From the NCBI GenBank assembly GCA_038727135.1, contig JAVYWL010000003.1, forward strand, positions 96,001-160,000: a stretch of 64,000 nucleotides of DNA. Reading direction: 5' to 3'. This DNA is from Candidatus Bathyarchaeia archaeon. Its GTDB lineage: Archaea > Thermoproteota > Bathyarchaeia > Bathyarchaeales > Bathycorpusculaceae. Under the pieces are notes generated by a model, which made no database searches, was not told the origin of the DNA, and saw only the letters and a program-made list of their open reading frames with translations. A program made the position numbers and the translations under genes. Each line of letters starts with the position of its first letter. Position 1 is the stretch's first letter. Shown piece by piece: positions 1 through 64,000 of the stretch.

Positions 1-900
1 GAAAAGCCAAGCATTGCGGAGCTTCAGGGAAAAATCGTTGAGTTTCTATGGTGGATGAAGAAGCAAGGATATAAAGAGACAACGATAGCTGGTAAAGGAA
101 AAAGGCTTCAGAGGCTTGTTAGGCTTGGAGCCAACCTTTTAGATCCTGAAAGCGTAAAAAAAACAATAGCGAGGCAAAACTGGTGCGATTCAGGAAAGGA
201 AACAACGGCATACGCTTATGACCTCTTTGCAAAATACGCTGGGATTAAATGGGAGAGACCAACCTACAAGCCTCCGAGAAAGCTTCCATTCATACCACAT
301 GAAAGGGAGATTGACGACCTAATAGCTGGCTATAATAATAAACATGTGGTAGCGTTCCTTCAAATTGCAAAGGAAACTGGAGCAAGGGCTGGAGAAATCT
401 TCGATCTAAAATGGACGGACATAGACTTTGAAAGGAAAACGTTGTCGATAACCCCTGAGAAGGGAAGCGATCCTAGAATCTTGAGGATTTCAGACAAGCT
501 AATAGCCATGCTTCAAAACATGCCAAAAAAGAGTGAAAGGGTATTCAGCAATTACAAAAGCTTAAAAACCCTAAGCTTAGCCTTCCAGCGCTATCGCAAA
601 AGAATAGCCTTCAGGCTTGGAAATCCGAGACTTCTAAGGATAAGCTTCCACACGCTTCGCCATTGGAAAGCCACAATGGAGTATCATAGAACAAAAGACA
701 TACTTCACGTAATGCAGATGCTCGGACATAGAAACATCAAAAACACGCTGATATATACCCAGCTCGTCAAATTTGAAGGTGAAGACGAGTACATTTGCAG
801 GGCGGCTAAAACAGTTGAACAAGCTTCAGCCCTAATCGAGGCTGGATTTGAATACGTCTGCGACATTGACGGAATCAAGCTGTTTAGAAAACGCAAGTAG
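1..900 (+). CDS. Tyrosine recombinase/integrase (5' end lies outside the window)
   Basis: Catalytic signature TGARAGE, K, FHTLRH, LGH, Y. The frame is open from base 1 (EKPSIAELQGKIVEFLWWMKK). The stop lies 30 bp from the 3' end of tRNA-Pro. Confidence 0.9.
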   Translation, partial: EKPSIAELQGKIVEFLWWMKKQGYKETTIAGKGKRLQRLVRLGANLLDPESVKKTIARQNWCDSGKETTAYAYDLFAKYAGIKWERPTYKPPRKLPFIPHEREIDDLIAGYNNKHVVAFLQIAKETGARAGEIFDLKWTDIDFERKTLSITPEKGSDPRILRISDKLIAMLQNMPKKSERVFSNYKSLKTLSLAFQRYRKRIAFRLGNPRLLRISFHTLRHWKATMEYHRTKDILHVMQMLGHRNIKNTLIYTQLVKFEGEDEYICRAAKTVEQASALIEAGFEYVCDIDGIKLFRKRK

Positions 901-930
901 CTTACACCTGCTGGGGTTTTATCCAAAGGA

Positions 931-1009
931 TGGTGGGGTAGCTGGGATTTGAACCCAGGATCGCCAGCGCCCCAGGCTGGTATCCTAGACCAAACTAGAC
1001 GACTACCCC
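931..1009 (-). tRNA. tRNA-Pro(GGG), CCA encoded
   Basis: Reverse complement GGGGTAG...CCAGC-CTGGGGC-GCTGG...GGTTCAAATCC...CTACCCC-A-CCA folds as a cloverleaf. Confidence 0.95.
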
Positions 1010-1331
1010 AATATTACAGACCAGCGCCCCATACTTATTTTCTTTTTCTAAGCCAAGACTTTTGGAGTCATGGTTGTGCTGTTATGCTTTTACAAAACAC
1101 TAGCCATCTTTAGTTTTTCGGAGCGACTTGAAGCATCTTCGTGTTGCGGGTTTCAACGTTGACATTTGCCCTGTCGACGCGTAGTCAAATTTGGACCATG
1201 TAGCCGAAAAATAGTTGCTTGGCTTCTGTGGAAAATGGACTTTCAAAGGCTTTTATTTCCCCTATCTCCTCCCTCTAGGTTTTAGGCGGAAAAGTAACAG
1301 CTTTAAAATCCACGGGTTTACGATGAAATAC

Positions 1332-1428
1332 TGGCGGGCCCGCCGGGAATTGAACCCGGGACCCCCGGGTTTCTCTGTGCTTTATAGCTTAAAAGCCCGG
1401 TGCTCTATCCTTACTGAGCTACGGGCCC
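1332..1428 (-). tRNA. tRNA-Lys(TTT) with 19-nt intron at 37/38 (1371-1389), CCA encoded
   Basis: GGGCCCG...CCGGG CTTTTA[AGCTATAAAGCACAGAGAA]A CCCGG...GTTCAATTC...CGGGCCC-G-CCA. CUUU/AGAG forms the central helix of a BHB-like motif. Confidence 0.93.
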
Positions 1429-1500
1429 TTTTGGGTTTTCGTTTTAGAGAATTTAGGAGGATGTTATTTAGTATTTCGTTTAGTCTTGCATTTTAAAAAG

Positions 1501-1875
1501 CTAGGATGGTGATGATTGAACCTTCAAAAGGCTTGTTATGAAGTTTTTTATCTTGTCATTGGCGCTGAGAATTGTCTCTATTGTTTTTGCACCTTTCTCT
1601 GTTAGTTTATAAACTCTTTTCCTTTCATTCCATGTGCCTTCTATTAGTCCGTTCCTCTCTAAAGAGTAGAGTAGGGAGTAGACGGTTCCAGAGCTTACCA
1701 GTAGGTGGAATTTGTTGTGGATGAAGGATATGACGTCGTAGCCGCTCATTGGGCCGTTTCTGAGTTCTGCCAAAATTATTATGTCCATGAAGTTTTTGAT
1801 TATGCGTTCATGCATCTTTTTTAATATTTTTCCTTCCAACTTTCCACCGCCAACAATGATTGTCAAAGCCGTCAT
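1501..1875 (-). CDS. PadR-family winged-helix transcription regulator
   Basis: PMSGYDVI...SSGTVYSLLYSLERNGLI...RKRVYKLTEKG. Confidence 0.85.
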   Translation of the reverse strand: MTALTIIVGGGKLEGKILKKMHERIIKNFMDIIILAELRNGPMSGYDVISFIHNKFHLLVSSGTVYSLLYSLERNGLIEGTWNERKRVYKLTEKGAKTIETILSANDKIKNFITSLLKVQSSPS

Positions 1876-2042
1876 GTTTATTCACGTTTTAACATTTTAG
1901 GTTAGATATAAATATTTAAATTTTATTCTAATTCTAAATTCGAAGTTGAAACTGAATGAAATATGTTTAAATACAAAACAGGTGCAAACTTAATAAACCC
2001 GCCGTTAAAATCAAATCTCAAAAACTGGCTGGAGGCGGATAA

Positions 2043-2939
2043 ATGAAGGTTGTGTCCAAAAGTAGACGCATTTACTCTTTTTCACCAAAACATGAACCGG
2101 CTGAGTATGTCAAACTTGGAGAAAAGATTCGATTAGAACTGGAGGACGCCTTCGGAGGACAGATTAAAGATGAAAAGATGCCATTAGAAAAGTTGGACTG
2201 GACAAAGGTTAATGGTGCCACTGGCCCCATATTCGTTGAAGGAGTTGAACCTGGTGACACGCTTGTCGTCCGAATAGAAGACGTAAGGGTGGCTGATAGG
2301 GGCGTAATAGCGGTTGTGCCAAAACATGGTGCTTTAAAGGAAAAGCCCTTCAAGGCTAAAATAAAATTTATTCCAATAATTGGCGAGTATGCCCATTTCA
2401 AGAGAGATGTGAAAATGAAGATTTGCCCGATGATTGGAACTATTGGGGTGGCTCCAGAGGCTGGCGAAGTTCCAACGGGCAACTTGGGAAGACACGGTGG
2501 AAACATGGATGTTAAGGAAATGACACGTGGAACAATTCTTTATTTGCCGGTTTTTGTTAGGGGGGCGCTTTTCGCCGCTGGTGATTTGCATGCAATCCAA
2601 GCTGACGGGGAGGTTTGTGTCTCAGCAATAGAAGTTTCAGGCGAGGTGACGTTAAGCTTTGATGTTCTTGAAAAGAAGAGTGTTTCATGGCCCATCTTGG
2701 AGACAAAGGATAGCTATGAAATTTTAGTTTGCGCCGATTCGCTTGATGATGCTTGTTCTTTGGCGGTTGAGGAGGCCGTTAAAGCCTTAATGCGCGAACA
2801 TAATTGGAGTTTTGAAGAGGCTTACATGTTTGCGAGCCTTGCTATAGACCTTAGAATTAATCAGGTTGTGGATCCTAAAAAGGGTGTAAGGGCTGTGATT
2901 CCAAAAGAATTTGTTTCACGCCAAGCGCTGGCAGTTTAA
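2043..2939 (+). CDS. Acetamidase/formamidase family protein
   Basis: TGPIFVEG.EPGD, HGGNMD and GDLHAIQADGEV motifs. Confidence 0.88.
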   Translation: MKVVSKSRRIYSFSPKHEPAEYVKLGEKIRLELEDAFGGQIKDEKMPLEKLDWTKVNGATGPIFVEGVEPGDTLVVRIEDVRVADRGVIAVVPKHGALKEKPFKAKIKFIPIIGEYAHFKRDVKMKICPMIGTIGVAPEAGEVPTGNLGRHGGNMDVKEMTRGTILYLPVFVRGALFAAGDLHAIQADGEVCVSAIEVSGEVTLSFDVLEKKSVSWPILETKDSYEILVCADSLDDACSLAVEEAVKALMREHNWSFEEAYMFASLAIDLRINQVVDPKKGVRAVIPKEFVSRQALAV

Positions 2940-3102
2940 AATTTAAAAGTTGAAGTAACTTTGAGGAATTTTGGGCTGACATTTTAAAGTTTAATTTCCA
3001 TTATTTTGGCTGAAAAAGGCTCATTTTAACAGTTAGCGATATCTCTGCATATTAACAAACGTTATTTTTCTGATTAGCCTCTTTTTGGCTGGTGTTTGGG
3101 GA

Positions 3103-3681
3103 TTGTTTTCGTGGAAGCGTTCCTTTGAGAGGTTAAACAGCGAATATGAGACTGTTTTGAAAAAGAGGCAAGCCTTGAACAGCTTGCTTGAGAGCGGTAG
3201 AATATCACAGCCAACATACGAGCTTTTTGAGAACGAGATGAACGAGGCCATAGCAGAAATTGAAAGGCAAAGAAAGGCTTTGCTGGATAAGATGGCTGTT
3301 AAAGCGAGGGAGCTTGAAGAGCAAATTAAGACTTTGGAGAAGTTGCTGGCGAACTTTGAGATTCAACATGTTGGCGGCGAAATAGAGGAGGAAGTTTACT
3401 AGCGTGAAATAGCCCTCCTTTCCATGGGGCTTGAAAGTACGAGGCAAGAGTTAAATGCCATCAAAGAAACCATTGAGAAACTTTCAAACCCGCAAGCGGC
3501 AGAAAGCGGCACTATACTGAAACAACAAGAAGTGGAGCAAAAGCCCGCTGAAAGTAGCGAAAAAAGCAGTCTTGAAGTGGCTGTTGTGGAACTAACCCCA
3601 AAAGTTGAAGCAGAGAGTATAGGAGAAAACCTGCAGGAAACCCAGCAAGTAGAACAGATAGAGCAGAAAAACGAGGAATAG
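3103..3681 (+). pseudogene. CdvA-like coiled-coil protein interrupted by an in-frame TAG at 3400-3402
   Basis: ORFs 3085-3402 and 3424-3681 share a frame (EEEVY*REIALLSMGLE). The sequence resembles the CdvA at 32444 (KKRQALNSLLESGRISQPTYE vs RKDQALKELLEKKKISQEVYE; EIQHVGGEI vs EVEHEIGEV). Confidence 0.7.
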
Positions 3682-3781
3682 CTGAATCGCTCTTTCTCCT
3701 TTTTCTTTTTCTATTTTAAACTTTCGCTAATTTAAGGGCAAGAGAATTTTATATTCCGAGTCACCCACCTATTTTTGAGGG

Positions 3782-4864
3782 TTGTGTTTGCAAAGTGATG
3801 ATGTTTTGATGACTTTCCATGAAAAGTTTAAGCAGTACGACCTTGGAGAGGGACACCCTTTTAGGGGAGACAGATTCATAAACGCTATGAACCTCTTCAA
3901 AGAGCAAGGCTTGCTTAATCGTCCACAGCTCAAGATTGTGGAACCAAAACCAGTATCAAAGGAGGAGCTTTTAAGGGTGCATACTGAAGATTACATCAAC
4001 TTAATTTTCCGGCTGGCAGAAGAAAGCAGACCATACGACATTGAGACTCCAGTTTCGCCTTCAATTCTTGAGGCTGCTTTGCTCATTGTTGGCGGTGCAA
4101 TTGAATGTGGAAAGGCCATTTTTAACGGAGTTGCCAAGCACGCCATATCACTTGGCGGCGGTTACCACCATGCTGGGAGGGATTATGGTGGTGGATTCTG
4201 CCTCTTCAACGACATAGCCGTTTTGGTTGAATTTTTGAGGGCTGAAAAGGGCGTGAGGCGCTTTCTCATATTGGACTATGATGTCCATTTTGGGAATGGG
4301 ACAAGCGACATTTATTATGCCGACCCAAGCGTGCTCTTTATTTCTCTGCACCAAGACCCACGAACAATATATCCTGGAAAAGGTTTCACATGGGAAATAG
4401 GCGAAGGCGAAGGGGAAGGCTACAACGTTAATATGCCACTCCCGCCCGGAACAGGCGACGAAACATATTTGCATGCTGTTAAGGAGATTTTTGTACCCTT
4501 AGCCGAGGAGTTCAAACCAGAAATAATAATCGCGAACGGTGGGAGCGACTCTCATTTCGCAGATATGCTGGGCGACCTAAGTCTAACAGCCGACGGCTTT
4601 TTTAGGCTCTCATGCCTAATTAGGGAGACAGCCCAAAAAGTTTGTAATGGAAGACTTGTTCTATTGCTTGGAAGCGGATATAACCCAAAGGTTCTGCCCA
4701 TATGCTGGTACGCCCTTGTCGCAGGAGTGGTAGGCCTGGAAAAAATAAATGTTAAAGAGCCATACACGCTGCCTGTTGAACCACCTTTTGTAAGGAAAAA
4801 AGTTGAAGACACGATTGATGAGTTAAAAGGCTTGCTGAAGAAGAAATGGAAATGTTTTAGGTGA
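3782..4864 (+). CDS. Histone deacetylase family (AcuC-like) deacylase
   Basis: GGYHHA, GFCLFND, DYDVHFGNGT, SLHQ and NMPLP motifs. Confidence 0.9.
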   Translation: MCLQSDDVLMTFHEKFKQYDLGEGHPFRGDRFINAMNLFKEQGLLNRPQLKIVEPKPVSKEELLRVHTEDYINLIFRLAEESRPYDIETPVSPSILEAALLIVGGAIECGKAIFNGVAKHAISLGGGYHHAGRDYGGGFCLFNDIAVLVEFLRAEKGVRRFLILDYDVHFGNGTSDIYYADPSVLFISLHQDPRTIYPGKGFTWEIGEGEGEGYNVNMPLPPGTGDETYLHAVKEIFVPLAEEFKPEIIIANGGSDSHFADMLGDLSLTADGFFRLSCLIRETAQKVCNGRLVLLLGSGYNPKVLPICWYALVAGVVGLEKINVKEPYTLPVEPPFVRKKVEDTIDELKGLLKKKWKCFR

Positions 4865-4901
4865 GATGTCTCTTAATTCTAAGCAAATGAAGGTATAAGA
4901 G

Positions 4902-6041
4902 ATGGAAAATATTGATGAGGTTCGTGAGCTTTTTCCCGTCGTCAAGAACAAGGTTTTCTTGAATCATGCTGCCCAGTCGCCGCTTCCAAAGCCCGTTGCC
5001 GACGCGGTTAAAAAGTGTGTGGAAGATTTCTCAGAGTTTGGGAGCGTTTCCACTTCAGAATGGGACGACTGTGGAAAGGCTTTGTTTGCAAGGCTTATAG
5101 GCGCAAAACCGGAAGAAATAGCCCTTGTCGAGAACACTTCTGTTGGTTTGAATATAGCTGCAAATGTGCTGGAATATCCGCCGGGCTCAAAGGTTGTGAC
5201 TACGGATTTGGAGTATCCCTCGGTGGTTTACCCATGGCTTAAGGGAAGCTTAGGCGTTAAAGTTCACTATGTTGAGAATGTCAACGGAAAGATTCCACTT
5301 GAGGATTTTGAGAAAGCCGTGGATGATAAGACTGTTGCTGTTGCAGTAAGCCACGTTGAATACGTTAATGGCTTCAGAAATGATTTGAAGGCTTTAAGCC
5401 AAATAGCCCACGAGCATGGCGCATACTTGATTGTTGATGCCATACAATCGGCTGGCGTAATTCCAATAGATGTTAAACGCGAAGGCGTAGACTTTCTAAC
5501 AACGGCTTGTTACAAGTGGCTTTTAAGCCCGCCGGGAGCCGCATACCTATACGTGCGGGAAGACCTCATAGAAAATTTTGAGCCGCCCTACATTGGATGG
5601 GCAAGCGTTAAACAAGAAATTTTCGAAACCGTGGATTTTTGGGACATTTGGAGCTTGAAGCTTTCAGAAACCGCAAGCCGCTTTGAAGTTGGCACACCAA
5701 GCTTTTTGAGCTTTGTGGGCGCGGCTGAAGCCATAAAAATGCTTTTGAGCTTTGGAGTTGAAAATATTGAAAAGCGTGTTTTAAGGCTTACAGACCATTT
5801 AATAGAGGCTGTTAAAGCTTTAGGATTGGAGCTTCAAACACCAGAAGAACCACAATATCGCTCTGGCATAGTCAACTTTGAAGTTGACAAGCCGAAAGAG
5901 GTTGTTGAACAATTAAGATGCATGGGCATAGTTGTTTCCGCAAGAGCCAACGGAATAAGGGTTTCACCCCACTTCTACAACACAGAAGAAGAAATAGACA
6001 AACTCATAAGTGAACTTAAAGCAATTCTGCCGAAAAACTAG
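4902..6041 (+). CDS. Class V PLP aminotransferase / cysteine desulfurase-like protein
   Basis: FLNHAA, VDAIQSAG, CYKWLL (PLP lysine), IRVSPHFYNT. Confidence 0.85.
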   Translation: MENIDEVRELFPVVKNKVFLNHAAQSPLPKPVADAVKKCVEDFSEFGSVSTSEWDDCGKALFARLIGAKPEEIALVENTSVGLNIAANVLEYPPGSKVVTTDLEYPSVVYPWLKGSLGVKVHYVENVNGKIPLEDFEKAVDDKTVAVAVSHVEYVNGFRNDLKALSQIAHEHGAYLIVDAIQSAGVIPIDVKREGVDFLTTACYKWLLSPPGAAYLYVREDLIENFEPPYIGWASVKQEIFETVDFWDIWSLKLSETASRFEVGTPSFLSFVGAAEAIKMLLSFGVENIEKRVLRLTDHLIEAVKALGLELQTPEEPQYRSGIVNFEVDKPKEVVEQLRCMGIVVSARANGIRVSPHFYNTEEEIDKLISELKAILPKN

Positions 6042-6100
6042 AGGGGCTATCAATTTTGCAGTTCGCCACCAAGAGCAAAATTGACACCGATGCGCGTGTT

Positions 6101-8572
6101 TTAGTCATATTCGCTTATGAAGTTTAATTCTGGATATTGGGGCACTTGTCTACCCTCGCCTTTTTCAGGCAAAATCTCCAGCTTTAAGATTTTGCACGTG
6201 CCAATGATGTCTTCTCTGTTCTCTTCTAGAATTCTCGCATAATCGTTGTTACCAGCGTAGATTTTAACCAGCTTTATTGGCGCATTGAGGGGCTTACGCT
6301 TTTCAGCCTTATCTCTTCTAATTTCTGTTATCAAGGTTATTAGCAGGTCGCCCTCTTTTTCAGCCCTTTCGTCGATTTTGCTTGCGTCTGCTTGGGGCCA
6401 TGGGGTTTTGTGTATGCTTTTTATGCCCATGTGTTCAGCATACATGTGCTGATAGATTTCCTCTGTTATATGGGGTGTTATAGGCGCCAGCAACTGTAGT
6501 ATACGGTATAAAACAGTGTAAAGCGTGTATTGGGCAGCTTTCCTTTTAGCTTCGCCATACAATTCGGGCTTGTATAGACGGTCCTTGACAGCTTCGATGT
6601 ACTGGTCGCAGAAGATATGCCAGGTGAAATTGCGTGTTTCTTCAAGGGCCATGTTGAACTGGCATTTTTCCAAGGCCTCTGTAACCCGCTGCGTCAGCCT
6701 TTCAGCCTTGCTTAAAATCCACTTATCCAACAGTTGAAGTTCATAATTGCCGTTGCCAGGCTTGTAGTCGGCTAGTTGGTTGCCTACGAAGCGGGCGGCG
6801 TTCCAGAGCTTTGTAAGGAAGCGCCTTCCATACTCCACGTCTGGCCATCTGAATGGAATGTCCGAGCCTGTTGCTCCGCCTCCAGCAGCCCATTGTCTGG
6901 CGGCGTCCGCCCCATACTTGTCTAGGACTTCTGGGGTTGCCACGTAGTTTTTTAGGGATTTGCTCATTTTTCTGCCGTCAGCGCCTAAAACCATGCCGTT
7001 TATGAGGCAGCTCTTGTAGGGCTTCTCATCAAACAGTGCCAAGTGCCTAACCATTAAGTAATAGGCCCATGTACGAATGATGTCCACACCTGAAGGATGC
7101 ATGTCTGCTGGGAAAAGCCTCCTCCAGTCCTTTCGGTCTGGCCAGCCCGCGTGTACGGCGCATGTTATGGAAGAGTCCATCCAAGTGTCCAGCACATCAG
7201 TTTCTGGAGTGAATTCTTTGCATCCGCATTTTGGACAGGCGTCTATGCGGGGCTTTTCAAGTTTTGGGTCTATGGGAACCCAACTTTCTTCCGCTAGGAT
7301 TGTTTCTCCGCATTTTTTACAGTACCATATAGGTATGGGCGTGGCGAAGATTCGTTGGCGGCTTATAACCCAGTCCCAATCCAGCGAACGTGCCCAATCT
7401 ATGAGGCGGTACTTCATGTAATCGGGATACCAAACAACCTCATGGGCTTCCTTTTCTACACGGTCTGTTAGGATGCGGGTTTTCATAAACCACTGTTTGC
7501 GCTCCAAAATTTCTATTGGCGTTTCGCATCTTTGGCATACGCCTATCTCCTGCCTTATAGACTCAATTTTTTCTAGAAGCCCTTCAGCCCTCAAGTCCTC
7601 TACTATGGCTTTTCTGGCTTCTTCGACCGTTAAGCCCTTATATTTTCCGCCGTTCTCGTTTATCAGCCCATTTTCAGTCAGAATTGTGATTACGGGCAAG
7701 TTGTGCCTCTTGACGGTGCGGACGTCCTCCTTGTCGCCGTAGGTGCAAATCATAACAACGCCTGTGCCGAAGGATGGGTCGACAGCGTCGTCTTGGATAA
7801 TCTCCACAGTGCGGTTCACAATTGGCACTTTTATGCGTTTTCCGATGTATTTGTTGTAGCGGGTGTCTGTTGGGTTTACCGCTACGGCTACACATGCCGG
7901 TATAAACTCTGGTCGGGTTGTGGCTATGAGAAGGTGTCCGCCACCATCTGCCAATGGAAATCTTATGTAGTGTAGCTTGCCTTCCCGCTCTTCATGCTCC
8001 ACTTCAGCATCTGCAATGGCAGTTTCACATCTTGGACACCAGTTGACCGGATGTGTGCCCTGATAAATGTATCCCTTCTTGTAGAGGATTATGAAGCTAA
8101 GCTGGGTTCTTCGCCAATAATCCGGGTCCATGGTGCGGTATTCCGTTGTCCAATCAACGCTGCATCCAAGCCTTACAATGCCCTCCTTCATCATGGCAAT
8201 ATACTTTTCAACAAGCTGCATGCACAAACTGCGAAACTTGTCAGGCGGCAAGTCTCGCTTACGAATGTTGTGCTCCCTTTCCACCTGAACTTCTATGCCT
8301 AAACCGTGGCAGTCCCACCCCTGCGGGAAATAGACATTGTATCCTCTCATGCGTTTATATCTGGCGACTATGTCGAAATAGGTCCAGTTTAGGACGTTCC
8401 CCATGTGGAACTCGCCGGAAGGATAAGGCGGCGGAGTGTCGATGCTGAAAACTGGACACTTTTTGTCTTTCCAGTCGAAACGGTATATACCCCAATCTTC
8501 CCAAAGCTTCTGCCACTTCCGCTCAATAGCTAATATGTCAAACTCCTTTGGCAAAGGCTTCATACGAGACAT
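6101..8572 (-). CDS. valS: Valine--tRNA ligase (true start about 8572 or 8563)
   Basis: DTPPPY, HMGN (HIGH), WCPRCETAIADAEV, WDWVISRQR, KMSKS. Confidence 0.95.
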   Translation of the reverse strand: MSRMKPLPKEFDILAIERKWQKLWEDWGIYRFDWKDKKCPVFSIDTPPPYPSGEFHMGNVLNWTYFDIVARYKRMRGYNVYFPQGWDCHGLGIEVQVEREHNIRKRDLPPDKFRSLCMQLVEKYIAMMKEGIVRLGCSVDWTTEYRTMDPDYWRRTQLSFIILYKKGYIYQGTHPVNWCPRCETAIADAEVEHEEREGKLHYIRFPLADGGGHLLIATTRPEFIPACVAVAVNPTDTRYNKYIGKRIKVPIVNRTVEIIQDDAVDPSFGTGVVMICTYGDKEDVRTVKRHNLPVITILTENGLINENGGKYKGLTVEEARKAIVEDLRAEGLLEKIESIRQEIGVCQRCETPIEILERKQWFMKTRILTDRVEKEAHEVVWYPDYMKYRLIDWARSLDWDWVISRQRIFATPIPIWYCKKCGETILAEESWVPIDPKLEKPRIDACPKCGCKEFTPETDVLDTWMDSSITCAVHAGWPDRKDWRRLFPADMHPSGVDIIRTWAYYLMVRHLALFDEKPYKSCLINGMVLGADGRKMSKSLKNYVATPEVLDKYGADAARQWAAGGGATGSDIPFRWPDVEYGRRFLTKLWNAARFVGNQLADYKPGNGNYELQLLDKWILSKAERLTQRVTEALEKCQFNMALEETRNFTWHIFCDQYIEAVKDRLYKPELYGEAKRKAAQYTLYTVLYRILQLLAPITPHITEEIYQHMYAEHMGIKSIHKTPWPQADASKIDERAEKEGDLLITLITEIRRDKAEKRKPLNAPIKLVKIYAGNNDYARILEENREDIIGTCKILKLEILPEKGEGRQVPQYPELNFISEYD

Positions 8573-8620
8573 CCTAACAAACTTCGACTTTAGGAAAGAT
8601 AAATATACAAGTACATAACA

Positions 8621-8738
8621 ATTACTCCGCTCAAGGTTTAGGGGAGCTGGGCGGTGACCCGGCTGAGAGGACGGCTGAGCGCCGTCGACCCTCAGAACCT
8701 GATCCGGGTAATGCCGGCGGAGGGAAAATGGAGTGAAT
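8621..8738 (+). promoter_or_regulatory. TPP (THI-box) riboswitch upstream of thiC
   Basis: AGGGGAGC...GCTGAGA...GACCC...GAACCTGATCCGGGTAATGCCGGCGGAGGGA matches the TPP aptamer consensus. A BRE/TATA-like GAAAGATAAATATA lies at about 8594-8607. Confidence 0.92.
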
Positions 8739-8803
8739 AGAGGTGCCTTCAAACTTCTCTAAACAAATAATAACGATCTATTCTGGTTTCTGGAGGGTTT
8801 TGA

Positions 8804-10105
8804 TTGACAACGCAGATGGAGGCAGCTAGGAGAGGGCAAATAACCGAGGAAATGCGGATAGTTGCAGAGGACGAAGGCGAATCTCCCCAAGCCCTTTGCC
8901 AGCGCATAGCACAAGGCACTGTCATAATAACTCGCAACATTAAACGGGAAAACGTTCACCCGGTGGGGATTGGCAAAGGCTTACGCACAAAGGTTAACGC
9001 CAACATTGGCACAAGCCAAGACCTATGCGACCTAAACTTGGAGATTGAGAAGGCCAAGGTTGCCGTCAAATATGGCGCCGACACCGTTATGGATTTAAGC
9101 ACAGCTGGCGACTTGGACGAAATAAGAAGAGCCATAATCAAGGCTGTAAATGTGCCCATTGGAACAGTGCCGATTTATCAGGCAGCCATAGAAGCTACGA
9201 AAAAGAGGGGCGCAATAATCCACATGACAGAAGACGACATATTCAACACCATAGAGAAACACGCCAAAGACGGTGTTGACTTCATGACCGTGCACTGCGG
9301 CGTCACACAACAAATCGTCAAAAAACTCGCGAAGCACCCTAGACTCATGGGAGTTGTAAGCCGCGGCGGAACATTCCTAGCCGCTTGGATACTCCACCAC
9401 AACAAAGAAAACCCATTATACGCCAACTACGACTACCTTCTGGAACTGGCTAAAAAATACGATTTTGCCCTAAGCCTAGGAGACGGCTTAAGGCCGGGCT
9501 GCATATTTGACTCCACAGACTGGGCTCAAATTCAAGAGTTGCTAACAATCGGAGAGCTTGTAGAAAGGGCGAGGGACGCAAACGTTCAAGTCATGGTGGA
9601 GGGACCCGGCCATCTGCCATTAAACGATGTGGCTGCCAACGTCCAGCTTGAAAAATCCATATGCAAGGATGCACCCTTTTACGTGCTTGGTCCAGTTGTC
9701 ACCGAGATAGCGCCTGGATACGACCACATTGTTGGGGCTATAGGCGGAGCGTTGGCTGGTTTGGCAGGCGCCGACTTCTTATGTTACTTGACACCGGCGG
9801 AGCATCTAGGACTGCCAAGCCTAGAAGATGTTAAAGAGGGCGTTATAGCCACAAAAATTGCTGCTCATGCCGCTGACATTGCAAAGCTTGGAGCAAAAGC
9901 CGCTGCACAGGACCTAGCTATGGCTAAGGCTAGGGCGAATCTCGACTGGAAGGGGCAGTTTGAGAATGCCATAGACCCGGAAAAGGCGAAAAAGGTTCAT
10001 GGACGCATAAAGCCGAAAAGTCCTGAAACATGCTCCATGTGCTCGGAATATTGCGCCATAAAAATTTTGAAGGAAGCCTTAAAGGCGGAGGGACAATGCC
10101 TATGA
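8804..10105 (+). CDS. thiC: Phosphomethylpyrimidine synthase
   Basis: KVNANIGTS, GTVPIYQ, SRGG, GDGLRPG, C-terminal CSMCSEYC. Confidence 0.95.
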   Translation: MTTQMEAARRGQITEEMRIVAEDEGESPQALCQRIAQGTVIITRNIKRENVHPVGIGKGLRTKVNANIGTSQDLCDLNLEIEKAKVAVKYGADTVMDLSTAGDLDEIRRAIIKAVNVPIGTVPIYQAAIEATKKRGAIIHMTEDDIFNTIEKHAKDGVDFMTVHCGVTQQIVKKLAKHPRLMGVVSRGGTFLAAWILHHNKENPLYANYDYLLELAKKYDFALSLGDGLRPGCIFDSTDWAQIQELLTIGELVERARDANVQVMVEGPGHLPLNDVAANVQLEKSICKDAPFYVLGPVVTEIAPGYDHIVGAIGGALAGLAGADFLCYLTPAEHLGLPSLEDVKEGVIATKIAAHAADIAKLGAKAAAQDLAMAKARANLDWKGQFENAIDPEKAKKVHGRIKPKSPETCSMCSEYCAIKILKEALKAEGQCL

Positions 10106-11463
10106 AAAGCCGAATTCCGGTGGCAATAACGATTGCTGGTAGTGACTCCGGTGGTGGCGCTGGAATTCAAGCAGACTTAAAGACTTTTGCGGCTTTAGGA
10201 GTCCATGGAACAGTTGCCATCACCTCTATCACGGCTCAAAACACTTATTCTGTCCGGGCTGTTCAGGACTTGAAGCCAGAAATCGTCAGCGAACAGATTA
10301 GAGCTGTAGCCGAAGATTTTTGCATTGATGCTGGAAAAACAGGCATGCTCCACACGGATGAAATCATAAAAGCTGTGGCTTCAGAAGTCTCCAAATACAA
10401 TTTTCCACTAGTTGTGGACCCGGTGATGGTGGCGAAGTCTGGTGTACCGCTGCTAAAACCCGAAGCCATAAATGCCCTAAAAGAGCATTTGCTTCCCTTG
10501 GCGACCGTCGTTACTCCCAACAGGTTTGAGGCTGAAAGGCTCTCCGGCATTGAGATTAAAAGCTTAAGGGAGGCTGAAAATGCCGCCAAGAAAATCTCTA
10601 AGATGGGACCAGAGGCTGTTGTGGTTAAGGGTGGACACATTGAAGGCGCAGAGGTAACAGACATCCTCTATTATAAAGGTAAGCTTCGGCGTTTCACATT
10701 GCCTAGACTGGATGAAAAAACCACACATGGAACTGGATGCAGCTTCTCAGCTGCCATAGCCGCTGGACTTGCCAAAAAATTGGGCGTTCCAGAGGCTGTT
10801 GAAAACGCTAAGAACTTTGTGGCTTTAAGCATAAAGTTTGGCTTAAAAATTGGGAAGGGTTACGGTCCAGTTAATCCTATGGCTTATCTTTATCGCGAAG
10901 CCTCGAGGTATGAGGTTTTGCTCAACTTGGAGGAAGCCAAAAACCTTTTGGAGAGGCATCCAGAGGTTGCAGAGCTTATTCCAGAAGTGGGCATGAACGT
11001 CGCCATGGCTGTCAGATATGCTGAAAGTGTTAATGATGTTGCCGCCATAGACGGAAGAATCGTCAGAACATTAAGCGGCGTTAGGGCTGCCGGAAACCCG
11101 AAGTTTGGGTGTTCCCGCCACCTAGCCAAGTATTTAGTTGAAATTGTTAGGCATGAGGAGGATAAGAGGGCTGCAATAAACCTAAAGTTTTCAGAGGAAA
11201 CCTTGAAAATTTTGGAAAAGCGCGGTTTAACTGTATCCTTTTATGACCGCTCAAAAGAGCCTGAAGAAATCAAGAGGGTTGAGGGTATGACCATACCTTG
11301 GGGTGTGAAAGAAGCCATAAAAAATGTTGGAAAAGTACCAGATGTTATTTATCATAGGGGCGACGTTGGGAAGGAGCCTATGATAGTTGCTTTTGGTAGG
11401 GACGCCCTTTCCTTGGCTAAAATGGTCGTGGAAATTGCTGGAGGGAAAAAGGGCGATGCATAG
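10096..11463 (+). CDS. thiDN: Bifunctional HMP/HMP-P kinase and thiamine-phosphate synthase (ThiD-ThiN fusion)
   Basis: IAGSDSGGGAGIQADLKT and HGTGC (ThiD); LIPEVGMN...GRI...FGCSRHLA...GKEPM (ThiN). Confidence 0.92.
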   Translation: MPMKSRIPVAITIAGSDSGGGAGIQADLKTFAALGVHGTVAITSITAQNTYSVRAVQDLKPEIVSEQIRAVAEDFCIDAGKTGMLHTDEIIKAVASEVSKYNFPLVVDPVMVAKSGVPLLKPEAINALKEHLLPLATVVTPNRFEAERLSGIEIKSLREAENAAKKISKMGPEAVVVKGGHIEGAEVTDILYYKGKLRRFTLPRLDEKTTHGTGCSFSAAIAAGLAKKLGVPEAVENAKNFVALSIKFGLKIGKGYGPVNPMAYLYREASRYEVLLNLEEAKNLLERHPEVAELIPEVGMNVAMAVRYAESVNDVAAIDGRIVRTLSGVRAAGNPKFGCSRHLAKYLVEIVRHEEDKRAAINLKFSEETLKILEKRGLTVSFYDRSKEPEEIKRVEGMTIPWGVKEAIKNVGKVPDVIYHRGDVGKEPMIVAFGRDALSLAKMVVEIAGGKKGDA

Positions 11464-11683
11464 GTCATATTTGACGTTTAAGCCAGTTTCTAGCCCATTT
11501 TCGCAAGCACTCTTCAGAGCAGAAAACATAAAGCTTATTCACACAGCATGTTTTGCGCACAACCGGTTTTCCGGTTATGATTTTTCCGCAGACTTGGCAT
11601 CGCATGTTTGGCTACCTAACGAGGAAATGGTTTTAAGCGGTATAAAGCTCTTCCTAAAGGCTGGAGGCATAATCAATGGCTGA
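11456..11683 (+). CDS. Small hypothetical ORF or gene remnant inside the thi operon
   Basis: Overlaps the thiDN stop and the thi4 start by 8 nt each; no recognisable motif. Confidence 0.3.
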
Positions 11684-12473
11684 AAAGATCAGGGAAGTTG
11701 AAGAGGAAGTCATAACAAGGGCGATAATTCGGAAAGCTATGGAAGACTGGATAGACTTGGCTGAAACAGACGTTGTCGTTGTTGGGGCTGGTCCTTCTGG
11801 TTTGACGGCAGCAAGACGCTTGGCAAAGGCTGGATTGAAAACTGTTGTTTTTGAGAGGAAGCTCTCCTTTGGCGGCGGAATAGGCGGCGGAGGCATGCAG
11901 TTCCACAAAATTGTTGTGCAGTCGCCGGCGGACAAGATTCTCCGGGAAGTGGGCTGCAAACTTGAGCCTTTAGAGAAGGGACTCTTCATCGTGGACACGG
12001 CTGACATGATGGCGAAGCTAGCCTGCGGAGCCATCGACGCCGGGGCAAAAATAATTTTGGGTGTAACTGTTGACGACCTAATATACCGCGATTCGCCCAC
12101 AAGGGTTGTTGGTGTTGTCGTTCAGTGGACATCGGTCATTATGGCTGGCATCCATGTTGACCCATTGGCTGTTAAAGCTAAAGCTGTCATTGACTGCACT
12201 GGTCATGATGCAGAAGTTCTCGCTGTAGCCTCTAGAAAAATTCCAGAACTGGGAATCACTATTCAAGGCGAAAAATCCATGTGGTCGTCCCGTGCAGAAG
12301 AGCTAACAGTCAAAAATACTAGGGAAGTTTGTCCGGGACTTTTTGCCGCGGGAATGGCTGTCGCCGCCATAGACCAAGCGCCACGTATGGGACCAATATT
12401 TGGAGGCATGCTCCTCAGCGGCGAAAAGGTTGCGCAGCTGGTTATAGAGAAACTAAAGGGCAAGGGCGCCTAA
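11676..12473 (+). CDS. thi4: Thiazole synthase, non-Cys (sulfide-dependent) type
   Basis: [41 protein letters not shown]. Confidence 0.93.
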
Positions 12474-12479
12474 ACCTTC

Positions 12480-12611
12480 ATGGACTTTTGTGGCATCTGC
12501 AAAAAGAAAGCCGCAAATTACACTTGCCGAAGGTGTGGCAAGCGTGTCTGCAGAGACTGCTATTTTCACCATGGAATCTGCATAGAATGTGCTAGGCTTT
12601 TAGGAAAGTAG
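12480..12611 (+). CDS. 43-aa double zinc-finger microprotein (not in the ORF track)
   Basis: MDFCGICKKKAANYTCRRCGKRVCRDCYFHHGICIECARLLGK has four CxxC motifs and starts 6 nt after the thi4 stop. Confidence 0.75.
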   Translation: MDFCGICKKKAANYTCRRCGKRVCRDCYFHHGICIECARLLGK

Positions 12612-13373
12612 TATCCTTTCAGGAGCATTGTAGACGTTCATCCGCTTTCCACGAACAAAGCCTATCAACGTTAAATTCGCCCTTTTGGCAACTTCTATGC
12701 CGGAGTCCAGCGCCGCAGCTATTGAGGCGATTATTGGTATGCCAACCCTTGCGGCTTTCAGAGCTATGTCAGCTGTCAGCCTCCCACTTAGGGTTAGGAA
12801 ACATCCGCCGAAGTCCGTCTTTTGTAAGGCGCATTTCCCCACGACTTTATCCACGGCATTGTGACGCCCAACATCCTCTGCAAAAGCCAATAGCGTCCCG
12901 TCAGCCTTGTAGATGGCAGCAGCATGCACTCCACCCGTTTTCCTGAAAGTCCCTGCCATGCGATTTAGGTTGTTAACGCAGTTCTGGACAGTTTCAGCCT
13001 TAACGATTATTTCCGAGTCTACTTTCTTGAGGAATTTTGGTGTTTGAGGCTGGTAAGGCCCTCCGCATGCTGATGGAATTAAACGGGAGAGCCGTCCCGC
13101 AAGTTTTAGGCGAGTTTCAAGGTTTACGCTTGGTTTTAGGTTTACGTGGCATGTGTCCTTTTTAACCGATATTTTTTCGACTTCTTCAACCGCCTTAACT
13201 ATGCCTTCTGCGAGAAGATGTCCCAAAACCAGTTCTTTTAGGTCTTTAGGAGTGCATATTATTGTGGCGTAATGCCTCTTGTTTATGAAAATGTGGATGG
13301 GCTTTTCTTCAGCCACGTAATCCTCGATTTTCTGAAGTTTTTTGGCTTCGGTGTCAATTTTAACTATTTCCAC
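12600..13373 (-). CDS. fdhD: Formate dehydrogenase accessory sulfurtransferase
   Basis: TGGVHAA, EDVGRHNAVDKVVG, LSGR. Confidence 0.92.
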   Translation of the reverse strand: MEIVKIDTEAKKLQKIEDYVAEEKPIHIFINKRHYATIICTPKDLKELVLGHLLAEGIVKAVEEVEKISVKKDTCHVNLKPSVNLETRLKLAGRLSRLIPSACGGPYQPQTPKFLKKVDSEIIVKAETVQNCVNNLNRMAGTFRKTGGVHAAAIYKADGTLLAFAEDVGRHNAVDKVVGKCALQKTDFGGCFLTLSGRLTADIALKAARVGIPIIASIAAALDSGIEVAKRANLTLIGFVRGKRMNVYNAPERILLS

Positions 13374-13398
13374 TTTTGCTAAATTGGATACCCCCTCT

Positions 13399-14277
13399 CT
13401 ATTTTTTCAGCTCCGAAAGCACAAAATCGACTATTTCATCTGCAATATTGACCCTAGTGACGGACTGTAAGCCCTTCCACCCGGGTTGACTGTTAACCTC
13501 CACCACGAGCGGGCCCTTTGGGCTTTCGAGGATGTCCACTCCTGCAATTTTGCATTTTATTAGGTGGGCGGATTTTACGGCTAACTCTTCCAGCTGGCTG
13601 TCAAGCTTTATTGGCTCTGGGCAGGCTCCTTGGCTGTAGTTGGTTTTCCAGCTTTTGGCAACTCGGCGCATGGCGGCAACCACGCGGTCGCCTATAACAA
13701 AGGCGCGGATATCAGAACAGCCGTGAGGGACAAACTCTTGAATGTAGATTACGCCATGATAAAAGGTCACAGCTCTAAAGGCTGTGTAGGCTACTTCCGG
13801 GTCATTTATGCGCGTCGAGCCTATACCCCTAGAGCCGAAAATTGGCTTGAGGACAACGTCTCCGCCAAGCTCATGGAAAGCCTTTAAGGCTTCGTCAGCA
13901 TCCTCAGTGACAGCTGTCCGCGGCACTGGTATGCCAGCATCCTCCAGTATCGCCAGCAAATCGTATTTGTCAACACAGTGTTCAATGGCTTCTGGAGGAT
14001 TAATAACGTAAAAGCCGAGCCTTTCAAGGCGATAAAGCAAGTCCATGCGGAAAACAATCTCCTCCAATGAACCGCGTCCAATTGGGCGAATTATCAGAGC
14101 ATTTAAATCTTTCAAGACATCGACACTGCGAACGTTTAGGTAGGGCTTATAACCAACCCGCGCCACAAGCCATGGAAAGCTAAAACAAACATATGGAATC
14201 TTGCGCCTTGACAATGCTTCACGAAGCTGAGTTGAACTATAAGCGTTGGGATTTCGCGTGACGATGCCAATTTTCAA
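13399..14277 (-). CDS. RimK-family ATP-grasp alpha-L-glutamate ligase (MptN-like)
   Basis: KPIFGSRGIG, DIRAFVIG, WKTN, GVDIL, EVNSQPG; located near mch/fwd. Confidence 0.85.
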   Translation of the reverse strand: MKIGIVTRNPNAYSSTQLREALSRRKIPYVCFSFPWLVARVGYKPYLNVRSVDVLKDLNALIIRPIGRGSLEEIVFRMDLLYRLERLGFYVINPPEAIEHCVDKYDLLAILEDAGIPVPRTAVTEDADEALKAFHELGGDVVLKPIFGSRGIGSTRINDPEVAYTAFRAVTFYHGVIYIQEFVPHGCSDIRAFVIGDRVVAAMRRVAKSWKTNYSQGACPEPIKLDSQLEELAVKSAHLIKCKIAGVDILESPKGPLVVEVNSQPGWKGLQSVTRVNIADEIVDFVLSELKK

Positions 14278-14355
14278 TTTTATCCGTCCTAACCAACCTT
14301 TACAATGAAATCCTTCTGAGCTGGGTTCTTAAAGTTTCCCACATGACAAAATGGT

Positions 14356-15288
14356 TTAAAATTTATGGACCTTTTCCACCAGGTCCTCTGCTTTTTGTAG
14401 TTTATGAGAAAGTTCTAACTTCAAGTACGCGCCATGAGGGTTATAGTATGGTGGTCCTTTCCTTGAGAATAGTGTTAGAATTTTTCCTTCGTGGTTTATT
14501 TTGTAGCCTTCCTCGCATGGCTCATGCCCTCTTATCAAAATTTTAACGCCAAAATTTTGCAGAACGGTGTCAGTCACTTTTTGTCCGAAGAGTTTTCCCG
14601 CTCCACGAGGAGATGCGCATGTTTCACTTATTGCGTTGGTTGGGTCGCTCCAAAGCAAGTCTTCCAGAAGGCTCTCCTTTGGATGCCTTTCATGGGCGTA
14701 GGCTAAATCCTCAAGGCTTTTTGCTTGCGGTGGCACACCGCCATGAACCATCAGGTAGCGTTCCTCAACAATTACGGCATTGTACAAGAACCCGAAAAGT
14801 TTGAAAATTTCCTCGTAAGCTTGTTGCCACGCTTTGCCGAATTTTGCTTGGAACTGCCATGGCAGGTCGTGGGGTGAAGCCAGTAGGTCTTCTGGTCCCT
14901 CGTGGTTTCCCCTCATTAGGATTATCTGCTTTGGAAAGTGCAGCTTAAGTTTCAAAAGCGTGTAATAAACTTCAGCGGATAAGGGCCCTCTATCCCCGTA
15001 ATCGCCTAGGAAAATCATGGTTGCTTTTTCGTCTCGGCTTAGTTTGTCTAGGAAGTTGCTTCTGTTTAAGATTTCTATTAGGCTTTCCAAGTCGCCGTGC
15101 AAATCCCCAACAACCAGCGCCTCGCCTATGGGCGAAAGTTTAACAAGCCTACCAAAAACCTCAAAATTCCCCATTTTCCCGTTTTCTTTACCAATCAGCT
15201 CCCTAGCCTCTTGAACGACGCGGCAGAAATCTTCGGATGAAGCTTCAAAGGCTTCTTTAACAATTTGCTTAAGATTTGGCTTTTGCAA
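14356..15288 (-). CDS. PPP-family Ser/Thr protein phosphatase
   Basis: GDLHG, GDYGDRG, RGNHE, HGG, LLWSDP, SPRGAG, IRGHE, TLFS. Confidence 0.85.
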   Translation of the reverse strand: MQKPNLKQIVKEAFEASSEDFCRVVQEARELIGKENGKMGNFEVFGRLVKLSPIGEALVVGDLHGDLESLIEILNRSNFLDKLSRDEKATMIFLGDYGDRGPLSAEVYYTLLKLKLHFPKQIILMRGNHEGPEDLLASPHDLPWQFQAKFGKAWQQAYEEIFKLFGFLYNAVIVEERYLMVHGGVPPQAKSLEDLAYAHERHPKESLLEDLLWSDPTNAISETCASPRGAGKLFGQKVTDTVLQNFGVKILIRGHEPCEEGYKINHEGKILTLFSRKGPPYYNPHGAYLKLELSHKLQKAEDLVEKVHKF

Positions 15289-15298
15289 GTTCTCTGCC

Positions 15299-16582
15299 TC
15301 AAACCTCGATGGCTATTTCAACTCGTTTTCCGGAAAAGTTGAGAATGTTCTTCTCCATGCGGCTTTTGCATTCAAAAATTTTTGCAGCGACATCCTTTAA
15401 GCCCTTTTCAGTCGCCACAATTTCAGCTTCTAAGTTTTCAGCCTTTTTCTTCAACCTATCCACTTGCTCATTTAGTCTCGCCACTTCGCTTTTGGCTTCG
15501 GCTAAAGTTGAGGATGCGAAAAGTTTAGCTTTGCGCTGATTCGCGTCCAAACATTTTTGGTATAGGCTTGCAAGCGAATTCTTGCTGAGAATTTCCTCTA
15601 CGGCTTGCCTTGCTTTTCGCTCCTTATCAGGCTTAAGTTTAAGCTTGCCTTCCACCATAAGCCTCAAGGTTTTCTGCAAAATCTGCCTCAAAAGTGGATA
15701 GCCACTATTTTCTGTAGCTAAAGCCTCGAAAGGATCTGCTAAATATTGGTTAAGCTTTTTCAGCTCTTCTGGTGTTAAGCCGCTTCCTTCGCCATGAGAA
15801 GCCAATGACTGAAGCTTTATTAGGGGCTTTTGAAGGTGACGAAGGCAATACTCGACCTCCCTTCTTAAACTGCTTATTGCTTCGTCCAACTCTGCCAAGT
15901 GGCTTAACCCACCACTTTTTCCAAGTTCAACAATCCTGGACTGGACGTGGGCCAAATCCTCCTCAACTTTTCTACGCTCATCTTCAACTCTCTTTCTCTC
16001 CATTCTTAGGTTTGCCGCCCTCTCCTTCAGCCTGTTAACCTCGTCTATAAGTTGGAAGGTTTCCTCCAAAACCTTCGCCTTAACATACTCTTTTGTTAGA
16101 AACTCGTTAAGCTCCTTAAGTGTGTCCTTCGCAGTTTCAAAAGCCCTTAAGAATTTGCCTCTATCCATTATGAAGAAGGGTGAAATCCTTGGAAACCAGT
16201 TTCTAACATCAACATCCGTAACAGTATAGGCTTTCTGGGCAGCATTAACAAAACTTTCAACATCTTTAAAGGATGGCTTTTCCGGAACCCTAATCGGCTG
16301 CATCCTCTCCCAAAAAAGTTTAGCAAGCTTGTTTAAGGCTTGCGCCCTCTTAAAAGTGCGCATGTTACGCTTCTCAATTTCTTTACGGCTGCTCTCCAAA
16401 AGCATGCGGCAAGCATCAACCAAGCCCTGATGGGACTCCCGCATCTCGTCGAGAAGCCTCTCAGCCTTAGCACGCACAGGACCAAGAACAGAGCTGGTTT
16501 CGCCCTTAAGCCAATCCCTAAGCTCATCGAAGTGAATTTTTAGGCTTACTGACAACAGGCCCCTCCAAAAATAAATGGGCAA
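15299..16582 (-). CDS. Hypothetical long coiled-coil protein
   Basis: Long ORF with heptad-like charged helices, co-oriented with the phosphatase. Confidence 0.75.
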   Translation of the reverse strand: MPIYFWRGLLSVSLKIHFDELRDWLKGETSSVLGPVRAKAERLLDEMRESHQGLVDACRMLLESSRKEIEKRNMRTFKRAQALNKLAKLFWERMQPIRVPEKPSFKDVESFVNAAQKAYTVTDVDVRNWFPRISPFFIMDRGKFLRAFETAKDTLKELNEFLTKEYVKAKVLEETFQLIDEVNRLKERAANLRMERKRVEDERRKVEEDLAHVQSRIVELGKSGGLSHLAELDEAISSLRREVEYCLRHLQKPLIKLQSLASHGEGSGLTPEELKKLNQYLADPFEALATENSGYPLLRQILQKTLRLMVEGKLKLKPDKERKARQAVEEILSKNSLASLYQKCLDANQRKAKLFASSTLAEAKSEVARLNEQVDRLKKKAENLEAEIVATEKGLKDVAAKIFECKSRMEKNILNFSGKRVEIAIEV

Positions 16583-16678
16583 AAGTCATATTAATGTTTA
16601 AAGCATTTTACTTTTACTCATTTTTAAGTAGAAACTTATATATGAGTATAACTCTAAAGCTCGCTCAGCAGGGACGAA

Positions 16679-17323
16679 ATGGGCATGGCAGCGGATTCCA
16701 GAAAAATAGTTTTCCTAGCGCTTATGGCGGCGTTAGGAAATGTGATGTTTGTTATTTCGCAGACGATTTTTAAGATGACTCAAATAGCCCTAGACTTATC
16801 CCATATTGGAACTTTAATTGCGGCGGTTTATGGGGGCCCATTGGCAGGTTTGGTTGCCGGGCTTCTTGTGGGTATAGGACCTGGAATCTACTTTGGGTAT
16901 GTGGGTGGAAGCCTAGGGCTGCTTGGAGCCTTAGGTTTACCTATAGGAAAAGCGATGACGGGTGTTAGCGTTGGCTATTTGGCGAAGATATTTAGAGTGC
17001 AACATTCGAAAGGCTCTTCTTGGAAGATGACCTTCGCAACTTTGATCGGATATATTCCAGAGTGTATTTATACGCTGTTCTTCTTTATTGTTCTCGTTAC
17101 AATTCTACTTCCAGATGTTGCCGCATTTTTCACATTTATCTTCGGTTCAATATGGGCGCTAGCACTTTCAGTTTTAGCCAAAGCATGGGTTGAAATGGCT
17201 TTGCTGGGATTTTTCATGGGAGCGCTCGTTGGAAACAGCGGTTTTAACGATTTTGTGGGCCGTGTCTTCATGAAAACTTTTACAGTTCAAAAAATTCAAA
17301 CAAAAGGCAAAGAGAAAAACTAA
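16679..17323 (+). CDS. ECF transporter S-component-like membrane protein
   Basis: Several TM segments; DLSHIGTLIAAVYGGPLAG pattern. Confidence 0.6.
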   Translation: MGMAADSRKIVFLALMAALGNVMFVISQTIFKMTQIALDLSHIGTLIAAVYGGPLAGLVAGLLVGIGPGIYFGYVGGSLGLLGALGLPIGKAMTGVSVGYLAKIFRVQHSKGSSWKMTFATLIGYIPECIYTLFFFIVLVTILLPDVAAFFTFIFGSIWALALSVLAKAWVEMALLGFFMGALVGNSGFNDFVGRVFMKTFTVQKIQTKGKEKN

Positions 17324-18285
17324 CCTAACTCAAAGGATTTCGTTAGGGCATCAGGATTAATCTTTCCAGCCGTGAAAGTTTTTCCGGTTCTAATGTTGTT
17401 TATGGTTATTTTTGCTGGTGCGAATATGTTTGGGTCTATTTTGTAGAAGTCGTAGTTGGCGGCTTTGAAAATTTCTAGGAAGGGCTTGCCATAGTCTTTT
17501 GACGATTTGGACGGAGCTTGTTCTACTATCTTGGCTAGCTCGTCTTCGTTTTCATAGTCAACTATGTAGTGAGTTACTCCTCCATATAGGATGGCGTCGT
17601 TGGTTCTAGCCATGGCTTTGACAAATTTTGGGTGCGTTGGCGGTATTGGAGCAGAGCCCCAAGCATAAAGAATAGCGTTAGGGTTAAAGCCCAACTTTGT
17701 GAGTTTATGGATTCCAGTTTCAACTATTCTTCCGGCTACTTGTGTTGCTCCGGCTAGGCTTGCTGTGGGGGTTAGTATTAATGCCAGGTTTTCGTATTGG
17801 ATGTGGCAGTCTTCAGCCAGCCTTCGCATGAGCTTTTCAGGCGGCATTTTGTCGGTTTCCAAGACCACTATGGCTTTGTCAAACTTGTCTTTATAGCCTA
17901 TCTTCTCATAAATTTCCTTTGGTTTTTGGGCTAGGGCTCTTGCGGGTCCGGAGCCTATGGCGAAGTAGTCACCCTCCTTAATGTTCCATCCTGCAAACTG
18001 CGAACCCAAAGTGGCTATGGCTGGATGGTCTGTGTAAACAAATATTGTTGGAAGCTCGAATTCACCATACTGCCAAAAGCCTATAGTGGCTTTTCCACAC
18101 CCGCCCATGCAGATTTCCGTTATAATCTTGCCGGCTTGAAAGCCGCCTTTCGCTTTTATTCCAGCATCCACAACTGTGGCGCCGCATTCCGCCTTTTCAA
18201 CCTTTACGCCGTAAAATTCTGGGTTTCCACAAAGTTTTTCCAGCAGCCTCCATGCCAAACGGTTTACACTTAATCCGCCTTTCAT
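17320..18285 (-). CDS. mch: Methenyltetrahydromethanopterin cyclohydrolase
   Basis: GSQFAGW, GSGPARAL, QVAGRIVE, RTNDAILYGG, DFYKIDP. Confidence 0.95.
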   Translation of the reverse strand: MKGGLSVNRLAWRLLEKLCGNPEFYGVKVEKAECGATVVDAGIKAKGGFQAGKIITEICMGGCGKATIGFWQYGEFELPTIFVYTDHPAIATLGSQFAGWNIKEGDYFAIGSGPARALAQKPKEIYEKIGYKDKFDKAIVVLETDKMPPEKLMRRLAEDCHIQYENLALILTPTASLAGATQVAGRIVETGIHKLTKLGFNPNAILYAWGSAPIPPTHPKFVKAMARTNDAILYGGVTHYIVDYENEDELAKIVEQAPSKSSKDYGKPFLEIFKAANYDFYKIDPNIFAPAKITINNIRTGKTFTAGKINPDALTKSFELG

Positions 18286-18299
18286 GGCTTAACCCCATT

Positions 18300-19127
18300 T
18301 TAGAGAAGTTTTTCATAGTGGCTTAGGTGGGGGTTCGGCTCTTTTGCGACAAAAAGCCTTCCACGACCGTTTTCCGTCAAATCTCCAAGGAACAAGTAGA
18401 AAGGCGCTTCCACAACTTCACCCTCTTCTATTTTAACCCTCTTCCTTATGCCCTCAATTGTGAATGTGGGGAGAACGGATTCCAAGAAGCCTTTGACAAC
18501 TATTGTCCCGTCTATCATGCATGCTCCAGCTCTTCCACCGCAGTCTTTCTGCACGTAAATTGTGCCGCCATGCATCCTGAAACCCACAAACTGTCCGGCA
18601 TTCCCATAAATCTTTATCAAACCTTTCTTCATGTGGGCTCCGGCTTCGCTTCCAACGTTTCCATACACAATTATTTTTCCACCTTTCATTCCTTCAGTGC
18701 TTCCACGGTACGGCGCACCTAAATAGTCACCGGCATTTCCGTGAATCTCTATCGTCCCGCCCTTCATCATGGAGCCAGCCCAACCCAAAACATTGCCGTA
18801 AACGGTTATTTTTCCACCACGCATTTCTTCGCCCAGGTGCATGCCAGCGTCGCCTTTAACAACCATCTCGCCGCTTTTCATCCCAGCGCCTATTCGCCTA
18901 ACGCGGCTCACATCACCATGAATAGTTATCACGGTGGCTTCAGATTTGCCTTCTTCCTTTGCCACTTCAACTTTGAAGAGTTCTCCAAGTTTTTTCTGTT
19001 TGTTCCCCTCCCAAACCTCCAGCCCCTCAATTTCTTTTGGCTTTTTCCCTTGGAAAATGTCTGGGTTTATGCATTCAGCCGTTATTGGCAGTTTAAACTC
19101 TTTTAACGGGTATAGGTTTACCAACAT
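18300..19127 (-). CDS. fwdC: Formylmethanofuran dehydrogenase subunit C
   Basis: Repeated GxxMxGG beta-helix motifs; operon context. Confidence 0.93.
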   Translation of the reverse strand: MLVNLYPLKEFKLPITAECINPDIFQGKKPKEIEGLEVWEGNKQKKLGELFKVEVAKEEGKSEATVITIHGDVSRVRRIGAGMKSGEMVVKGDAGMHLGEEMRGGKITVYGNVLGWAGSMMKGGTIEIHGNAGDYLGAPYRGSTEGMKGGKIIVYGNVGSEAGAHMKKGLIKIYGNAGQFVGFRMHGGTIYVQKDCGGRAGACMIDGTIVVKGFLESVLPTFTIEGIRKRVKIEEGEVVEAPFYLFLGDLTENGRGRLFVAKEPNPHLSHYEKLL

Positions 19128-20818
19128 TACACATCAGCCTTTACGGTTATTGGTTGGGAAATTGCCAAATAATCCTCACTTACCGGATAGTTCTCAAACT
19201 CAACAGTCCAATACTCTTTAAACCGCCTTTTCATTTCCTCTGTTATTTTCGCCTCTTCGCTGGTTTTCACGTTCAGCCACATGGTTGCCCCATCAACATG
19301 CTTCAAAACCTCGCCATCCTTAACAACTACTTGTCCACTTTTGATGGTGTAGGCTGCCCTTTTGAAAGCCCTCCTTAAAGCCTTATACTTCTTCGATGGG
19401 TCCATGGTTTCTGGGTTAAAGTTGTATATGGCTATGTCAGCGTCTGCGCCGACGCCCAAGTGTCCCTTGTTTTTAAGCCCTAAGGCTTTGGCTTGCCCCG
19501 CTCTCGTCACTATGGCTATTTCATAAAAGCTTAACTCGCGGTCTATTGTTGGGAGGAGGCTTCTACTTCTGGCTTTTGGATTAATCTTTTTGAGGGTGGC
19601 TTCTCTGGCTTTTCTGCTCATAAGCCAAGCCACAATCCTCGGATAAGCGATAAATGGTCCGCCGTTCGGGTGGTCTGTTGTCATTAAAATTTTCCAGGGG
19701 TCTTTTATTAGTAGGGCTAGTTCTAAGCCTATTGACCACTGGGTTGCGTGAACATAGCTTTTCCTCTTGTAGTGGAATGGTACGATTCCGGCGCTGGTTT
19801 CTGTTTCCACATCGTGGTTTACCCACTTGTTCCCGCTTAACGTGTAGAGTATGTATTGGAATGGACCGTCAGCCGTCATTGTCGTTGTGTCTGTAAATAT
19901 TACCTGTCCCATGTCCATTGTCACGTGGGAATGGGCGTTAACGTAGTTGGCTATCTCTTCTGCTCCGGACTCGAAGGTTCTCCAGTCGTCACCCTTAAAG
20001 GCGCTGAACTGACAGTGGGTTATGTGGATTACAGGTTTGCCATCTTCGGCTAAATCCTCCACGCATTTCATTGTTTCTAGGGCTGTCACATAATTGCCCG
20101 GCTTTCCAAGGTTGTTTGTGTGCACATGAATTGTGTGGGGCAGGTTTAGAAGCTTATTAACCTTGCATAGTCCGCGTATAATCTCGCGGGGTGTTATCCC
20201 AAAATATGGGACTTGGTCGTCTATGCTGTTTACGTTGCGTCCAAAACCCCAAGCCTCAAGCCCGCCTGGGTTGACAAGTTTTATTGCGTAGCCCTTGGTT
20301 GCCTTCATCATCCATGCTACGTGGCGGGCGCATTCCTCTATTTTACCATCCCTTAAATATTCGAGGACAAACCACCAGTCGCCGAGGAGCGGGTAACTAG
20401 CCTTATCAATTATGGGAGTGTCGCTTAACTCCTCATGGGTGTGCTTCGCCTCCAGTGGTGGCATGGCTGGGTCCATAACTGTTGTCCAGCCCATCCTTGC
20501 ATAACGGTAGCCAGTTGTAAAAGTTGATGGAATAGAATAGCCAACACCAGACCTTGTTACGGCTGTTTTGCGTTCAAAATCCTTGAAGTGGTCTTCTGGG
20601 CGGAGCAGTCTTCCAGCGTTCACTTTTCCGCCTGCTATGTGGCTGTGGATGTCAACCCCACCCGGCATGACAACCATCCCAGAAGCATCAATCTTCTTGG
20701 CGCGGCGCTCGTTGACCTTCTTGACTATTTTGCCGTCTTTTACGGCTATGTCCATTTTTTCTCCGTCAACGTCGTTAATAGGGTCGTAAACAAGCCCGTT
20801 TCGTATTAGAAGCTCCAT
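19127..20818 (-). CDS. fwdA: Formylmethanofuran dehydrogenase subunit A
   Basis: DIHSHIAGGKVN, TTDHPNGGPF, GHLGVGADAD. Confidence 0.95.
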   Translation of the reverse strand: MELLIRNGLVYDPINDVDGEKMDIAVKDGKIVKKVNERRAKKIDASGMVVMPGGVDIHSHIAGGKVNAGRLLRPEDHFKDFERKTAVTRSGVGYSIPSTFTTGYRYARMGWTTVMDPAMPPLEAKHTHEELSDTPIIDKASYPLLGDWWFVLEYLRDGKIEECARHVAWMMKATKGYAIKLVNPGGLEAWGFGRNVNSIDDQVPYFGITPREIIRGLCKVNKLLNLPHTIHVHTNNLGKPGNYVTALETMKCVEDLAEDGKPVIHITHCQFSAFKGDDWRTFESGAEEIANYVNAHSHVTMDMGQVIFTDTTTMTADGPFQYILYTLSGNKWVNHDVETETSAGIVPFHYKRKSYVHATQWSIGLELALLIKDPWKILMTTDHPNGGPFIAYPRIVAWLMSRKAREATLKKINPKARSRSLLPTIDRELSFYEIAIVTRAGQAKALGLKNKGHLGVGADADIAIYNFNPETMDPSKKYKALRRAFKRAAYTIKSGQVVVKDGEVLKHVDGATMWLNVKTSEEAKITEEMKRRFKEYWTVEFENYPVSEDYLAISQPITVKADV

Positions 20819-22272
20819 TAGGCTTTAGCCTCCTTCCTTTTTATCCTTCTAACTTCAGCCAAAATCCGCCTCAGAATCTCCTCGTCTGGAAGAATGCCCC
20901 TCGGTGGGTTCACCACCTTCTTTAGAGGTATGGGCACGTGGTCCATGCGGTAGGCTGTTCCAGAAGCTTCTATGCCCACAAAAGCCGACGGGATAAGCAC
21001 GTCAGCCATTTGAGCTGTCACATTCATGTGGGGGTCGATAACTATTAAGGGGTTTTCCACCAAGTGTTCAGCCGCTTTTCGTGGGAAATTTGAAACTGGG
21101 TCTGAAGCCACTATTAGAGCGGCATCAGACTCCTTCCGCAATAAAACGTCGACAACTGATGTTTCGCCGGGATTGTACCTTGGATAGCCAAGCGAAAAGT
21201 CCACTGCGTATGGGTAGCCCGTCTGCCAAGTAAAAACCGTGTTGGCGCCAGTCACATTGAAGTGCCCCCGCATGGGCATTATGACAAATTTTGTTCTCAT
21301 GTTTAGGTCCCGCACCAATGAAAGCGCCGCGTCTATGTTTCGCAGTTTGCCACTACTCATTGTTAAGCCAAGCCCAAAGAACAAGGCGCCGAAATCGCAG
21401 CTAACCATGGCGTCAGCTACCTCCTCCAAATACTCCACGGGTACACCGGCTACCTTGTCAACTTCCAGTTCTTGGTCGCGGACTAGCGCCCTAAAAGCTT
21501 GCAAAAGCTCATAATCCTTGTTGGGCTCGACTTGCACGAAGTAGTCTGCGATTTCAGCCGTTTTTGTTCGCCTGACGTCAATCACTATGAGTTTTCTTCC
21601 TTCCTTGGCTATTGATGGGTAAGGCTTATACTCGGAAACTGGTGGAGAGACGGGCGCCGGCTTTTTGAAGAACAGCCGTTTAATGGCGCTTTGAACCTTT
21701 TTCCTTCCAACAAGAGCCTTAACTTTGTTCACGTAGCTTCTCCATGCGCTCTTCTCAAATCTTCCCTCCGAGAAGGCTGTGTAACGCTCTATGTGCCTCG
21801 GATGGGCGCTCCACGGATTGCTTCCCCAATAAACGATTAAGTCAGCCCTATGCCTAATCTGCCCCAAAGTGCACGATGGAATTCCCACATCTTGAATGCT
21901 CAAAATTGATGGACCGTGACAGACAACAGCAGTATTGTCTATTACTCCACCCACCTCTTCGGCGAGTTCTATGCCAACGCTTATGGCTTCACAGCTTGTG
22001 CTGCTCCAGCCATAAAGCACCGGATAGTTGGCTTCAGCCAATATTTCGGCAGCCCTTCTAATAGCCTCTTTAAGGGTTGTCTTAACAAGTTCGCCATTTT
22101 TCCTTATCATTGGTTTTAAAACACGATGCTCGCCACAGTAGCCCAAAAACTTGGCTTCACACATGGCACAGCCATTCTTAACTTTGACGATGCGTCCATT
22201 CTCAACAGTTAGTTCTATGTCGTCGCATAGGCTTCCACAAACGGGGCAAGTTACAGCCTTAACAACTGGCAT
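20818..22272 (-). CDS. fwdB: Formylmethanofuran dehydrogenase subunit B (Cys form)
   Basis: CPVCGSLCDD, VCHGPS, HPRH, PMRGHFNV, RYNPGET. Confidence 0.95.
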   Translation of the reverse strand: MPVVKAVTCPVCGSLCDDIELTVENGRIVKVKNGCAMCEAKFLGYCGEHRVLKPMIRKNGELVKTTLKEAIRRAAEILAEANYPVLYGWSSTSCEAISVGIELAEEVGGVIDNTAVVCHGPSILSIQDVGIPSCTLGQIRHRADLIVYWGSNPWSAHPRHIERYTAFSEGRFEKSAWRSYVNKVKALVGRKKVQSAIKRLFFKKPAPVSPPVSEYKPYPSIAKEGRKLIVIDVRRTKTAEIADYFVQVEPNKDYELLQAFRALVRDQELEVDKVAGVPVEYLEEVADAMVSCDFGALFFGLGLTMSSGKLRNIDAALSLVRDLNMRTKFVIMPMRGHFNVTGANTVFTWQTGYPYAVDFSLGYPRYNPGETSVVDVLLRKESDAALIVASDPVSNFPRKAAEHLVENPLIVIDPHMNVTAQMADVLIPSAFVGIEASGTAYRMDHVPIPLKKVVNPPRGILPDEEILRRILAEVRRIKRKEAKA

Positions 22273-22275
22273 CCA

Positions 22276-22683
22276 TCAACCCTTCCTAAAAACTGTTTTG
22301 AGAAGCTCCTCCAAGCCTAGAACTGGCTTGTCTGGGGCTGGCTCCACAGAAGCTGGAATCCCCTTGAAAGAGGGCATACCAATGCCATTGGTTTCAGGGT
22401 CGACAACAACATTCGCCCAAGGACCATAAGGGATAAAGACCACGCCTTGGTGCGGTACCCTCAAAGATTTCTTGGCTTTAACCACAACTGAGCCAAAAGC
22501 CGTTGAAACTTGAATGTTGGTTCCATCTCTTATGCCAAGCCTTTTCATATCCTCTGGGTCCATATAGCAAACGGATACGCTTTCCACATACTCTTTTGAG
22601 GATTTTCCCCGCTCTTTTCCGGCACCCTGCTCTATTGTACGTCCAGTCAACAAGGTGACCTTCAGCTTAGGCTTCTCTTCCAT
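22276..22683 (-). CDS. fwdD: Formylmethanofuran dehydrogenase subunit D
   Basis: LLTGRTIEQG, FIPYGPWAN, GMPSFKG. Confidence 0.93.
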   Translation of the reverse strand: MEEKPKLKVTLLTGRTIEQGAGKERGKSSKEYVESVSVCYMDPEDMKRLGIRDGTNIQVSTAFGSVVVKAKKSLRVPHQGVVFIPYGPWANVVVDPETNGIGMPSFKGIPASVEPAPDKPVLGLEELLKTVFRKG

Positions 22684-22760
22684 CGGTTAACCTCAACATT
22701 TGCACATTAACGCCAAACATTTCTTGAAAGCTACATACAGAAAACTCAATCCTAATTAAT

Positions 22761-23726
22761 TTATCCCTTCCTAACATTAAGAATAATTGTGCGAATTAAC
22801 CAGCTATTTGGCGGAATTGGTGGTTGTGGTGGAGACCCCTCCGGAGGAGGCGTAAATTTGGGATGCTCTTCGCCTAGAGGTGATTTTTCAAGTGCTAGTC
22901 TTTCCGCCTTCCTCTTTCGGTAAACATGTATTGCAAAGTATACAAGCATAGCTCCTACGAGTATGAGTACCGAGTAAATGAATGTTGTTAAAGCGTAAGT
23001 GACATAAGTAAAACGCACATTTGAGGTATTATATGTAAATACTATACTGTAAGATAGCGTTCGAGGATAGCCAGATTCCACATAATTAACCGTCCAATAC
23101 TGTCTATCCTCTAACATGAGCCCAGTTTCCCGATCATATATTATTTCAAGCCTTCCATAGTAATCAGCGGATATTATACTTCCATAAAGTGAGATGTCCC
23201 GGGAGCAGCCAAACTCTATATTACTTGCCACTAATGTGTTGAAGAATAGCCATCCATAACACCTTAAGCCTGAATCAGACAAAGTAACTGTCTGATTAAG
23301 AATTTTCACCGCGTCTCCAGGGTTGTGCCCCTCACCAATCCATAAATCAAAGTATTCGCCATGAGGTGGAATTTCCAGCGTAGGCAAGAGTTCTTCAACA
23401 AAGATTGCGGAGCGGTTGATTAGGCTTACATAAAATGTCATCGACGTTGAGGCTGTTCCTGCCATTATAAGCCTTTCTGTAGCCTCAATGTATGTCTCAT
23501 TTATAATGTTGCTAGTGCTCAACTCAAATCGTCCCTGTAGAGAATACCCTAGAACATTTACAGTGTAAGAATATTCAACACGCAAAAACGGGAAAGGCAC
23601 AGTTTGCCTTCCTACGGCAAGAGCGTAGGGAAGAAGCATAACTAGAAAAGTTTCTGAAAGAATGATGAATATGAAAATTTTACTGCGAGACAATATGCTC
23701 ACCAAACCTCTCAAAAACCCTGCCAA
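22761..23726 (-). CDS. Hypothetical membrane-anchored surface protein with Pro-rich tail
   Basis: N-terminal hydrophobic segment, C-terminal TM followed by RKRK and PPPEGSPPQPPIPP. Confidence 0.65.
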   Translation of the reverse strand: MAGFLRGLVSILSRSKIFIFIILSETFLVMLLPYALAVGRQTVPFPFLRVEYSYTVNVLGYSLQGRFELSTSNIINETYIEATERLIMAGTASTSMTFYVSLINRSAIFVEELLPTLEIPPHGEYFDLWIGEGHNPGDAVKILNQTVTLSDSGLRCYGWLFFNTLVASNIEFGCSRDISLYGSIISADYYGRLEIIYDRETGLMLEDRQYWTVNYVESGYPRTLSYSIVFTYNTSNVRFTYVTYALTTFIYSVLILVGAMLVYFAIHVYRKRKAERLALEKSPLGEEHPKFTPPPEGSPPQPPIPPNSWLIRTIILNVRKG

Positions 23727-23917
23727 TAAAAGGATAAAGCGTATACCCGTTGATCATGATGAACAATGACAATCCCATCAAACACGCATTTTAAATAAAT
23801 ATCATACACATCAGCTTTAAATTTATCCTAACAGTCATTCCCAAAAACCAACAAAGGGTTCCTGGAAGGAGAGAAAAGCCAATAGCATACCACCCCTATC
23901 GTTTTCCGTCTTTCACA

Positions 23918-24868
23918 TTATGGTCTATAACCGCTCAACACAGCCAGTGCTAAGGCGGCGGCAATGATGTCTGCTGTTGTTCCCGGATTCAATAGATTGC
24001 TTTCCTTTCTTAGCATAGCGTCAAATTGGCGGAGCTTCTCCCCTCCAACGACTGTTTTGAGTCCACCGCTTTTCAGAACTTCTTCAGCCATGGCTGAGAC
24101 TTCGCAAGCTCTCTTAAGCCCGACTTTTCTTGCAATGAAGGTGTCTGGATGCTTGGCTAAAACAGCGAGGAAAGTGTGAATTATCGCCGTGTTTAAGTCT
24201 CCGTCTTCCTTAAGATTTCGCATCAACATTGGATAGGCATGTTCGAAGGTTACTGGGTAGTTGTTAACCCATTCTGAGCAAACCATGTCATAAGATGATG
24301 CTATTTTGAAAACTTGATAAAGCGAGATCTTCTCATCAATTATGCGTTTTATGGAATTTGGGTCGTTAACGTCTAGATCTGGAGCTTTTCCCAAACCGCT
24401 GGGCTTGGCAGTCCTAACAGCTTCGTATACTGCAACGGCGTCTTCAGGCGTTGTTGCTTCAACAACCCCTTTCAGATTTTGTCTTAAAATGGAAGGGTCG
24501 AAAGTTCCTTTTTCCATGGGGGTCATGCCAGCCGCCACAGCTAAAGGCGTAAAAAGTATTACTGTGCCAAGTAATGTATTGCCTCCGCTCTGCCAAGCAT
24601 TAATGTCAGCTACACAGTCTCTAATGATTCTTCCAACACCTACGTCTTCTAAAGCCAATTCGCCCTTTGAAACAGCCATACCCCGTTCGGCGGCCAACCT
24701 AAAATGGGGAGCCGCCGCCACAGCAGAAGCCAAAAAATGCATGTGATTTGTGCCCTCAAAACCAACAACCAAATTCACGTTTCCAGGCTTGTCAGCACTA
24801 ACCTCCAAGAGAATGGCCAACTCCAAACAACGCGAAACGTGCTCAGCCTTGTTGAAAGGGAAAGCCAT
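23918..24868 (-). CDS. CitG-family (triphosphoribosyl-dephospho-CoA synthase-like) protein; start placed at MAFPFNK
   Basis: LEVSADKPGNV, NTLLG, PDTFIARK, NPGTTAD. Confidence 0.85.
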   Translation of the reverse strand: MAFPFNKAEHVSRCLELAILLEVSADKPGNVNLVVGFEGTNHMHFLASAVAAAPHFRLAAERGMAVSKGELALEDVGVGRIIRDCVADINAWQSGGNTLLGTVILFTPLAVAAGMTPMEKGTFDPSILRQNLKGVVEATTPEDAVAVYEAVRTAKPSGLGKAPDLDVNDPNSIKRIIDEKISLYQVFKIASSYDMVCSEWVNNYPVTFEHAYPMLMRNLKEDGDLNTAIIHTFLAVLAKHPDTFIARKVGLKRACEVSAMAEEVLKSGGLKTVVGGEKLRQFDAMLRKESNLLNPGTTADIIAAALALAVLSGYRP

Positions 24869-24964
24869 CGAACATTGCACCTTTACTGTATAGCTTGCAT
24901 GGAAAGGCTTATTAACGTTGTGTAAAAAATTACACAGCAATTACCAAAAATACATAAGGAAGAG

Positions 24965-25927
24965 TTGAAAATGCAAAAGTTAAAAGTGTCTGCCCGTGAA
25001 ATAGCCCTAACGGCAATCTTTGCGGCTCTATCGTGGACTGTTTCAGAATTTGTTCCGGGAATTCCGATAATAGGCGCTTCTGGTTCAAGTATAAGCTTCG
25101 ACGCCTCGCTGGCGCCCATCTACGGCGTAATTGTCGGACCATATTTGGGGTTTCTTGCAGCCGTGATCGGTGGTTTAGCTGCAGCTGGAAACCTCTTTAC
25201 GATTTTAACATCCTTCTGCACTGGCATATCGGCGTTTGTTGCAGGAATGTTAACAACCAAAAAAGTGGGTAAAACAATTCATGGATGGACGTTTTCAGCG
25301 GTTGCCATCGCAATACTTTTGGCAGGCTGGTATTCCACGGATATTGGTCGAGCGGCACCATTTTATCCGATTCCCCATATCACGGGACTGTTGATGGTGC
25401 TTATTGCTAGGGGATGGATTGCCGACAAAATTGTAGAGGAAAAAGAAGAAAAACTGGTTAAAAAATTGAAGACGGACTATATGGCTTGGGGCATGATTTG
25501 CCTATTGATAGGGATAACATGCTACTTCACTTACACAGATATTGGAAAATTATTTGAAACCATGGAAATTCTCAAAGTTTTGCCATTTCTCACTTACGCC
25601 ATGCTCATAATCGGAGCGTTCTCGATAATTTACGGATTCTTCAGCTGGATTAAACCAGGATTTGTGACGGCTACAGCCATAGCGTGCTACTGTGGAATCA
25701 TTGCAGACCATATGCTTGGCAACTTAATATTTTTGGGTATGATGGATGTTGTTGCTCCTGCATTGAAGAGCGCGCCAAGCGAGTTTATAGCGGGCATATT
25801 TATGATGGTGCTTCCGATATCAGTTATTGAAAGAACGTTGTTTACAGCTATTGCCACAACAATTGCGGTGGCTCTCTTGCCAACTTTACGGAAAGCTGGG
25901 CTCACATACAGAAAGAGCGAAATATAA
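24965..25927 (+). CDS. ECF S-component-like polytopic membrane protein
   Basis: LAPIYGVIVGPYLGFLAAVIG; many TM segments. Confidence 0.6.
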   Translation: MKMQKLKVSAREIALTAIFAALSWTVSEFVPGIPIIGASGSSISFDASLAPIYGVIVGPYLGFLAAVIGGLAAAGNLFTILTSFCTGISAFVAGMLTTKKVGKTIHGWTFSAVAIAILLAGWYSTDIGRAAPFYPIPHITGLLMVLIARGWIADKIVEEKEEKLVKKLKTDYMAWGMICLLIGITCYFTYTDIGKLFETMEILKVLPFLTYAMLIIGAFSIIYGFFSWIKPGFVTATAIACYCGIIADHMLGNLIFLGMMDVVAPALKSAPSEFIAGIFMMVLPISVIERTLFTAIATTIAVALLPTLRKAGLTYRKSEI

Positions 25928-25937
25928 GCTGATAGTA

Positions 25938-26966
25938 ATGATGTCGAAAATGCAGCCAGCAGAAGGCTTTTTAATAGAGTCTGTTGAGGGCATAATCTTT
26001 GACGTGAAGGGACTAGTTCACCCGCCAAGCAAGATAATAGCTTTTCCCCGCTTTGTTCCAGATAAAAAAGGTTCTCGCATCCGCAACGGCGTTATGTACA
26101 GCAAAGTTTATGGAATTTCTGAAAGGTTCGCTTTTCTCGGAAGGACTATTCCAAATTATGTTGTTCACGACCCGATTTTTGACGATAAGCTATGTGAAGT
26201 TCCGCTGGAAAATGTAAAAAAGGTTTACAGTCCAATTGAGGGCTTGAAGAGGCTTAGGGAAAGCGAAAGCCTCGATGGTTTGGAAAAGGCTGCTTTGCAA
26301 TGTCTAGAAATTTTGAAAAAAGAGGCAGGAGTGCCGTGGAGCAAGCTTGGGATTTCTGGTTCGGTTTTGGTTGGCTTGCATACTGATGCCTCTGACATAG
26401 ACCCAGTTGTTTATGGCGCTGAAAACTGCCGGAAAGTGCACAGTGCCTTAAAGAGGTTGCTTGAGGAAGGTGACACGCCTTTCAAGCCTTACAGTTTGGA
26501 GGATTTGCGGAGGCTTTTCGCTTTCCGTTCGAAAGACACCATTATGAGCTTCGAGGACTTCGTAAAGGTCGAATCCAGAAAGGTTTTCCAGGGCAAGTTC
26601 ATGAATAGAGACTATTTCATCCGTTTCGTGAAGGACTGGAATGAAATAGGCGAAAAGTATGGTGATATCCGCTATAAGAATTGTGGCTATGCGAAGGTTG
26701 AGGCCGTGGTTGTTGATGATGCTGAAGCCATATTCACACCATGCACATACAAAGTTAAAGACGTAAAAGTTGTTGAGGGACCAAAAATCGAACCAATAAG
26801 GGAAATTGCATCTTTTCGTGGAAGGTTCTGCCAACAAGCAAGTGAAGGTGAGAGTGTCATGGCGCAGGGAAAACTTGAACATGTGACGGACCGCAGAAGT
26901 GGCGAGGAATACTTTAGGCTACTTCTTGGAAACAAGCCAACAGACTACATGATTTTAAAAAGTTAG
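25938..26966 (+). CDS. Archaeal Pol-beta-fold nucleotidyltransferase-like protein, paralog 1
   Basis: GISGSVLVG...SDIDPVVYG; C-terminal region shared with the two neighbours. Confidence 0.75.
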   Translation: MMSKMQPAEGFLIESVEGIIFDVKGLVHPPSKIIAFPRFVPDKKGSRIRNGVMYSKVYGISERFAFLGRTIPNYVVHDPIFDDKLCEVPLENVKKVYSPIEGLKRLRESESLDGLEKAALQCLEILKKEAGVPWSKLGISGSVLVGLHTDASDIDPVVYGAENCRKVHSALKRLLEEGDTPFKPYSLEDLRRLFAFRSKDTIMSFEDFVKVESRKVFQGKFMNRDYFIRFVKDWNEIGEKYGDIRYKNCGYAKVEAVVVDDAEAIFTPCTYKVKDVKVVEGPKIEPIREIASFRGRFCQQASEGESVMAQGKLEHVTDRRSGEEYFRLLLGNKPTDYMILKS

Positions 26967-28048
26967 GTTTTAGCTGCTGACTCCGCAACCTTCAAAACTT
27001 GCTCGTAATAGCGCGGTCCATAAGTCAATGTCATTTGGTGGAAGCACTCGCCATCTTGTAACTCAACTTTTTCAAGGTTTCCTTCAGCATAAACCATTTC
27101 ACCTTTCCACGCCTGCATCCTAAACTCTTCAAGATAGGAGACAACCCTTTTTAAGTCTCTCACCTTTGGGCCTTCAATAATTTTAACAGTTTCAACATGG
27201 TAGATTGATGGCATAAAAGGGGCTTCTGAATCATCTTTTATGCGTAGAAGCGCCTTAACCCAGCCTTCACGGGTAATTCTCCTAACTTGACTGTATTCGT
27301 TTTTTATTTCACTCCAGTCTTTCACTGGTTCAAACTCAACCTTGATGGCCCTTCCGGAGGTTTCGTCGTGGAAAACTCCATAGATGAGCTTGCGCCGTTG
27401 ATGCCAAATAAACTCTTCTGAGCGTATGTTCTTAAAGCGCCAAGCCTTCCCCTTAATGGATGAGTCATCTTCGAACTCGTTAGAAAAACCCGAATTCTCA
27501 TCCATGTAAAGTTCTTGTAGAACCTCACGTATGCGCTCAAGATTTTTCCTCCCATAAACAACCACGTCTATGTCAGAGAATTTTGGATGGTAGAAGCCTT
27601 GGAGAAGCGAGCCGAAAACACCAAAATCCATAATAGACAAGCCGGAACTAACCACTGTTGCTTCTAAGACTTTTTGAAGAGCCTTTAGAAGCTCGTCCTT
27701 CGGTTCTTTTTCAATAAGCCTTTTTAGGACTTCCTCCGGCTTTTTTATGCCCGCCACATTAGAGTTTTTCACGCCGACAACCTTTCTGCCAATTGGCTCA
27801 TACAGAATCATGTATTGTGGATAGTTTGCCTCTATAAAGCGCCAGCCTTCATCCTCATAAAACTTGTAAAAGACATTTGCGCCATCGGTTCTGTAGGCTT
27901 TAGGGTTGGCAGACTTAAAAAGATTAGAAGGCGCATACTCAGCATCGCATACGAAACCATCTGACGGATGAGTATAGCCAAAAACGCGGAAGATTAAGCC
28001 TTCACGTGTTATTATTGCGTCGCGGTCCCTAAGCCTTAAACCGGCCAA
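26963..28048 (-). CDS. Archaeal Pol-beta-fold nucleotidyltransferase-like protein, paralog 2
   Basis: GVFGSLLQG...SDIDVVVYG. Confidence 0.75.
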   Translation of the reverse strand: MAGLRLRDRDAIITREGLIFRVFGYTHPSDGFVCDAEYAPSNLFKSANPKAYRTDGANVFYKFYEDEGWRFIEANYPQYMILYEPIGRKVVGVKNSNVAGIKKPEEVLKRLIEKEPKDELLKALQKVLEATVVSSGLSIMDFGVFGSLLQGFYHPKFSDIDVVVYGRKNLERIREVLQELYMDENSGFSNEFEDDSSIKGKAWRFKNIRSEEFIWHQRRKLIYGVFHDETSGRAIKVEFEPVKDWSEIKNEYSQVRRITREGWVKALLRIKDDSEAPFMPSIYHVETVKIIEGPKVRDLKRVVSYLEEFRMQAWKGEMVYAEGNLEKVELQDGECFHQMTLTYGPRYYEQVLKVAESAAKT

Positions 28049-29073
28049 ATGTACTCTTCCTCGCTCTCAGCAGTTCCGACAACAACTTGATAAAAGGCTT
28101 CACCGCCGCCAACCCTCTCCACCCGTTCCAGCACCCCGGAAACCTCTATTTTCTGGTTGCTTCTGGCTATGTTTCTGTAGCATCCAATCATGGAGACAAC
28201 GGCCCATGGAACCATTTCTCTTGGAAGCTTTGATTTTTTGTTTAATGGTGTGTAGTCTTCAATCTTGTATATGGCTGGGCGGAACATGGCTTCGCTGTCA
28301 TCTTTAACCTTGCATTGGAATTTGACTGGCGCGATTGGCGTGTAAAAGTACTCGCCATACTTGGTTGTAACTTCTTCTGGTTTACGGATAGCATTGTACA
28401 TGAAGATTTTCTCGCGGTAACGCCCCTTAAACCGTCTCGCCGCGTCCAGACGGTTGTTAAAAACGTAGCTTAGGGTTCCCTCCTCAACAAGCTTGTTAAT
28501 TGCTTCCTCCACCTTGCGGAAGTTCTGGCTTCCATAAACAACAATGTCTATGTCAGACTTTTGAGAATGCATGTTTAGTGCTACGGAGCCGTGAACGCCA
28601 AAATCGTCGAGGGCGACCTCTGAAGCGCTGGAAACCAAATTCACAAAATCAAGGGTCATCCTTTGCAGTTTATCCAGCTTTTTCATTTTCAAGAGGCGTT
28701 GGAGGCATTCCCTTGGAACATAAATCCTCCTAATTTTCTTTAAAGGCACGCTGATAACATCTTTTCCTCTGTAAGGGCAATGGTAAACATAGTCCGGGAA
28801 ATGTGTCCGAAAAACTTCTAGGAAGGTTTGGTAGTTTTTCGCTGTGTAAAGCTTTTCAGCCCTTAAAAGCTCGGTTCGTCCATAACGCCATGTTCTCCCC
28901 AAAAGGCGGATATTAAATAGTTCTTTAAATTTTGATGGAATATACTTTAGAAAGGCGAGGACACGCTTTTCCGGGTGCTCGTACCCAAATACGTTTAGTA
29001 TGAAGCCTTCTCTGGTTGTGAATGTGTCTCCGTCCATTGGAAGCCAGTTTTTAGGCGCAGTCGTCAATGTCAC
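28036..29073 (-). CDS. Archaeal Pol-beta-fold nucleotidyltransferase-like protein, paralog 3
   Basis: GVHGSVALN...SDIDIVVYG. Confidence 0.75.
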   Translation of the reverse strand: MTLTTAPKNWLPMDGDTFTTREGFILNVFGYEHPEKRVLAFLKYIPSKFKELFNIRLLGRTWRYGRTELLRAEKLYTAKNYQTFLEVFRTHFPDYVYHCPYRGKDVISVPLKKIRRIYVPRECLQRLLKMKKLDKLQRMTLDFVNLVSSASEVALDDFGVHGSVALNMHSQKSDIDIVVYGSQNFRKVEEAINKLVEEGTLSYVFNNRLDAARRFKGRYREKIFMYNAIRKPEEVTTKYGEYFYTPIAPVKFQCKVKDDSEAMFRPAIYKIEDYTPLNKKSKLPREMVPWAVVSMIGCYRNIARSNQKIEVSGVLERVERVGGGEAFYQVVVGTAESEEEYIWPV

Positions 29074-29150
29074 CTTGTTAGAATTTGGCTGACTGTTTTA
29101 AAAGTGTTGATGCTGAGGAGAAAACGATTTAAGATTAACGGTGAAGACTT

Positions 29151-29636
29151 TTGACGGGTATGCTGGTGAGTTCTCTACATCCCTATGTAGTTTTCCTTCC
29201 AGCAGAAGAAAAAGACCGCATACTAAGCGCAATTTTCGGCTCCAAGGCTTCCCTTGACATTTTAAGATTCTTCCTTAAAACCGGAATTTCGAACAAAGTT
29301 TACCAGAAAGACCTTGTTAAGGGGCTTTCCTACTCAAACAAGACTATAATTGGGAACTTGAAGGTTTTGACTAAGCTTGGAATCTTAACAGAGGACATGG
29401 AAAAGAAACAGCATGAAGGACGAATAGTGTGGGTTAAATCCTACAAGCTTTCAGATGCCGGAAAATGGTTCGCCCTTCTTTTGGCTGAGGAAAAGGAACT
29501 TTCAGACAAGGAAAAGGCAGAAATATTACAGAACATTTTCAGAAGCTACATAAAATGGGTAAAAAACCTATCGGAAAAACTCCACGTGGAAAAGGCCACA
29601 TTTAAAAGAATCTTTAGCGAAGAGATGGAAGGCTAG
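29151..29636 (+). CDS. Winged-helix transcription regulator
   Basis: IFGSKASLDIL...SNKTIIGNLKVLTKLGIL...YKLSDAG. Confidence 0.65.
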   Translation: MTGMLVSSLHPYVVFLPAEEKDRILSAIFGSKASLDILRFFLKTGISNKVYQKDLVKGLSYSNKTIIGNLKVLTKLGILTEDMEKKQHEGRIVWVKSYKLSDAGKWFALLLAEEKELSDKEKAEILQNIFRSYIKWVKNLSEKLHVEKATFKRIFSEEMEG

Positions 29637-29647
29637 AAGGTGCAAAA

Positions 29648-30190
29648 TTGAAAACCAAGGTCGCAGTCATAGCCGTATTGGGAGGCAAAGAGTCAGGCAA
29701 AACAACGACAATAGAAGCCTTAACAAGGGAGCTAACCCGCCGAGGCTACAAAGTTGCAGCCATAAAACACATTCCAGAGAAAGACTTTACAATCGACACA
29801 AGGGGCAAGGACACTTGGAGATTCGCCGAAGCCGGAGCAAAAACAGTGGTCGGCATCTCGCCAAAAGAAGTGGCCACTATAGAAAAGGGCAGCGCGAACA
29901 ATTTTTCCCTAGAAGCCATAATAGAAAAATGCCAAGACAATGACATAATCCTAATTGAAGGTTTCAGAAAAATTTTGGGCAAAAACTCCAATATACCAAA
30001 AATAGTGGCGGTAAAATCTGAAGAGGAGGCTGCTGAAGCCCTAAAAGCCTATAAGCCCATAATAGCCTTTACAGGACCCTACTCGCCGATGATAAAAGAC
30101 TTGCCGGCTCCATACTTTGATGTTTTTAGGGAGCAAGCCGAACTTGCGGAGCTTGTGGAAAAAATTATAAGGGAAAAAAGAGGTTTTTGA
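29648..30190 (+). CDS. mobB: Molybdopterin-guanine dinucleotide biosynthesis protein B
   Basis: GGKESGKTT, AAIKH, GKDTWRF, LIEGF. Confidence 0.9.
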   Translation: MKTKVAVIAVLGGKESGKTTTIEALTRELTRRGYKVAAIKHIPEKDFTIDTRGKDTWRFAEAGAKTVVGISPKEVATIEKGSANNFSLEAIIEKCQDNDIILIEGFRKILGKNSNIPKIVAVKSEEEAAEALKAYKPIIAFTGPYSPMIKDLPAPYFDVFREQAELAELVEKIIREKRGF

Positions 30191-30318
30191 AGTAGCCCCT
30201 TTACGGAGCGCCCATGTTTATTTGTGGGGTTTGGAGATTCCGAGGGGAGAAGGGGGAGAAAGGAGAGATTTTCAAAAATAGAAGTGGTTTCTCCAAACCT
30301 TTCCACTTTTGGGCGTTC

Positions 30319-31488
30319 CTATAGGGCTTTAAAGGCTTCAAACCATCTGTTGTATAGGGCTAGCATGTCAAGGGAGACGCTTGGCTTTCTCTCTTCAAGA
30401 ATCTGTCTAAAATCGCTCATCCGCAGGGGCCTTGGCTTGGCAAGCTTGTTTGATGCTTGACCAGACTCGAAGAATTCGCCTATAACTTTTAGGTGGGCTG
30501 CTTGGCAGACGTCTTTTATGTCGCTTCCTGAAAAGCCTTCTGAAAGCCTAGCCAACTCGTGCAAATCCACATCTGGAGCCAAGAGCAAATTGCTCGTGTA
30601 ATGCTTAAACATCATTAGGCGGGCGTGGTGGTCTGGAAGTGGCACAAGGATACGCTTTTGGAAACGCCTAATAAAGGGCCAGTCCAAATCCCAAGGCTTA
30701 TTTGTGGCGCCAATAACATAAACGTGAATGTTCTTTCCCTTATCTATTATGCCGTCCATCTCCTTCAAGAATTGATTTCGCACTCGAACTTCGCCGCCAA
30801 CCTCGTTGGAATGCTTACCCATCAGAGAGTCTAACTCATCAATGAAGATTATAGCTGGCTTCTTATCCTCCAAAGCAGACTTCCTAGCAGACTCAAATAA
30901 GCGGGCAACATTCTGCTCAGCCTCACCCAGCCACTTAGACATTATTGAGGCGGCATCCACAGAAATAAAGACGGCGTCAATCTCTGTTGCAGCGGCGGCA
31001 GCCAACAAAGTTTTGCCACACCCGGGTGGCCCAAATAGAAGTATGCCCCTAGGCCACCCAAGTGGGAAAAGGTCTGGTCTCTGAACCGGGTAGATTATGG
31101 CTTCCTTTATGGCTTTCTTTGCAGTGTCAAGTCCAATAACCTCGTCCCATTTCACATTTGGCTTTTCCTTAACAATTAGGTCTTCATAACTAGCCTTCCT
31201 CTCCTCGCCCACCTTTCCTCCTTCAACACCTTTAGCTTCTTCCGCCCTTGGCTCTGCTGGACCAACAGCGCCCTGCAGCACTTTAATTCTCTCTTGATAG
31301 GCTATGGCCCTTTGAATGTAAACCTTGTTTAAGCTGTAATCCGGATAAAGCTGAACAAGCTTCAGAAGGGTTTCTATAGCCTTCTGATACATGGTTATGG
31401 CCATGCCTCTGGCTCCCTGCTTGTCTAGGCGGACAGCCTCTAATGCATAGTTTGTTGCAGCCTTTTCCAGTTCCTGCGAAGCTTCCAT
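30319..31488 (-). CDS. cdvC: Vps4-like AAA+ ATPase with MIT domain
   Basis: N-terminal MIT helices; GPPGCGKT, SKWLGE, FIDELD, ATNKPW, RRF. Confidence 0.93.
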   Translation of the reverse strand: MEASQELEKAATNYALEAVRLDKQGARGMAITMYQKAIETLLKLVQLYPDYSLNKVYIQRAIAYQERIKVLQGAVGPAEPRAEEAKGVEGGKVGEERKASYEDLIVKEKPNVKWDEVIGLDTAKKAIKEAIIYPVQRPDLFPLGWPRGILLFGPPGCGKTLLAAAAATEIDAVFISVDAASIMSKWLGEAEQNVARLFESARKSALEDKKPAIIFIDELDSLMGKHSNEVGGEVRVRNQFLKEMDGIIDKGKNIHVYVIGATNKPWDLDWPFIRRFQKRILVPLPDHHARLMMFKHYTSNLLLAPDVDLHELARLSEGFSGSDIKDVCQAAHLKVIGEFFESGQASNKLAKPRPLRMSDFRQILEERKPSVSLDMLALYNRWFEAFKAL

Positions 31489-31495
31489 AAGGAGT

Positions 31496-32413
31496 TCACC
31501 TTCTAGCTTCGATCTTTATCTTACCTTTAGCCCCAAGACTTTGGAGGGCTTTTTCAATATCTTCGTATGAGGCGCCCAACTCCCGAGAGCAGCGGGTCAA
31601 GTCTATTTCGCCTCCACTTTTCCGAACATATTCTAGGAGGGCGTCTTCAAGCGTCGGCTTTCCAACTCGGAGCGAAATCTCTTGGATTTCAGCCTTTCTG
31701 AAGGAGATGAGGTTTTGGGAGCTGCTCCCTTCGGCTTCAACTGTTTCGCCGCCAACAGACTGGGAGCATGATGCAGCTAGGGCAACCATCTGCTTAATCT
31801 GGGCTTGGGCAGGCTCAAGTTTTGCCTCCAGCTTTGGCGCTGGTGCTTCCTCCTGCATAGCGGGCGGTTCAGGAAGCTTCTCAGCCAACCTCCTCTCCAA
31901 GAAACTTGAAACTTCTTTCAGAATTTGTTCTCCGGCTGGTGTAACTCTGTCAACTGGGATTATTACCTCATCTGCTGATATTCGTGTAGAATAAATTGTT
32001 TCTCCTATAACGTCGTTGATTTCGCTAAGCTCTGAGGAAACCTCTGGTAAAACATCAAAGAGCTGTTTTGAGACGCTTTGGAGAGTTCTCAAGGCGGGTT
32101 TTAGGTCTATGACTATGTCGCTTAGCTCTTTCACCGTTTCGAGGCGGAGGATAACCCTTTCAATGGCAAGCTCCACCTGCTGGAGAAAATTAATTAGCTT
32201 TCGAACTTCGGCTAGCTCGTTTGCACATATTGCGGCCCTTTCCTTGTTGTTGGCTCTTAGTGCTGTTACGCATGTCTGGAATAGGTTTTTGTCTCTTTCC
32301 TTCAGCCTCAGTGATGCTTGAACCACTTTATGTTGTTGGATTCGCAGTTTATGCACAGACTTGATTATAACTTCTCGTAGTGGTGGAGGGGTTTGGGTGA
32401 AAGGGTTTTTTAT
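31496..32413 (-). CDS. cdvB: ESCRT-III protein with C-terminal winged-helix domain; probable ATA start at 32413
   Basis: AAICANELAEVRK, ERVILRLET, LPEPP (MIM2-like) and a C-terminal wH domain. Confidence 0.88.
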   Translation of the reverse strand: MKNPFTQTPPPLREVIIKSVHKLRIQQHKVVQASLRLKERDKNLFQTCVTALRANNKERAAICANELAEVRKLINFLQQVELAIERVILRLETVKELSDIVIDLKPALRTLQSVSKQLFDVLPEVSSELSEINDVIGETIYSTRISADEVIIPVDRVTPAGEQILKEVSSFLERRLAEKLPEPPAMQEEAPAPKLEAKLEPAQAQIKQMVALAASCSQSVGGETVEAEGSSSQNLISFRKAEIQEISLRVGKPTLEDALLEYVRKSGGEIDLTRCSRELGASYEDIEKALQSLGAKGKIKIEARR

Positions 32414-32443
32414 TTTTGCTCCCTCCGCCCGCTACGCAGAAGC

Positions 32444-33169
32444 CTATATCCCGGACTCGCCTGCTTCTTTCACGTAAACTATGACTGGGGGTTCTGGGAG
32501 ACTTGGAGACGGGGGAGTTGGGGCTTCAACATGCTCTTCTTCGGTAACAGTTTTCGATGGCGCCTCTCCCAATAGAATGTTTGAAAGCTTGTTTTTCATG
32601 CTTTCAAGGTCTGCCTTTTCTAAGTTTGCCCGTTTTAGGCATTCCTGAATTGTTGCAAACGCCGCTTGATAAGATTGGTCGTCAACCTCGCCTATCTCGT
32701 GCTCCACTTCTAAGTGAACAAGCGCATAATTTAGCTCCCTAATCTCCTGGTTGCATCTTTCAATTTCTTTATCAATCCTTTCAAGCAAGGCTTGAGCTTC
32801 GCTTTTAAGCTGGTTTAGGGCGCCTTCAAAACTCTTATGTAGGTCTTCATAAACTTCTTGGGAAATCTTCTTTTTCTCAAGAAGCTCTTTTAGAGCTTGG
32901 TCTTTGCGCCATATAAGCGGAATCTGGTCGCAGAAAACCGCAGTATCATATTTAACTTTTGAAAGGAAAATTACTTCTGAACCTTCAACCTTTATTGTCC
33001 CAGCGGGATACTTAACGAAGCGCCCATCACTGTGCCTTATATAAACGGCGTCCACTCCACCGTGAGGCTTTACAGCTAGGGATGCCACCTCGCCTATTGG
33101 GCGTCCATACTCGTCTTTAATGACTTTGCCGAGGGACAAAAAAAGATTGGGATCTTGTGGCATGTACAC
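32444..33169 (-). CDS. cdvA: Cell division protein CdvA
   Basis: GKVIKDEYGRPIG PRC-barrel start, coiled coil, C-terminal PVIVYV; operon context. Confidence 0.88.
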   Translation of the reverse strand: MYMPQDPNLFLSLGKVIKDEYGRPIGEVASLAVKPHGGVDAVYIRHSDGRFVKYPAGTIKVEGSEVIFLSKVKYDTAVFCDQIPLIWRKDQALKELLEKKKISQEVYEDLHKSFEGALNQLKSEAQALLERIDKEIERCNQEIRELNYALVHLEVEHEIGEVDDQSYQAAFATIQECLKRANLEKADLESMKNKLSNILLGEAPSKTVTEEEHVEAPTPPSPSLPEPPVIVYVKEAGESGI

Positions 33170-33184
33170 TCCTCCATTATGTTA

Positions 33185-33847
33185 TTAAGATGTTTCTGTT
33201 GTGGATTTTTCTGGAAGCGGCACTTGCGGGATCCCTGCCGGAAGCTCTGGGAACTTCTCCTTAATTTTCTGTTCAGCCACAGCTGCAGCCTCAGTAAGTA
33301 TTTTTTGGGCGTCTTCGTTAGCTGTTTCAAAGTTTATGGATAATCCTGTGCTTTGTCCAGCCTCAACTATTATTCCACTTAAAAGGTTGCCTATCTGCCC
33401 CAACTCCCTCTCCGCTTCTGGGAAGATGTTAGCCATTCCAGTTTTTACAGCTCTTAGCACGCTTACTGCAGGTCCAAGAGTTGAAACAACGTCTCCAAGC
33501 TCTGATACTGTGCGTAATCTTAAGACTATTTGTTCAAGGGCAAGCCTAGCCTGCATAATCATCTTTTCCATCTTTCTTATCTCAGCCAACTCGTTGGCAA
33601 AGACATTTGCCCGTGCCATGTCATGCTTTGTGTAAGCATCGACAATTCTTGCAAATATTGACTTGTCTCTCTGGCTGAACCTCTCACTTGCTTGGTCTAA
33701 CTTCTGTATTTGGAGTTCTATGCGGCGGACAGCCATGTCAAGCCTCGGCTTCAACGGACCCGGCGGCCTGACAGCTTCTTTGATGCGCTCTGTTAGTGGT
33801 TGCTCGTCGCGCCTCTCATCCCATCTTCTACTAAACTTTTCGGACAA
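33185..33847 (-). CDS. ESCRT-III (Snf7 family) CdvB paralog; TTG start after GGAGG
   Basis: ANVFANELAEIRK, LEQIVLRLRTV, EDAQKILTEA, FPELP. Confidence 0.9.
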   Translation of the reverse strand: MSEKFSRRWDERRDEQPLTERIKEAVRPPGPLKPRLDMAVRRIELQIQKLDQASERFSQRDKSIFARIVDAYTKHDMARANVFANELAEIRKMEKMIMQARLALEQIVLRLRTVSELGDVVSTLGPAVSVLRAVKTGMANIFPEAERELGQIGNLLSGIIVEAGQSTGLSINFETANEDAQKILTEAAAVAEQKIKEKFPELPAGIPQVPLPEKSTTETS

Positions 33848-34067
33848 GCTTGATTCCTCCAAGAAGAGGCTTAAGGGGCTTGGCAAATCTTTATACATTC
33901 TTAATATGCCCGCATTATCCATGTATATATGTAGAGCTATATGTGCCAGCTGAAACCTTTTTGAGCTTTAATTTTCCAGTGAAAAGAACTCCTTGCCGCT
34001 TTCTCTGAAATAGACAAAAAAGTGTAAGTTAGACTAAAAAGAGGCTTATAATTCAATTCTAGGCTAG

Positions 34068-34295
34068 GTGGAAAAGATGGGCGAAAGATTAAAGGTATTC
34101 CTGTTTGTCGCCATACTGGGATTCATCGCCGGAGTCATAGCTGAACTAACAATTGAATACGTAGTCCCAGCGCTTGCAGCTATACTGCCAGCCATCTTCA
34201 GCGCAAAATACATACTATCGGGACTCGCAGGCGCCTTTCTAACACTCATAATCGTTAGCATATGGGCATACATCACAGGACCAAAAGAACCATAA
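34068..34295 (+). CDS. Small membrane protein, divergent from the cdv operon
   Basis: Two to three hydrophobic helices. Confidence 0.65.
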   Translation: MEKMGERLKVFLFVAILGFIAGVIAELTIEYVVPALAAILPAIFSAKYILSGLAGAFLTLIIVSIWAYITGPKEP

Positions 34296-34361
34296 CTTTC
34301 GAGCTTCCGTTCACCTTTTTACCCTTCCTTCAACGAATTGTTAGTTGATTGTATGGCTTTC

Positions 34362-34423
34362 ATTTTGGACTCAGGAGCGGAAAAAACAATCATCAGTTCA
34401 GCGTACCTCGATGTCATCATCGT
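34362..34423 (-). ncRNA. Box C/D guide sRNA body (promoter and 5' stem displaced to 38788-38830 by the inserted element)
   Basis: ATGATGA(C)-CATCGAGGTACG-CTGA(D')-AC-TGATGA(C')-TTGTTTTTTCCGCTC-CTGA(D)-GTCCAAAAT. The D' guide is complementary to the 23S motif ACCUCGAUG. Confidence 0.85.
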
Positions 34424-34535
34424 ACCGTGAAGATATTTCCCACCAAAACCTAAAAACCTATCGCAAACCCAAACAAAACATAACCACAACATCAAAAACA
34501 ACACCAACCTTCACCAAACCAGAAAAATGGGGGTT

Positions 34536-34853
34536 TTAAGCTGTGGGATATGCTGGAGCATAGAGGCTCCTATTGCTGTTTACGCATTTAACCCTCTGGT
34601 CTGCTGGCAAAACGCAACCCTCAAGCCTAACACCGTCAAAGTTTACACATGTAACACAAGCCTTCTCCCTGACAAGCCTAGAAACATGCCTCTTTAAGGC
34701 TTCCAAAAGCTCAAACACCTGCTGAGGCTTCAAAGATACATCAACGCCATGCCAAACATTCTCCTTATCGCTGTACTCAACGGCTAAAAGCTGAAGGTCT
34801 AAGCCGACGCTCTCAATGTAAAGCCTTCCAATACGAACAACCTCTTTAACCAT
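34536..34853 (-). CDS. Element-encoded hypothetical protein with Cys cluster
   Basis: ORF with upstream GGTGG RBS; CVTC...C...C. Confidence 0.65.
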   Translation of the reverse strand: MVKEVVRIGRLYIESVGLDLQLLAVEYSDKENVWHGVDVSLKPQQVFELLEALKRHVSRLVREKACVTCVNFDGVRLEGCVLPADQRVKCVNSNRSLYAPAYPTA

Positions 34854-34896
34854 CTTTTTCCACCAAGTAGAATATTCTCCACAGTAGTATATAAAC

Positions 34897-34915
34897 TTTT
34901 CTACCTAGTAGAAAA
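34897..34915. promoter_or_regulatory. Inverted-repeat operator between divergent TATA-like boxes
   Basis: TTTTCTAC-CTA-GTAGAAAA is a perfect 8-bp inverted repeat; extra AGTAG/CTACT half-sites lie nearby. Confidence 0.55.
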
Positions 34916-34958
34916 ATATAAATATTCCAATCCATCTACTTCAAAATAGGAGAAAACC

Positions 34959-35111
34959 ATGAAAAGCATAAAAGTTGAAGATGATATTTACGTAGAACTT
35001 CTAAAACTAAAAGCATCCCTAACAGCCAAAGACGGCAAAACAAGAACCTTCACACAAGCCATAAAAGAACTTATCGAACACTACAAAAAACACCAAAAAG
35101 AGGAAAAATGA
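34959..35111 (+). CDS. 50-aa ribbon-helix-helix (CopG/VapB-like) protein (not in the ORF track)
   Basis: MKSIKVEDDIYVELLKLKASLTAKDGKTRTFTQAIKELIEHYKKHQKEEK; AGGAG RBS. Confidence 0.75.
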   Translation: MKSIKVEDDIYVELLKLKASLTAKDGKTRTFTQAIKELIEHYKKHQKEEK

Positions 35112-35115
35112 AACC

Positions 35116-35298
35116 ATGAGCTTCCCTGAAGGCATACTATGGGGAATAGGCTACAAGGAAGCAACCCAACACCTAAAACGTAAACCCAAAGTCATCTGCC
35201 ACAACTGCGGACACATCTACTATGCAAAGCTTGACAAATGTCCAAAATGCCACCATCCAAATGAAGACAAAAACCAACCCGCCTATTGGATAACCTAA
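35116..35298 (+). CDS. Small zinc-ribbon protein
   Basis: CHNC...CPKC; starts 4 nt after the RHH stop; GAGG RBS. Confidence 0.65.
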   Translation: MSFPEGILWGIGYKEATQHLKRKPKVICHNCGHIYYAKLDKCPKCHHPNEDKNQPAYWIT

Positions 35299-35446
35299 CA
35301 AACCCAACCTAGACCAAACCACAACAAAAACCCACAACCTTTTCCCACATTAAACAAGGAAACAAAAACACCACCAAACCACACACCCAAAAACCAAAAA
35401 CAACCACAAACCAAACAAAAAGAAACCACACCACAACCCAGTGTAC

Positions 35447-35494
35447 TATCTCTACACATATATACTTAAATTTAAGTATATATGTGTAGAGATA
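35447..35494. repeat. Perfect 48-bp palindrome inside an imperfect inverted repeat of about 200 bp
   Basis: TATCTCTACACATATATACTTAAA|TTTAAGTATATATGTGTAGAGATA. Confidence 0.97.
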
Positions 35495-35708
35495 CTCTAT
35501 TTCGATGTAGTTTTGGTTCATGTTGTTGTGGTTTGGGTTTTGGTTGTGGTTTTGTGGTTTTTTGTTGGTTTGGTGGGGGGTTATGTAGGCTGATTGTTTC
35601 TGTATTGGATATTACGCTTTCATTAACTTTGGTGAAGGTTGGTTGGGTGGGGCTGTTTTGTGTGGGTTGGGTTGCTTGATTTGTTCAAGTAGCTGGAGCT
35701 TGAAATGT

Positions 35709-36179
35709 TCAAGTTGGGGGTTTGGGTTGTTTTAGGGTTTGGTATTCGCTTCTTAGTGTGTCTAGGTTTTGGAAGGTGTTGAGGATGAGTAGTTCGAGTT
35801 TGCTTATGATGTTTGGGTCTAGTTTGCGGGGTTCTGCGTAAACCTTTTCGTAGTAGTCGAGGATGAGGTCTATGCGTTGTTGGATTTGTTCTGGTTTGTC
35901 CCATTTTAGGCGGTTGACACAGTATTCGAATATGTCATGCATGGTTTTGAAGACGAAGCCTACGTATGTGGTTATTAGGTAGCTTCTGCCTTCGAGGCTT
36001 CCTAAGAGGTCTAAAGTGGAATAATGTAGGTAATGTTTAACATATTCTCGAAAACTTCTTGCTTTTTGGATGGCTTCTTGTCTTCTTAGAAGGCTGTATT
36101 GAACATAGTATTCTTTCAGTTTTTGGGCTGTGAGCTCGTTTAGCCTATGCAGGTCTTCAGGTTTAATCTCTCTATACAT
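35709..36179 (-). CDS. Element-encoded hypothetical helical protein
   Basis: 156-aa ORF with TATA-like TTTAAATA upstream. Confidence 0.65.
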   Translation of the reverse strand: MYREIKPEDLHRLNELTAQKLKEYYVQYSLLRRQEAIQKARSFREYVKHYLHYSTLDLLGSLEGRSYLITTYVGFVFKTMHDIFEYCVNRLKWDKPEQIQQRIDLILDYYEKVYAEPRKLDPNIISKLELLILNTFQNLDTLRSEYQTLKQPKPPT

Positions 36180-36285
36180 ATGCGAAAAAGTTTAAACTCT
36201 GATATTTAAAGTTTATATTTGCCTATATATCTTTAAACATTACTAAAGAGAATATAGGTTTAAGCATGGGGGAACGTCTCAGGGG

Positions 36286-36510
36286 ATGGCTGTAAGCTCG
36301 ACAATTCCAAAACATATGTTGAAAAGGTTGCTCCTCGACAAGCTTAAAAGCCTAGAAAAGAGGGTTTGCTTCATGTGTAGTTTTCAAAACGCCAGAAGCC
36401 CAATAACCAGAAGGCTTGCATGTAGAAAATGCGAGGTTAAAAAGGGCTTCAGAGAAGTTAGAAAACTGATTTACCAAACTTACCATTTAAGGTCTAAACA
36501 AAAACGGTGA
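36286..36510 (+). CDS. Element-encoded small basic Zn-binding protein
   Basis: CFMC...CRKC. Confidence 0.55.
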   Translation: MAVSSTIPKHMLKRLLLDKLKSLEKRVCFMCSFQNARSPITRRLACRKCEVKKGFREVRKLIYQTYHLRSKQKR

Positions 36511-36775
36511 GCCTCTTCTCCCAAATAAAATTTGGACAGTTAATGCATTTAACCTTAAACATGCATGAAGGATTAACCTCACGAACCATTGGAAGATTGA
36601 TATAGCGTCTTTTCAAAGTGCAATATGGCATCGACCTACCCCTCTCAACCATAACAACTAAAGTGTAGCCTCGACGTCTTCCACCACCACCCCTAAACAC
36701 CCTCCTAGAAGCTCGATAAACATCACCCACAAGCTCCTCCAAAACCCTAACCTCAGGCAAACCAACAACCCCCAA
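36494..36775 (-). CDS. Element-encoded small basic Cys-containing protein
   Basis: YCTLKRR...C...CINC; follows the 36786 gene. Confidence 0.5.
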   Translation of the reverse strand: MGVVGLPEVRVLEELVGDVYRASRRVFRGGGGRRRGYTLVVMVERGRSMPYCTLKRRYINLPMVREVNPSCMFKVKCINCPNFIWEKRLTVFV

Positions 36776-36785
36776 AAGTTATTTT

Positions 36786-37388
36786 TTAACGGTCACCCTC
36801 CTCAGACAACTTCAAAGTAAACTCACGGCATTTCAAATTCGGGCACCCAAAACAATCGTTCAGGGGTAACCTCTCCAAAGCGACATGCTCATTTCTCAGA
36901 CCACAATACCAGCTCCCCCCACCCAATACAACAACATTCTTACTATAACGCCTAGGCCGACTCTGAACGTATTGCTCAAATCTCACTTCATCAACCTTAA
37001 TAGGCGACTCAATTAACCGCCTCAAAGTATTGCCGTAAGCATGCTTTTCTAATGTTGTTTTTAGCACGTGTAATGCCATGTATTTTTGGAGGATTTTGCA
37101 AGCAGACTCTTTTTTTTCCTTAACAACCAAATTGAAGGCTTTTCTAAGGTTTTCTGGACAATCAAAGCTTACATGAACGATTTTTCCGCCAAACAAGTCT
37201 TTAAAATGCTCCTCGAAAAGTCCATCAAAAAGCATGCTAAAAGCACTACTTTGATCCGTTTGTTTGTTACGTTTTCTGGTTTTGGCTTTGGCGTGATTGA
37301 TTACTCTTATCGTCTCATGTATTGCGATAATGTATTTAGCTCGATTGTTACAAAAAGATTTATAAGGGTTTAATAGGTTCTTGTACAT
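36786..37388 (-). CDS. Element-encoded protein with RHH-like segment and C-terminal Zn finger
   Basis: VHVSFDCPENLRKAFNLVVKEKKESACKILQKYM; WYC...CFGCPNLKC. Confidence 0.6.
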   Translation of the reverse strand: MYKNLLNPYKSFCNNRAKYIIAIHETIRVINHAKAKTRKRNKQTDQSSAFSMLFDGLFEEHFKDLFGGKIVHVSFDCPENLRKAFNLVVKEKKESACKILQKYMALHVLKTTLEKHAYGNTLRRLIESPIKVDEVRFEQYVQSRPRRYSKNVVVLGGGSWYCGLRNEHVALERLPLNDCFGCPNLKCREFTLKLSEEGDR

Positions 37389-37569
37389 GTGGGGACGCCA
37401 CCCCTTTTTTCAGAGTTTTTATTATGTATTTGAATTTTTAAAGTTTTTGGGTTTTTTGGGTTTCTTTTGTGGTTTTGGGTTTTTAATGGGTTTATAGTTG
37501 CATAATAGGATAGTAATATGGTAGTTTTTTGAAAATAACCGCTTTTCTGGCTTATTACATGTGTAAGTT

Positions 37570-38700
37570 TTAGGCTGTGCCTTTCAGTAGTTCTGGATGC
37601 TTCTTATAGAACTCTATTAGGAATTGCATCATGTCTGTTTTCTTTAAGGTCTCGATTATTGTTAGGGCTTCTTCATATCTTTTCTGCATTTGGTTGAGTT
37701 GGTTTCTTAGTTTCTCGATTTCGGCTCTCTGTTCTTCTATTAGCCTTTCAACGTGTGTGGGTTGGTATAGCCTTAGGCTTTCATATCCTTTCTTGTATAG
37801 TTGCCTATGATATTCTGGGTCTGTGCTTAGGTAGTGGGTTGCTGTGCTTGTGTGTCCCATCCAAAACTCAACGTAGGCTGAGTCTATTGCTGAAGCCATA
37901 AACTTGCGGAAAGCCTTTCTTAGGCAGTAGAGCCTTAAAGGTTTAGGCTTTTTGCCTTGAGCCTCGACAAGCTTGAGCTTCTTGACGTAAACGTTGAACC
38001 TTTGGCTCATGGCTTGAGCCGTGAGCTTCTGGTTTGCAGGCTTCTCAGTTACAAAAACATAATCATCATCCTTTAAAGGCAACCTATGAGCCAGATAGGT
38101 CTTTAAAGCCTTAACTCCATCCTCGCCTATAAAAGTCCACCTTTGGCTAACCCTACACTTCAAAATGTCTGGAGTCAAGTCTATACGCATGGGAACGTTG
38201 CCAAAATCGTTTTTGATATGCTTCCACTTCAAATTAGCCAAGGTTTCAGGTCTCATTCCACTTTCATAAAGGATAAGCCAAATCGCCCTATCCCTAACAT
38301 CTGAGTTATCCAGAATAAGCCTAAGCTCATCCTTAGTTATGTCCCTGTTATGATAAACAATATACGGATACCTAATCCTTAAAGGCTTAGCTGGAATGTC
38401 AAAGGCATGGAGAAAACTCATTATGGTGCTCATTCTCCGCTTAACACTTAAAGGTGTAAGCCTACCCTTCAACAAGGCAAAATAATCCCTAAGAACATCG
38501 TTAAGCTCATCCAAAAACCTCTCCCTAGAGGCTTCACCATTATATTTGGCTTCCCTCCATTTCTGAGGCAAAACCTTAACATCTAAACCATAATTCTCAA
38601 AAACCCACCTCTCAAACTCCAAAATGTCTTGACGATAACGCCTCTTAGTGTTCTCGCTCTCCGTAACTTGGCTAAGCCAAACCTCATAAACGTCCCGCAT
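37570..38700 (-). CDS. Tyrosine integrase with C-terminal coiled coil (ATG at 38700; the frame is open to a TTG at 38793)
   Basis: ESGMRPETL, LYCLRKAF, WMGH, THY. GGAGG RBS and TTTATATA lie upstream of the ATG at 38700. Confidence 0.9.
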   Translation of the reverse strand: MRDVYEVWLSQVTESENTKRRYRQDILEFERWVFENYGLDVKVLPQKWREAKYNGEASRERFLDELNDVLRDYFALLKGRLTPLSVKRRMSTIMSFLHAFDIPAKPLRIRYPYIVYHNRDITKDELRLILDNSDVRDRAIWLILYESGMRPETLANLKWKHIKNDFGNVPMRIDLTPDILKCRVSQRWTFIGEDGVKALKTYLAHRLPLKDDDYVFVTEKPANQKLTAQAMSQRFNVYVKKLKLVEAQGKKPKPLRLYCLRKAFRKFMASAIDSAYVEFWMGHTSTATHYLSTDPEYHRQLYKKGYESLRLYQPTHVERLIEEQRAEIEKLRNQLNQMQKRYEEALTIIETLKKTDMMQFLIEFYKKHPELLKGTA

Positions 38701-38787
38701 AAGGCTTAACCCCTCCGAAAATAGCTTAAGAAGGCTCCCCCTATATAAATCTTCACTATATTGTGAAAATTCCTCGATCTCTTCATC

Positions 38788-38830
38788 GTCCAAAATAACA
38801 AAGTGTTAACGAAATTATTTATGTTTTTCA
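38788..38830 (-). promoter_or_regulatory. Displaced host promoter and 5' stem arm of the C/D sRNA
   Basis: BRE/TATA-like GAAAAACATAAATA lies about 20-25 nt upstream of ATTTTGGAC, the exact complement of the GTCCAAAAT that follows box D at 34362-34370. Confidence 0.65.
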
Positions 38831-38839
38831 AAACGTTTT

Positions 38840-39367
38840 ATGTGTGGAAGGTGCGGAAAATCTTTGGAAGGAAGCCATATTAAAAATTATCGTTTAAGGC
38901 TTGAGAACGCCTCGAGTTATAGTGACATATGGGAGGTTGTTAAGGACACTGTTGCCTTTTCCTTAAACCAGCGGAGGGCTGGAATAATGCTTTTCCTTGA
39001 CGACTTGCCCATACAGTTGGGAGCTTACCACCCCATTGGAACAAACAACATTGTTTTGAACAGCATCCTTGTTAGGGCTGTTGAAGCCTCTACAAATTCG
39101 AAGCGTGTTGTAAACGCCTTAATCTATAATCTGCTTCTCCACGAATATCTCCATGCCTTAGGGCATGTCTCGGAATTGAAGGTTAGGCAGCTGGTATATT
39201 ATATTGCAAGAGAGTGCTTTGGCGAGGAACACATAGCCACAGCCATAGCCAAAAGCAGCCCGTGGGCTTTGCTGAAGAGCATACCCCTGGACAAGGCATT
39301 TCACGCCAGACGAGTCATGGAAATTGTTAAGGACTTTGAGAAGACGGACCAAAAATACATAGTTTAG
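38840..39367 (+). CDS. Hypothetical HExxH zincin-like protein
   Basis: LLHEYLHALG. Confidence 0.7.
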   Translation: MCGRCGKSLEGSHIKNYRLRLENASSYSDIWEVVKDTVAFSLNQRRAGIMLFLDDLPIQLGAYHPIGTNNIVLNSILVRAVEASTNSKRVVNALIYNLLLHEYLHALGHVSELKVRQLVYYIARECFGEEHIATAIAKSSPWALLKSIPLDKAFHARRVMEIVKDFEKTDQKYIV

Positions 39368-39385
39368 GAAGGGCGAATGCAAATT

Positions 39386-40219
39386 ATGTGCGGCATATTT
39401 GGCTACATACTGAAAAAGCCGATAGAAGTCGCATACGCCTTAAAAGTTCTTCAGAAACTTGAGAGGCATCAATACCCAAACGAGCCAAAACCCGTTGGGG
39501 GCTACGGTGCCGGAATAGCCATCTTCACAAGCTCTGGAATGGTGTTGCTTGAAAAAGTTGGAAAGGTTGATGGTCCACCAGCGGAACACTTGGCTAAAAC
39601 ATGCAAGTTTGACACAGCATCGGTTTTGATTGGACATGTGCGGTTGCCAAGCCCATGGTTTATGGAAACAGCCCATTTTAGGGAGACAGCCCAACCATAT
39701 GTTGTGCAGTGTTTTTCTGGCTTAACGGTGATTTCAGCCCACAACGGAAACGTGACAAACTATAAGGCTATTCGAGAAAGGCTTAGCGGAAAACACCTTT
39801 TCGAGTCCGAGAGAGCTGAGCTTATAGACTCCGAAGTTATACCACACTTGTTTGAAGAGCTTCTACTCGAGAAAGGCTGCCCAGAAGAAGCCCTAAACAC
39901 GCTTTACTTAGCCGTAGATGGACCAAACACCATAAGCCTCCTTCAAATCGAGAAAGGGCGAACGCTTCTACATTTCCTTCATAAGGGGAAGACGAGAGGC
40001 TTAACTATATGGAAAAATAGGAGAGGCGAAGTTATTTTCTGTTCGAGAAAAGAACCGTTGATGGAAACGCTGGGCTTTTTCCTTGATAAAGGCAATTTTG
40101 TGGAGCATTTGTCCATCCCGCATGACAAAGAGGGAAACTTTAAAGTAACCTTCACTTTTAGTCTAAGGGAAAAGCTATTAGGACGGAGCCAAAAATGTTC
40201 AGAGAAATGTCACAGTTGA
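39386..40219 (+). CDS. Class II (Ntn) glutamine amidotransferase domain protein
   Basis: MCGIFG start, GHVR, HNG, IDSEV. Confidence 0.8.
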   Translation: MCGIFGYILKKPIEVAYALKVLQKLERHQYPNEPKPVGGYGAGIAIFTSSGMVLLEKVGKVDGPPAEHLAKTCKFDTASVLIGHVRLPSPWFMETAHFRETAQPYVVQCFSGLTVISAHNGNVTNYKAIRERLSGKHLFESERAELIDSEVIPHLFEELLLEKGCPEEALNTLYLAVDGPNTISLLQIEKGRTLLHFLHKGKTRGLTIWKNRRGEVIFCSRKEPLMETLGFFLDKGNFVEHLSIPHDKEGNFKVTFTFSLREKLLGRSQKCSEKCHS

Positions 40220-40758
40220 ACAAATATTTACGTCAAGACGAGAAGATTTTATGGAGCGGCAAGCCAGAAATCGTACCCTTCATATTTTCGGGGTATGCGG
40301 GTTTTTCCCTCTTCGGGTTTGTCTGGCTTATTTTTGTACTCATCATGATTATGTCGGTGCCCGTAACTGGCGCGCCATCTCCATTCATGTTTTTTGCAGC
40401 GTTCTTTATCCTATCCGGATTATGCATAATTATAGGTCCACTAACAGCTGAGCTTTTGAGGTACAGAAACACTGAATACGCGATCACAAATCAACGGCTC
40501 ATAGCACAAACAGGGGTCATAGGACTAGACACAAGATTCGTTGAACTAGACAAAATCCAAGAAGTTTACGTGACTGTCGGTTTGCTGGATAAAATTTATG
40601 GAACTGGGTCAATCATTGCAGTTACTGCTGGCTATGTTCCAGTTGGAACCCCAAGCCCTCATGGAGTATTAGTGCGTCCAGCGTTTAGGGCTATAAAAAA
40701 CCCATACGAGGTTCAGAGGCTTCTCCAAGAAGCCATAAGGGGAAGGAGCAGCCCCTAA
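40207..40758 (+). CDS. Membrane protein with bacterial-type PH domain
   Basis: EKILWSGKP, two TMs, YAITNQRL, YGTGSI. Confidence 0.75.
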   Translation: MSQLNKYLRQDEKILWSGKPEIVPFIFSGYAGFSLFGFVWLIFVLIMIMSVPVTGAPSPFMFFAAFFILSGLCIIIGPLTAELLRYRNTEYAITNQRLIAQTGVIGLDTRFVELDKIQEVYVTVGLLDKIYGTGSIIAVTAGYVPVGTPSPHGVLVRPAFRAIKNPYEVQRLLQEAIRGRSSP

Positions 40759-40776
40759 AAGCCCAGCAAAGGATAA

Positions 40777-43722
40777 GTGAATGAGACGGTCAAAAAGTAT
40801 TGGCGAAACAAGATAATGAAGGAAACCGTCGACCAAGATGTTTTCAAACTTCTCGCCAAGCCAATTCAAGAGGGGCTGGCTGAGCTTGGTTTTTCAAAGC
40901 CTACTTTACCACAAGTTTTGGCTGTCCCCCATATTCTAGCCGGAGAAAATGTTCTTTTGATTGCGCCAACTGGAAGCGGCAAAACAGAAGCTGTCCTTCT
41001 GCCAGTTTTCTCAAACTTTATTCAGCATAAGGAAAAGAAGGGCATAGGGATTGTTTATGTCACGCCTTTAAGGGCTTTAAACCGTGACCTTTTAAAGCGC
41101 CTATCTTTTTGGGCTTCAAGACTCGACATAACCGTCGAGGTTAGGCATGGCGACACGGAGCTGAGGCTACGGAGAAAGCAAGCCATTTCGCCGCCCAACA
41201 TGCTTGTAACAACGCCGGAAACTCTTCAGGCGGTTCTTTCAGGCGCCCGCATGAAGGAACACTTGAGACATGTTAGGTGGGTGGTTATAGACGAGGTGCA
41301 TGAACTTGCCTCCAGCAAGCGTGGAACCCAATTGACGGTGGCTCTTGAACGCCTATGCGATATTGCTGGTAAAGAGTTTCAGAGGATAGGCTTATCAGCC
41401 ACTGTTGGAAATCCGGGGAGGGTTGCCCAATTCATAGCTGGAACAAACAGAAACATAAGAGTTGTTCAAGCTTCACTTTCTAAAGGCTATAGGTACACTG
41501 TTGAGTATCCAGCGCCAACAGAAGCCGATTACGAGTTAGCTGGGAAGATTGGCATTTCGCCAGAAGGCGCCGCCAGAATAAGGCGCATAGCCGAGCTTAT
41601 TGACAGCCACAAGTCCACGCTCATATTTGTGAACAGCAGAACAGTGGCAGAAATGCTTGGGCATCGCTTCACCCAGCTTGGAAGAGGCGACATAGCCGTT
41701 CATCATGGCTCCTTGTCGAAGGAGGAACGCATCCAAATTGAGGACGACTTTAAGGCTGGAGTTTTGAAGGCTATAATTTGCACGAGCACATTGGAGCTTG
41801 GCATAGACATAGGAAGCGTAGACCTAGTCATCCAATACCTTTCGCCGAGGCAAGTTTCCAGCCTAATCCAAAGGGTTGGAAGAAGCGGACACCGCTTGGA
41901 TATGCTCTCCGAAGGCGTGATAGTTACAGCTTTTCCAGACGACTTGCTGGAGTCTTTGGCTGCTGTTAAAAGCGCCTGCCATGGCAGAATTGAGCCGGTT
42001 TTAATTCATGAAAATGCCTTGGACGTTTTAGCTCATCAAGTTGCTGGCATACTTATGGACAAGGAGAGCATAACCATAGACGAACTTTTGGCTTTGCTCC
42101 GAAGGGCCTACCCATATAGGCGTCTTACTAAACAAAAACTTTTGAGGGTAGTACACTTTTTAGCCAGCCTCAACCAATTAAAATTTGACGAGGAAAAGGT
42201 TTTGAGGAAAACGCGGAAGATAAGGGACTACTACTACGAGAACCTCTCAATGATTCCGGATGAGAGACGCTACCCAATAATAAACATTCTAACAGATAGA
42301 CGAATCGGCACACTTGGCGACGAATTTATGGCTTTAAAAGCCCGAGTAGGCTTAAATATCATCGTCCGCGGAAAAGTTTGGCGCATAGTTCAGATTGAGG
42401 ATGAAACTGGCACAGTTTATGTAGTTCCATCTGAAGAGCCGTTTGCCGCCATCCCAGGATGGGATGGTGAAATGCTGCCGGTTCCCTTCGATCTAGCCCA
42501 AGAAACTGGAAGACTACGCCAAGAAATTGGCGAACTGCTGAAAACTTTTGAAAACGCCGACGTAGTGGCGGAAAAGGTTGCTGAGAAGTTCAACATAAAC
42601 AGGGAGATGCTAAACGAGGTTGTTAGGGAGATCGAGGAGCATATAAGGCAAGGAGCACCCTTGCCAACACATAACCACATTCTCATCGAGGCGTTTGACA
42701 AGTATTTGGTGGTGCACGCTTGTTTCGGCGAGATTGTAAACAGCACCCTTGGAGGCATTTTCGACGCGATACTTTCAGACAAAGAGCTTATTGTTGGCTG
42801 GTGGAACGACGGCTACCGCATACTAATTGAGGCCCCGCGAAAAATCTCGCCAATAGAAGTTGAGAAGATGCCAGAAACGCTTTTCAGCTTAAATGATGAG
42901 CAAGTTGAAGAAGCCTTCAAGGATTATTTGGAGGCAAAGTTCCCATACGCTTACAAAATGAAGTTCGTGGCTGAAAGGTTCGGCGCCCTCCCAAGGGGAA
43001 AAACTATGGGTCCAAAGAGGCAGAACCAACTGCCAGCCATTTTCAAGGGAACACCAATTTATGATGAGACTTTAAGGGAAGCTATGCTCGAGAAAGCCGA
43101 CCTAGAAAAAGTTAAGGAAATTATGCGAAATATTAAACGTGGAAAAATTAAGGTTAGTACACTGTATAGGGCGGAAAATCCAACACCACTAGCCTACCAT
43201 ATTTTGGCTAAGTATGGCGACGTTTCAGAGCTTATGGCTCCGGAGCGCATCCTACTAAGCAACATCGAAAAGATGAAAAGGGCAATAGATGCGAAGATGG
43301 CGGCGCTAATGTGTATCGAATGCGGAGAATTATCTGAAAAGAAGGTTAAAGAATGGCCAGACCACCCCACATGTGGAAAATGCGGTTCAAGGCTTTTGGC
43401 ATTGCTGCATCCAGGTCAAGAGGCGAAACGTCTCCAAGAGATACTAGGTAAAAGGCGCATGGGCAAAAGCCTAACAGAGGAAGAGCTTAAGAAGATAGCC
43501 CATGCAAGGCGCACAGCCGACCTGATTCTAAGCTATGGAAAGAAGGCGATAATAGCCCTAAAAGTTAAAGGTGTAGGGCCAGAAACAGCCTTCAGAATTC
43601 TCTGTAAAATGCACCCCAGCGAAGGGGAGTTCTACATGGACCTTTTAAAGGCGAAAATCCAATACTTGAAGACAAGGGAGTTCTGGGAAGACAAAGAAAA
43701 CCGTTTAAAAACCTTCACCTAG
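40777..43722 (+). CDS. Lhr-family SF2 helicase
   Basis: APTGSGKT, DEVH, SAT, HHGSLS, QRVGRSGH; C-terminal Zn finger and HhH. Confidence 0.9.
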   Translation: MNETVKKYWRNKIMKETVDQDVFKLLAKPIQEGLAELGFSKPTLPQVLAVPHILAGENVLLIAPTGSGKTEAVLLPVFSNFIQHKEKKGIGIVYVTPLRALNRDLLKRLSFWASRLDITVEVRHGDTELRLRRKQAISPPNMLVTTPETLQAVLSGARMKEHLRHVRWVVIDEVHELASSKRGTQLTVALERLCDIAGKEFQRIGLSATVGNPGRVAQFIAGTNRNIRVVQASLSKGYRYTVEYPAPTEADYELAGKIGISPEGAARIRRIAELIDSHKSTLIFVNSRTVAEMLGHRFTQLGRGDIAVHHGSLSKEERIQIEDDFKAGVLKAIICTSTLELGIDIGSVDLVIQYLSPRQVSSLIQRVGRSGHRLDMLSEGVIVTAFPDDLLESLAAVKSACHGRIEPVLIHENALDVLAHQVAGILMDKESITIDELLALLRRAYPYRRLTKQKLLRVVHFLASLNQLKFDEEKVLRKTRKIRDYYYENLSMIPDERRYPIINILTDRRIGTLGDEFMALKARVGLNIIVRGKVWRIVQIEDETGTVYVVPSEEPFAAIPGWDGEMLPVPFDLAQETGRLRQEIGELLKTFENADVVAEKVAEKFNINREMLNEVVREIEEHIRQGAPLPTHNHILIEAFDKYLVVHACFGEIVNSTLGGIFDAILSDKELIVGWWNDGYRILIEAPRKISPIEVEKMPETLFSLNDEQVEEAFKDYLEAKFPYAYKMKFVAERFGALPRGKTMGPKRQNQLPAIFKGTPIYDETLREAMLEKADLEKVKEIMRNIKRGKIKVSTLYRAENPTPLAYHILAKYGDVSELMAPERILLSNIEKMKRAIDAKMAALMCIECGELSEKKVKEWPDHPTCGKCGSRLLALLHPGQEAKRLQEILGKRRMGKSLTEEELKKIAHARRTADLILSYGKKAIIALKVKGVGPETAFRILCKMHPSEGEFYMDLLKAKIQYLKTREFWEDKENRLKTFT

Positions 43723-43743
43723 AAGCTTGGCAGGTGAAAAATC

Positions 43744-45045
43744 TTGACTGGAAACAGCTCTCAACGTGGAGAACTTAAGCCAACCCTAGGATTGTTTGAT
43801 GCTACAGCCATAAGCATAGGCGCCATAGTGGGAGCCGGCATATATGTTGTTACTGGTATAGCGGCTGCCCTTGCAGGTCCAGCCTTAATTGTTTCCATGC
43901 TTTTGGCTGCAGCCATATCTATGCTTACAGCTATGAGTTTTGCTGAGTTGACAGCTTGGAAGCCTATAGAGGGAAGCATTTACGAGTATTCTTACCAACT
44001 AATTTCGCCTCTTGCAGGATTCCTAACTGGTTGGATGTGGGTTATATCTAACACTTTTGCCGGCGCAGCCGTCTCCTTAGGCTTTGCAAGCTATTTATGC
44101 ACTCTTTTCCCGACATTACCGCCAAACGTTGTGGCGGCTGTTTTCTGCTTCCTTTTCACGGTGCTCAACTTTTTGGGGATGCGCCAATCAGCCCTCCTAA
44201 ACAATGTGCTTGTGGCGGCTAAACTCTCCATTTTAGGATTCTTCGTGGTTTATGGATTCCTTTACATGAATCCTTCGAACCTTGCACCTTTTAACCCCTT
44301 TCAAATGGGAGTTTTGTCCGGCGCATTTTACATTTTCTTTGCTTATGGCGGATTTGCAAGAGTCGCCGTAGTGGCAGAGGAGGTTAAAGATGCTAGAAGA
44401 AACGTGCCTAGAGCTATCATGCTTTCCTTGGCTATATCAACAGTGATTTACATCCTAGTTGGTTTTGTGGCTGTTGGACTTGTAGGTGCTTCAAAGCTTG
44501 CTGGCTCAAACTCGCCGCTTGCAGAGGCTATAGGCGTTACTGGAAACGCTGTTGCAGTCTACATGGTTTCAGCTGGCGGCTTAATTGCAACAGCAAGTGT
44601 TTTGCTAACAGCCATTTTGGGGGTTTCCCGCATGGCATTCGCCATGGCAAGGAGAAAAGATTTACCCAAAACCCTAAGTAGTCTCCATCCAAAATATAAC
44701 ACGCCATATCTCTCCATATGGATTGCGGGCGCCGCCATGACACTGCTTGTTCTCTTCGTGGACATAGCGCGAGTTGTAGCTATAAGCAATTTCGCACTGC
44801 TCTTCTATTATACGTTGGCTAACGTTTCAGCATTAAGGCTAAAGGCGCACAATAGAATGTACCCAAAAACAGCGCCATTTCTAGGGGCAATCTCGTGCAT
44901 AACCCTTTTAATCTTCACGCTTTTTACTTTGCCCCAAGCATGGATTTTGGGCGTTGCAACTCTGGCCGTCGGCGTCGTCTACTTCTGGCTTAAAAATCTT
45001 AAAGCGCGGCTACTTATGAGAGCCATGGATTCTGAAAAACTCTAA
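43744..45045 (+). CDS. APC-family amino acid permease
   Basis: IVGAGIY, FFAYGGF, AEEVKD; about 12 TMs. Confidence 0.88.
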   Translation: MTGNSSQRGELKPTLGLFDATAISIGAIVGAGIYVVTGIAAALAGPALIVSMLLAAAISMLTAMSFAELTAWKPIEGSIYEYSYQLISPLAGFLTGWMWVISNTFAGAAVSLGFASYLCTLFPTLPPNVVAAVFCFLFTVLNFLGMRQSALLNNVLVAAKLSILGFFVVYGFLYMNPSNLAPFNPFQMGVLSGAFYIFFAYGGFARVAVVAEEVKDARRNVPRAIMLSLAISTVIYILVGFVAVGLVGASKLAGSNSPLAEAIGVTGNAVAVYMVSAGGLIATASVLLTAILGVSRMAFAMARRKDLPKTLSSLHPKYNTPYLSIWIAGAAMTLLVLFVDIARVVAISNFALLFYYTLANVSALRLKAHNRMYPKTAPFLGAISCITLLIFTLFTLPQAWILGVATLAVGVVYFWLKNLKARLLMRAMDSEKL

Positions 45046-45604
45046 CGGGTTTTCCCGTTTCCCGCTCATAGTCGCCAACATAGTACCCTTTCACAATTTC
45101 TTTAAGGGCGTTCGGCTTCAACAAAACTTCTCCGTTAATCGCGATTATTAGTTCTCCAAAAGCCCTATCAACCCCCATTCTAAAAACTTCACCCTTTCCT
45201 ACGGAAGCACTGTTTTTGATGACTCTGCCTTTAATGTTAGGCCATTTTCTCCGACATTTTTGGATTGTTGCCCATGCAATTTCGTATGTGTAGTCGCTGC
45301 TTCCATCATCAACAACCAAGATTTCACAAAAGTTCGGGTACTGCGCCGCACTTTTTAAAAGGCTCTCTATAAGTTCTGAGACTTTTCTCTCTTTGTTGTA
45401 GACTGGAACAATTATGGAGACAGATGGGTAACGTACCCTTTTACACAGCACATTGTTTCCGCATAGTTTTCCTTGCATTAGAATCGCCGGCCCTCTCCTT
45501 TCCCGTACACTTCTTAGCCCCTTTTCAAAATAAAGCATGTATTCCCGATCGAAAATATATCGGAGAAAACTATAGCTTAAACGCTGACGGCGGAGACATA
45601 TCAA
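45014..45604 (-). CDS. Short or degenerate family 2 glycosyltransferase
   Basis: VSIIVPVYN and VVDDGSSD present; the DxD position reads INGE and the ORF ends soon after. Confidence 0.6.
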   Translation of the reverse strand: MICLRRQRLSYSFLRYIFDREYMLYFEKGLRSVRERRGPAILMQGKLCGNNVLCKRVRYPSVSIIVPVYNKERKVSELIESLLKSAAQYPNFCEILVVDDGSSDYTYEIAWATIQKCRRKWPNIKGRVIKNSASVGKGEVFRMGVDRAFGELIIAINGEVLLKPNALKEIVKGYYVGDYERETGKPVRVFQNPWLS

Positions 45605-45660
45605 AAGTTAAGAAGACATAAATACCGCTCGTACAACGTTTCTGATTCCGAGGATAAATC

Positions 45661-46491
45661 ATGGAAGACCTATCGCGTTACTACGCGCTCTTAAAAGACC
45701 CAGCGAGGCGAAAAATAATTGAGATTTTGGGCACTCAAGAGAAAGTGGGGTTTAAGGAACTACGCGAAGCCTTAGGCTTAGGCGTCGGCACCGTCTATTA
45801 CCATCTTGACATGCTTTCAGACTTTCTCGAACAAGACAAGCAACGCAAGTATAGGTTGAACTCGAAGGGACAAATGCTCTACAAAGTCCTAAAGGAGGGA
45901 AGCATACCGGCAAACCTCGGAATAAGCGAAACCCTAAGCAGCCGTGCAGCCAAATGGCTTTTTCTTTCGCCTCTCTTCGCCCAAACAATAAAGCCTTTAA
46001 GGCTTATGCCCTTATCTTTAGCAATCCTCTTTTTAGGAGCTTATGGAGCAGCCGCCGCAAGACTTGAACCAGCCCTATTCTTCTATTTTGAATACTCCAC
46101 CCGCAGTTCAACAAGCACCACTGCGCTATTCATATTCAACTGGATAGGGCTATTCCTATTCACAGAAGCTTTAGCCCTCTCACTTTTCAAACGCGCGGGA
46201 AACGAATTACAACTCTTCACATGTATTGGGCTGGCAGCTCTCCCCCTGGCAGTTTTCCCATACATATACATGGCTGTTCCAGAAATCCTAAGCGGATTCA
46301 ACCTATACTATACGGAAATTGAAATGATAAGGCAAGCTATATTGATAATTCTGCAGATTTGGAGTCTATTACTTGTTTCTGCGGCGGTCTGCCATGGAAA
46401 GGGCTTAAGGCTTGACAAAGGCATTATCATAAGCCTAACAGCCATATACCTAAACATAGCCGCCCTCTTCATACTCGGACGCTTCACGTAA
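45661..46491 (+). CDS. ArsR-like wHTH fused to a membrane domain
   Basis: LKDPARRKII...GTVYYHL followed by several TMs. Confidence 0.75.
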   Translation: MEDLSRYYALLKDPARRKIIEILGTQEKVGFKELREALGLGVGTVYYHLDMLSDFLEQDKQRKYRLNSKGQMLYKVLKEGSIPANLGISETLSSRAAKWLFLSPLFAQTIKPLRLMPLSLAILFLGAYGAAAARLEPALFFYFEYSTRSSTSTTALFIFNWIGLFLFTEALALSLFKRAGNELQLFTCIGLAALPLAVFPYIYMAVPEILSGFNLYYTEIEMIRQAILIILQIWSLLLVSAAVCHGKGLRLDKGIIISLTAIYLNIAALFILGRFT

Positions 46492-46591
46492 AAGTTCTAT
46501 AATTCTAGAACTCTTGATAGGCGGAGTTCGGGTTTTTTGGAAGCGGTTTTCTTAATAAGCCGTTTTGCATAGTCTTTTTCGGTGAAAAGGC

Positions 46592-47995
46592 ATGAAAAAC
46601 GTGAAAAAAACGATATTAGCTTTGGGTTTGGCTTTCCTACTGGCTGTACCAGCGTTTGCTGTTTTAAGCCCAAGGGTAAGCGCGGACGACTCTGTGGAGA
46701 ATATTCAAAGCTTGCGTTTGGAGCCGCCGTACAACTGGAATAATACGTGGTATAGGTTCAACAGTTCTCTAGTAACGCTGATCTTTCCAGCTAAGGGCAC
46801 GAAGCCCATGTTCTTGTGGTGGTATACCAATGATAGCAGCAATATATATGTGGTGAAGTTTCAAGGCGTCATCGAGTATCTAATGCTTGACAAGCCTTAT
46901 TATAGGCACAGGTTCCACGCAGATAACACCACTATAAATGAGATATTATGGAACAACTACATCGAGCCGAGATTACGTCAGAGATACTATTACGGATACC
47001 GTTGGAGGTATGATATGGCAGTGTCAAGATTTCTTGGGCTTTTAATGGGCTTGCATAGGGCTTATTTGCCTTTCAGTGCTTGCAACTGGACGTTGAGCGG
47101 ACCGGTGTTTGTTGAGGGCAAAGACTATTGGTCCTTCAACTTCACGCTAACCAAAGTTTATGGTCATCGAGGATTGGAGTTTGCAGAGAACAACATTGAG
47201 ATAAGATGCAGATTTTACAACAAGACTGTTACGGAAACCCCAGACCCTGACCCAAAATATTCAAACTATAGCTATACTGTTGCTGCTGGGCAGTTGAAAT
47301 TCGACTTTGTTGTGAAACATTGGGAGTGGAACATAGACAAAATCAACAAGTTCCTGAAAGAATACGGTATTGACAAAGAAATTCCAGAAAGCCAAACAGG
47401 ATTGGCTCTATGGATTAACATGGCTTCTATAACGCTAAGCGATTTGCCATGTGCGGAGGAGGAGGTTCAATACGAGGCACAGAACCGCGTTGAGGCTGAG
47501 GCACGTCTCAGAGTTGAAAGCAAGTCTCGAATGCGAGAGGCAACAATAAACGGGGAATACTACACGGTGGATAAAAATGAGACGAGCCAGGATGAAAAGC
47601 CTGTACAGGCTACTCTGCAACTTAGGGAGAGGTTTAGGGAACGCATTAGGCTTCACTTTGCAGTTGGAAGGACTGATGTGCCTGTGGGCTTCTTGGAGTT
47701 TGTTCCATGGGCCAGGCTTCTATATCCAAACGGCACAACCTATGACTACGTGAATGTTACCGCTTCCTACATTGCTGCTGGCGGTCACCTAAGGCTTTTC
47801 ATTTGCTACCCATACTTTGGCAACTACACACTGGAGCATGACCCAACAATCGGCTTGACATCAGCTCCACTAATTCCTGAGCTCATAAACCAGAAACTTC
47901 TACTGGTTTTGATAGGCGCCACCGCAGTCATAGTCCTTGTTGTTGCTGCTGTAAAGGTTCAGAAGAGGCCCATCAACATCTTAGCTGTTAAATGA
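46592..47995 (+). CDS. Secreted, C-terminally anchored hypothetical (glyco)protein
   Basis: Signal peptide, many NxS/T sequons, LEHDPTIG, C-terminal TM. Confidence 0.75.
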   Translation: MKNVKKTILALGLAFLLAVPAFAVLSPRVSADDSVENIQSLRLEPPYNWNNTWYRFNSSLVTLIFPAKGTKPMFLWWYTNDSSNIYVVKFQGVIEYLMLDKPYYRHRFHADNTTINEILWNNYIEPRLRQRYYYGYRWRYDMAVSRFLGLLMGLHRAYLPFSACNWTLSGPVFVEGKDYWSFNFTLTKVYGHRGLEFAENNIEIRCRFYNKTVTETPDPDPKYSNYSYTVAAGQLKFDFVVKHWEWNIDKINKFLKEYGIDKEIPESQTGLALWINMASITLSDLPCAEEEVQYEAQNRVEAEARLRVESKSRMREATINGEYYTVDKNETSQDEKPVQATLQLRERFRERIRLHFAVGRTDVPVGFLEFVPWARLLYPNGTTYDYVNVTASYIAAGGHLRLFICYPYFGNYTLEHDPTIGLTSAPLIPELINQKLLLVLIGATAVIVLVVAAVKVQKRPINILAVK

Positions 47996-48082
47996 GCACC
48001 CCCTCTTTTCTTTCTTTTGCTGATATGTTGGTTTTGGGAGTAAAAGTTTATATTGCGTATTGTTACTTAATATTTGATTCAC

Positions 48083-48220
48083 ATGAGCTGCAAACGAGAA
48101 AACGACGAAATCCGCTGGCAAGTCATAAAGGCAATGCTGGACGAGTTTCCAACATTAAGAGAAAAAGTTAAAGCCTACATTGAAAAGCAGAAACAGAAAG
48201 AAAAGCCTCAGAACTTTTAG
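48083..48220 (+). CDS. 45-aa hypothetical protein (not in the ORF track)
   Basis: MSCKRENDEIRWQVIKAMLDEFPTLREKVKAYIEKQKQKEKPQNF; AAAAGTTTATA about 30 nt upstream. Confidence 0.5.
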   Translation: MSCKRENDEIRWQVIKAMLDEFPTLREKVKAYIEKQKQKEKPQNF

Positions 48221-48567
48221 ATGTGGTTTCTTTTTAATAGATGAGGCGGCGGAACCTTAACATTGTTTTTGCCATTCTCGTTCTCTGACTTGAGAAGCCC
48301 TGTCAACTCGCGGTAGCGCTGAAGAAAATCTAAGCCTTTAGACGTCGCCTTATAAATCTCCTTATCCTTCTCGACGATCCTGTCAATAAGGTTAACTTTT
48401 AACATAAATTCTAAATAGTCGTTAAGCTGTGTGAAGCTCAGGTTAGCCCTATACATAATCTGAGTTTTTAAAACACCATCCTTAGCTATGTCCAGAATTT
48501 CAGCAATTATGTATAGCTTATCTCTTCTCTTCTGGGATGGGTTGGCTCCCCAAACATTCATTTCCAC
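48217..48567 (-). CDS. Archaeal winged-helix regulator
   Basis: RRDKLYIIAEIL...KTQIMYRANLS...YL...TSKG. Confidence 0.8.
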   Translation of the reverse strand: MEMNVWGANPSQKRRDKLYIIAEILDIAKDGVLKTQIMYRANLSFTQLNDYLEFMLKVNLIDRIVEKDKEIYKATSKGLDFLQRYRELTGLLKSENENGKNNVKVPPPHLLKRNHI

Positions 48568-48733
48568 AATATTCCTCTTTCACAAGCCTTCTGCATGAAA
48601 AAGGGCTAATGCATTTTTTAAGCGGTGTTTCCCAAAAGCCACTATTACAATTATCGAAATATTCTCTAGAACAAACTTCTATAAGAAAAAACTTTAATCT
48701 TAAACTGGAAAACATTGCCTTCTAAGGAGGTAG

Positions 48734-49240
48734 ATGAAAATGTTGATCGGGTTAATGGCTGACACGCATGATAACTTGCCCATGGTGGAAAAAGCCGTAA
48801 AAAGGCTCAATAAAGAAAAAGTTGAAGTTGCGCTTCATGCTGGAGATTATGTTGCGCCATTCGTTATACCAAAGTTTAGGGATTTAAAGGCTAAGCTGAT
48901 AGGGGTTTTTGGCAACAATGACGGAGACCGAGAACTATTGAAGAAGAGGTTTAGCGAAAATGAGAAGCTGGAAATTAGGGGGAACTTCGCGGAAATAACC
49001 ATCGGAAAGGCAAAAATCGCGCTACTGCACGGAAGTGAAGAGGAACTTTTAAGGGCTATAATTAACAGCGGAAACTTTGACGTGGTTGTCCACGGACACA
49101 CTCATAAGGCTGAAACCTACAAGAAAGGCAAAACATTGGTGGTGAATCCGGGCGAGGTTTGCGGTTATCTAACGGGAAAGTCGACTATTGCGCTGCTTAA
49201 TGCAGAAAAACTTGAGGCAAAAATAATAGACTTAGTGTAA
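48734..49240 (+). CDS. YfcE/MJ0936-family metallophosphoesterase
   Basis: DTHDN, HAGD, GNND, HGHTH, NPG. Confidence 0.88.
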   Translation: MKMLIGLMADTHDNLPMVEKAVKRLNKEKVEVALHAGDYVAPFVIPKFRDLKAKLIGVFGNNDGDRELLKKRFSENEKLEIRGNFAEITIGKAKIALLHGSEEELLRAIINSGNFDVVVHGHTHKAETYKKGKTLVVNPGEVCGYLTGKSTIALLNAEKLEAKIIDLV

Positions 49241-49258
49241 ACAGGCTAGCGGACTGTT

Positions 49259-50191
49259 TCAGTTTTGGTTGGAATTGTATGGCTGCCTTCTCTGATTGGC
49301 TATTTTAAAAAATTCAACGAGTTCTTCGTCTGTTGCTCCGTTTCGCATGGGCGTTAAGATGTCCACCGTGTTGTCGTCTCTCATTAGACACGGCTTGAGT
49401 TTCCCGTCGCTTGTTACGCGTAAGCGTGTGCAATGCCAACAAAAATCGGTATTTTCTATTGGATGGACAACCTCAACTTTTACGTCTGGCAAATGGTATA
49501 TGCGGCGGTTTTGCATGTATTTTCTGGCTTCGATTTTTATGGCTTTCTGCCTTAGCATTTCTTCATACTCGTCCAGAGGTTTGTGATAGGCAGCATAGTA
49601 TTCGTTACTTATGTTTATTGGCTCAAGCTCAATGAGTTGTAGAACTGCACCTACTTCTCTCGCAAAATTAATCATTTCCGGCACTTGAGAATCATTAACT
49701 CCCCTTAAAACGAGCATGTTTAGCTTTACCGGGTTAAGTCCAGCCTCAACGGCCGCCTTAACACCATTTAAGACGTCTTCCAACTCGCCGCCGGTGAGTT
49801 TGCAGTATGTTTCGCTGTCTATTGTTGGCAAGTTTATGTTTACACGTCTTAAACCATTCGCCTTAAGCTCTTTTGCTAATGGCTCAAGCAGTGTCCCATT
49901 AGTTGTCATTGAAAGCTCCTCCAAGCCATGTACGGAAGCTAAGCCCCTAACTATTTGCAGTATATCCTTGCGAAGCAACGGTTCTCCACCAGTGAGCTTG
50001 ATTTTTGATACGCCTAGGCTGACGGCTGTTTTTGAGATGCGCACAATTTCTTCAGCCGTCATCTCTGTTGTGTTTTCGGCTGTTTTGTCTTCACCTTCAG
50101 CGTGACAGAAACTGCAGTGTAAATTACATGGTTTTGTGAGGGCTATTCTTAGGTTCAAGAGCGGACGTCCGTAGTTGTCGACCAGCACCAT
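49259..50191 (-). CDS. moaA: GTP 3',8-cyclase
   Basis: CNLHCSFCH, TGGEP, FCWHCTRLRVTSDGKLKPCL. Confidence 0.93.
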   Translation of the reverse strand: MVLVDNYGRPLLNLRIALTKPCNLHCSFCHAEGEDKTAENTTEMTAEEIVRISKTAVSLGVSKIKLTGGEPLLRKDILQIVRGLASVHGLEELSMTTNGTLLEPLAKELKANGLRRVNINLPTIDSETYCKLTGGELEDVLNGVKAAVEAGLNPVKLNMLVLRGVNDSQVPEMINFAREVGAVLQLIELEPINISNEYYAAYHKPLDEYEEMLRQKAIKIEARKYMQNRRIYHLPDVKVEVVHPIENTDFCWHCTRLRVTSDGKLKPCLMRDDNTVDILTPMRNGATDEELVEFFKIANQRRQPYNSNQN

Positions 50192-50193
50192 CG

Positions 50194-50727
50194 TTATTCC
50201 CGCGCATGCTTAACGATGTGTGCAGCTTCCGGCAATATAAGCTTTTCAAGACAAAGCCTAACAGCGTCCGTAGATCCTGGAATGCAAAAGAAAACCTTGC
50301 CTTTCGCAACGCCGGCGGCAGCCCTTGACAAGATTGCAGCTGAGCCAATTTCATTATAGCTTAAAAATCTGAAGATTTCGCCGAATCCGGGCAAGGTTTT
50401 CTCGAAGAATGGTGAAACTGTTTCGATGGTTACATCGGAGGGCGCTATACCAGTTCCGCCACAAAAAATAACGGCGTCCACATCCGAGTTTAGGGTGTGC
50501 TCCACGCCATCTTCAATGAACACCTTATCGTCGGGTATAAGCCTTCGAAACGAAACTGTGTGTCCAGCACGCTTAACCAGCCTTTCAATCAGGTCGCCAG
50601 ATTCATCGCTAACTTTCTCGCCTTTCTTTAGCTGGTTGTAGCGGGATGTGCTGACAACAAAAATTCCAAAACTAAGCTTTTTCGGAGCTTCAGCCCTATG
50701 CCTACGTGTGCTTTCACTCATGTTCAA
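50194..50727 (-). CDS. moaB: Molybdopterin adenylyltransferase, MoaB/Mog family
   Basis: DESG, GGTGIAPSDVT, LPGFGE, SRA, PGS. Confidence 0.88.
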   Translation of the reverse strand: MNMSESTRRHRAEAPKKLSFGIFVVSTSRYNQLKKGEKVSDESGDLIERLVKRAGHTVSFRRLIPDDKVFIEDGVEHTLNSDVDAVIFCGGTGIAPSDVTIETVSPFFEKTLPGFGEIFRFLSYNEIGSAAILSRAAAGVAKGKVFFCIPGSTDAVRLCLEKLILPEAAHIVKHARE

Positions 50728-50730
50728 ATC

Positions 50731-52422
50731 TTACCCTTCCAAAGCCCTTAAGCGTTGGATTCTTTTTCGAATCGCCTTTATAGTTTTCTTCCGGGTTAGG
50801 CAAACGCTAATGGTGCCAACTATTAAAACACTTATTATCATGGAAGGTTGGAGTTCTGGAATTAGGTTTGGTGAAACCCGAATCAAAGCAAGAAGAGCCA
50901 CTTTTATGTGGTTTTCAAGGTCGTCTGGCTCCACCCAGTTTAGGGTTTCCGTTGAAGTTGAATTGTCATAGGATGTGTGAATCCACCCAGCAACGTCTCT
51001 GTTCCATAAATCACTGTACAAAAGCGGATAAGAACAAAGCATAGCGCTTGACATCACCGGTACAGCATCTGAAATACCTAAGTCAATACTCCAAGAGCGT
51101 TGAATTTCGTTGTTGACACTTGATGGGATGCGAAATGATTCTTGGTCTGAACCGCCAACACTTTCAAGCTCAATGCTTACGCTTAAGTCTTGAGCTGCTT
51201 CAATTATTTTCTGTGCGAGTTGACTGCTAGGAGTTTCCGTGACATGTAAATCGTCGCTTCCAATACAATCAAGGTTTATTACAGCCTTGATGCTAGCCAT
51301 TTCACTTTTATGTTCCTTAATAAAATGCGCTGAACCAACAAGATCAAGCTCCTCACCGGCAAAAGCCACAAACAGAATCGTGTAGGCTGGCTGATAATAT
51401 CCTTCTTGTATTGCTTGACTAATAACTTTGACAAGCTCTATTACACCAGCCACACCCGCGCCATTATCACAGAAGCCACAGCACATAACAGTGTCGTAAT
51501 GAGCCGAAACTATGACGATTTTTTGAGGGTCACTCATGCCTTCAATTTTTCCAACAACATTGTAGTGGATGCCGTTTTGGCTTATGCGCGCCTTAATCTT
51601 CACGAAGGCGGATAAGCATGAGTCAGCCTCTTCTTTCTGCCTAATCATCGTGCCATCAGCATAATTTACAAAGCCAACTGGGATTTGGAGATTCCAGAAG
51701 TATGTGCCACGTCCGCTTAATGGTAGGCCTCCAGCCGAGGAATGCATAGGTGGAGTGAAGTTCATCCAATCATACCACCATGTAAAAATAACCGCTGCCG
51801 GACGCTGTTCCGTCAATTTTTCTTTGAACTTCTGTTCCCACAAGGAGTTCCAACGAATCTCTCTGCCAGTCAAAACGATTTTATCAGTCGTGTTTATAGT
51901 ATTCCATAATGTTGTTGGATCTATACTGCTCGAGTGCGCTTCATTGTAGTTTGCTGCTGGTGGCAGGGGAAGAACTACAAGGTCTTCGAAGGAGCCCAGC
52001 CACAATGGTTGACTGTAATGTTCACATTGAAAAGAGTTAATAATAATGCTGTCATTCACGGTCCCAGGATCCCCGTCTTCGTCTATAACCAACAATGGTT
52101 TAGCCTCTAAAGTCCAATTTACAAAGGTGAATGGTTCAAGCCAAGCGTTTAAACCAAAACTTTCAAACTGTTCTTTAATCCAAATGGCCGCCTCGTAAGC
52201 GCCGCTGGAACCAGACGAGCGGAAATCCGGATAAGCCAAGGAAATCTCTTCTAACGCCAAGTCATAACCATAAGCGCGTGTGCCATTCACAAGTTCGATG
52301 ATTTGAGTTTCTACGGGGCTTAAAGAGTTTTGAAAGCAAAAGGCATGTTTGCCATCGTATCGTGGAGCAAGCAAAGCTATAATTAAAAACAGCGAAGGGA
52401 AAATGAGAATTCGTTTAGCCAT
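50731..52422 (-). CDS. Membrane-anchored M28 metallopeptidase
   Basis: SAHYD, DNGAG, GEE, NLD, IHT; N- and C-terminal hydrophobic segments. Confidence 0.85.
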   Translation of the reverse strand: MAKRILIFPSLFLIIALLAPRYDGKHAFCFQNSLSPVETQIIELVNGTRAYGYDLALEEISLAYPDFRSSGSSGAYEAAIWIKEQFESFGLNAWLEPFTFVNWTLEAKPLLVIDEDGDPGTVNDSIIINSFQCEHYSQPLWLGSFEDLVVLPLPPAANYNEAHSSSIDPTTLWNTINTTDKIVLTGREIRWNSLWEQKFKEKLTEQRPAAVIFTWWYDWMNFTPPMHSSAGGLPLSGRGTYFWNLQIPVGFVNYADGTMIRQKEEADSCLSAFVKIKARISQNGIHYNVVGKIEGMSDPQKIVIVSAHYDTVMCCGFCDNGAGVAGVIELVKVISQAIQEGYYQPAYTILFVAFAGEELDLVGSAHFIKEHKSEMASIKAVINLDCIGSDDLHVTETPSSQLAQKIIEAAQDLSVSIELESVGGSDQESFRIPSSVNNEIQRSWSIDLGISDAVPVMSSAMLCSYPLLYSDLWNRDVAGWIHTSYDNSTSTETLNWVEPDDLENHIKVALLALIRVSPNLIPELQPSMIISVLIVGTISVCLTRKKTIKAIRKRIQRLRALEG

Positions 52423-52489
52423 TAATGCATTCCACAGTTATTTTGGATATGCTAAGTCAAAATAAGGTTTGTTGAAAAGCGCATGATTT

Positions 52490-52933
52490 TCACTTCTTAA
52501 TTTTCTCAACAACGCGGATTTCTTCAATAACTGTTGATGGATACTGACCCCTTTCGTCCTTTTCATACTGTTTTACCATATCCCAAATTGTTAGGAGACT
52601 TATGGCCGTCGCCACCAGAGCTTCCATTTCAACGCCTGTTTGGGCTTCGGTTTTCACGGTAGAAGAAACCTCAACTACTGATTCGTCTAGGATTTTTATG
52701 TCCACTTTTACGTTTGTTAGGGGTAGCGGGTGGCAGAAGGGTATTAGGATGCTCGTCTCCTTTGCCGCTAGTGTTCCGGCAATTTTAGCCGTGTAAATTG
52801 GGTCGCCTTTTTCGACTTTTCCATTTTTTATCAATTTTATGGTTTCTGGTTTTAGCCTAATTCTTCCGGTAGCTGTTGCTTCACGGTAAACTTTCGGCTT
52901 TCCGGTTATGTCAACCATCGCCACACAAATCAC
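52490..52933 (-). CDS. moaC: Cyclic pyranopterin monophosphate synthase
   Basis: MVDI, IPFCHP, TGVEMEAL, IWDMVK. Confidence 0.93.
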   Translation of the reverse strand: MICVAMVDITGKPKVYREATATGRIRLKPETIKLIKNGKVEKGDPIYTAKIAGTLAAKETSILIPFCHPLPLTNVKVDIKILDESVVEVSSTVKTEAQTGVEMEALVATAISLLTIWDMVKQYEKDERGQYPSTVIEEIRVVEKIKK

Positions 52934-52968
52934 AGCTCCATTCAGAGTTTAGAAAGCCAGCTCATTAT

Positions 52969-53262
52969 TTAATGGTTCTGAAAAGCCTTGTCGATCTTTT
53001 CGGTTTTCTCCCAACTTTCGATTAGGTCTTGTATAGCCCTAGCCTTTGCAGAGTTTATGTCAAAGCGGTATAAGCGAATTCTTCCAAACCTTTTATGTTG
53101 GAGAATACCCTCTTCTTCAAGGATTTTCAAGTGTTCCATTGTTGTCTTGTGATTTGCGCCTATTCTTCTGGCAATTTCCGAAACATTCAGCTCTCCCATC
53201 TGGTTTAAGGTTTTTAGAATTTTTAAGCGGAGCCTGTTTCCAAGAACTTCTTCTATTTGCAT
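52969..53262 (-). CDS. ArsR-like winged-helix protein
   Basis: LNVSEIARRIG...HLKILEEEGIL...FGRIRLY. Confidence 0.8.
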   Translation of the reverse strand: MQIEEVLGNRLRLKILKTLNQMGELNVSEIARRIGANHKTTMEHLKILEEEGILQHKRFGRIRLYRFDINSAKARAIQDLIESWEKTEKIDKAFQNH

Positions 53263-53291
53263 GTCGCGTGAAAGTTTGGCGACATCCCTAT

Positions 53292-53666
53292 TTAAGTTTG
53301 GTCTTGATACATGTTGTCCACGACTTTAATCCATCTTGTTGCCAGTATTTGGTCGAAGTCTTCGCTTTTCGGGTCTAGGTCTGAAGCCACTAGATGCCAG
53401 TGGTCGTTTATTGTGGCGAAGGTGCTATCCAAAATCACGAATTTTGGCGTGTACTTGAAAACTTCCCGCCCTATCTGAGATATTATGTTTAGGGCTCGTT
53501 CATAAGCCTTGTACGGTATGGTGTGCTGGTGCCGCTTATAAATTATCATAATTCTCTCCCTGTGCCCCTTAAGATTCTTGGTTCGCAGAACAATGAAGGA
53601 GTCATCCTCGTAGAAGACTTTCTCTTTTTTGAGGTCTAGCTCGCATAGGGGGCAATTTGCCGGCAT
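53292..53666 (-). CDS. Hypothetical HIT-like fold protein
   Basis: CPLC...FYEDD...HWHL. Confidence 0.55.
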   Translation of the reverse strand: MPANCPLCELDLKKEKVFYEDDSFIVLRTKNLKGHRERIMIIYKRHQHTIPYKAYERALNIISQIGREVFKYTPKFVILDSTFATINDHWHLVASDLDPKSEDFDQILATRWIKVVDNMYQDQT

Positions 53667-53726
53667 CGCACATACCGCCTAGCATCAAGTAATAAGATGC
53701 GTGAAGAGGCATATGTATTTATTGCA

Positions 53727-54920
53727 TCACTTGCCCTCAATTTCCCTTCCCAAAAGAGTGGTTAGCTCCCTCTCCAGTTCTTGCGCTGGAATCCCCGGTA
53801 GACATATAAATGTGGTTCTACCTCGCTGACCAGCGGATGAGACGCTTTTCCTAATTATGCCTATGGCTGAAAGCATTTGCAAGTACTTCCACAATTGCGT
53901 GTGGGTATGGGGTTGCACATCAAATTCTTCGCATACAACGGCGTATGCCCGCTCCACTTCTGTTAGGGAGGCATAAGCCCTATCACAGTTTTCTTTAAAG
54001 AAACGCGCTACGCCCAGCAGAAAGAGCTTCTCGTGTAGGCTTAATGCGGCAAGGTCGCTTTTCTTCGCAACCGCGTATATGCTTGAAACAGCCTTTCTGA
54101 CACATTCTGGCGTCACTGTGCCTAAATCTTCAGCGTCAGCATATTTCCCAGCCCTCCATAAGAGCTCTATGGCGAAGCGGGCGTTTCCACCTTCCGAGTA
54201 GGCAAGTTCAGCGATGAGATTTACCGTTTCTTCTTGAACAGTTAGGGGTTTGAAGGCAATTTGAACTCTGTCGTTTATAATGTCTATAAGTTGTTCTCGG
54301 CTGTAGGGTTCAAGGTGTATTATGTTGGACTGCAACGTGCTTCTGGTGCTGGGGTCAAGCTCCTCAATAGCTCTTAGGCTTTTCAATATGCATATGAGGG
54401 AAACTCTCTGTGGCTTGTCAATTCTTGCCTCTTGCAGCCGCGTGAGCTTGTAAACTGGTTCGGCTCCTTCCCTCTCAATTAGGCTCTCAAACTCATCTAG
54501 CGTTAGGATAGCATAGGCGTTCTGTTCATCCAAGACTTGTAAGAAAATATTGAGGAGCTCCTCTGCTGAAAAACCGCGTTTTGGGAATGTTGGGTGGAAA
54601 AATGAAACTGCATGGTGAAGTATGAGGAATAGGCTTCCGCGGTACTGGCGGCAGTTCACATGAATATAATTGAGGTTTATTCCCTTCTGCTTGGCTTGCT
54701 GGGTTAAGTCTGCCCCAAATCTTTGGGAAAGGGCTGTTTTTCCTGTTCCAACATCCCCCACTATTAGGACTCTTTGAGCCATTTTCCCAGGAGCAGACAG
54801 CGCAAAGCTGAAAAATTCCGCGAGGAGTCGCATTTCTGCCTCCCTGTGGGGGAGTCTGCTTGGAACATAGTTTATGTCAAGCTTCGCCTCGTCCTTGAAT
54901 ACACTTCTGTAGGTTGGCAA
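53727..54920 (-). CDS. cdc6: Orc1/Cdc6 replication initiator
   Basis: YVPSRLPHRE, GDVGTGKT, LDEFE, GNARFAI, C-terminal wH GQRGRT. Confidence 0.92.
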   Translation of the reverse strand: MPTYRSVFKDEAKLDINYVPSRLPHREAEMRLLAEFFSFALSAPGKMAQRVLIVGDVGTGKTALSQRFGADLTQQAKQKGINLNYIHVNCRQYRGSLFLILHHAVSFFHPTFPKRGFSAEELLNIFLQVLDEQNAYAILTLDEFESLIEREGAEPVYKLTRLQEARIDKPQRVSLICILKSLRAIEELDPSTRSTLQSNIIHLEPYSREQLIDIINDRVQIAFKPLTVQEETVNLIAELAYSEGGNARFAIELLWRAGKYADAEDLGTVTPECVRKAVSSIYAVAKKSDLAALSLHEKLFLLGVARFFKENCDRAYASLTEVERAYAVVCEEFDVQPHTHTQLWKYLQMLSAIGIIRKSVSSAGQRGRTTFICLPGIPAQELERELTTLLGREIEGK

Positions 54921-55043
54921 CCCTCAAAACCTAGTAAGAGATACGCTTAAACCTCTGTTATGTTTTTCTCTTCAAATTTGCGTTCGGCTTTTTGAAACAC
55001 AAAACTTTTAAGCTGATTCTCGTATTTTACAGCGAAAAGCAAG

Positions 55044-55604
55044 ATGATTCCAAAATACTTCTTTCTAACAAAGGGTGTCGGAAAACACAAAGAGCAACTT
55101 CAATCCTTCGAGTTGGCACTGCGGAACGCGGGCATTCAGCACTGCAACATAGTTAACGTTTCAAGCATAATACCACCCGGCTGCAAGCTCATCCCAAAAG
55201 AGAAAGGACTGAAAATGCTTAGACCAGGCGAAATAACCTTCGTCGTTTTAGCTAGAAACCAGACAAACGAGCCACATAGGCTTATCGCCGCTTCAATAGG
55301 TGTGGCAATTCCATCCGGCAAGAATAATTATGGCTATCTGTCGGAGCACCACTCCTTTGGGCAGACAGACGAAGTGGCAGGGGACTATGCTGAGGATTTG
55401 GCTGCGACGATGTTGGCAACAACTATGGGAATTCCCTTCGACCCTCAGACGGCTTGGGATGAGCGGAAACAACAGTTCAGGGCAAGCGGACTCATCATCA
55501 AAACCACCAATATAACGCAGTCGGCTACAGGCGACAAGAACGGCTTATGGACAACGGTTATCGCTGCGGCTGTCTTCGTTCCTGGAAAAAGAACTAGCGT
55601 CTAA
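55044..55604 (+). CDS. pdaD: Pyruvoyl-dependent arginine decarboxylase
   Basis: [29 protein letters not shown]. Confidence 0.9.
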
Positions 55605-55682
55605 ACCTCGCCCTTTTTCTATGCCTTTCATCTAAAAGGATATTAGGCTATTGTATCTAAAACCAGCATTGTTGGTGAATAG

Positions 55683-56372
<690 letters not shown>

Positions 56373-56384
56373 GAGACCAGCCCC

Positions 56385-57266
56385 TTGAAGGTTGAAGCCG
56401 AATGCGCAGCGTGCATAATCAGCAGAGGGGCAGCTGAAATCAAGGAGGCGACGACTAATCCAGCCCTGCGGTTTAGAGCCATGATGGAGCTTCTCCATAT
56501 GCTAAGCAAGGAGTTTAAGCCCTCTGCTGTCCCAGCCGACTTGGGAACGAAAAGAGATCGCCTAATAAAAAGGGTTACCGGAAACAACGACCCATATAAA
56601 AGGAGTAAGCGGCTATGCAACGAAAGTGCCTTGAAGCTTTTGCCATACGCCAGGAAGCTTGTGGAGGAGGGTTACACGCTGCAGGATAGGTTTAAGAGGG
56701 CTTGCCTCTGCGCCATGGTTGGCAACACCATGGAGTTTGACATTCCTGGGCACAAGTTCACATTTAGGGGTTTACGGAAAAGCCTAAGAGATGCTGGAAA
56801 AGACTTGGTTATCGACGATATTGGCAAAATCTACGAAGCAGCAAAAAATTCCGGTACTGTTCTTTATTTGACGGATAATGCCGGAGAAATAGTTTTCGAC
56901 ACGCTGGTTGTTGAACAGCTTAAAAACATGGGATTAACGGTCATTGTAGCTGTTAAGGGCGGACCAGTCATAAACGATGCAACCATTGAGGATGCCGAAA
57001 TCTCTGGCATGACTAAAATTGCGGATAAGGTTATAACAACCGGGACGGATGCTGTTGGCTTAGCTCCAAAAGAAGTTTCAGCTGAATTCCTAAAAGTTTA
57101 CGAATCGGTGGACATGGTTTTCGCTAAGGGCATGGGTTATGCCGAAACCTTGACGGAGTACGAGCTGAAAAAGCCGCATGCTTTACTTTTTAGGGCTAAG
57201 TGTGAACCTGTAGCAAACTTTTTTGCCGTGCCAAGAGAGAAGAATGTTGCGAAGTTGATGCCGTAA
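56385..57266 (+). CDS. DUF89/ARMT1-like metal-dependent phosphatase
   Basis: ECAAC, DNAGEIVFD, INDAT, AKGMG, AKC. Confidence 0.85.
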   Translation: MKVEAECAACIISRGAAEIKEATTNPALRFRAMMELLHMLSKEFKPSAVPADLGTKRDRLIKRVTGNNDPYKRSKRLCNESALKLLPYARKLVEEGYTLQDRFKRACLCAMVGNTMEFDIPGHKFTFRGLRKSLRDAGKDLVIDDIGKIYEAAKNSGTVLYLTDNAGEIVFDTLVVEQLKNMGLTVIVAVKGGPVINDATIEDAEISGMTKIADKVITTGTDAVGLAPKEVSAEFLKVYESVDMVFAKGMGYAETLTEYELKKPHALLFRAKCEPVANFFAVPREKNVAKLMP

Positions 57267-57267
57267 A

Positions 57268-59361
57268 ATGAAGAAGTTTACGCCATCAATAAGTCTAAAT
57301 GGGAAAATTCTCTCCGATGTTGACGAATCGCTACAAAAGGAGTGGATTATAACAAACGGCTTAGGGGGATATGCTTCCTCAACAGTTTTGGGAATAAACA
57401 CTAGGAAATATCATGGGGTTCTTGTGGCGGCTTTTCATCCGCCGAGAAACCGAAGGGTTTGTGTGGCTAAACTGGACGAGGAGCTAAAGATTGGAAACGC
57501 CTTCTATCCAGCCTTTGCCAACGAGTTTCAAAGTGGCGTATATCCGAAAGGACATGAGTTTCTCCGAGAGTTTCATTTGTCGCCATTTCCAAAGTACGTT
57601 TACAACGTTCAAAATGTTAGGTTTTCAAGAACCCTTTTCATGCCATGCAAAAGGAACGCCACCCTAACCATATACGAGTTCTTTAACACCGGCATAGTGG
57701 ACGTTGAAGTTCGAATTTTCCCGCTAATAACGTGTAGGCATTTCCACTCGGTTGTGGATAGGTGGCGTAATCCGCCAAAATTCTCTCAGAAGACATATGG
57801 TAGGAGAGTCAAAATAAACGTTGAAAAGCCGCAAGCCACAATCATTCTTGAAGCAACTCATGGGGCTTATGCTCGGGCTGAAAAGTGGATTGAAAGGGTT
57901 TATTTCCGCGAAGAGCACAATCGTGGAGAAAGCCACCTAGACAGCTGGTTCCAGCCGGGATTTTTCGAAATAAAGGTTGAAAGAGGCGCCACCGAAAAGT
58001 TTGTGTTGACCGCTGTGGCTGGCGAAGACGAGTCAAGAGTCGAGGAAATGGCGGATGAAATGCCAGCCACAACATATGACGTGGAAAATTTGTATAACAA
58101 CGAATGCGAACGTCGCGAACAGCTGCTTGAAAGATTTTACGCGGAACACAAAGGCGTGGAAGAGAAAGACTGGCTTAGCTGGCTTGTTTATGCAACAGAC
58201 ATGTTTATTGTTGGAGGCTTTGGAAAGGCTTGGAAGTCTGTTATCGCTGGCTACCACTGGTTTGAGGATTGGGGAAGAGACACCTTCATAGCTTTGCCAG
58301 GGCTTATGCTTGTCACTGGAAGATTTGAGGATGCTAGACAAACTCTTCTGGCATTCAACCAACATTTTATGAACGGCTTAATCCCAAACTTTATTTCAGA
58401 TGCTGATGCCAAACCGGTTTACAATGCTGTTGACGCCACATTGTGGTTTGTGAACGCTGTTCTCCAGTATTTGAAGTACACTGGCGACTTTGAATTTGTT
58501 GAGAAAAACTTGTGGGAAAACATGAGGGCGATTGTCGAAAACTTTGAAAAGGGAAAGAGCCCAAAAATCCGCATAGACAATGATGGGCTTATTTTTCACG
58601 GACCACAATTAACATGGATGGACACAGCCATAGACGGGCAGCCAGTAACGCCGAGGACTGGAAAGGCTGTTGAAGTTCAAGCATTATGGTATAACGCCCT
58701 CAAGACGTTAGAGATTTTGGCTAGAAAATTCAAGGAGACGGGCATGGCTGAAAAATTTGCATGTCTAGCCGAAAAAGCAAAGGGAAGCTTTAACGCAAAG
58801 TTTTGGAATTCTGAGAAGGGTTGCTTGTTTGACGTTGTCGATGAGGGCGGCTCTGGCGACCTGTCCATTAGGCCTAACCAAATCATTGCAGTTGCATTAG
58901 ATTTCACAATGCTTGATAAAACGAAAAGCAGCAAGGTGGTGGATGTTGTACGTCGAGAGCTTCTAACGCCGTTTGGCTTAAGAACTCTTGCAAAAAGTGA
59001 CCCGAGATATATAGGCGTTTATCGTGGAGATAGACGAAGCAGAGACCTAGCCTACCACAACGGCACTGTTTGGCCTTGGCTTTTAGGTCCTTTCGTGAAG
59101 GCTTATTTGAAAACTGAGGGTTATGGCGAGTACATGCGGGAATACGCCTTTAGAAGTTTCCTCGCGCCGCTCCTCACAACACAGGTTTTTGTGGCCGGAC
59201 TTGGAGCCATAAGCGAAGTTTATGATGGCGACCCGCCTCACAGGGCTGGTGGTTGCATAGCCCAAGCATGGAGTGTAGCCGAGCCGTTAAGGGCTTATGT
59301 TGAAGACATTCTCTATTTTAGACCGCCATTTGAGGGGGAAGTTTTCAAAATTTTAGGGTGA
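57268..59361 (+). CDS. Glycogen debranching amylo-alpha-1,6-glucosidase
   Basis: EWIITNGLGGY, AGYHWFEDWGRD, TWMD, YHNGTVWPW, AQAWS. Confidence 0.9.
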   Translation: MKKFTPSISLNGKILSDVDESLQKEWIITNGLGGYASSTVLGINTRKYHGVLVAAFHPPRNRRVCVAKLDEELKIGNAFYPAFANEFQSGVYPKGHEFLREFHLSPFPKYVYNVQNVRFSRTLFMPCKRNATLTIYEFFNTGIVDVEVRIFPLITCRHFHSVVDRWRNPPKFSQKTYGRRVKINVEKPQATIILEATHGAYARAEKWIERVYFREEHNRGESHLDSWFQPGFFEIKVERGATEKFVLTAVAGEDESRVEEMADEMPATTYDVENLYNNECERREQLLERFYAEHKGVEEKDWLSWLVYATDMFIVGGFGKAWKSVIAGYHWFEDWGRDTFIALPGLMLVTGRFEDARQTLLAFNQHFMNGLIPNFISDADAKPVYNAVDATLWFVNAVLQYLKYTGDFEFVEKNLWENMRAIVENFEKGKSPKIRIDNDGLIFHGPQLTWMDTAIDGQPVTPRTGKAVEVQALWYNALKTLEILARKFKETGMAEKFACLAEKAKGSFNAKFWNSEKGCLFDVVDEGGSGDLSIRPNQIIAVALDFTMLDKTKSSKVVDVVRRELLTPFGLRTLAKSDPRYIGVYRGDRRSRDLAYHNGTVWPWLLGPFVKAYLKTEGYGEYMREYAFRSFLAPLLTTQVFVAGLGAISEVYDGDPPHRAGGCIAQAWSVAEPLRAYVEDILYFRPPFEGEVFKILG

Positions 59362-60396
59362 AATGGCTTTTCTTAGGCTTTCTGCGGCTGTTTCTGGGGA
59401 AACCGTGTTGATGTACATGCCTGTACTTTTTTCGAATCCAGCCCATATGGCGAGTTTTGGGTAAACCTCCACATGCCAATGATAATAGTGGTTTGCAGCT
59501 TTGTCTAGGGCTATGTGGAAGCCGAAGTTGTAGGGCGGATCGTTCAAGAGGTTTTTTAGCGCGCCTAGGCATGCCTTCAAGGTTCTTGCGAAGTTTTCCC
59601 TTTCCCTCTCGGATAGCTTGAGGGGTGAAGTCCCATGCTTTTTGGGGAATATCCAAAACTCAAGCGGGTTGACACTTGCATATGGCGCGAATGCTAGGAA
59701 GTCTTGGTTTTCCATTATGAAGCGGGGACTGTTCCGCTCTTTTTCCATGATTTCGCAGAAGATGCAACTGTTGTTTCTACGCCAGTGACGGCGGCTGGCA
59801 GCCAATTCCTCTCTGACAATTTTTGGTGTGAAGGGTGTTGCTATTATTTGGCTGTGGGCGTGAGAAAGCGAAGCCCCAGCCTCTAAGCCATGGTTTCGAA
59901 ATATGGAGACATAACGCACATACGGTTTTGTGGAAAGCTCACTGAGCCTATCCAGGTAAGCGTTTATCACGTGGACTAGTTGGGGTAGCCGTGCGTCCGA
60001 TGGGTGCTCATCATGGTTTGGCGATTCCACCAAAACCTCGTGATGCCCAACAGCATCAACCAAAGCCGAATCGTGACCTTTCATAATTTTCCTCTTACTT
60101 GTTGCTTCTTGTGGTGGGCTGAAGGCCGGGAAAAGGTTTGGGAAACACCGGATAATCCAGTTTTTATGTCTAAATCCGTCTTCATCCTTCGCCTTCCTAA
60201 TTTTTCCACATGATTCCAGATAGACAAGCAGTGCTGGCGGCGTCATGTGCTCGTTTCCCGGACAGAAGGGGCAAACACCTACTTTTGCTGGTGTTCTTTC
60301 CTTTTTTGCGAAGTCTGTTGGTCTGCGTCCCCGTTCTGTAGCAATTACAACCCACCTGTCTAGAAGGTAGTCTTTGCGTAGCTCACTGTGGGGCAA
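59353..60396 (-). CDS. galT: Galactose-1-phosphate uridylyltransferase family
   Basis: ELRKD, CPFCPGNE, GASLSHAHSQ, HWH. Confidence 0.88.
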   Translation of the reverse strand: MPHSELRKDYLLDRWVVIATERGRRPTDFAKKERTPAKVGVCPFCPGNEHMTPPALLVYLESCGKIRKAKDEDGFRHKNWIIRCFPNLFPAFSPPQEATSKRKIMKGHDSALVDAVGHHEVLVESPNHDEHPSDARLPQLVHVINAYLDRLSELSTKPYVRYVSIFRNHGLEAGASLSHAHSQIIATPFTPKIVREELAASRRHWRRNNSCIFCEIMEKERNSPRFIMENQDFLAFAPYASVNPLEFWIFPKKHGTSPLKLSERERENFARTLKACLGALKNLLNDPPYNFGFHIALDKAANHYYHWHVEVYPKLAIWAGFEKSTGMYINTVSPETAAESLRKAISP

Positions 60397-60560
60397 TTTT
60401 AAACCCAATAGCCTATCACCAGTCCAAAATTTAGCATTTTCCATGATGCTAATAGCACATTAGAGTGACAATTTTGCTTAGACTTTCGAACTGCAAAATT
60501 GATAGCCCTCCTCTATTTTTCACAAGTGGGTGGCGTTTTTGCTCTCCTTTCTTGGCTTGT

Positions 60561-62099
60561 TTAGGCTTTTGCCCCGATTAATTGCTTGTAGATTTTTGCA
60601 CTTTTTCGCATAATTCGCTTTTTTGTTTGGAGGTCTACGGCGTATAAGCCGAACTTCATTTTGAAGCCTTTAGCCCACTCATAATTGTCCGTCAAAGCCC
60701 AGTGGAAATAGCCCCTAACGTCCAATTTCTCCTCTTTTATTGCTTTCTCCAAAATCGCGATGTGGTCTTCCAGAAATTTTGGTCTGAGCTTATCCTCCGA
60801 GTCGGCTATCCCATTCTCCGTTACATAAATTGGTTTGGCAAACTTTGCCATAGCCTTTAAGGCTTCAAGAAGGCCTTCTGGATAGATTTCCCATCCCATG
60901 TCGGATGCTGGCTTGCCATCGGCAGATTGGCTTTTTGGTTGACACCCAAAACCATAGTTTGGCACGATTTCTGGCACTGCTGGAATCCCCGCGAACAACT
61001 TAGCCAGCAAGTTTCGCTTACCTTTAATCATAAAACGCGTGTAATAGTTTACGCCGAGCCAGTCCACACGGTTAGCCAAATAGCCTTTCACTTCATTCTT
61101 CTCTTTAACGCCGTTCAAGTTCTCGTCAAGCCAGCCTTCTGCAATAGCCCTTGGGAAAAACTGGTTATGCAAATTATCCATAAACTGTGCCGCATCAACA
61201 TCAAGCCTTTCACTAGCTTGAAGCGGATAGGCTGGAATAACGTTGTGGATAAGCCCCACAAAAGCTGGGCTTGGGCTATCGCTGTCAGCCTTAACATTGT
61301 CAAACTTTTTTATCGTTTCGTAGGCTCTGGCGTGAGCCAAAACCATGTTTTTGGCAGCCCTCTTAGCGACTCTAAAATTGTTTACACCAGGCGGGAAGCC
61401 AGACTCCGCTATCATGTAGCCGGCCTCGCAAACAGCCATCGGCTCGTTTAGGGTTGCCCAGTTGTCAACAATGTCGCCTAAACTCCAAGCCATGAAAGCC
61501 GCATACTTCGTAAACTCGATTATGGTGGATTCTTCAAGCCAGCCTTTCGGTCCCCGCCTTAGCCTTGTTGCCCACACAGTCAGCGGGTCGTGAATCCATA
61601 AGGGAAGCGTAAAATGGTTTAGGCAGACGAAAACCTTGAAGCCCCTCGCCCTCAAATCTTCTATGATGAGCCTATAATGGTTTAAAGCCTCCTTATCCGC
61701 CAGTTTTTCGAGCTCTTCGATGGCTTTGTCGTCCACTTCTATTTTTGATATGTTGCCATCAGAAGCTCTATCAACTCTAACGTGGACTGTTGCCGTTGTT
61801 TTCGGGAAGATTCTGCTCCATTCTGTGCCAATGCGGTAAGCGTTTAACCCAAGCTTTTCCGCAAGTTCATGGTCCCTTTCATACAAGTGCCAATAATCTA
61901 TGCCATTTTCTGGCAGGTCGCCACTCACCATGCCTCGCCTAATGTTTTCAGCGTCATGCGCCCAAACAAACCAGTCAGTGTTGGCGTCCACACTATTGCC
62001 AGACGAGTCGCCCATTTCAAACTGAAAGCCGCTTTCCGAAACACCCCACAAAAATTTTTCCGTTACCCCCAAAGGCATCATACACCACCAAACTTGCAC
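60561..62099 (-). CDS. Glycoside hydrolase family 1 beta-glycosidase
   Basis: TLNEP and VTENG catalytic motifs; DNYEW. Confidence 0.92.
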   Translation of the reverse strand: MQVWWCMMPLGVTEKFLWGVSESGFQFEMGDSSGNSVDANTDWFVWAHDAENIRRGMVSGDLPENGIDYWHLYERDHELAEKLGLNAYRIGTEWSRIFPKTTATVHVRVDRASDGNISKIEVDDKAIEELEKLADKEALNHYRLIIEDLRARGFKVFVCLNHFTLPLWIHDPLTVWATRLRRGPKGWLEESTIIEFTKYAAFMAWSLGDIVDNWATLNEPMAVCEAGYMIAESGFPPGVNNFRVAKRAAKNMVLAHARAYETIKKFDNVKADSDSPSPAFVGLIHNVIPAYPLQASERLDVDAAQFMDNLHNQFFPRAIAEGWLDENLNGVKEKNEVKGYLANRVDWLGVNYYTRFMIKGKRNLLAKLFAGIPAVPEIVPNYGFGCQPKSQSADGKPASDMGWEIYPEGLLEALKAMAKFAKPIYVTENGIADSEDKLRPKFLEDHIAILEKAIKEEKLDVRGYFHWALTDNYEWAKGFKMKFGLYAVDLQTKKRIMRKSAKIYKQLIGAKA

Positions 62100-62102
62100 G
62101 TA

Positions 62103-62468
62103 TTAAAGTCCTTTTTCATAGACCCCTTCAACACCGAGTGTTAATTCCTTAAAAACGCAAATATGCTTCACATTCTTAGGCAAAACAAAGCACTGATCTG
62201 CTATCACAGTTTCTCTTTGACCATTTTCAAATATTAATTCCATTTTCCCACGAAGAATTAACATAAAAACATCTCGAGGGTTCTCATGAAATTCGCAATG
62301 GACTTTACTTTCTAAAGTTTTTCCAGCAAAAACATAAAGTTTGAAACCATCTGCCTCACCAATTTCAACAAACTCATCTGCACTTTCGCCCTTCACAATT
62401 TTTGCTTCAGCCAACCTCTTTGCTTGTTGTAAAGCTTCACTTAAATTGACGATCCTTAACAACAACAA
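62103..62468 (-). CDS. Cupin domain protein
   Basis: FHEN...ILRG...PKNVKH. Confidence 0.65.
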   Translation of the reverse strand: MLLLRIVNLSEALQQAKRLAEAKIVKGESADEFVEIGEADGFKLYVFAGKTLESKVHCEFHENPRDVFMLILRGKMELIFENGQRETVIADQCFVLPKNVKHICVFKELTLGVEGVYEKGL

Positions 62469-62516
62469 TCACGCTCATCGTAATTTCCGCGAATTAGTTT
62501 AAAAAAGAATCGGAGC

Positions 62517-62835
62517 GGCGGTGGGTCACTGAGGTTCGACGCCCAGAATCCAACCACTCCCCCAAACCCTACACTCGTACCCGCACCCCCTTGAGCGCCG
62601 AACGTCCAGGCTTAGGTTGCTCCCTCCCGGGCCTAGCCCGGTTCACCTGGCAAACACCGGAACAGGCTTCCCTACGGAAGCCGCCCAGCGACCGCCAGCC
62701 CCAAGGGACGGGTAGTCACGGCTTCGGAAGTGGGGTTGCGGATGGCCACGGGCGCCTCAGCCTCAGCTTTCGGCCCGTCATATAGAGGGTTTACGGTACA
62801 GGGGACCCCTAGCCCCCCGCCTAAGACCCACCGCC
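62517..62835 (-). ncRNA. ffs: Archaeal SRP (7S) RNA
   Basis: Complementary ends GGCGGTGGGTC/GACCCACCGCC; helix 8 CTAGGCCC-GGGA-GGGAGCAACCTAAG; 319 nt. Confidence 0.93.
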
Positions 62836-62859
62836 AAACATTCATGAGCAAAACAAAAC

Positions 62860-63195
62860 CTATAAAACTTTACCTTTCACTCGTACACCGTTTTTTAAAA
62901 TGTTTGTCTGCATGTTTTTGGGCAGACTTTCAAGTTCAACCATGTCTACTGGCACACCAAGTTCAAGTTCCAATTTTGCATTTAAATCCAGGAGTTCTTC
63001 AAAACTTAGTTTTGGGTTTGAGCTTATGCAAAGGTCTATGTCCCTCACATAATCCCTAGTGGTTAGGCTTCCGAAAATTATTGCAAGCTTTATCCGTTTA
63101 TTTCGTGCCACAAACCCTTTGATTTTTCTGATGATTTCTTCCTTTTCTTTTTGGCTAAACTTGTAAAGTCTTATCTGGTCATAGTTTGATTGCAT
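62860..63195 (-). CDS. Minimal nucleotidyltransferase (MntA-like antitoxin)
   Basis: IFGS...RDIDL...VDMV. Confidence 0.85.
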   Translation of the reverse strand: MQSNYDQIRLYKFSQKEKEEIIRKIKGFVARNKRIKLAIIFGSLTTRDYVRDIDLCISSNPKLSFEELLDLNAKLELELGVPVDMVELESLPKNMQTNILKNGVRVKGKVL

Positions 63196-63604
63196 ACCTA
63201 TCCCTCACGCTTTTTAAAAAATTGTCAACAGCCTTGAAATCGCCCTTAACAGCGTTGTATACTTGATTGTCGTCTATTATCCAATAACGATGAACCAGCA
63301 GGTTTCTTAAACGCACTATAGCCGTTAAATCTTTAGCGCAATCGCAGATGCCCTCCTCCTCTAATATTTTGAAGCACTGCGAGTAAGAGCTGGGGGTGCG
63401 GTTAAGGTCTTCCGTCGCTATTTGAAAGCATAAACCTCCTAAAGCTTCAGCAAGAACTATAATATGGTAGCGGATGGCATATTTTTCATTAAGGCTTAAC
63501 TCGGCATATGGCTTTGAGGTTAAACGTTTCAATTCATTTATTGTTTCAAGAATTTCGACGATTCTCTGCTTTATATGCTCAATGTTTACAGGCATCTCGA
63601 TCAA
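63179..63604 (-). CDS. HEPN/DUF86 ribonuclease toxin (HepT-like)
   Basis: RNLLVHRY (Rx4H followed by Tyr). Confidence 0.85.
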   Translation of the reverse strand: MIEMPVNIEHIKQRIVEILETINELKRLTSKPYAELSLNEKYAIRYHIIVLAEALGGLCFQIATEDLNRTPSSYSQCFKILEEEGICDCAKDLTAIVRLRNLLVHRYWIIDDNQVYNAVKGDFKAVDNFLKSVRDRYAIKL

Positions 63605-63662
63605 CAGAAAATAAACTTAAAAGATGGTAATAACGTTATTTGCTGTAAGCCTTTTAATAACA

Positions 63663-63983
63663 CTATTGAAGGCTGCTGTTCAGCCATTCCATGTATGGTT
63701 TGAAGCCTTCCACTATTGGCAGTGCTATTATTTCTGGCACTTGGTAGCTGTGGAGGGCTTTCACTTTCTCAGCGAGCTTGTTGAATAGGTCTTTTCTTGT
63801 TTTCATGAGGATCAGGTATTCTTGGGCCGTGTCGATTTTGTCTTGCCACCAGAAGAGCGAGTGGATTGGTCCTATTATGTTGGCGCATGCAATTAGCCTT
63901 TCAGCCAATAGTGCGTGTGCAATTTTTTCTGCTTCTTCTCTGCTTGATGTTGTGGTTAAGACGATTATGTGGTTGTTATCCAA
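63663..63983 (-). CDS. cutA: Divalent-cation tolerance protein
   Basis: LIACANI, WWQDKI, HSYQVPEI. Confidence 0.92.
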   Translation of the reverse strand: MDNNHIIVLTTTSSREEAEKIAHALLAERLIACANIIGPIHSLFWWQDKIDTAQEYLILMKTRKDLFNKLAEKVKALHSYQVPEIIALPIVEGFKPYMEWLNSSLQ

Positions 63984-64000
63984 TTTTGGTTCTCCATTTC

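Follow-up and report, generated by a model that had tools for sequence, protein, structure and literature searches.

Some bacterial islands and prophages have small RNA genes, such as ssrA (tmRNA), as their integration sites, usually at the 3′ end, and such insertions demonstrate that non-tRNA stable RNA genes can be attB for tyrosine integrases. They differ from the element described here in domain of life and RNA class, and no guide-RNA function is involved. The pTN3-like elements of the Thermococcales have as attB the 5′ half of a tRNA gene; a copy of the displaced gene part is carried on such tRNA-targeting elements, and the uninterrupted gene is therefore restored (PMC8371274). For SSV-type ('suicidal') integrases, attP forms part of the integrase ORF, and the gene is split when the element integrates (PMC7253208). 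The sR families of Pyrococcus and Pyrobaculum show C-D′-C′-D box order, 12-nt spacers, a short terminal stem and dual guides to nearby rRNA sites, with targets clustering round the peptidyl-transferase centre in domain V (PMC6009581, PMC7994747). Pyrobaculum also has MITE-like elements resembling C/D sRNAs; these are short repeats without an integrase, and the sRNA gene is not an attachment site (PMC6009581).

The DNA analysed here (the window, 64,000 nt) comprises positions 96,001-160,000 of contig JAVYWL010000003.1 (GCA_038727135.1), from Candidatus Bathyarchaeia archaeon (Bathyarchaeales; Bathycorpusculaceae). The host genome is a metagenome-type assembly (7 contigs, 1.55 Mb, 94.7% complete, 2.3% contamination). 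In the window, a box C/D sRNA gene is interrupted by a 4,366-bp element with its own tyrosine integrase (34406-38771, minus strand, counted with one core copy). It has in common with the pTN3-like elements a tyrosine recombinase, an attB within the gene of a small stable RNA, and an element-borne copy of the displaced part; with a 5′ target, the restored gene would have to be transcribed from element sequence (PMC8371274). The locus differs from the tRNA-targeting elements in that its target is a box C/D methylation guide; exchange would occur in an antisense guide, the constancy of which is set by the rRNA target and not by the way the RNA itself folds; the copy departs from the original, the C box being made canonical and one guide nucleotide altered; and the integrase is at the junction keeping the host promoter. 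Its enzyme is, like those of SSV type, an archaeal tyrosine recombinase of a small integrative element, but, unlike the SSV arrangement, the core is ~72 nt upstream of the conserved integrase start codon and the gene stays whole. The sRNA shares all of the listed features of the Pyrococcus and Pyrobaculum families; in contrast to them, it has C box AUGAAGA and C′ box AUGAUUG, is not in Rfam and comes from Bathyarchaeia. Mobile DNA is linked to C/D sRNA-like sequences here as it is in the MITE-like elements. In the literature searched (full text), no description of a C/D sRNA gene as an integration target was found, in agreement with the suggestion of a first-pass annotation that this class of target is undescribed.

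On the minus strand, the right junction reads AAAAACATAAATA...TTATTTTGG-ACGATGA-AGAGATCGAGG (ACGATGA at 38789-38783) and the left junction ATATCTTCACGGT-ACGATGA-TGACATCGAGGTACG CTGA AC TGATGA ... CTGA GTCCAAAAT (ACGATGA at 34423-34417). All of the strings quoted in the first-pass annotation were found where it had placed them on this strand, and the spacing of 4,366 bp between the ACGATGA copies is borne out by the coordinates. Both copies of the 7-bp repeat that it proposed are present, but the true direct repeat is an imperfect one of 18 bp, ACGATGA[A/T]GA[G/C]ATCGAGG, at 38789-38772 and 34423-34406. The predicted 9-bp stem, with arms now split by the element, was also recovered, ATTTTGGAC (38796-38788) being perfectly complementary to GTCCAAAAT (34370-34362).

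Related genomes contain the empty site. The flank ending at 34423 and that beginning at 38772 are contiguous, with an overlap of 18 bp, at 10 of 11 same-genus loci, and the sRNA is intact in all 11 relatives; left-flank homology of the 11 same-genus genomes begins exactly at the A of ACGATGA (34423, query position 8). Joined flanks with an intact sRNA had been anticipated from the window, as had restoration of the sRNA by removal of the element, which matches the intact sRNA at the relatives' empty site. The empty site and the integrase domain likewise uphold the proposal of a mobile element inside a C/D sRNA gene. The G+C content of the element is 35-43%, in comparison with 44-50% for the flanks.

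The features of the two junctions are all on the minus strand. A BRE/TATA-like host sRNA promoter, AAAACATAAATAATTT, is predicted at 38812-38827 from its position, ~23 nt upstream of the stem, and its conservation; it also precedes the intact sRNA in nine of 10 relatives compared (L006 deviates). This promoter now faces the integrase gene, with the bulk of the sRNA cut off from it. The host 5′ fragment of the sRNA at the right junction (38772-38796), delimited by the relatives' alignment and by covariance model R1, which matches it as a 5′ fragment with 19.8 bits, comprises the stem ATTTTGGAC (38796-38788), a native C box, AUGAAGA (38786-38780), and the opening 8 nt of the D′ guide, which end in the right copy of the core ATCGAGG (38778-38772). 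It is identical to the intact sRNA of L003 over GGACGATGAAGAGATCGAGG. Beside the integrase, the putative element arm P′ (38741-38771) contains a palindrome, TTCAC-N6-GTGAA (38767-38752), presumed to bind integrase or a regulator, and a TATA-like sequence, ATTTATATA (38750-38742), presumably the integrase promoter. A block of CTTCAC-N6-GTGAAG plus ATTTATATA is found upstream of many clade-A integrases (L036, L037, L042, L043, L044, L057, L060, L105). At the far end, the putative arm P (34427-34460) includes a half-site, CTTCAC (34432-34427).

The present-day sRNA at the left junction (34362-34431), recognized as a full-length R1 match, is an element/host chimera. Its element-derived portion (34413-34426) mimics the sRNA 5′ part, with a GG(T)AC inner stem, a G, a canonical C box AUGAUGA (34420-34414) and C as the first nucleotide of the guide; T 34416, C 34413 and the extra T of GGTAC are each absent from all 11 relatives. 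There follow the left copy of ATCGAGG (34406-34412) and the host-derived remainder (34362-34405), assigned by alignment to the relatives, which begins with the end of the D′ guide and contains the D′ box CUGA (34401-34398), C′ box AUGAUUG (34393-34387), D guide UUUUUUCCGCUC (34386-34375), D box CUGA (34374-34371) and 3′ stem GUCCAAAAU (34370-34362). The left-junction sequence is collinear with the relatives from 34423 downwards.

An earlier parsing of the boxes with 15-nt spacers is better replaced by one with C box AUGAAGA (AUGAUGA in the integrated copy), C′ box AUGAUUG and 12-nt spacers; the box order and these spacers are kept in 16 sequences. A strict C/D pattern gave just two matches on both strands of the 1.55-Mb genome, one of which is the left junction, and the C/D structure there is far beyond chance. 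A stem-GAU-GA kink-turn layout is common to this sRNA and a second candidate sRNA of the same genome. Covariation of the terminal stem (three pairs with double changes, 12 cells), drawn from few independent lineages, was reached by none of 500 shuffles. The native D′ guide forms 10 contiguous Watson-Crick bp with LSU GGUACCUCGAUG, placing N+5 at E. coli C2498, and the D guide forms 10 Watson-Crick bp and one G-U with 23S rRNA, placing N+5 at E. coli 2051. Shuffled guides equalled the D′ match in 61 of 20,000 trials and the D match in 30 of 1,000 (3%), the latter being just moderately unlikely. Both targets belong to 23S rRNA domain V, the fifth nucleotide being at conserved positions, and fibrillarin and Nop5 genes are present in the host genome. 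Of the order's 151 genomes, 68 carry the sRNA, mostly in single copy (33 of 35 in its own family, 26 of 34 in a second); intact copies elsewhere score 29-76 bits with R1, all but one of them 41-76. Judged by these sequence features, it looks like a real guide, probably one that directs methylation at two sites in the peptidyl-transferase region of 23S rRNA.

The integrase gene (37570-38700, minus strand; 376 aa from ATG 38700) was identified by Pfam PF00589 (3.3e-15), PHROG integrase (4.5e-25) and 237 homologues, and is single-copy in the genome. A longer ORF from TTG 38793 was rejected as an artefact that reads through the att site; the majority of homologues start at the residue aligned with M34. 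The cargo consists of small ORFs (34536-37388, minus strand) of 200 aa (36786-37388), 93 aa (36494-36775), 156 aa (35709-36179) and 105 aa (34536-34853), with possible ORFs on the plus strand at 36286-36510, 34959-35111 and 35116-35298. For the cargo ORFs there was no Pfam match above curated cut-offs, no PHROGs function and no Atlas lead, the only rows being sub-cut-off Pfam PF13012 (E 0.0096) and unknown-function phrog_29394 (E 0.0025). Several of them are conserved in a related element, L036, at 30-93% amino acid identity.

A scan of integrase homologues' flanks for C/D sRNAs, as the first-pass annotation had proposed, revealed a repeated association: 15 of 95 homologous integrase loci adjoin parts of the same sRNA, and these represent two clades of the integrase and no fewer than four host backgrounds. 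The sRNA 5′ part is directly upstream of the integrase in 12, and the reverse complement of the 3′ part is found in three. Nine others have the core alone in an attP-like setting (estimated chance expectation for the 7-mer, ~1.7 loci), and 71 are without sign of this sRNA, some of these using tRNA 3′ ends. L037 and L038, with integrases 76-78% identical, have different upstream sequence. Both junctions are visible in L021 (17-bp repeat) and in L076, L079, L082 and L084 (9-bp repeat ATCGAGGTA), and one integrase clade carries its own complete replacement sRNA gene. The integrase family is represented in 15 of the order's 151 species genomes, and adjoins the sRNA in G000 only.

Where strand exchange took place is indicated by the letters bordering ATCGAGG. 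At the two variable positions 5′ of it, the relatives have A (10) or G (1), then A (6) or G (5); the letters are A, G at the right junction and T, C at the left. The 3′ position is T in all 11 relatives and at the left junction, and A at the right junction. Because the 5′ positions resemble attB at the right junction but are foreign to it at the left, with the reverse at the 3′ position, the exact exchange points are placed, in all probability, within the 7 bp of ATCGAGG, with the caveat that this pattern might also arise from two base changes within 4 bp after integration. ATCGAGG(TA) is, moreover, the sole block common to the junction pairs of the window, L021, L076, L079, L082 and L084. The first-pass annotation had instead proposed recombination across ACGATGA, with ATATCTTCA-N8-TGAAGAGAT as attP and TGACATCGAGG as native guide, such that integration, by removing the guide's promoter and 5′ stem, would act as a methylation on/off switch. 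ACGATGA is indeed an exact repeat at which the relatives' homology starts, the inverted arms agree at 8 of 9 positions if that crossover is accepted, and a guide with TGAC is plausible as the native one since it pairs one base further with the rRNA. The proposal is contradicted, however, by the variable positions, at which T or C is present in none of the 11 same-genus sRNAs and the right junction carries exactly the relatives' letters; the family's other elements share ATCGAGG(TA) alone, with no ACGATGA in the P arm, and the left-junction copy still has a stem and a C box and matches the model over its full length. The revised crossover makes TGAAGAGAT host sequence. Recombination across ACGATGA is considered quite improbable.

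It might also be argued that the insert is a fixed dead remnant or genomic island, its link to the sRNA being one lineage's historical accident and not active targeting. No circular form or attP of the window element was seen among the 95 loci, where terminal overlaps were absent, or in IMG/VR, which held no relative of it; its cargo has no assigned function, and within the genus it is present in just one of 13 genomes. That single occurrence points to recent gain, and the integrase ORF is intact, with residues invariant across 17 homologues retained. L036 has an integrase gene 96% identical (DNA) at the same site with a different host flank, at least three integrase lineages (window, L061/L062, L076) are in the sRNA of hosts sharing the window's promoter string, and the uninterrupted P-core-P′ site of L073 is an intact attP of a sister element. 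A dead remnant is regarded as unlikely, and the element may be capable of excision at present. Very little likelihood attaches to the idea that the 70-nt unit is some other conserved non-coding element, such as a promoter-leader or protein-binding site, that resembles C/D boxes. No Rfam family matches it, its C box departs from RUGAUGA, and some lineages have degenerate D′ and C′ boxes, but two spacers complementary to domain V, the stem covariation, the shared kink-turn layout, a conserved TATA-like box of its own and the C/D protein genes all speak for a guide.

The first-pass annotation had the insertion parting the guide from its promoter and 5′ stem. The host promoter is split off, but the guide is not left without a 5′ stem: the element supplies an inner-stem copy and a canonical C box, and a full-length sRNA therefore persists at the left junction (R1, 68.5 bits, E 3.8e-17, positions 1-70 of 70), with three outer stem pairs broken. 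The sole guide change on integration takes target pairing from 10 to 11 bp. A T-rich TATA-like sequence in arm P, TAGGTTTTTA (34460-34451), 24 nt before the stem and so spaced like the host TATA, is a candidate for a substitute promoter; oligo-T runs come after the ORF upstream of the rebuilt sRNA, a point against its expression. The rebuilt sRNA may be expressed and active.

Taken together, these data make it very likely that a cryptic integrative element entered a single-copy C/D guide gene via its own integrase, with exchange in the D′ guide core ATCGAGG, and that the sRNA was rebuilt. A classical (non-split) tyrosine integrase would catalyse site-specific entry into the 5′ part of the gene. 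ATCGAGG is not free to drift, since its complementarity to a universally conserved rRNA sequence has to be maintained; as a target for the element, this conserved stretch would be stable and single-copy from host to host, a choice that may follow the same logic as that of tRNA genes. The attP would bear 18 bp that imitate the inner stem and C box of the sRNA and the beginning of its guide, by which a complete sRNA, with a canonical C box and one extra guide-target bp, would be rebuilt at the left junction without the host promoter or outer stem, and the host promoter and native C box now point into the integrase gene. Sister elements reach the same end by another route, with a 9-bp core only and a whole replacement sRNA gene. 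The box C/D guide gene is a docking site that is used also by related elements.

The element lies on the minus strand of the window at 34406-38771. Its right junction (approximately 38772-38796) reads, on that strand, ...GAAAAACATAAATAATTTCGTTAACACTTTGTTATTTTGG-ACGATGAAGAGATCGAGG-AATTTTCACAATATAGTGAAG..., and its left junction (approximately 34362-34431) reads ...GGAAATATCTTCACGGT-ACGATGATGACATCGAGG-TACGCTGAACTGATGATTGTTTTTTCCGCTCCTGAGTCCAAAAT. All of the junction strings quoted in the first-pass annotation are present where it had placed them, with the two copies of ACGATGA separated by 4,366 bp. A search for the empty site was performed with the left flank (33185-34430) as the query against 41 related genomes. 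The full left flank was matched in 11 genomes of the same genus, with homology beginning at query position 8, which is the A of ACGATGA. When these 11 loci were aligned back to the window, both flanks were found to be contiguous in 10, with the first block ending at 34423, the second starting at 38772, and an overlap of 18 bp in the relative; the upstream flank differs in the eleventh (L006). An intact copy of the sRNA is present in all 11 loci. The joined flanks and uninterrupted sRNA that the first-pass annotation had anticipated in relatives were, therefore, observed.

The repeat bounding the element is an imperfect 18-mer, ACGATGA[A/T]GA[G/C]ATCGAGG, situated at 38789-38772 and 34423-34406. 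Since the flanks of the relatives are contiguous with an 18-bp overlap, the length of the element, including one copy of the repeat, is 4,366 bp. The two junctions thus have the character of attL and attR, in that they are direct repeats and the empty site equals one repeat copy. The G+C content of the element is 35-43 %, as compared with 44-50 % for the flanks. The genome assembly containing the window comprises 7 contigs (1.55 Mb) and is 94.7 % complete. Two features of the flanks may be recorded here. A 3.9 kb segment (38953-42815) is missing from the syntenic locus of the same-genus relative L011, in which 38952 is joined to 42816, and represents a second indel polymorphism beside the element. 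Directly downstream of the sRNA, at 33185-33922 on the minus strand, is a gene of the Snf7/ESCRT-III family (PF03357, 2.1e-06), from whose region a DNA stretch is found, at 71 % identity, on the small contig C6 as well.

An Rfam scan of the whole window revealed no C/D family at or above the gathering threshold, with only an SRP RNA, a TPP riboswitch and two tRNAs reported. The riboswitch aptamer (RF00059, 8630-8742, plus strand) scored 70.4 bits, the gathering score being 54.3. One of the tRNAs (1332-1428, minus strand; 59.8 bits) is 97 nt long, yielded no anticodon with ARAGORN, adjoins a tRNA-Pro(GGG) at 931-1009, and probably contains an intron. Because Rfam was silent at the locus of the insertion, the defining features of box C/D RNAs were tested directly. 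The strict pattern of C, D′, C′ and D boxes with intervening spacers has two matches in the whole genome, one of which is this locus. The other, at approximately 535980 on the plus strand of contig C1, shares its 'stem, GAU, GA' kink-turn layout and is a candidate box C/D sRNA in its own right, with a TGAAGCC/GGCTTCA stem, GAUGAUG..., a D′ box CUGA, a C′ box GUGACGA and a D box CUGA.

The architecture of the interrupted sRNA was determined from an alignment of 16 copies (10 from the same genus, 2 from other chromosomal contexts and 4 borne on elements). The terminal stem, GGAC/GTCC, is followed by one G and by a C box, AUGAAGA, that departs from RUGAUGA at one position, and is AUGAUGA in the integrated copy. 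There follow a D′ guide of 12 nt (GAUCGAGGUACG), a D′ box (CUGA, in some copies AUGA or AAGA), a short loop, a C′ box (AUGAUUN), a D guide, also of 12 nt (CUUUUUCCGCUC), and a D box (CUGA). The internal boxes D′ and C′ are degenerate in some lineages. In the stem, three of the seven pairs are changed on both sides (12 cells) and 88 % of the cells are paired; few lineages contribute to this covariation, which was equalled in none of 500 shuffles.

Targets were sought in the complete rRNAs of a same-genus genome (G005), with the LSU aligned to Escherichia coli rrlH for numbering. The native D′ guide forms 10 contiguous Watson–Crick pairs with GGUACCUCGAUG (G005 LSU 2635-2646), and the D guide forms 10 Watson–Crick pairs and one G-U pair with CAGCGGGAAAAG (2187-2198). 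Shuffled guides reached the same pairing in 61 of 20,000 trials for D′ and 30 of 1,000 for D. The nucleotides opposite the fifth guide position correspond to E. coli C2498 (D′) and 2051 (D), both within the domain V central loop. In E. coli, C2498 is the site of a natural 2′-O-methylation (Cm2498). The spacers of 15 nt assigned in the first-pass annotation arose because overlapping UGAUGA strings had been taken as boxes, and with them the D guide has no LSU target; it was after realignment of the boxes that both 12-nt guides matched targets.

The host genome possesses adjacent genes for fibrillarin (PF01269, 329 bits) and Nop5 (PF01798, 262 bits), on contig C2. A covariance model of the interrupted sRNA (R1) identified this RNA in 68 of the 151 sampled genomes of the order, mostly as a single copy, including 33 of the 35 genomes in the window's family and 26 of the 34 in a second family. 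In relatives, the stem is preceded at approximately 23 nt by a conserved box, AAAACATAAATAATTT, which is a candidate promoter. Taken together, the boxes, the guides with rRNA targets, the stem covariation and the genes for partner proteins uphold the identification of this RNA as a box C/D sRNA and argue strongly that it is a genuine dual methylation guide.

Five genomes (G035, G045, G068, G142 and G144; loci L123-L133) contain two to three full-length copies of the sRNA each, on different contigs; no integrase of the family described below was found near them within the fetched flanks, and the additional copies may be paralogues, duplicates from strains or remnants of old elements. The rRNA operon of the genome containing the window is broken over three contig ends, namely the last 200 bases of C3 (minus strand), the end of C1 and the start of C2. 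The fragment at the end of C3 is the 3′ part of the LSU and contains the target of the D′ guide, GGTACCTCGATGTCGG. As the LSU contains this target, the 9-bp att core recurs in complementary form within the 23S rRNA gene.

The point of strand exchange was assessed from the informative differences, which are two positions between the 18-mers, the base after ATCGAGG and the extra T in the GGTAC of the left copy. At the first variable position, the relatives have A (10) or G (1), the right junction A and the left junction T; at the second, the relatives have A (6) or G (5), the right junction G and the left junction C. The base after ATCGAGG is T in all 11 relatives and at the left junction, and A at the right junction; the stem is GGAC in the 11 relatives and at the right junction, and GGTAC at the left. 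It is apparent that the host-like tract extends as far as ATCGAGG at the right junction and lies beyond ATCGAGG at the left. The simplest reading of these sequences is that strand exchange takes place within the 7-bp ATCGAGG, a core situated inside the D′ guide. The attB site would then be ...GGAC GATGAAGAG ATCGAGG TACG..., and attP would be ...CTTCAC GGTAC GATGATGAC ATCGAGG AATTTTCAC.... Were the crossover at ACGATGA, as initially proposed, two of four bases in the native guide would have to be unlike those of every one of the 11 relatives. The revised position is supported by the junctions of other elements, since the sole block common to both junctions is ATCGAGGTA in L076, L079, L082 and L084, or ATGAGAAAATCGAGGTA in L021. 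The attP of inverted arms presented in the first-pass annotation needs correction, the site being placed here around ATCGAGG.

With regard to the effect of integration on the sRNA, what remains at the right junction is the promoter of the host, both portions (outer and inner) of the 5′ stem, the C box in its native form and 8 guide nucleotides, all of which are now fused to the P′ arm of the element and to the integrase gene; R1 gives 19.8 bits for this fragment. At the left junction, GG(T)AC, the G after it, a C box of canonical form (AUGAUGA) and the initial base of the guide all come from the element, and the core and the remainder of the host sRNA follow. R1 matches this chimera over its full length (positions 1-70; 68.5 bits), with three outer stem pairs broken, and the change of the guide base from G to C extends the contiguous pairing with rRNA from 10 to 11. 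The guide had previously been considered decapitated, that is, separated from its promoter and 5′ stem. The first part of that description holds, as the host promoter is lost; the second does not, as the inner stem and the C box are remade by the element. A T-rich box, TAGGTTTTTA (34460-34451), lies as far from the stem as the host TATA box does, and it is suggested, but only suggested, that it might serve as a substitute promoter for the chimeric sRNA. Simple read-through from the ORF at 34853-34536 is disfavoured, because oligo-T runs follow its stop codon.

The ORF at 38793-37570 encodes a tyrosine recombinase. In the 407-aa reading, residues 152-319 match PF00589 with an E value of 3.3e-15 and 56.7 bits (cut-off, 27.1), and there is a further match to the PHROG family phrog_1, 'integrase' (4.5e-25). 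Alignment with 17 homologues showed that R181, K212, W311, H320 and Y321 (407-aa numbering) are invariant; the HxxR position is occupied by YCLR, and R292 is replaced by K in 2 of the 17. On this alignment, these residues may tentatively be assigned to the catalytic series R...K...HxxR...H/W...Y. There is no second copy of the integrase in the genome. A split integrase of the SSV type, with the ORF from TTG 38793 and the ORF at 34507-34319 as its halves, was rejected, as the frames are one base out of register across the common ACGATGA. Nor is the integrase self-splitting in the SSV manner: the core (38778-38772) is upstream of the ATG at 38700, and most homologues begin at the aligned M34, the 'extension' upstream of which varies among them according to the junction. 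No function was assigned to the cargo ORFs by PHROGs, Pfam or Atlas; the matches were limited to a weak VapB-like one (E value 0.0015, below the cut-off) and, on plus-strand ORFs, to zinc ribbons. IMG/VR contains no relative of the integrase, and the element therefore cannot be called a virus. Neither terminal overlaps nor circular contigs were encountered when the 95 integrase loci were examined.

The protein collection contains 237 homologues of the integrase. Loci were classified by the 260 nt upstream of the integrase gene in 15 genome and 80 metagenome sequences, 95 in all; the 15 GTDB contigs with homologous integrases are all assigned to Bathyarchaeia or Thermoproteota. The 5′ part of the sRNA (stem, C box, ...ATCGAGG) abuts the P′ arm in 12 of the 95 (L021, L036, L040, L048, L051, L061, L062, L075, L076, L079, L082 and L084), and the reverse complement of the 3′ part was found in 3 (L039, L052 and L053), so that parts of the same sRNA occur in 15 of the 95 upstream regions. 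The association of homologous integrases with C/D motifs, proposed as a check on the original interpretation, was thereby observed. A further 9 loci (L041, L042, L044, L057, L060, L071, L073, L102 and L105) have the core only, in a P-core-P′ setting; the estimated chance expectation for the 7-mer alone is approximately 1.7 loci. tRNA 3′ ends were found in 4 by pattern (by eye, L069, L095 and L100), and the other 67 had other, or too little, upstream sequence. In L051, a complete sRNA is followed by an attP-like site. Four of the 'core only' loci, L042, L057, L060 and L105, were entered as such because their boundaries are undefined; they belong to clade A (below) and contain the attP-like site CTTCAC-CATAACGTGA-NGTT-ATCGAGG-TAT-CTTCAC.... 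A complete sRNA is present 4.8 kb upstream of the integrase in L057 and 1.6 kb upstream in L060. In two of the loci with the opposite orientation, L053 and L039, the 3′ part of the host sRNA has its D′ box 12 nt beyond the arm half-site GTGAAG (GUGAAGU + 12 nt + UUGA in L053), and the integrase-binding motif may double as a C box in these elements.

A maximum-likelihood tree was constructed from 91 integrase sequences, five short ORFs having been dropped. The sRNA-linked integrases form two supported clades, A (23 rows, including the window; support 100) and B (19 rows; support 97), with the tRNA-linked integrases falling between them. The host flanks of the sRNA-linked loci are of at least four types. 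The promoter string of the window is also present upstream of other integrase lineages, three in all (the window, L061/L062 and L076). The same site is occupied in L036 by an integrase gene 96 % identical at the DNA level to that of the window; the host flank there is another one, and the cargo is shared only in part. Recent horizontal movement is thereby indicated. Upstream sequence of another kind was found for L037 and L038, whose integrases are 76-78 % identical. Among the species-representative genomes, the integrase family is rare, being present in 15 of 151, and it adjoins the sRNA only in the genome containing the window.

Both junctions are present on single contigs for four clade-B elements, L076, L079, L082 and L084, with a repeat of 9 bp. 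The host sRNA is truly split in these, because the left junction is without a C box. Three of the four (L076, 5061-5128; L082, 6057-6127, minus strand; L084, 4825-4895, minus strand) have their own sRNA gene, complete and situated directly inside the P arm, as do L022 (9770-9844) and L073 (at the contig start); L079 is without one. These element-borne sRNAs keep the two guides of the host and have a different yet self-consistent stem (GAGGC/GCCTC), with an A/T-rich box upstream, and they occur in either orientation. An uninterrupted P-core-P′ site was seen, beside the sRNA gene, in the sister element L073 and not for the element in the window; this represents either a free form or a tandem junction. 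The clade-A element L021 (6.1 kb) carries ABC-transporter cargo and has a junction of the imitation type. At 13092-13420 of that locus are three tandem sRNA 3′ parts; in front of two of them stands an identical 35-nt arm of the element, giving 110-bp units, and these look like scars of earlier, repeated integrations at one site.

Site-specific integration into genes for stable RNAs is a textbook theme, and the nearest known precedent outside tRNA genes is integration into the bacterial tmRNA gene. Elements are known that target tRNA genes and restore them, and the rebuilding of the sRNA in the window parallels their design. Full-text literature searches on the target class, and passages of the papers cited below and of PMC7994747, on archaeal C/D sRNAs, yielded no account of an attachment site within a C/D sRNA gene. 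The closest parallel is found in pTN3-like elements: their target is a tRNA gene, in its 5′ half, and the rebuilt gene is driven from element sequence, according to a review of archaeal tyrosine recombinases (PMC8371274), from which the words 'sRNA' and 'snoRNA' are both absent. A thaumarchaeal survey lists 39 tRNA, 15 intergenic and 14 protein-gene targets (PMC6563490), and the 15 'intergenic' targets may include sRNA targets that were not recognized. In passages of a paper on Pyrobaculum C/D sRNAs, the link to mobile DNA is limited to MITE-like elements resembling sRNAs (PMC6009581), and those of a paper on viruses of Bathyarchaeia give no att sites (PMC10541130).

The insertion in the window is an instance of a familiar process, the site-specific entry of an element into the gene of a stable RNA, in which both the class of target and the form of damage compensation are new. 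The guide RNA would be a landing site as dependable as a tRNA gene, because its antisense element is frozen by the rRNA target. The central interpretation of the first-pass annotation, that of a mobile element within a box C/D sRNA gene, is upheld. The element-borne C/D guide genes are the first indication of such genes met with here. Damage to the host appears to be avoided by two strategies: the element either imitates the C box and stem that it displaces or carries a guide RNA gene as a spare. In practical terms, unannotated sRNA genes may hide among the 'intergenic' attachment sites of archaeal surveys, the att core provides a handle for tracing such elements in metagenomes, and the integrase with its target of approximately 20 bp is a candidate recombination tool for uncultured Thermoproteota.

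A broader reading, offered tentatively and with slightly less than even confidence, is that a lineage of elements in the Bathyarchaeia has specialized on a single guide RNA for the catalytic centre, with the rRNA-constrained guide serving as a universal docking site and guide production being taken over, either by rebuilding (the window and L021) or by means of the element's own gene and promoter (L076, L082, L084, L073 and L022). If this reading is correct, the integrase would be under a strong sRNA promoter when integrated, and regulation of the element would be coupled to ribosome biogenesis. If such copies of the sRNA are active, mobile elements would encode and control host rRNA modification at C2498/2051.
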